A stretch of DNA of 10,178 nt from Candidatus Hermodarchaeota archaeon. GTDB taxonomy: Archaea > Asgardarchaeota > Lokiarchaeia > Sigyniarchaeales > SOKP01. Below the pieces are notes generated by a model. It saw only the letters and a list, made by a program, of their open reading frames with translations. It did no database searches and was not told the origin of the DNA. The position numbers were made by a program, and so were the translations under genes. Shown here one piece after another: positions 1 through 10,178 of the stretch (position 1 is the first letter of the stretch; each line of letters opens with the position of its first letter). The stretch is from positions 1-10,178 of the forward strand of contig JBHLLO010000087.1 of assembly GCA_048885535.1 (NCBI GenBank), given 5' to 3'.

Positions 1-149
1 TATTGTTTAATCGTTATAATTTAATAAGAGAATGATTTATAATAATTATTTTGATGTCATTTTATAAAAATTTAAATAAAAATTTTGCATATAATTCTTT
101 TTGAAGTGTGATTGATTAATTTTTTATAATAAGCGGATTTGAGCTACTT

Positions 150-1115
150 TTGAAAAAAAAAAAGAAGTCTTCTTCTGAAGAAACTAATTGTCAACATAAG
201 AATATTGAACAGAATGGTGGTTATTTAGTTTGTAAAGACTGCGGTTTAACTTTCGAAGATCGCATTGCTTTTGAGGAATCAACATCTCCAGTATCATATT
301 CAGACTCCCAAGTAGATTATGAACGAAAAATTAAGTTAAGTGATTCAAAAGCAACTCAAGACCCAAAAATTAAACAAAAGTATGATCAAATTAAAACTCT
401 GGACAAATGGTATAGAGATTATCAATCAAGCTTCTATGAACAAAAGAAAACTCTTGATCTTTTTAAGAGTTATGGGATAGGATTAAATATTAATAAAGTA
501 AAATACCAGGAAATTAGGGATAGGTATCTTAAATATAACAAATATCATAGACATACCTATCAAAATATGGTTATAATCTTTTTAGCAATTATTTGGATGG
601 AGATAAAAGATACAACAAGAGTAAGGATAGAAGAATTTATTAGAATTTCAAGAGAATTAGGCCATAAAATCAATAAAAAAATGCTTAATAATGCCATGCA
701 TAAAGTTATGCGAACAGAGTATATTTTTAATAAAGATCTCAAGGATAAATCGACTCTAGAGCGTGAGATTAAAGAAAGGATAAAGATTTTATTCCAAAAA
801 GACCTAAACAATATCAACTATGATAAGATAAAGAATCACTTTTCTAGTAAATCAGAATATGATAAAGTAAAAATTGAAATGCAATTATTAGCTAATAAAC
901 TGCTACAAAAAATAGAATATAGCCAAATACAAAATCTGAATTATAAAGCATTTACAGCAGGTTTAATTTATTATATAGGACAAACACTTGATAATAAGAA
1001 AATTTTTACTCAGAGTATTATTGAAGAAACAACTAAATTCTCGAGTACTACAATTAGAAAAAAATTTAATACATTAAAAGAAATATTAGGAGATCCTAAA
1101 ATAAATAGGTCATAA
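150..1115 (+). CDS. Divergent transcription initiation factor IIB (TFB/TFIIB)-like protein: N-terminal Zn ribbon plus cyclin-like core
   Basis: N-terminal C14-x-H16...GYLV-C28-KD-C31-GL matches the TFIIB Zn ribbon (canonical GExVCxxCGLV). The C-terminal AFTAGLIYY...TQSIIEETTKFSSTTIRKKFNTLKEIL aligns by eye to the second TFB cyclin repeat and BRE-binding HTH (AAALY...TQREVAEVARVTEVTVRNRYKELVE). The 321 aa length fits TFB. TTG start. Confidence 0.75.
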   Translation: MKKKKKSSSEETNCQHKNIEQNGGYLVCKDCGLTFEDRIAFEESTSPVSYSDSQVDYERKIKLSDSKATQDPKIKQKYDQIKTLDKWYRDYQSSFYEQKKTLDLFKSYGIGLNINKVKYQEIRDRYLKYNKYHRHTYQNMVIIFLAIIWMEIKDTTRVRIEEFIRISRELGHKINKKMLNNAMHKVMRTEYIFNKDLKDKSTLEREIKERIKILFQKDLNNINYDKIKNHFSSKSEYDKVKIEMQLLANKLLQKIEYSQIQNLNYKAFTAGLIYYIGQTLDNKKIFTQSIIEETTKFSSTTIRKKFNTLKEILGDPKINRS

Positions 1116-1145
1116 TTAATCATTCGTTTAAAGGATGATTAATTA
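1113..1145. repeat. 11-bp perfect inverted repeat overlapping the TFB-like stop codon (possible hairpin or dimeric regulator site)
   Basis: TAATTAATCAT (1113-1123) is the exact reverse complement of ATGATTAATTA (1135-1145). The stem extends by U-G and C-G pairs (1124/1134, 1125/1133), leaving a 7-nt loop. Function is inferred. Confidence 0.5.
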
Positions 1146-1206
1146 ATAAGGTTTAATTCTATAATTATAATTATTCTATAATAGCAATAACGTTTAAATC
1201 GAAACA

Positions 1207-4053
1207 ATGTCAGAAATTTCAATCTCCTATTCAAATTACCATTCTCAAAATATAACAGAACTAATTAAAACATTTAATACTGATACTGAGAAAGGTTTAA
1301 AATCATCTGATTTAGAGACCCGATATTCTAAGTTTGGATATAATGAGTTACCCAGAATTAAAAAGTCGATTTGGAAGATATACCTAGCTCCTATTTTCAA
1401 TTTTTTAATTATTATTTTATTAGTTGCAGGAGTTATTGTATTCTTTTTAGGCTCACCTGGTTCAACAGTAATAACTTTTATAGTCGTGTTCCTAAATTCA
1501 ATTACAGTAATAATTCAACAATTTAGAGCACAAAAAGCTCTTGAATCTTTAAGAAAAATTGGCGCGTTAAAAGCTGAGGTTCTAAGAGATGGTGTTCAAT
1601 TTGAAATTCCAACTCGAGAATTAGCCCCAGGAGACATTATATTATTAGAACAAGGAGATAAAATCCCTGCTGATGGTAGAATAATTACTGATACTAATTT
1701 AACAATTGATGAAGCTCCTTTAACTGGTGAGAGCGAGCCAGTTGAAAAGCATAGTGAAGTACTACGAAATGGGGATTTACCAATACAAAAACAACTTAAT
1801 ATGGTATTCATGGGGACGTACATCAATACTGGAAGAGGAAAAGCATTAGTGACCAGAACAGGTATTAATACCGAGATTGGGAAAATCTCTAATCAACTGA
1901 ATGAAATGGGAAGTATAGAAGAAATCCCTCTGACTAAAAAATTAAACCGAATAGGATATATTTTAGGAAGTATTGTAATTCTGATCCTCATAACCTTAAT
2001 TATCTATAAATTCACGCTTTTAGGGTTACAGGGACTTTTATATGGAGATTATGTTAGTGAAGCATTAATTAGTTCAATCCTTAGGTCAATGAATATTATG
2101 CCTATAAATTTACCTATATTAACCACTTTGGTCTTAATCACAGGAGTCCTTAAAATGGCTGAAAGTGGAGTAATAATAAAAAATCTTTCAGCAATTGAAT
2201 CCTTAGGTAGGGTTTCTGTGATTTGCTCAGATAAAACTGGAACTATAACTAGAAATGAGATGGAAGTAGATAAATTTTTTATTAATAATAAAGAATATTG
2301 CGTGACAGGTTCAGGTTATGAAGCTGAGGGTGAAATATTAGATAATGGTACAGTTGTAAATTTAAAAGATAACAAAACATTTCAGAAATTCATTGAATCA
2401 AGTGTACTGAATAATAATGCGAGACTCATCTATGAAGATGTAAAAGTTAAACATAAAGATTTTAAAGAAATAGCAGTTAGAAGAGCGTTAGGATCACCTA
2501 CAGAAGCAGCTCTATTAACGTTAGCTGAAAAAGCAGGTTACGTTTTATATGATCTTACAAAAGCTTATGAAAAAGTAAGGGAATTTTCATTTAGTTCCGA
2601 TGTCAAACGAATGTCAACGATATGTAGGTTAAATGATGACAAAGAAATTAATTATGTTTTCTCCAAAGGGGCTCCAGAAAAGATATTAGAAATTAGTAAT
2701 AATATTGAGATTAATGGAACAGTAGAAGTATTATCCACAGACAAAAAAAATGAATTATTGGAAAAAATACAAGCTAAAGCAAAACAAGGATATAGGACAT
2801 TAGCGGTTGCTTATAAAACATTAAAAGATAAGATTGAAGAAACAAGAGAAACTGTTGAAAAAGAGTTGACTTTTCTGAGTTTCTTGTCAATAATGGATCC
2901 ACCACGCAACTACGTTAAGGAATCAGTAGAGGAGTGCGAATCTGGAGGTATTAAAATTAAAATGATCACGGGTGATCATCCAAATACAGCTCAAACAATA
3001 GCCTCTCAAATGCGAATTTTTAAACCTAACGATTTGGTTATTGAAGGTTCTGAAGTAGCTTCCATACCAGACAATGAATTTAGCCGAGTTTCAGTTTTTG
3101 CAAGAGTGTCTCCGTCAGATAAAGAAGTTATAGTTAAAAAATATCAAGATGCTAACAAGATTGTTGCTATGACTGGAGATGGGATTAATGACGCTTTAGC
3201 TCTTAAATTGGCAAATACTGGAATAGCTATGGGGATTACAGGTACTGATGTAGCGAAAGAAACTGCAGATCTAGTAATATCTGACGATGATTTCACTTCA
3301 ATAGTGAAGGGAGTGAAGATTGGGAGAGGCTTATTTGCTAAAATCAGAGTTATAGTCTACTTTTTTATATGTTTGAATATAATGGAAGCTCTGATCTTCT
3401 TTAGCTATGAATTTATACCACCAGGAATATTTCAATTATTTAGTTCCGAGTGGCAGCACATTTATATTTTTGGAATAGTTCATTCACTTCCCTCTTTAGC
3501 ATTAGTTGTAGATAAAGCTCCTAAAGATGTAATGCTTGAACCTCCAAGAGATAGTGAAGAAATATTAAACAGAAATATCTGGGGTTTATTATTAATTCAT
3601 GCTTTCCTTATGGGTTTAGGTTTAGTATTAGCATTACAATTAACTTTAGCTAACCTAATTCCATTAAATTCATATAATATTAATTTAAGTTATCCAGGAT
3701 CAATAGAGTTGGCCCAAAAAGCAAGGACAATGTTTATAACTACTCTTTTCATAGTAGAAACCAACTTTATTTGGAGTATTAGAAGACCAAATAAGTCACT
3801 TTTTAAAAGTATTAAGGAGGAATTTAGTTGGAAATTGTTTCTTATTTGCTTTTTCACTTTAGCATTGCACGTCTTACATATTATTTTTTCAGCGCCTATA
3901 AATTATTTTGTAAATGATGTCCTTAATTTCCAAATTAACTTCATGTTTCTTAGCCCATCAGATTGGTTAATTTGTATCTTATTATCTCTACCAGGCATTG
4001 TCGGAATTGAAGTAGTAAAGTTTGTGGCAAGAAGAAAAAACATTAGATTTTAA
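1207..4053 (+). CDS. P-type ATPase A, type II (SERCA/P2A-like) scaffold with non-canonical substrate site
   Basis: Cation_ATPase_N-like GL...R..KFGYNEL; A-domain PGD, IPAD and TGES (1723-1734); phosphorylation site CSDKTGT (D342, nt 2230); N-domain PTEAAL and KGAPE; hinge DPPR; MITGD; FARVSP..K; GDGIND; about 10 TM helices. Substrate not assignable. Confidence 0.95.
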   Translation: MSEISISYSNYHSQNITELIKTFNTDTEKGLKSSDLETRYSKFGYNELPRIKKSIWKIYLAPIFNFLIIILLVAGVIVFFLGSPGSTVITFIVVFLNSITVIIQQFRAQKALESLRKIGALKAEVLRDGVQFEIPTRELAPGDIILLEQGDKIPADGRIITDTNLTIDEAPLTGESEPVEKHSEVLRNGDLPIQKQLNMVFMGTYINTGRGKALVTRTGINTEIGKISNQLNEMGSIEEIPLTKKLNRIGYILGSIVILILITLIIYKFTLLGLQGLLYGDYVSEALISSILRSMNIMPINLPILTTLVLITGVLKMAESGVIIKNLSAIESLGRVSVICSDKTGTITRNEMEVDKFFINNKEYCVTGSGYEAEGEILDNGTVVNLKDNKTFQKFIESSVLNNNARLIYEDVKVKHKDFKEIAVRRALGSPTEAALLTLAEKAGYVLYDLTKAYEKVREFSFSSDVKRMSTICRLNDDKEINYVFSKGAPEKILEISNNIEINGTVEVLSTDKKNELLEKIQAKAKQGYRTLAVAYKTLKDKIEETRETVEKELTFLSFLSIMDPPRNYVKESVEECESGGIKIKMITGDHPNTAQTIASQMRIFKPNDLVIEGSEVASIPDNEFSRVSVFARVSPSDKEVIVKKYQDANKIVAMTGDGINDALALKLANTGIAMGITGTDVAKETADLVISDDDFTSIVKGVKIGRGLFAKIRVIVYFFICLNIMEALIFFSYEFIPPGIFQLFSSEWQHIYIFGIVHSLPSLALVVDKAPKDVMLEPPRDSEEILNRNIWGLLLIHAFLMGLGLVLALQLTLANLIPLNSYNINLSYPGSIELAQKARTMFITTLFIVETNFIWSIRRPNKSLFKSIKEEFSWKLFLICFFTLALHVLHIIFSAPINYFVNDVLNFQINFMFLSPSDWLICILLSLPGIVGIEVVKFVARRKNIRF

Positions 4054-4077
4054 ATTGTCCATTGAAAAGGGAAATTA

Positions 4078-4899
4078 ATGAATGAAATAAATGATATTAA
4101 AATCCCTACACGGTTTAGCCTATTAAAAAAATATGGTGGAATAATCTTTATTGCCGCCATTTTAATCTTGTTTATTATTTTAGCATTACTAAATATTAAT
4201 TTTGGTCAGTGGCTTGCCAATACTGTTATGTGGTTTTACAATGAATTCGGGGACATTGGAATATATCTTGGTATATTTTTTATAAGTATTTTTGGTAATT
4301 TCACAATTATTTTTCCAGTTCCTTATGTTGTTGCTTTGATTGTGATATCCGCAGTTATACCTGGTGTAAACCCAATCTTAATTGGTATTGTAGCCGGATT
4401 AGGAGCAAGTTTAGGAGAAGTTAGTGCATGGTTAATAGGACGTAGTTCAAAGGAATTCATTGGTGATTCTAAAAGTATGAACCGAATGAAAAAATATGTG
4501 GAGAAAGGATGGGCTCCAATATTGATCTTCATTTTTGCTGCAACTCCACTTCCAGATGATGCTTTTTTAATTGTTCTTGGACTTGCTCAATATAGTCTTG
4601 TAAAAACATTGATATACTGCTTTTTGGGGAAATTTATCTTGTGTTTTTTATGTAGTGCTCTACCCATTTGGTTAGCAGAGACTCCTTTAGGCATTTTTCT
4701 TTTTGGTTTATTCGGTATAGATATTGAAGCTGCTAGAACAGGAATCATTCCTCCTAGTTCCCCTTTAGAGGTTTTACAAACTTCATTAGTTTGGGCCGCT
4801 TCAATTATTATTTTATTCTTATTAGTATATATTGACTGGAATAAAGTAATTCAAAAAGTTAGAGAGAAAATAAAACCTAATTCAAAACTGAATTCTTAA
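4078..4899 (+). CDS. DedA/VTT (SNARE_assoc) family membrane protein, VMP1/YqaA-like; putative lipid scramblase
   Basis: Very hydrophobic. Re-entrant Pro motifs IFPVPY and AATPLPDD, GLGASLGE..AWLIGR, and C-terminal FLGK resemble the VMP1 motifs GTAIGE / IPNPLFD / LIGK. Starts 24 nt after the ATPase A stop. Confidence 0.85.
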   Translation: MNEINDIKIPTRFSLLKKYGGIIFIAAILILFIILALLNINFGQWLANTVMWFYNEFGDIGIYLGIFFISIFGNFTIIFPVPYVVALIVISAVIPGVNPILIGIVAGLGASLGEVSAWLIGRSSKEFIGDSKSMNRMKKYVEKGWAPILIFIFAATPLPDDAFLIVLGLAQYSLVKTLIYCFLGKFILCFLCSALPIWLAETPLGIFLFGLFGIDIEAARTGIIPPSSPLEVLQTSLVWAASIIILFLLVYIDWNKVIQKVREKIKPNSKLNS

Positions 4900-5012
4900 T
4901 TATTCTACCATTTTAAGTATATCCTAATTTATTAATTCAAAAAGAAATAAAATAAAAATAATTGTTATTATTGTCTATCTATTAAAATGATTTAATCTTA
5001 TCATAATATATT

Positions 5013-5026
5013 AGAAAATTTTTAAA
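5013..5026 (+). promoter_or_regulatory. Candidate archaeal BRE-TATA promoter for ATPase B
   Basis: Purine-rich AGAAAA (5013-5018) immediately followed by TTTTTAAA (5019-5026), ending 22 nt before the ATG at 5049, within a 149-bp intergenic gap. The AT-rich background lowers specificity. Confidence 0.4.
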
Positions 5027-5048
5027 AGTCGCGGGAGAGAATAGCCTT

Positions 5049-7943
5049 ATGACTGTATCGTTAGACCCATTTTATTCTATGGAGTTAAATCAAATATACT
5101 CCAAATTTCAAACTAATCCAACTAATGGATTATCGAATGAAGAAGCTCGAAGTAGATTAGAAAAATATGGCTTTAATGAAATCCCTAAAGTTTCAAAGGG
5201 CTTTATAAAAATATATTTGGCGCCATTATTTAATTGGTTAATAGTAATATACTTAATCGGAGCCCTAATCCTATTTTTAGCAGCAATTTTTGGTACTGAG
5301 GGTAATTTAATGTTTATAACAATAACTTTAGTAATAGTTGTTTTGAATTGTGCTGTTGCAATTATTCAACAATATCGAGCAACAAAAAAGTTAAAAGCTT
5401 TAAGAGAGATGACAGCGCCAACAACAACTGTTATTAGAAATGGAGAAAAAATTGATATTCCAACGAAAGAAGTAGTGGTGGGAGATCTCCTCGTATTAAC
5501 ACAAGGAGATAGGATTCCTGCAGATGGAAGAATAATAAGGTCTTCTAACTTGGAAGTGAATGAAGCTCCGTTAAGTGGAGAAAGTGAACCTGTAAAGAAA
5601 TTTCAAGAAGATAAGATATTACCAAAAGAAAATATTTCAATTGGAGAATGTTTAAACATGGTTTTTTATGGGACTTATATAACAACTGGTAATGGAACTG
5701 CCATCGCAGTAAAAATCGGAAAAGATACAGAAATAGGAAAAATCTCACAGGGCTTAGAGGAAGCTGGAACTAGTGATATTCCAATCAGAAAGAAGTTAAA
5801 TAATTTTGGAAAATGGTTGGGTTTAATCGTAATTGTTTCTTGGCTGATAATTTTATTAATTAAATGGATTAGTAGTAATTTTTTAGAATTACCAATTGTG
5901 GAAAGTCTTAACTCAGCATTAGATTTAATGCCAATAAACATTCCATTGCTAGTTACTATCGTTTTGATTACAGGAGTTCTAACGATGGCACATCATGGAG
6001 TGATAATAAGAAATCTTGCTTCTGTCGATAGTTTAGGTAGGGTGAGCGTTGTTTGTTCAGATAAAACCGGTACTTTAACAAAAAACCAACATTCAATACA
6101 ACACGTATGGACTAATGGCTCTAACTACAAAGTAACTGGAAGCGGATATAATCCAGATGGCGATATTATTTTAACTGATGATCCTAAAAACCCAGTTTAC
6201 ATAAAACATATTGAAGATCATCCTCAACTTAAATTATTATTAATATCAGGATTTTTAAATAATAATTCTGCCTTGGTTAAGAGTGAAATTGAAATCTCTG
6301 GGAAAATTATACCTAATTGGAATGTGATAGGCTCACCAACTGAAGGTGCTTTAATGGTACTCTTTCAAAAGGGTATGGGTGATTATATGCTCGATGATTT
6401 TGAGTATATCAAGGAATACCCATTTGATTCTAAATTGAAAAGGATGACAAAGATTTATAAGCGAGATAAAAAGTATTATTCCTTCACAAAGGGAGCGAGT
6501 GAAATTCTTATGCCACAATGTAAGAAAGTCTTATATAAAAATACAGAAGTTGAATTCACTGATGAGATCAAAGATAAAGTAAATAAAATTGCAGATCTAT
6601 ACGCACAACAAGGATATCGTATCCTAAGCATATGTTATAAGAAATTAGATGACTTGCCTTCTGAAGGAGACAAAAGCCGAGAATTATGTGAATCCGAAAT
6701 GATATATATAGGATTTGTAACAATTCTAGATCCTCCTAGGGAAGGCGTTAGAGAAAGCGTACTTCAATGTTATGAAGCGGGGGTTGATGTTGTAATGATA
6801 ACTGGGGACTCACCTGCTACTGCTAAAGCAATAGCAAAGCAAATAGCTATAATAAAGGAAGATGACGATTTAGTACTAGAGGGAAAGGATATCAAGGACA
6901 TTGATTCCTTCTATGACTTCAATCGGATTAAAGTTTTTGCACGAGTTTCTCCTGAGCACAAAGAGGATATAATAGAAAAATACCAAGATGCTAAGAAAGT
7001 AGTTGCTATGACCGGGGATGGTGTAAATGATGCTTTAGCCCTCAATATGGCAGATGCGGGTATAGCTATGGGAATACAGGGAACTGATGTTGCTAAGGAA
7101 GCAAGTGACATGGTTATTAGTGATGATTCCTTTAACTCTATTGTAAAAGGAATCGAACAAGGAAGAGGGATATTCTCTAGAATTCGTGCAGTGGTATTTT
7201 TCTATATTTGTATAAATGTATTTGAAGGAATTGTTCAATTTATTTTAGCCATAATTTTAGGATTACCCTACTTTTTAGGAACTAATCCCGTTTCTCCCTA
7301 TTTTTACTTCCAATGGATTTTCTTGTCAATAACTCTTCACGTATTTCCGGGCTTAATTTTGACTTTTGACAAAACTCCTAAAGATGTCATGAAACAAAAA
7401 CCACGTGATGGGGAAGAGATTCTTTCAAAGAATATACTTTTTCTTTTATTTATTTTTGGGGTATTATTGGCAGTGTGTATGATTATCACTTATTTTACGG
7501 TAATCACTGGATGTTATCCTGTATTTTTAGAAAACTATGAATTTGGTGCTTTTAACGATGCTTATCTCTATTCAGGAATGGTGACTCCGGGAGATGTCAC
7601 TCTTTCTCAAGCAAAATCTCTTACAATGCTTATGGTAACGCTATTCTTTTGTGAGTCATTTCTCGTGTATCAAATTAGAAGACCAAATAAATCGTTAATT
7701 AGAAGTATTAAAGAAGATAGTACTAAGTTTATGTACCTCTTAATTGGTTTATTATTTGGTCTTTTTATTGCTTTGATGTATATACCTGGAGTTCAAGTCA
7801 CGCTAGCATCTTGGGGAATAAATTTTATGTTTATGTACTTAACCGGATTAGATTGGTTAGTATGCTTTTTGATCTCATTGATTTGCATTGGTGGACTTGA
7901 ATTCTTTAAATATTTGTTTAGAAAGAGAAAAGTTTTCTTTTAA
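5049..7943 (+). CDS. P-type ATPase B, paralog of ATPase A, type II scaffold with the same non-canonical substrate site
   Basis: GLSNEEARSRLEKYGFNEI; VGD and IPAD; SGES (5574-5585); CSDKTGTLT (D338, nt 6060); PTEGAL; FDSKLKRM; KGASE; DPPR; MITGD; FARVSPEHK; GDGVND; about 10 TM helices. Confidence 0.95.
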   Translation: MTVSLDPFYSMELNQIYSKFQTNPTNGLSNEEARSRLEKYGFNEIPKVSKGFIKIYLAPLFNWLIVIYLIGALILFLAAIFGTEGNLMFITITLVIVVLNCAVAIIQQYRATKKLKALREMTAPTTTVIRNGEKIDIPTKEVVVGDLLVLTQGDRIPADGRIIRSSNLEVNEAPLSGESEPVKKFQEDKILPKENISIGECLNMVFYGTYITTGNGTAIAVKIGKDTEIGKISQGLEEAGTSDIPIRKKLNNFGKWLGLIVIVSWLIILLIKWISSNFLELPIVESLNSALDLMPINIPLLVTIVLITGVLTMAHHGVIIRNLASVDSLGRVSVVCSDKTGTLTKNQHSIQHVWTNGSNYKVTGSGYNPDGDIILTDDPKNPVYIKHIEDHPQLKLLLISGFLNNNSALVKSEIEISGKIIPNWNVIGSPTEGALMVLFQKGMGDYMLDDFEYIKEYPFDSKLKRMTKIYKRDKKYYSFTKGASEILMPQCKKVLYKNTEVEFTDEIKDKVNKIADLYAQQGYRILSICYKKLDDLPSEGDKSRELCESEMIYIGFVTILDPPREGVRESVLQCYEAGVDVVMITGDSPATAKAIAKQIAIIKEDDDLVLEGKDIKDIDSFYDFNRIKVFARVSPEHKEDIIEKYQDAKKVVAMTGDGVNDALALNMADAGIAMGIQGTDVAKEASDMVISDDSFNSIVKGIEQGRGIFSRIRAVVFFYICINVFEGIVQFILAIILGLPYFLGTNPVSPYFYFQWIFLSITLHVFPGLILTFDKTPKDVMKQKPRDGEEILSKNILFLLFIFGVLLAVCMIITYFTVITGCYPVFLENYEFGAFNDAYLYSGMVTPGDVTLSQAKSLTMLMVTLFFCESFLVYQIRRPNKSLIRSIKEDSTKFMYLLIGLLFGLFIALMYIPGVQVTLASWGINFMFMYLTGLDWLVCFLISLICIGGLEFFKYLFRKRKVFF

Positions 7944-7967
7944 ATTCTCTTAAAGCTTTGAAGAAGA

Positions 7968-7979
7968 TTTATTTTTTTT
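7968..7979 (+). terminator. Possible oligo-U terminator after ATPase B
   Basis: TTTATTTTTTTT, 24 nt downstream of the stop at 7943. Archaeal intrinsic terminators are U-tracts, but this could also be promoter sequence of the GNAT gene. Confidence 0.3.
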
Positions 7980-7996
7980 ATTAAATATTATCATCT

Positions 7997-8527
7997 ATGT
8001 TCGAAAGTGAGAGATTAAAATTAGCTCCTCTTAAGAGGGAATATATTGAAAGCTTCCTTAAATGGTTAAATGATCCTGAAATTACTCAATATTTAACCGG
8101 ATATCGCCCCCTCACTCAAGATATGGAGGAAGATTGGTTCGATAATCTCAAGAAGCGAGAAAATGCTATAATCTTCTCAATTTTATTAAAAGATAATCAA
8201 AAGTTAATAGGTAACTGTGGCATCGAAGATATACACTGGGTAAATAGATCTGCAACATGTGGTCTTTTTATTGGTGATAAGGAAAACCAAGGAAAAGGCT
8301 ATGGACCTGAAGCATTACGTTTATTACTAGATTATGGCTTTAGTACCTTGAATCTCAACCGGATAGATTTAAAGGTATATGAATTTAATACACGCGCTAT
8401 TAAATGCTATAAGAAAGTTGGATTTATTGAAGAAGGGAGGAAACGGCAAGCAACATTTAAAAATGGCAAATATTATGATGATATTGTTATGAGTATTTTA
8501 CATGAAGAATGGAAAGGAAAATCTTAA
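7997..8527 (+). CDS. GNAT family N-acetyltransferase, RimJ/RimL (Acetyltransf_3) type
   Basis: ERLKLAPL N-terminus, LIGNCGI strand, acetyl-CoA loop QGKGYG, LNLNRI.L.V...N.RAI..Y.K.GF..EG..R and GKYYD..VMSIL C-terminus. Substrate unknown. Confidence 0.93.
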   Translation: MFESERLKLAPLKREYIESFLKWLNDPEITQYLTGYRPLTQDMEEDWFDNLKKRENAIIFSILLKDNQKLIGNCGIEDIHWVNRSATCGLFIGDKENQGKGYGPEALRLLLDYGFSTLNLNRIDLKVYEFNTRAIKCYKKVGFIEEGRKRQATFKNGKYYDDIVMSILHEEWKGKS

Positions 8528-8580
8528 AAATGTATACAATGAATATTAATAAAATATTTTTGATAAATCCATCAAATTAA

Positions 8581-8585
8581 GAGGT
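8581..8585 (+). promoter_or_regulatory. Shine-Dalgarno-like element for the 8593 ORF
   Basis: GAGGT ending 7 nt before the TTG at 8593. Confidence 0.4.
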
Positions 8586-8592
8586 ATATAAA

Positions 8593-8967
8593 TTGAAATT
8601 AAATAAAATAACAGGAATTCTTTGTTTAATAAGTATTATTCCTATGATAATATCTTTCATATTTATACCGTGGTTAGAACTTGCTGTAGGTATTTTAGTT
8701 ATCATCATTGGAGTTGTTCATATATTATTAATGATTATTGCCGTTAATAGTTCTTTTAAGAAAAAAGTAGGACAGAGCCTTCGTATAGGTAGATTTACAG
8801 CTACAACTCAATGTATAGTTGGTGGGACTATTCCAATATTAATGTTATTAGGTGTACTCTTTTATTCTCCGGGTATAATAATCTATTTTCCAATCTTATT
8901 ACCCTTATATATCATAAGTGGAATTATTGATATTATTGCCGCAATAATTTATAAAAAATCAACTTAA
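8593..8967 (+). CDS. Hypothetical small membrane protein, about 4 TM helices
   Basis: 124-aa ORF filling the gap between genes on the same strand. Four hydrophobic segments, a basic loop (FKKK...R..R) and basic termini; SD-like GAGGT upstream and T-tract downstream. No family recognised. Confidence 0.75.
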   Translation: MKLNKITGILCLISIIPMIISFIFIPWLELAVGILVIIIGVVHILLMIIAVNSSFKKKVGQSLRIGRFTATTQCIVGGTIPILMLLGVLFYSPGIIIYFPILLPLYIISGIIDIIAAIIYKKST

Positions 8968-8990
8968 TTTGCCTTCAATCTAAAACCTAA

Positions 8991-9000
8991 TTTTTTTTTT
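8991..9000 (+). terminator. Oligo-U (T10) terminator candidate
   Basis: Ten consecutive T, 23 nt after the stop at 8967. Confidence 0.45.
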
Positions 9001-9072
9001 AGAATAAATTAATTTTTAATGTGCTAAATATTCAAATCACTATAAATAATTAAAATTAAAAGTGTATTTATT

Positions 9073-10178
9073 TTGAGTAGAACAACTGTTTCCATAGTAA
9101 AGTATGAAAAACCACTAGATTCAGTCAGTAAAGTTATAGAAATGATAGATGGATTTAAAGACATACCTATTGATGGAAAAATATTCATTAAACCTAACTT
9201 AGTATATTGGAATAGGCATTGTGATTTTCCAAAATGGGGGATGCTTACTACTTCAAGAGTAGTGGAAGATGTTGTGAAGTTGTTAAATGAATATGGTGTA
9301 AAAGATATAATAATTGGAGAAGGTATAATTACCGATGATCCCGACGATAGGGAAACACCTAAAGATGCTTTTGAAAAGCTGGGATATAATCTCCTTAAGC
9401 AAAGATATGGCGTTAAACTATATGATACTTTTGATCGTCCATTTGAAAAGATAGAACTCCGAGAAGGAGTCTCTGTTAAGATGAATTCTGATATGCTTCA
9501 TTCAGATTTCTTAATTGATATTCCCGTCCTAAAAACTCATGCTCAGTGTGTTGTAAGCTTGGGAATTAAGAATTTAAAAGGGCTGATCAATATAGCTTCA
9601 CGTAAAAAATTTCATGGTGCTGATCCTAAGTTTAACCTGCATTATAACGTAGCTCAGTTGGCAAATAAAATCCCTCCAAACCTTACTATTATTGATGGAA
9701 TTTATACACTTGAAAGAGGACCAACTTTTGATGGTAAAGCTCATCGAAGTAATGTTTTGCTAGCTTCAACTGATATCCTCTCAGCTGATATAGTTGGAGC
9801 AAAATTATTAGGCATTAACCCTCAAGATGTTCCTCATTTAGTTCAAGCAGCTAAAGATAGAAATCGAACCATAGATTTATCTGATATTGAAATAGAGGGG
9901 GAACCTATAGAAAAAATGGCAAAACATCACGATTGGGAATTTATTTATGAAAATAATGATACTTTGCCTCTTTCTTATGCGAGAGCGGGAATAGGTGGTA
10001 TTAGTTATCCAAAATATGACGAAACTATGTGTACATTTTGTAGTTTTTATAATGGAGTCATTTTAGTTGCGATTAAGGAAGCTTGGAAAGGAGAAGATTT
10101 CGATAATGTGGAAATTCTAACAGGAAAAATAGTACCACCTACGCCTGGAATGAATAAAACAATTTTACTTGGACAATG
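9073..10178 (+). CDS. DUF362 domain protein with Cys-containing C-terminal extension (3' truncated; absent from the ORF track)
   Basis: Manual translation from TTG 9073 (last in-frame stop at 9043-9045) is open to the window end (368 codons): MSRTTVSIVKYEKPLDSV...IFIKPNLV...IIIGEG...IPVLKTHAQCVVSLGIKNLKG...IIDGIYTLERGPTFDG...D..SAD..GAKLLG...MCTFCS...ILLGQ. IKPN, GEG, PxLKTH, KNLxG, IDG and GP..G are DUF362 motifs. Confidence 0.9.
   Translation, partial: MSRTTVSIVKYEKPLDSVSKVIEMIDGFKDIPIDGKIFIKPNLVYWNRHCDFPKWGMLTTSRVVEDVVKLLNEYGVKDIIIGEGIITDDPDDRETPKDAFEKLGYNLLKQRYGVKLYDTFDRPFEKIELREGVSVKMNSDMLHSDFLIDIPVLKTHAQCVVSLGIKNLKGLINIASRKKFHGADPKFNLHYNVAQLANKIPPNLTIIDGIYTLERGPTFDGKAHRSNVLLASTDILSADIVGAKLLGINPQDVPHLVQAAKDRNRTIDLSDIEIEGEPIEKMAKHHDWEFIYENNDTLPLSYARAGIGGISYPKYDETMCTFCSFYNGVILVAIKEAWKGEDFDNVEILTGKIVPPTPGMNKTILLGQ

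Follow-up and report, generated by a model that had tools for sequence, protein, structure and literature searches.

The window, a stretch of 10,178 bp of contig JBHLLO010000087.1 from a Candidatus Hermodarchaeota archaeon (assembly GCA_048885535.1), encodes two large P-type ATPases, designated pump A and pump B, with a gene for a DedA/VTT-domain membrane protein lying between them. The genes and the motifs of the ion-binding region are listed below, where positions of the ion sites follow the residue numbering of SERCA1a (E309, D800, E908).

1207..4053, + strand: intact open reading frame of pump A (948 aa), a P-type ATPase that belongs to the His clade (ORF list, Pfam, motifs, AF2)
2101..2115, + strand: M4 motif of A, P299-I300-N301-L302-P303, with Ile for the E309-equivalent Glu and Asn for Gly (alignment to LMCA1)
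2230..2244, + strand: DKTGT phosphorylation motif of A (D342; motif scan)
3367..3387, + strand: M5 of A, ICLNIME, aa 721-727, with N724 (nt 3376-3378) and E727 (nt 3385-3387) retained and C722 variable across the clade
3454..3504, + strand: M6 of A, QHIYIFGIVHSLPSLAL, aa 750-766, with H759 (nt 3481-3483) for the M6 Asp, F755 for Asn and V758 for Thr
3757..3759, + strand: E851 of A, the M8 Glu (E908-equivalent; alignment)
4078..4899, + strand: DedA/VTT-domain membrane protein between pumps A and B (Pfam VTT_dom)
5049..7943, + strand: open reading frame of pump B (964 aa), intact, a paralogue of A with 41-44% identity that belongs to another subclade of the His clade
5931..5945, + strand: M4 motif of B, P295-I296-N297-I298-P299
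7206..7226, + strand: M5 of B, ICINVFE, aa 720-726 (N723, E726)
7311..7361, + strand: M6 of B, QWIFLSITLHVFPGLIL, aa 755-771, with H764 (nt 7338-7340), S760 for the M6 Asn and L763 for Thr
7653..7655, + strand: E869 of B, the M8 Glu

Pump A contains the Pfam domains Cation_ATPase_N, E1-E2_ATPase, Cation_ATPase, Hydrolase and Cation_ATPase_C, and all of its catalytic motifs were found (TGES, DKTGT, KGA, DPPR, MITGD and GDGIND), as were SGES in the A-domain, DKTGT, DPPR, MITGD and GDGVND of pump B. The AF2 model of A (pLDDT 90.8, pTM 0.87) displays an M4 helix that is broken at residues 298-301, and Foldseek matched this model to SERCA, SPCA1 and LMCA1 with a probability of 1.00, with TM-scores of 0.79-0.84 against the E2P-type states of SPCA1 and SERCA2b; the architecture is that of a P-type ATPase, with A, P and N domains and a membrane domain of ten helices. 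The best sequence matches are likewise the P2A Ca2+/Mn2+-ATPases (LMCA1, 6zhf/9euq, E 3e-124; human SPCA1, 8iwp/7yag, E 1e-112; SERCA1/2; overall 3e-124 to 1e-103), which have the same domain order and the same fold (TM 0.76-0.84). A and B are thus catalytically intact P-type ATPases of P2A fold and domain order. The ORF upstream of the pumps had no match among solved structures in a sequence search, and a scan for bacterial promoters and terminators, based on bacterial models that are not applicable to archaea, returned sites that were rarer than in shuffled sequences. A search for RNA records covering a 6.7-kb stretch of the window listed none.

The sole NCBIfam model passed by the two pumps is the generic P-type model TIGR01494 (HAD-IC), with 279 bits for A and 283 bits for B versus a cut-off of 62.3. 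Both are far under the cut-off of every equivalog model, which agrees with the original prediction that they are not standard Ca2+ or H+ pumps. The best NCBIfam match below its cut-off is the PMR1-type model TIGR01522 (A 446, B 465 bits versus 798.3); the SERCA-type model TIGR01116 gave 444 and 419 bits versus 703.4, the P3A model TIGR01647 338 and 331 bits versus 615.5, the P5 model TIGR01657 (ATP13A2-type) 241 and 235 bits versus 618, the P4 model TIGR01652 131 and 99 bits versus 431, and the P1B models 172-227 bits versus cut-offs of 313-346 (TIGR01512: 172 versus 313.5). The motifs are equally distinct. The P1B-4 signatures are absent (M4 reads PINLP, not SPC, and M6 reads H-S-L-P, not HEGxT), the marks of P3A pumps are missing (His for the M6 Asp, and an M5 devoid of Arg, unlike the Asgard P3A pumps), and the A-domain motif, TGES in A and SGES in B, is not that of P4 ATPases. 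Model scores and motifs together led us to reject a flippase or P5 identity.

The register of the ion site was checked by a phmmer comparison of the pumps with the sequences of solved structures. M5 and M6 of A aligned without gaps to SERCA2 (5mpm, 7bt2), ficlnimeal being placed opposite lissnvgevv and qhiyifgivhslpslal opposite qllwvnlvtdglpatal, while fivet of M8 was placed opposite vtiem; in LMCA1, the segment opposite M6 is qllfinlvndslpaial. H759 of A therefore occupies the position of the M6 Asp, F755 that of the M6 Asn, V758 that of the Thr, N724 and E727 those of N-x-x-E, and E851 that of the M8 Glu. The gapless placement on the M6 Asp of H759 (A) and of H764 (B), on which the original prediction was built, is confirmed against both SERCA2 and Listeria LMCA1, as is its observation that M5 N-x-x-E and the M8 Glu, which belong to a SERCA-type site I, are retained in both pumps (A N724/E727/E851; B N723/E726/E869); all of its residue numbers and coordinates were reproduced. 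Three of the five site-I ligands are retained in the alignment to SERCA2.

A further change, absent from that prediction, concerns M4, where PEGLP is replaced by P-I-N-L/I-P. P299-I300-N301-L302-P303 of A stands opposite P-E-A-L-S of LMCA1, so that Ile stands in place of E309 and Asn in place of G310; the motif P-E-G-L with its gating and ligand Glu is thus absent from both pumps (P-I-N-L-P in A, P-I-N-I-P in B), and so is N-x-x-T-D of M6 with its bridging Asp (F-G-I-V-H in A, S-I-T-L-H in B). The claim that site II is abolished is supported: Phe, Tyr or a small side chain stands where the M6 Asn would be, His has taken over from the M6 Asp, and the M4 Glu is in addition lost to Ile. The proposal that the Cys of ICxN takes part in the site did not hold up, since this position varies in the clade (C 32%, A 26%, Y 12%, S 9%), and Cys was ruled out as a ligand; judging from the alignments, the conserved fourth polar residue of the site is the M4 Asn.

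The extent of these substitutions was determined from 501 aligned homologues of the pumps, which display at the M6 Asp position 192 His, 290 Asp, 8 Glu, 2 Ser, 1 Gln and 8 gaps. Among the rows with His, the E309 place is hydrophobic (I/F/L/V/W) in all 190 for which M4 is covered, and is accompanied by an adjacent Asn in 188 of these 190, the latter position being Ser or Thr in one Asgard family of the clade. The M5 Glu is present in 192/192, and of the 190 rows in which M8 is covered, 189 have its Glu. The M5 Asn is retained in 169/192, with replacement by Leu in the subclade that contains the protein of Promethearchaeum syntrophicum, and an aromatic residue (F/Y) stands at the M6 Asn place in 175/192; across the clade, the site II positions of the M4 Glu and the M6 Asn are taken by hydrophobic or small side chains. 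Of the 290 Asp rows, 287 retain the M4 Glu, and no mixed type was found among the 501 rows, no Asp-type protein carrying the changes of the His clade. Apart from the His clade, 301 rows have a residue at the M6 Asp position, and 300 of them show a carboxylate there or next to it (290 Asp, 8 Glu, 2 Ser-Glu). The single Gln row (P0153) groups within the clade and lacks the M8 Glu as well.

Across 56 related loci, every covered orthologue carries the His (54 of 54 for A, 45 of 45 for B), and, as it is also present in all 192 family members, its substitution for Asp goes beyond chance. The residue is both conserved in all clade homologues and in register with the M6 Asp, so that the original prediction withstands its own refuting test on these two points, and register and invariance together argue that its side chain would be directed toward the pocket. 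A tree rooted on Asgard P3A pumps placed 27 His rows in a monophyletic group (SH-aLRT 100), FastTree recovered the same split, and the trees assign A and B to two different subclades. All marks of the clade, namely P-(hydrophobic)-(N/S/T)-x-(P/V) in M4, the M5 Glu, the M6 His and the M8 Glu, are found in both pumps. Two conserved residues are also lost in the clade, the Gln of M1, replaced by Pro, and the Glu that closes M2, replaced by Gln. The latter change removes one negative charge on the cytoplasmic side of M2, where the entry path of the ion may lie; if so, a divalent ion would be no better suited to it than a proton or a monovalent ion.

All named members of the clade except one are from Asgard archaea, and A and B belong to one old clade that is Asgard-specific as far as names are available. 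A member was found in about 131 of the 201 sampled Asgard genomes, often in at least two copies, and the cultured Promethearchaeum syntrophicum has one. Literature searches found no paper on the His family, and the pumps apparently represent an undescribed branch of the calcium-pump class, from which they differ by Ile-Asn in place of the M4 Glu-Gly, by Phe, Tyr or a small residue in place of the M6 Asn, by His in place of the M6 Asp, by scores of about half the curated equivalog cut-offs and by their position in a separate clade. The alignments indicate that one of the Ca2+ sites has been filled in and that an invariant His forms the core of the other, remodelled one, and the pumps therefore probably move some small ion other than Ca2+.

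The explanation that we prefer, with a probability of roughly 35%, is that the pumps are single-site exporters of a divalent transition metal, in which the His would serve both as a ligand and as a built-in counter-ion; the identity of the ion is drawn from ligand chemistry alone. The predicted pocket, located at the place of site I, would be lined by four polar residues that are conserved in the clade, the Asn in the unwound part of M4, the M5 Glu, the M6 His and the M8 Glu, together with the M5 Asn in most members. One cation per cycle would be bound in this pocket from the cytoplasm and subsequently exported. Two carboxylates, an imidazole and an amide would coordinate Ca2+, Mg2+, Na+ or K+ poorly, whereas this set of four ligands would be usual around divalent transition metals (Mn2+/Fe2+/Zn2+/Co2+/Ni2+ class). 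Selectivity or affinity would be expected to differ between A, with Phe at the place of the M6 Asn, and B, with Ser or Thr. Upon release from E2P, the His would become protonated and pair with both Glu residues, a role that has been put forward for an M6 His in sCoaT, a pump of the P1B-4 type (PMC8880997). This His (H657 of the HEGxT motif) is described there as essential, and is suggested to act as a built-in counter-ion, perhaps also as a ligand (PMC8880997; restated in PMC10654040). What A and B share with P1B-4 pumps (sCoaT, CzcP/CtpD type) is a His on M6, which in sCoaT also lies beside a Glu; these pumps are of another class and topology, with eight helices, and carry the motifs SPC on M4 and HEGxT, which includes the His (PMC8880997).

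Genes for metal handling were found close to some members of the clade. Of 40 loci that are not syntenic with the window, 12 belong to one Asgard family, and 7 of these 12 have a ZnuA/ABC-3 metal-uptake operon at a distance of 2.5-4.6 kb, with a DtxR-type repressor as well in one of the seven; a ZIP transporter is located 0.9 kb from a clade pump in another Asgard family, and a DtxR-type gene 5 kb from a clade pump in a third. The seven ZnuA loci represent two genera of one family with a common gene order, and no metal-related neighbours were found at the other 28 non-syntenic loci or at the 56 loci syntenic with the window. This neighbourhood is a weak, anecdotal lead from context. Besides gene order at the family level, no functional neighbours are conserved across Asgard families. 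Accessory segments rich in His or Cys were absent, with at least four His per 15 residues in 0/192 members. CDF-type metal exporters are present in 185 of the 201 Asgard genomes, which leaves no gap for the His pumps to fill, and no complementary distribution of the two was seen in this set.

A proton pump or H+/K+ exchanger, in which the buried His between two Glu would take up a cytoplasmic proton in E1 and release it outside in E2P, playing the part of the M6 Asp of P3A pumps, is in our view less likely than metal export but a live rival to it. Imidazole titrates near neutral pH, M2 has lost a negative charge from its cytoplasmic end, and the E309 place is hydrophobic, as in the P3A class of H+-ATPases, of which AHA2 and Pma1 are members (P-V-A-L-P in Asgard P3A pumps, versus P-I-N-L-P). 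In addition, of the three genomes in the window's family in which no His pump occurs, two (G094 and G099) have a P3A pump. P3A pumps above the curated cut-off were nevertheless found in 30 of the 201 Asgard genomes, mostly alongside His pumps (e.g. G077, G104, G109, G171, G011, G052 and G041), so that the two are not alternatives, and no complementary distribution was seen across the 201 genomes. Moreover, where Asgard P3A pumps have Asn-Asp in M6 and Arg in both M5 and M8, the His clade has His, the P2A-type N-x-x-E and Glu, the score of A with TIGR01647 is 338 bits versus 615.5, and four or five conserved polar residues exceed the need of a proton carrier.

As a further live rival, A and B could be hard-cation pumps (Ca2+, Mg2+, Na+ or K+) with one modified site, comparable with PMCA, SPCA and LMCA1, which operate with one site, but keeping site I instead of site II; we hold this to be about as likely as proton transport. 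The nearest solved or curated relatives are Ca2+/Mn2+ pumps (LMCA1, SPCA1 and the PMR1-type model), three of five site-I ligands are kept, and at one locus a tandem pump pair has a Na+/Ca2+ exchanger gene at a distance of 1.3 kb. Against this, imidazole is a poor ligand for hard cations, and nearly all homologues outside the clade (300/301) retain a carboxylate at or beside the M6 Asp position. The site erased here is also the one kept elsewhere, as we know of no single-site P2 pump that does not keep site II. The genome of the window furthermore encodes an ordinary Ca2+-type pump with PEGL and N..TD motifs, in addition to a Cu pump, and A and B are therefore not the sole Ca2+ pump of the cell.

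Transport of a polyamine, ammonium or another organic cation, or of a lipid head group as in P4 flippases, appears distinctly improbable. The M4 Ile coincides with the gate Ile that P4 flippases have at the E309 place, the M6 Asn place is aromatic in most members (175/192), the DedA/VTT gene lies between A and B, and a GNAT acetyltransferase gene follows B in 39 of the 56 related loci. The P4 and P5 scores of A (131 versus 431 and 241 versus 618 bits), however, argue against it, as do TGES/SGES in place of the flippase motif DGET, the Cation_ATPase_N/C domains, the grouping of the clade with P2A-like pumps in the tree and the compact site-I ligands kept in the pocket. DedA was found between A and B in 13 of the 56 syntenic loci and was absent from all 40 loci in other Asgard families, where the scan covered 348 of the 349 adjacent ORFs; it was rejected as a system partner and is regarded as an occasional neighbour. 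That the proteins are non-transporting sensors, regulators or decaying paralogues is very improbable indeed: the canonical ion ligands are lost, but the catalytic motifs of A and B are all intact, the site residues are invariant over about 190 sequences from several old subclades, the members are spread over about 131 of 201 genomes, and no stop codon was found among the approximately 150 matches listed from Asgard genomes.

The M6 Asp is generally regarded as essential to the P2- and P3-class pumps for Ca2+, Na+/K+, H+/K+ and H+, and a large conserved family with His in its place and with site II erased would represent a new design of the P-type transport site. The chances seem to us evenly balanced that the His clade is an Asgard-specific P-type subfamily of several paralogous subclades, with a member in the cultured Promethearchaeum syntrophicum, whose imidazole-centred Asn/Glu/His/Glu transport site would make it either the first pump on a P2 scaffold to be dedicated to a transition metal or the first P-type pump carrying a proton on His. 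A family with such a replaced M6 Asp and erased site II would also mean that the label "Ca2+-transporting ATPase" on hundreds of Asgard proteins is probably wrong. Being found in about two thirds of the sampled genomes, often in multiple copies, the family bears on the ion or metal economy of the Asgard archaea, the closest archaeal relatives of eukaryotes, and it is directly testable, with a homologue in a cultured strain and a class of proteins that expresses and assays well. In the ESM Atlas, the pumps matched generic P-type clusters only, the nearest being 62% Archaea, most commonly Promethearchaeota, and the names of cluster members were those of Helarchaeota alone for 2 of the 10 clusters.

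The window, contig 87 of a genome of 3.09 Mb that is 91.6% complete, is AT-rich (GC of 0.25-0.35 over its 10.2 kb) and carries every ORF on the + strand:

150-1115, + strand: protein of 321 aa, weak match to a TFIIB-type zinc ribbon (ORF, Pfam)
1207-4053, + strand: pump A, 948 aa (ORF)
4078-4899, + strand: DedA/VTT-domain membrane protein (ORF, domain match)
5049-7943, + strand: pump B, 964 aa (ORF)
7997-8527, + strand: GNAT acetyltransferase, RimJ/RimL-like (ORF, domain match)
8593-8967, + strand: small membrane protein (ORF)
9073-10176, + strand: DUF362 protein running past the window end (ORF, domain match)

The residues and coordinates of the original prediction, which placed a histidine at the D800-equivalent position of both pumps, were all reproduced from the translations, and the histidine in M6 is real. 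The register was fixed by phmmer alignments against solved structures, with the aligned site positions given in SERCA1a numbering (such as D800). M5-M6 of pump A aligns without gaps to SERCA2 and LMCA1, which puts H759 on the D of N-x-x-T-D, F755 on the N and V758 on the T, and the conserved Pro located three residues past the His on the Pro of D-G-L-P. The carboxylates said to be retained are indeed present, N724/E727 aligning onto the N-x-x-E of M5 and E851 onto the M8 Glu. The same alignment revealed a change in M4 that had not been mentioned before: pump A has P-I-N-L-P and pump B P-I-N-I-P in place of P-E-x-L, so that Ile, followed by Asn, stands at the position equivalent to E309. Both proteins retain the catalytic motifs DKTGT, TGES (SGES in B), DPPR, MITGD and GDGxND. 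An AlphaFold2 model of A, built with 119 aligned sequences, has a mean pLDDT of 90.8 and a pTM of 0.87, shows the M4 helix interrupted at residues 298-301, and has SPCA1 and SERCA2b in E2P-type states as its top structural matches (TM 0.79-0.84). Pumps A and B are intact pumps in which site II is erased and a fixed Asn/Glu/His/Glu pocket occupies the place of site I.

Conservation of the M6 His, on which the prediction depended, extends well beyond this locus. The 150 best-scoring representatives (50% clusters) of 1.84 billion proteins include 30 rows above 550 bits, all with the hydrophobic-polar M4 motif; the full-length rows in that range have the His, with the exception of one protein (P0153) that lost it. 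Proteins of the PEGLP/N..TD type start at 536 bits, and two further His-type proteins were found amid canonical rows at 502 and 468 bits. A profile alignment of 501 fetched proteins of at least 600 aa, a sample biased to close relatives of A, has at the D800 place His in 192, Asp in 290, Glu in eight, Ser in two, Gln in one and a gap in eight. The E309 place of the His rows is occupied by I (140), F (36), L (5), V (5) or W (4), with two gaps, and is followed by N (188), M (1) or S (1), while M4 Glu is present in 287 of the 290 Asp rows. The His rows keep the M5 Glu (192/192), the M8 Glu (189/190) and, mostly, the M5 Asn (169/192); a mixture of the His-type and Asp-type patterns was not seen among the 501 proteins. 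The His is therefore a clade-wide trait and not a local oddity, and because all of these rows stem from one event, the counts reflect fixation rather than repeated co-evolution. Relative to canonical rows, the clade also changed a conserved Gln in M1 to Pro, a conserved Glu that ends M2 on the cytoplasmic side to Gln, and GDGxNDA-P to GDGxNDA-L. Of the original interpretation, the erasure of site II and the retention of the M5 and M8 Glu together with the M6 His hold; the Cys of ICxN has to be dropped from the site, since its position varies within the clade (C 32%, A 26%, Y 12%, S 9%). P0153, which lies within the clade, has Q-F instead of the His, Ser instead of the M4 Asn and Gln instead of the M8 Glu, and has perhaps decayed or taken on a new specialisation.

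In a FastTree phylogeny of 135 full-length rows, all 31 His rows and one His-less derivative share one side of a branch of length 0.42 with a support of 100. The His rows also form a clade (SH-aLRT 100) in IQ-TREE (LG+G4, short search; 27 His rows and 30 Asp rows, with three Asgard P3A pumps as outgroup); the place of this clade among the Asp rows is unsettled, as Asp monophyly is supported at only 46. Pumps A and B belong to different subclades and are 41-44% identical, which makes them old paralogues.

Going by the names available, the clade is confined to Asgard archaea, with one exception. The closest relatives of the window's proteins are labelled Promethearchaeota, Lokiarchaeota, Hodarchaeota, Thorarchaeota or Hermodarchaeota, which identifies the source as an Asgard archaeon, and all 56 loci with A on one-genome-per-species contigs are titled Promethearchaeota/Promethearchaeia, in some cases Hodarchaeota/Thorarchaeota, or uncultured archaeon. 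Members of the most distant pair of subclades (P-F-N-F-P and P-W-N-F-P) are likewise Promethearchaeota or Helarchaeota, and these include one protein from the cultured Promethearchaeum syntrophicum and one from Candidatus Harpocratesius. Named non-Asgard matches were all canonical (including Tissierellia, Clostridia, Anaerolineae, Nanoarchaeota, Bathyarchaeia and Hydrothermarchaeaceae), the single odd label being a 'Nanopelagicaceae' MAG protein with 68% identity to A. Of 201 Asgard genomes, 186 contain a protein that matches A at E <= 1e-100; in 131, spread over 12 of 27 family-level groups, the best match reached E <= 1e-170, a proxy for the His type since only His-type proteins reached this range in the representative search, the pump type being ambiguous for a small number of genomes with values between 1e-150 and 1e-170. 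The clade appears undescribed: no description was found in full-text searches, which covered main texts outside subscription journals. The available portion of an Asgard transporter census mentions only orthologues of putative Ca2+-ATPase and Cu pumps (PMC7997004), a bacterial origin of SERCA is proposed in work on the calcium system of the ER (PMC7016017), and a paper on P2A/P5A evolution reports SERCA pumps as absent from Archaea (PMC7065118).

The pocket would bind one cation per cycle, and its two carboxylates, imidazole and amide would suit a divalent transition metal. Based on this site chemistry, on the canonical Ca2+-type pump and Cu pump also encoded by the source genome, and on the precedent for a His in M6, we rank first a transition-metal exporter in which the His would serve as ligand and counter-ion, with a probability of roughly one in three. 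The precedent is H657 of the P1B-4 pump sCoaT, described as essential and as a proposed built-in counter-ion, possibly a ligand (PMC8880997; PMC10654040). Against metal export, metal-binding tails were not found in clade members, CDF exporters occur nearly everywhere in the Asgard genomes compared, and a negative charge is lost at the cytoplasmic end of M2. A proton pump based on the His is unlikely, as P3A pumps pass the cut-off in 30 of the 201 genomes, mostly alongside His pumps, and the remaining P3A site marks are absent from the clade. The pocket would be a poor one for hard cations, and a modified pump for such ions is equally doubtful. Organic-cation or lipid cargo is improbable, and a protein that transports nothing is scarcely credible.

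P3A-type H+-ATPase genes were not detected in the window's genome at the threshold used; some genomes of its genus (G077, G104, G171) carry three to four, two in tandem. The Cu-type P1B ATPase of the source genome (CPC motif; contig 67, locus L001) has a long C-terminal extension with repeated small metal-binding modules of the Cys-x-Met type, its ORF exceeding the fetched locus.

The 56 window-related loci display the order zinc-ribbon protein, A, (DedA), B, GNAT. B is located downstream of A in 48/48 loci with enough sequence, the remaining eight stopping at a contig edge, and the zinc-ribbon protein lies directly upstream of A in 50/50; GNAT follows B in 39/56 and DedA separates the pumps in 13/56. 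A DUF362 protein is often found further downstream of GNAT, and no functional link of GNAT or DUF362 to the pumps was found. The TFIIB-type ribbon of the protein at 150-1115 scored under the cut-off (Pfam E 2.4e-4), with neither detectable cyclin repeats nor a PDB sequence match; this protein is perhaps a diverged TFB-like factor linked to the two pumps.

Outside the window's family the pumps are mostly single. In 40 more loci, fetched from 11 other family-level groups, every pump has the His and a polar residue behind the hydrophobic one of M4; one family has Ser or Thr as this polar residue in each of its 12 loci. Of the 349 neighbouring ORFs that reach 80 aa and lie no more than 5 kb away, 348 were scanned, and none was common to different families. 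Only metal homeostasis recurred as a theme. Seven of the 12 loci of the Ser/Thr family have a ZnuA/ABC-3 uptake operon at 2.5-4.6 kb (one of them also a DtxR-type repressor), another family has a ZIP gene at 0.9 kb and a third a DtxR-type gene at 5 kb, while ArsR, CbiQ and a Na+/Ca2+ exchanger turn up once each. As two genera with a common gene order account for all seven ZnuA loci, and pump regions only were scanned, this is a lead rather than weighty evidence. In one Asgard family (f5; L076, L085, L090, L092 and L093) the His pump lies inside a conserved block that runs from a ZnuABC-like uptake operon, accompanied in L076 only by a DtxR-type repressor, through a KaiC-like ATPase and an uncharacterised protein (~265 aa) to the pump itself and then, together with a DAO partner, a large flavoprotein/2Fe-2S oxidoreductase. 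Pfam matches to E3 UFM1-ligase-like, DDRGK, PCI and VPS28-like proteins, eukaryote-signature proteins typical of Asgard genomes, were found beside or near the pump in three loci of two other families (L061, L073 and L078; f7 and f2).
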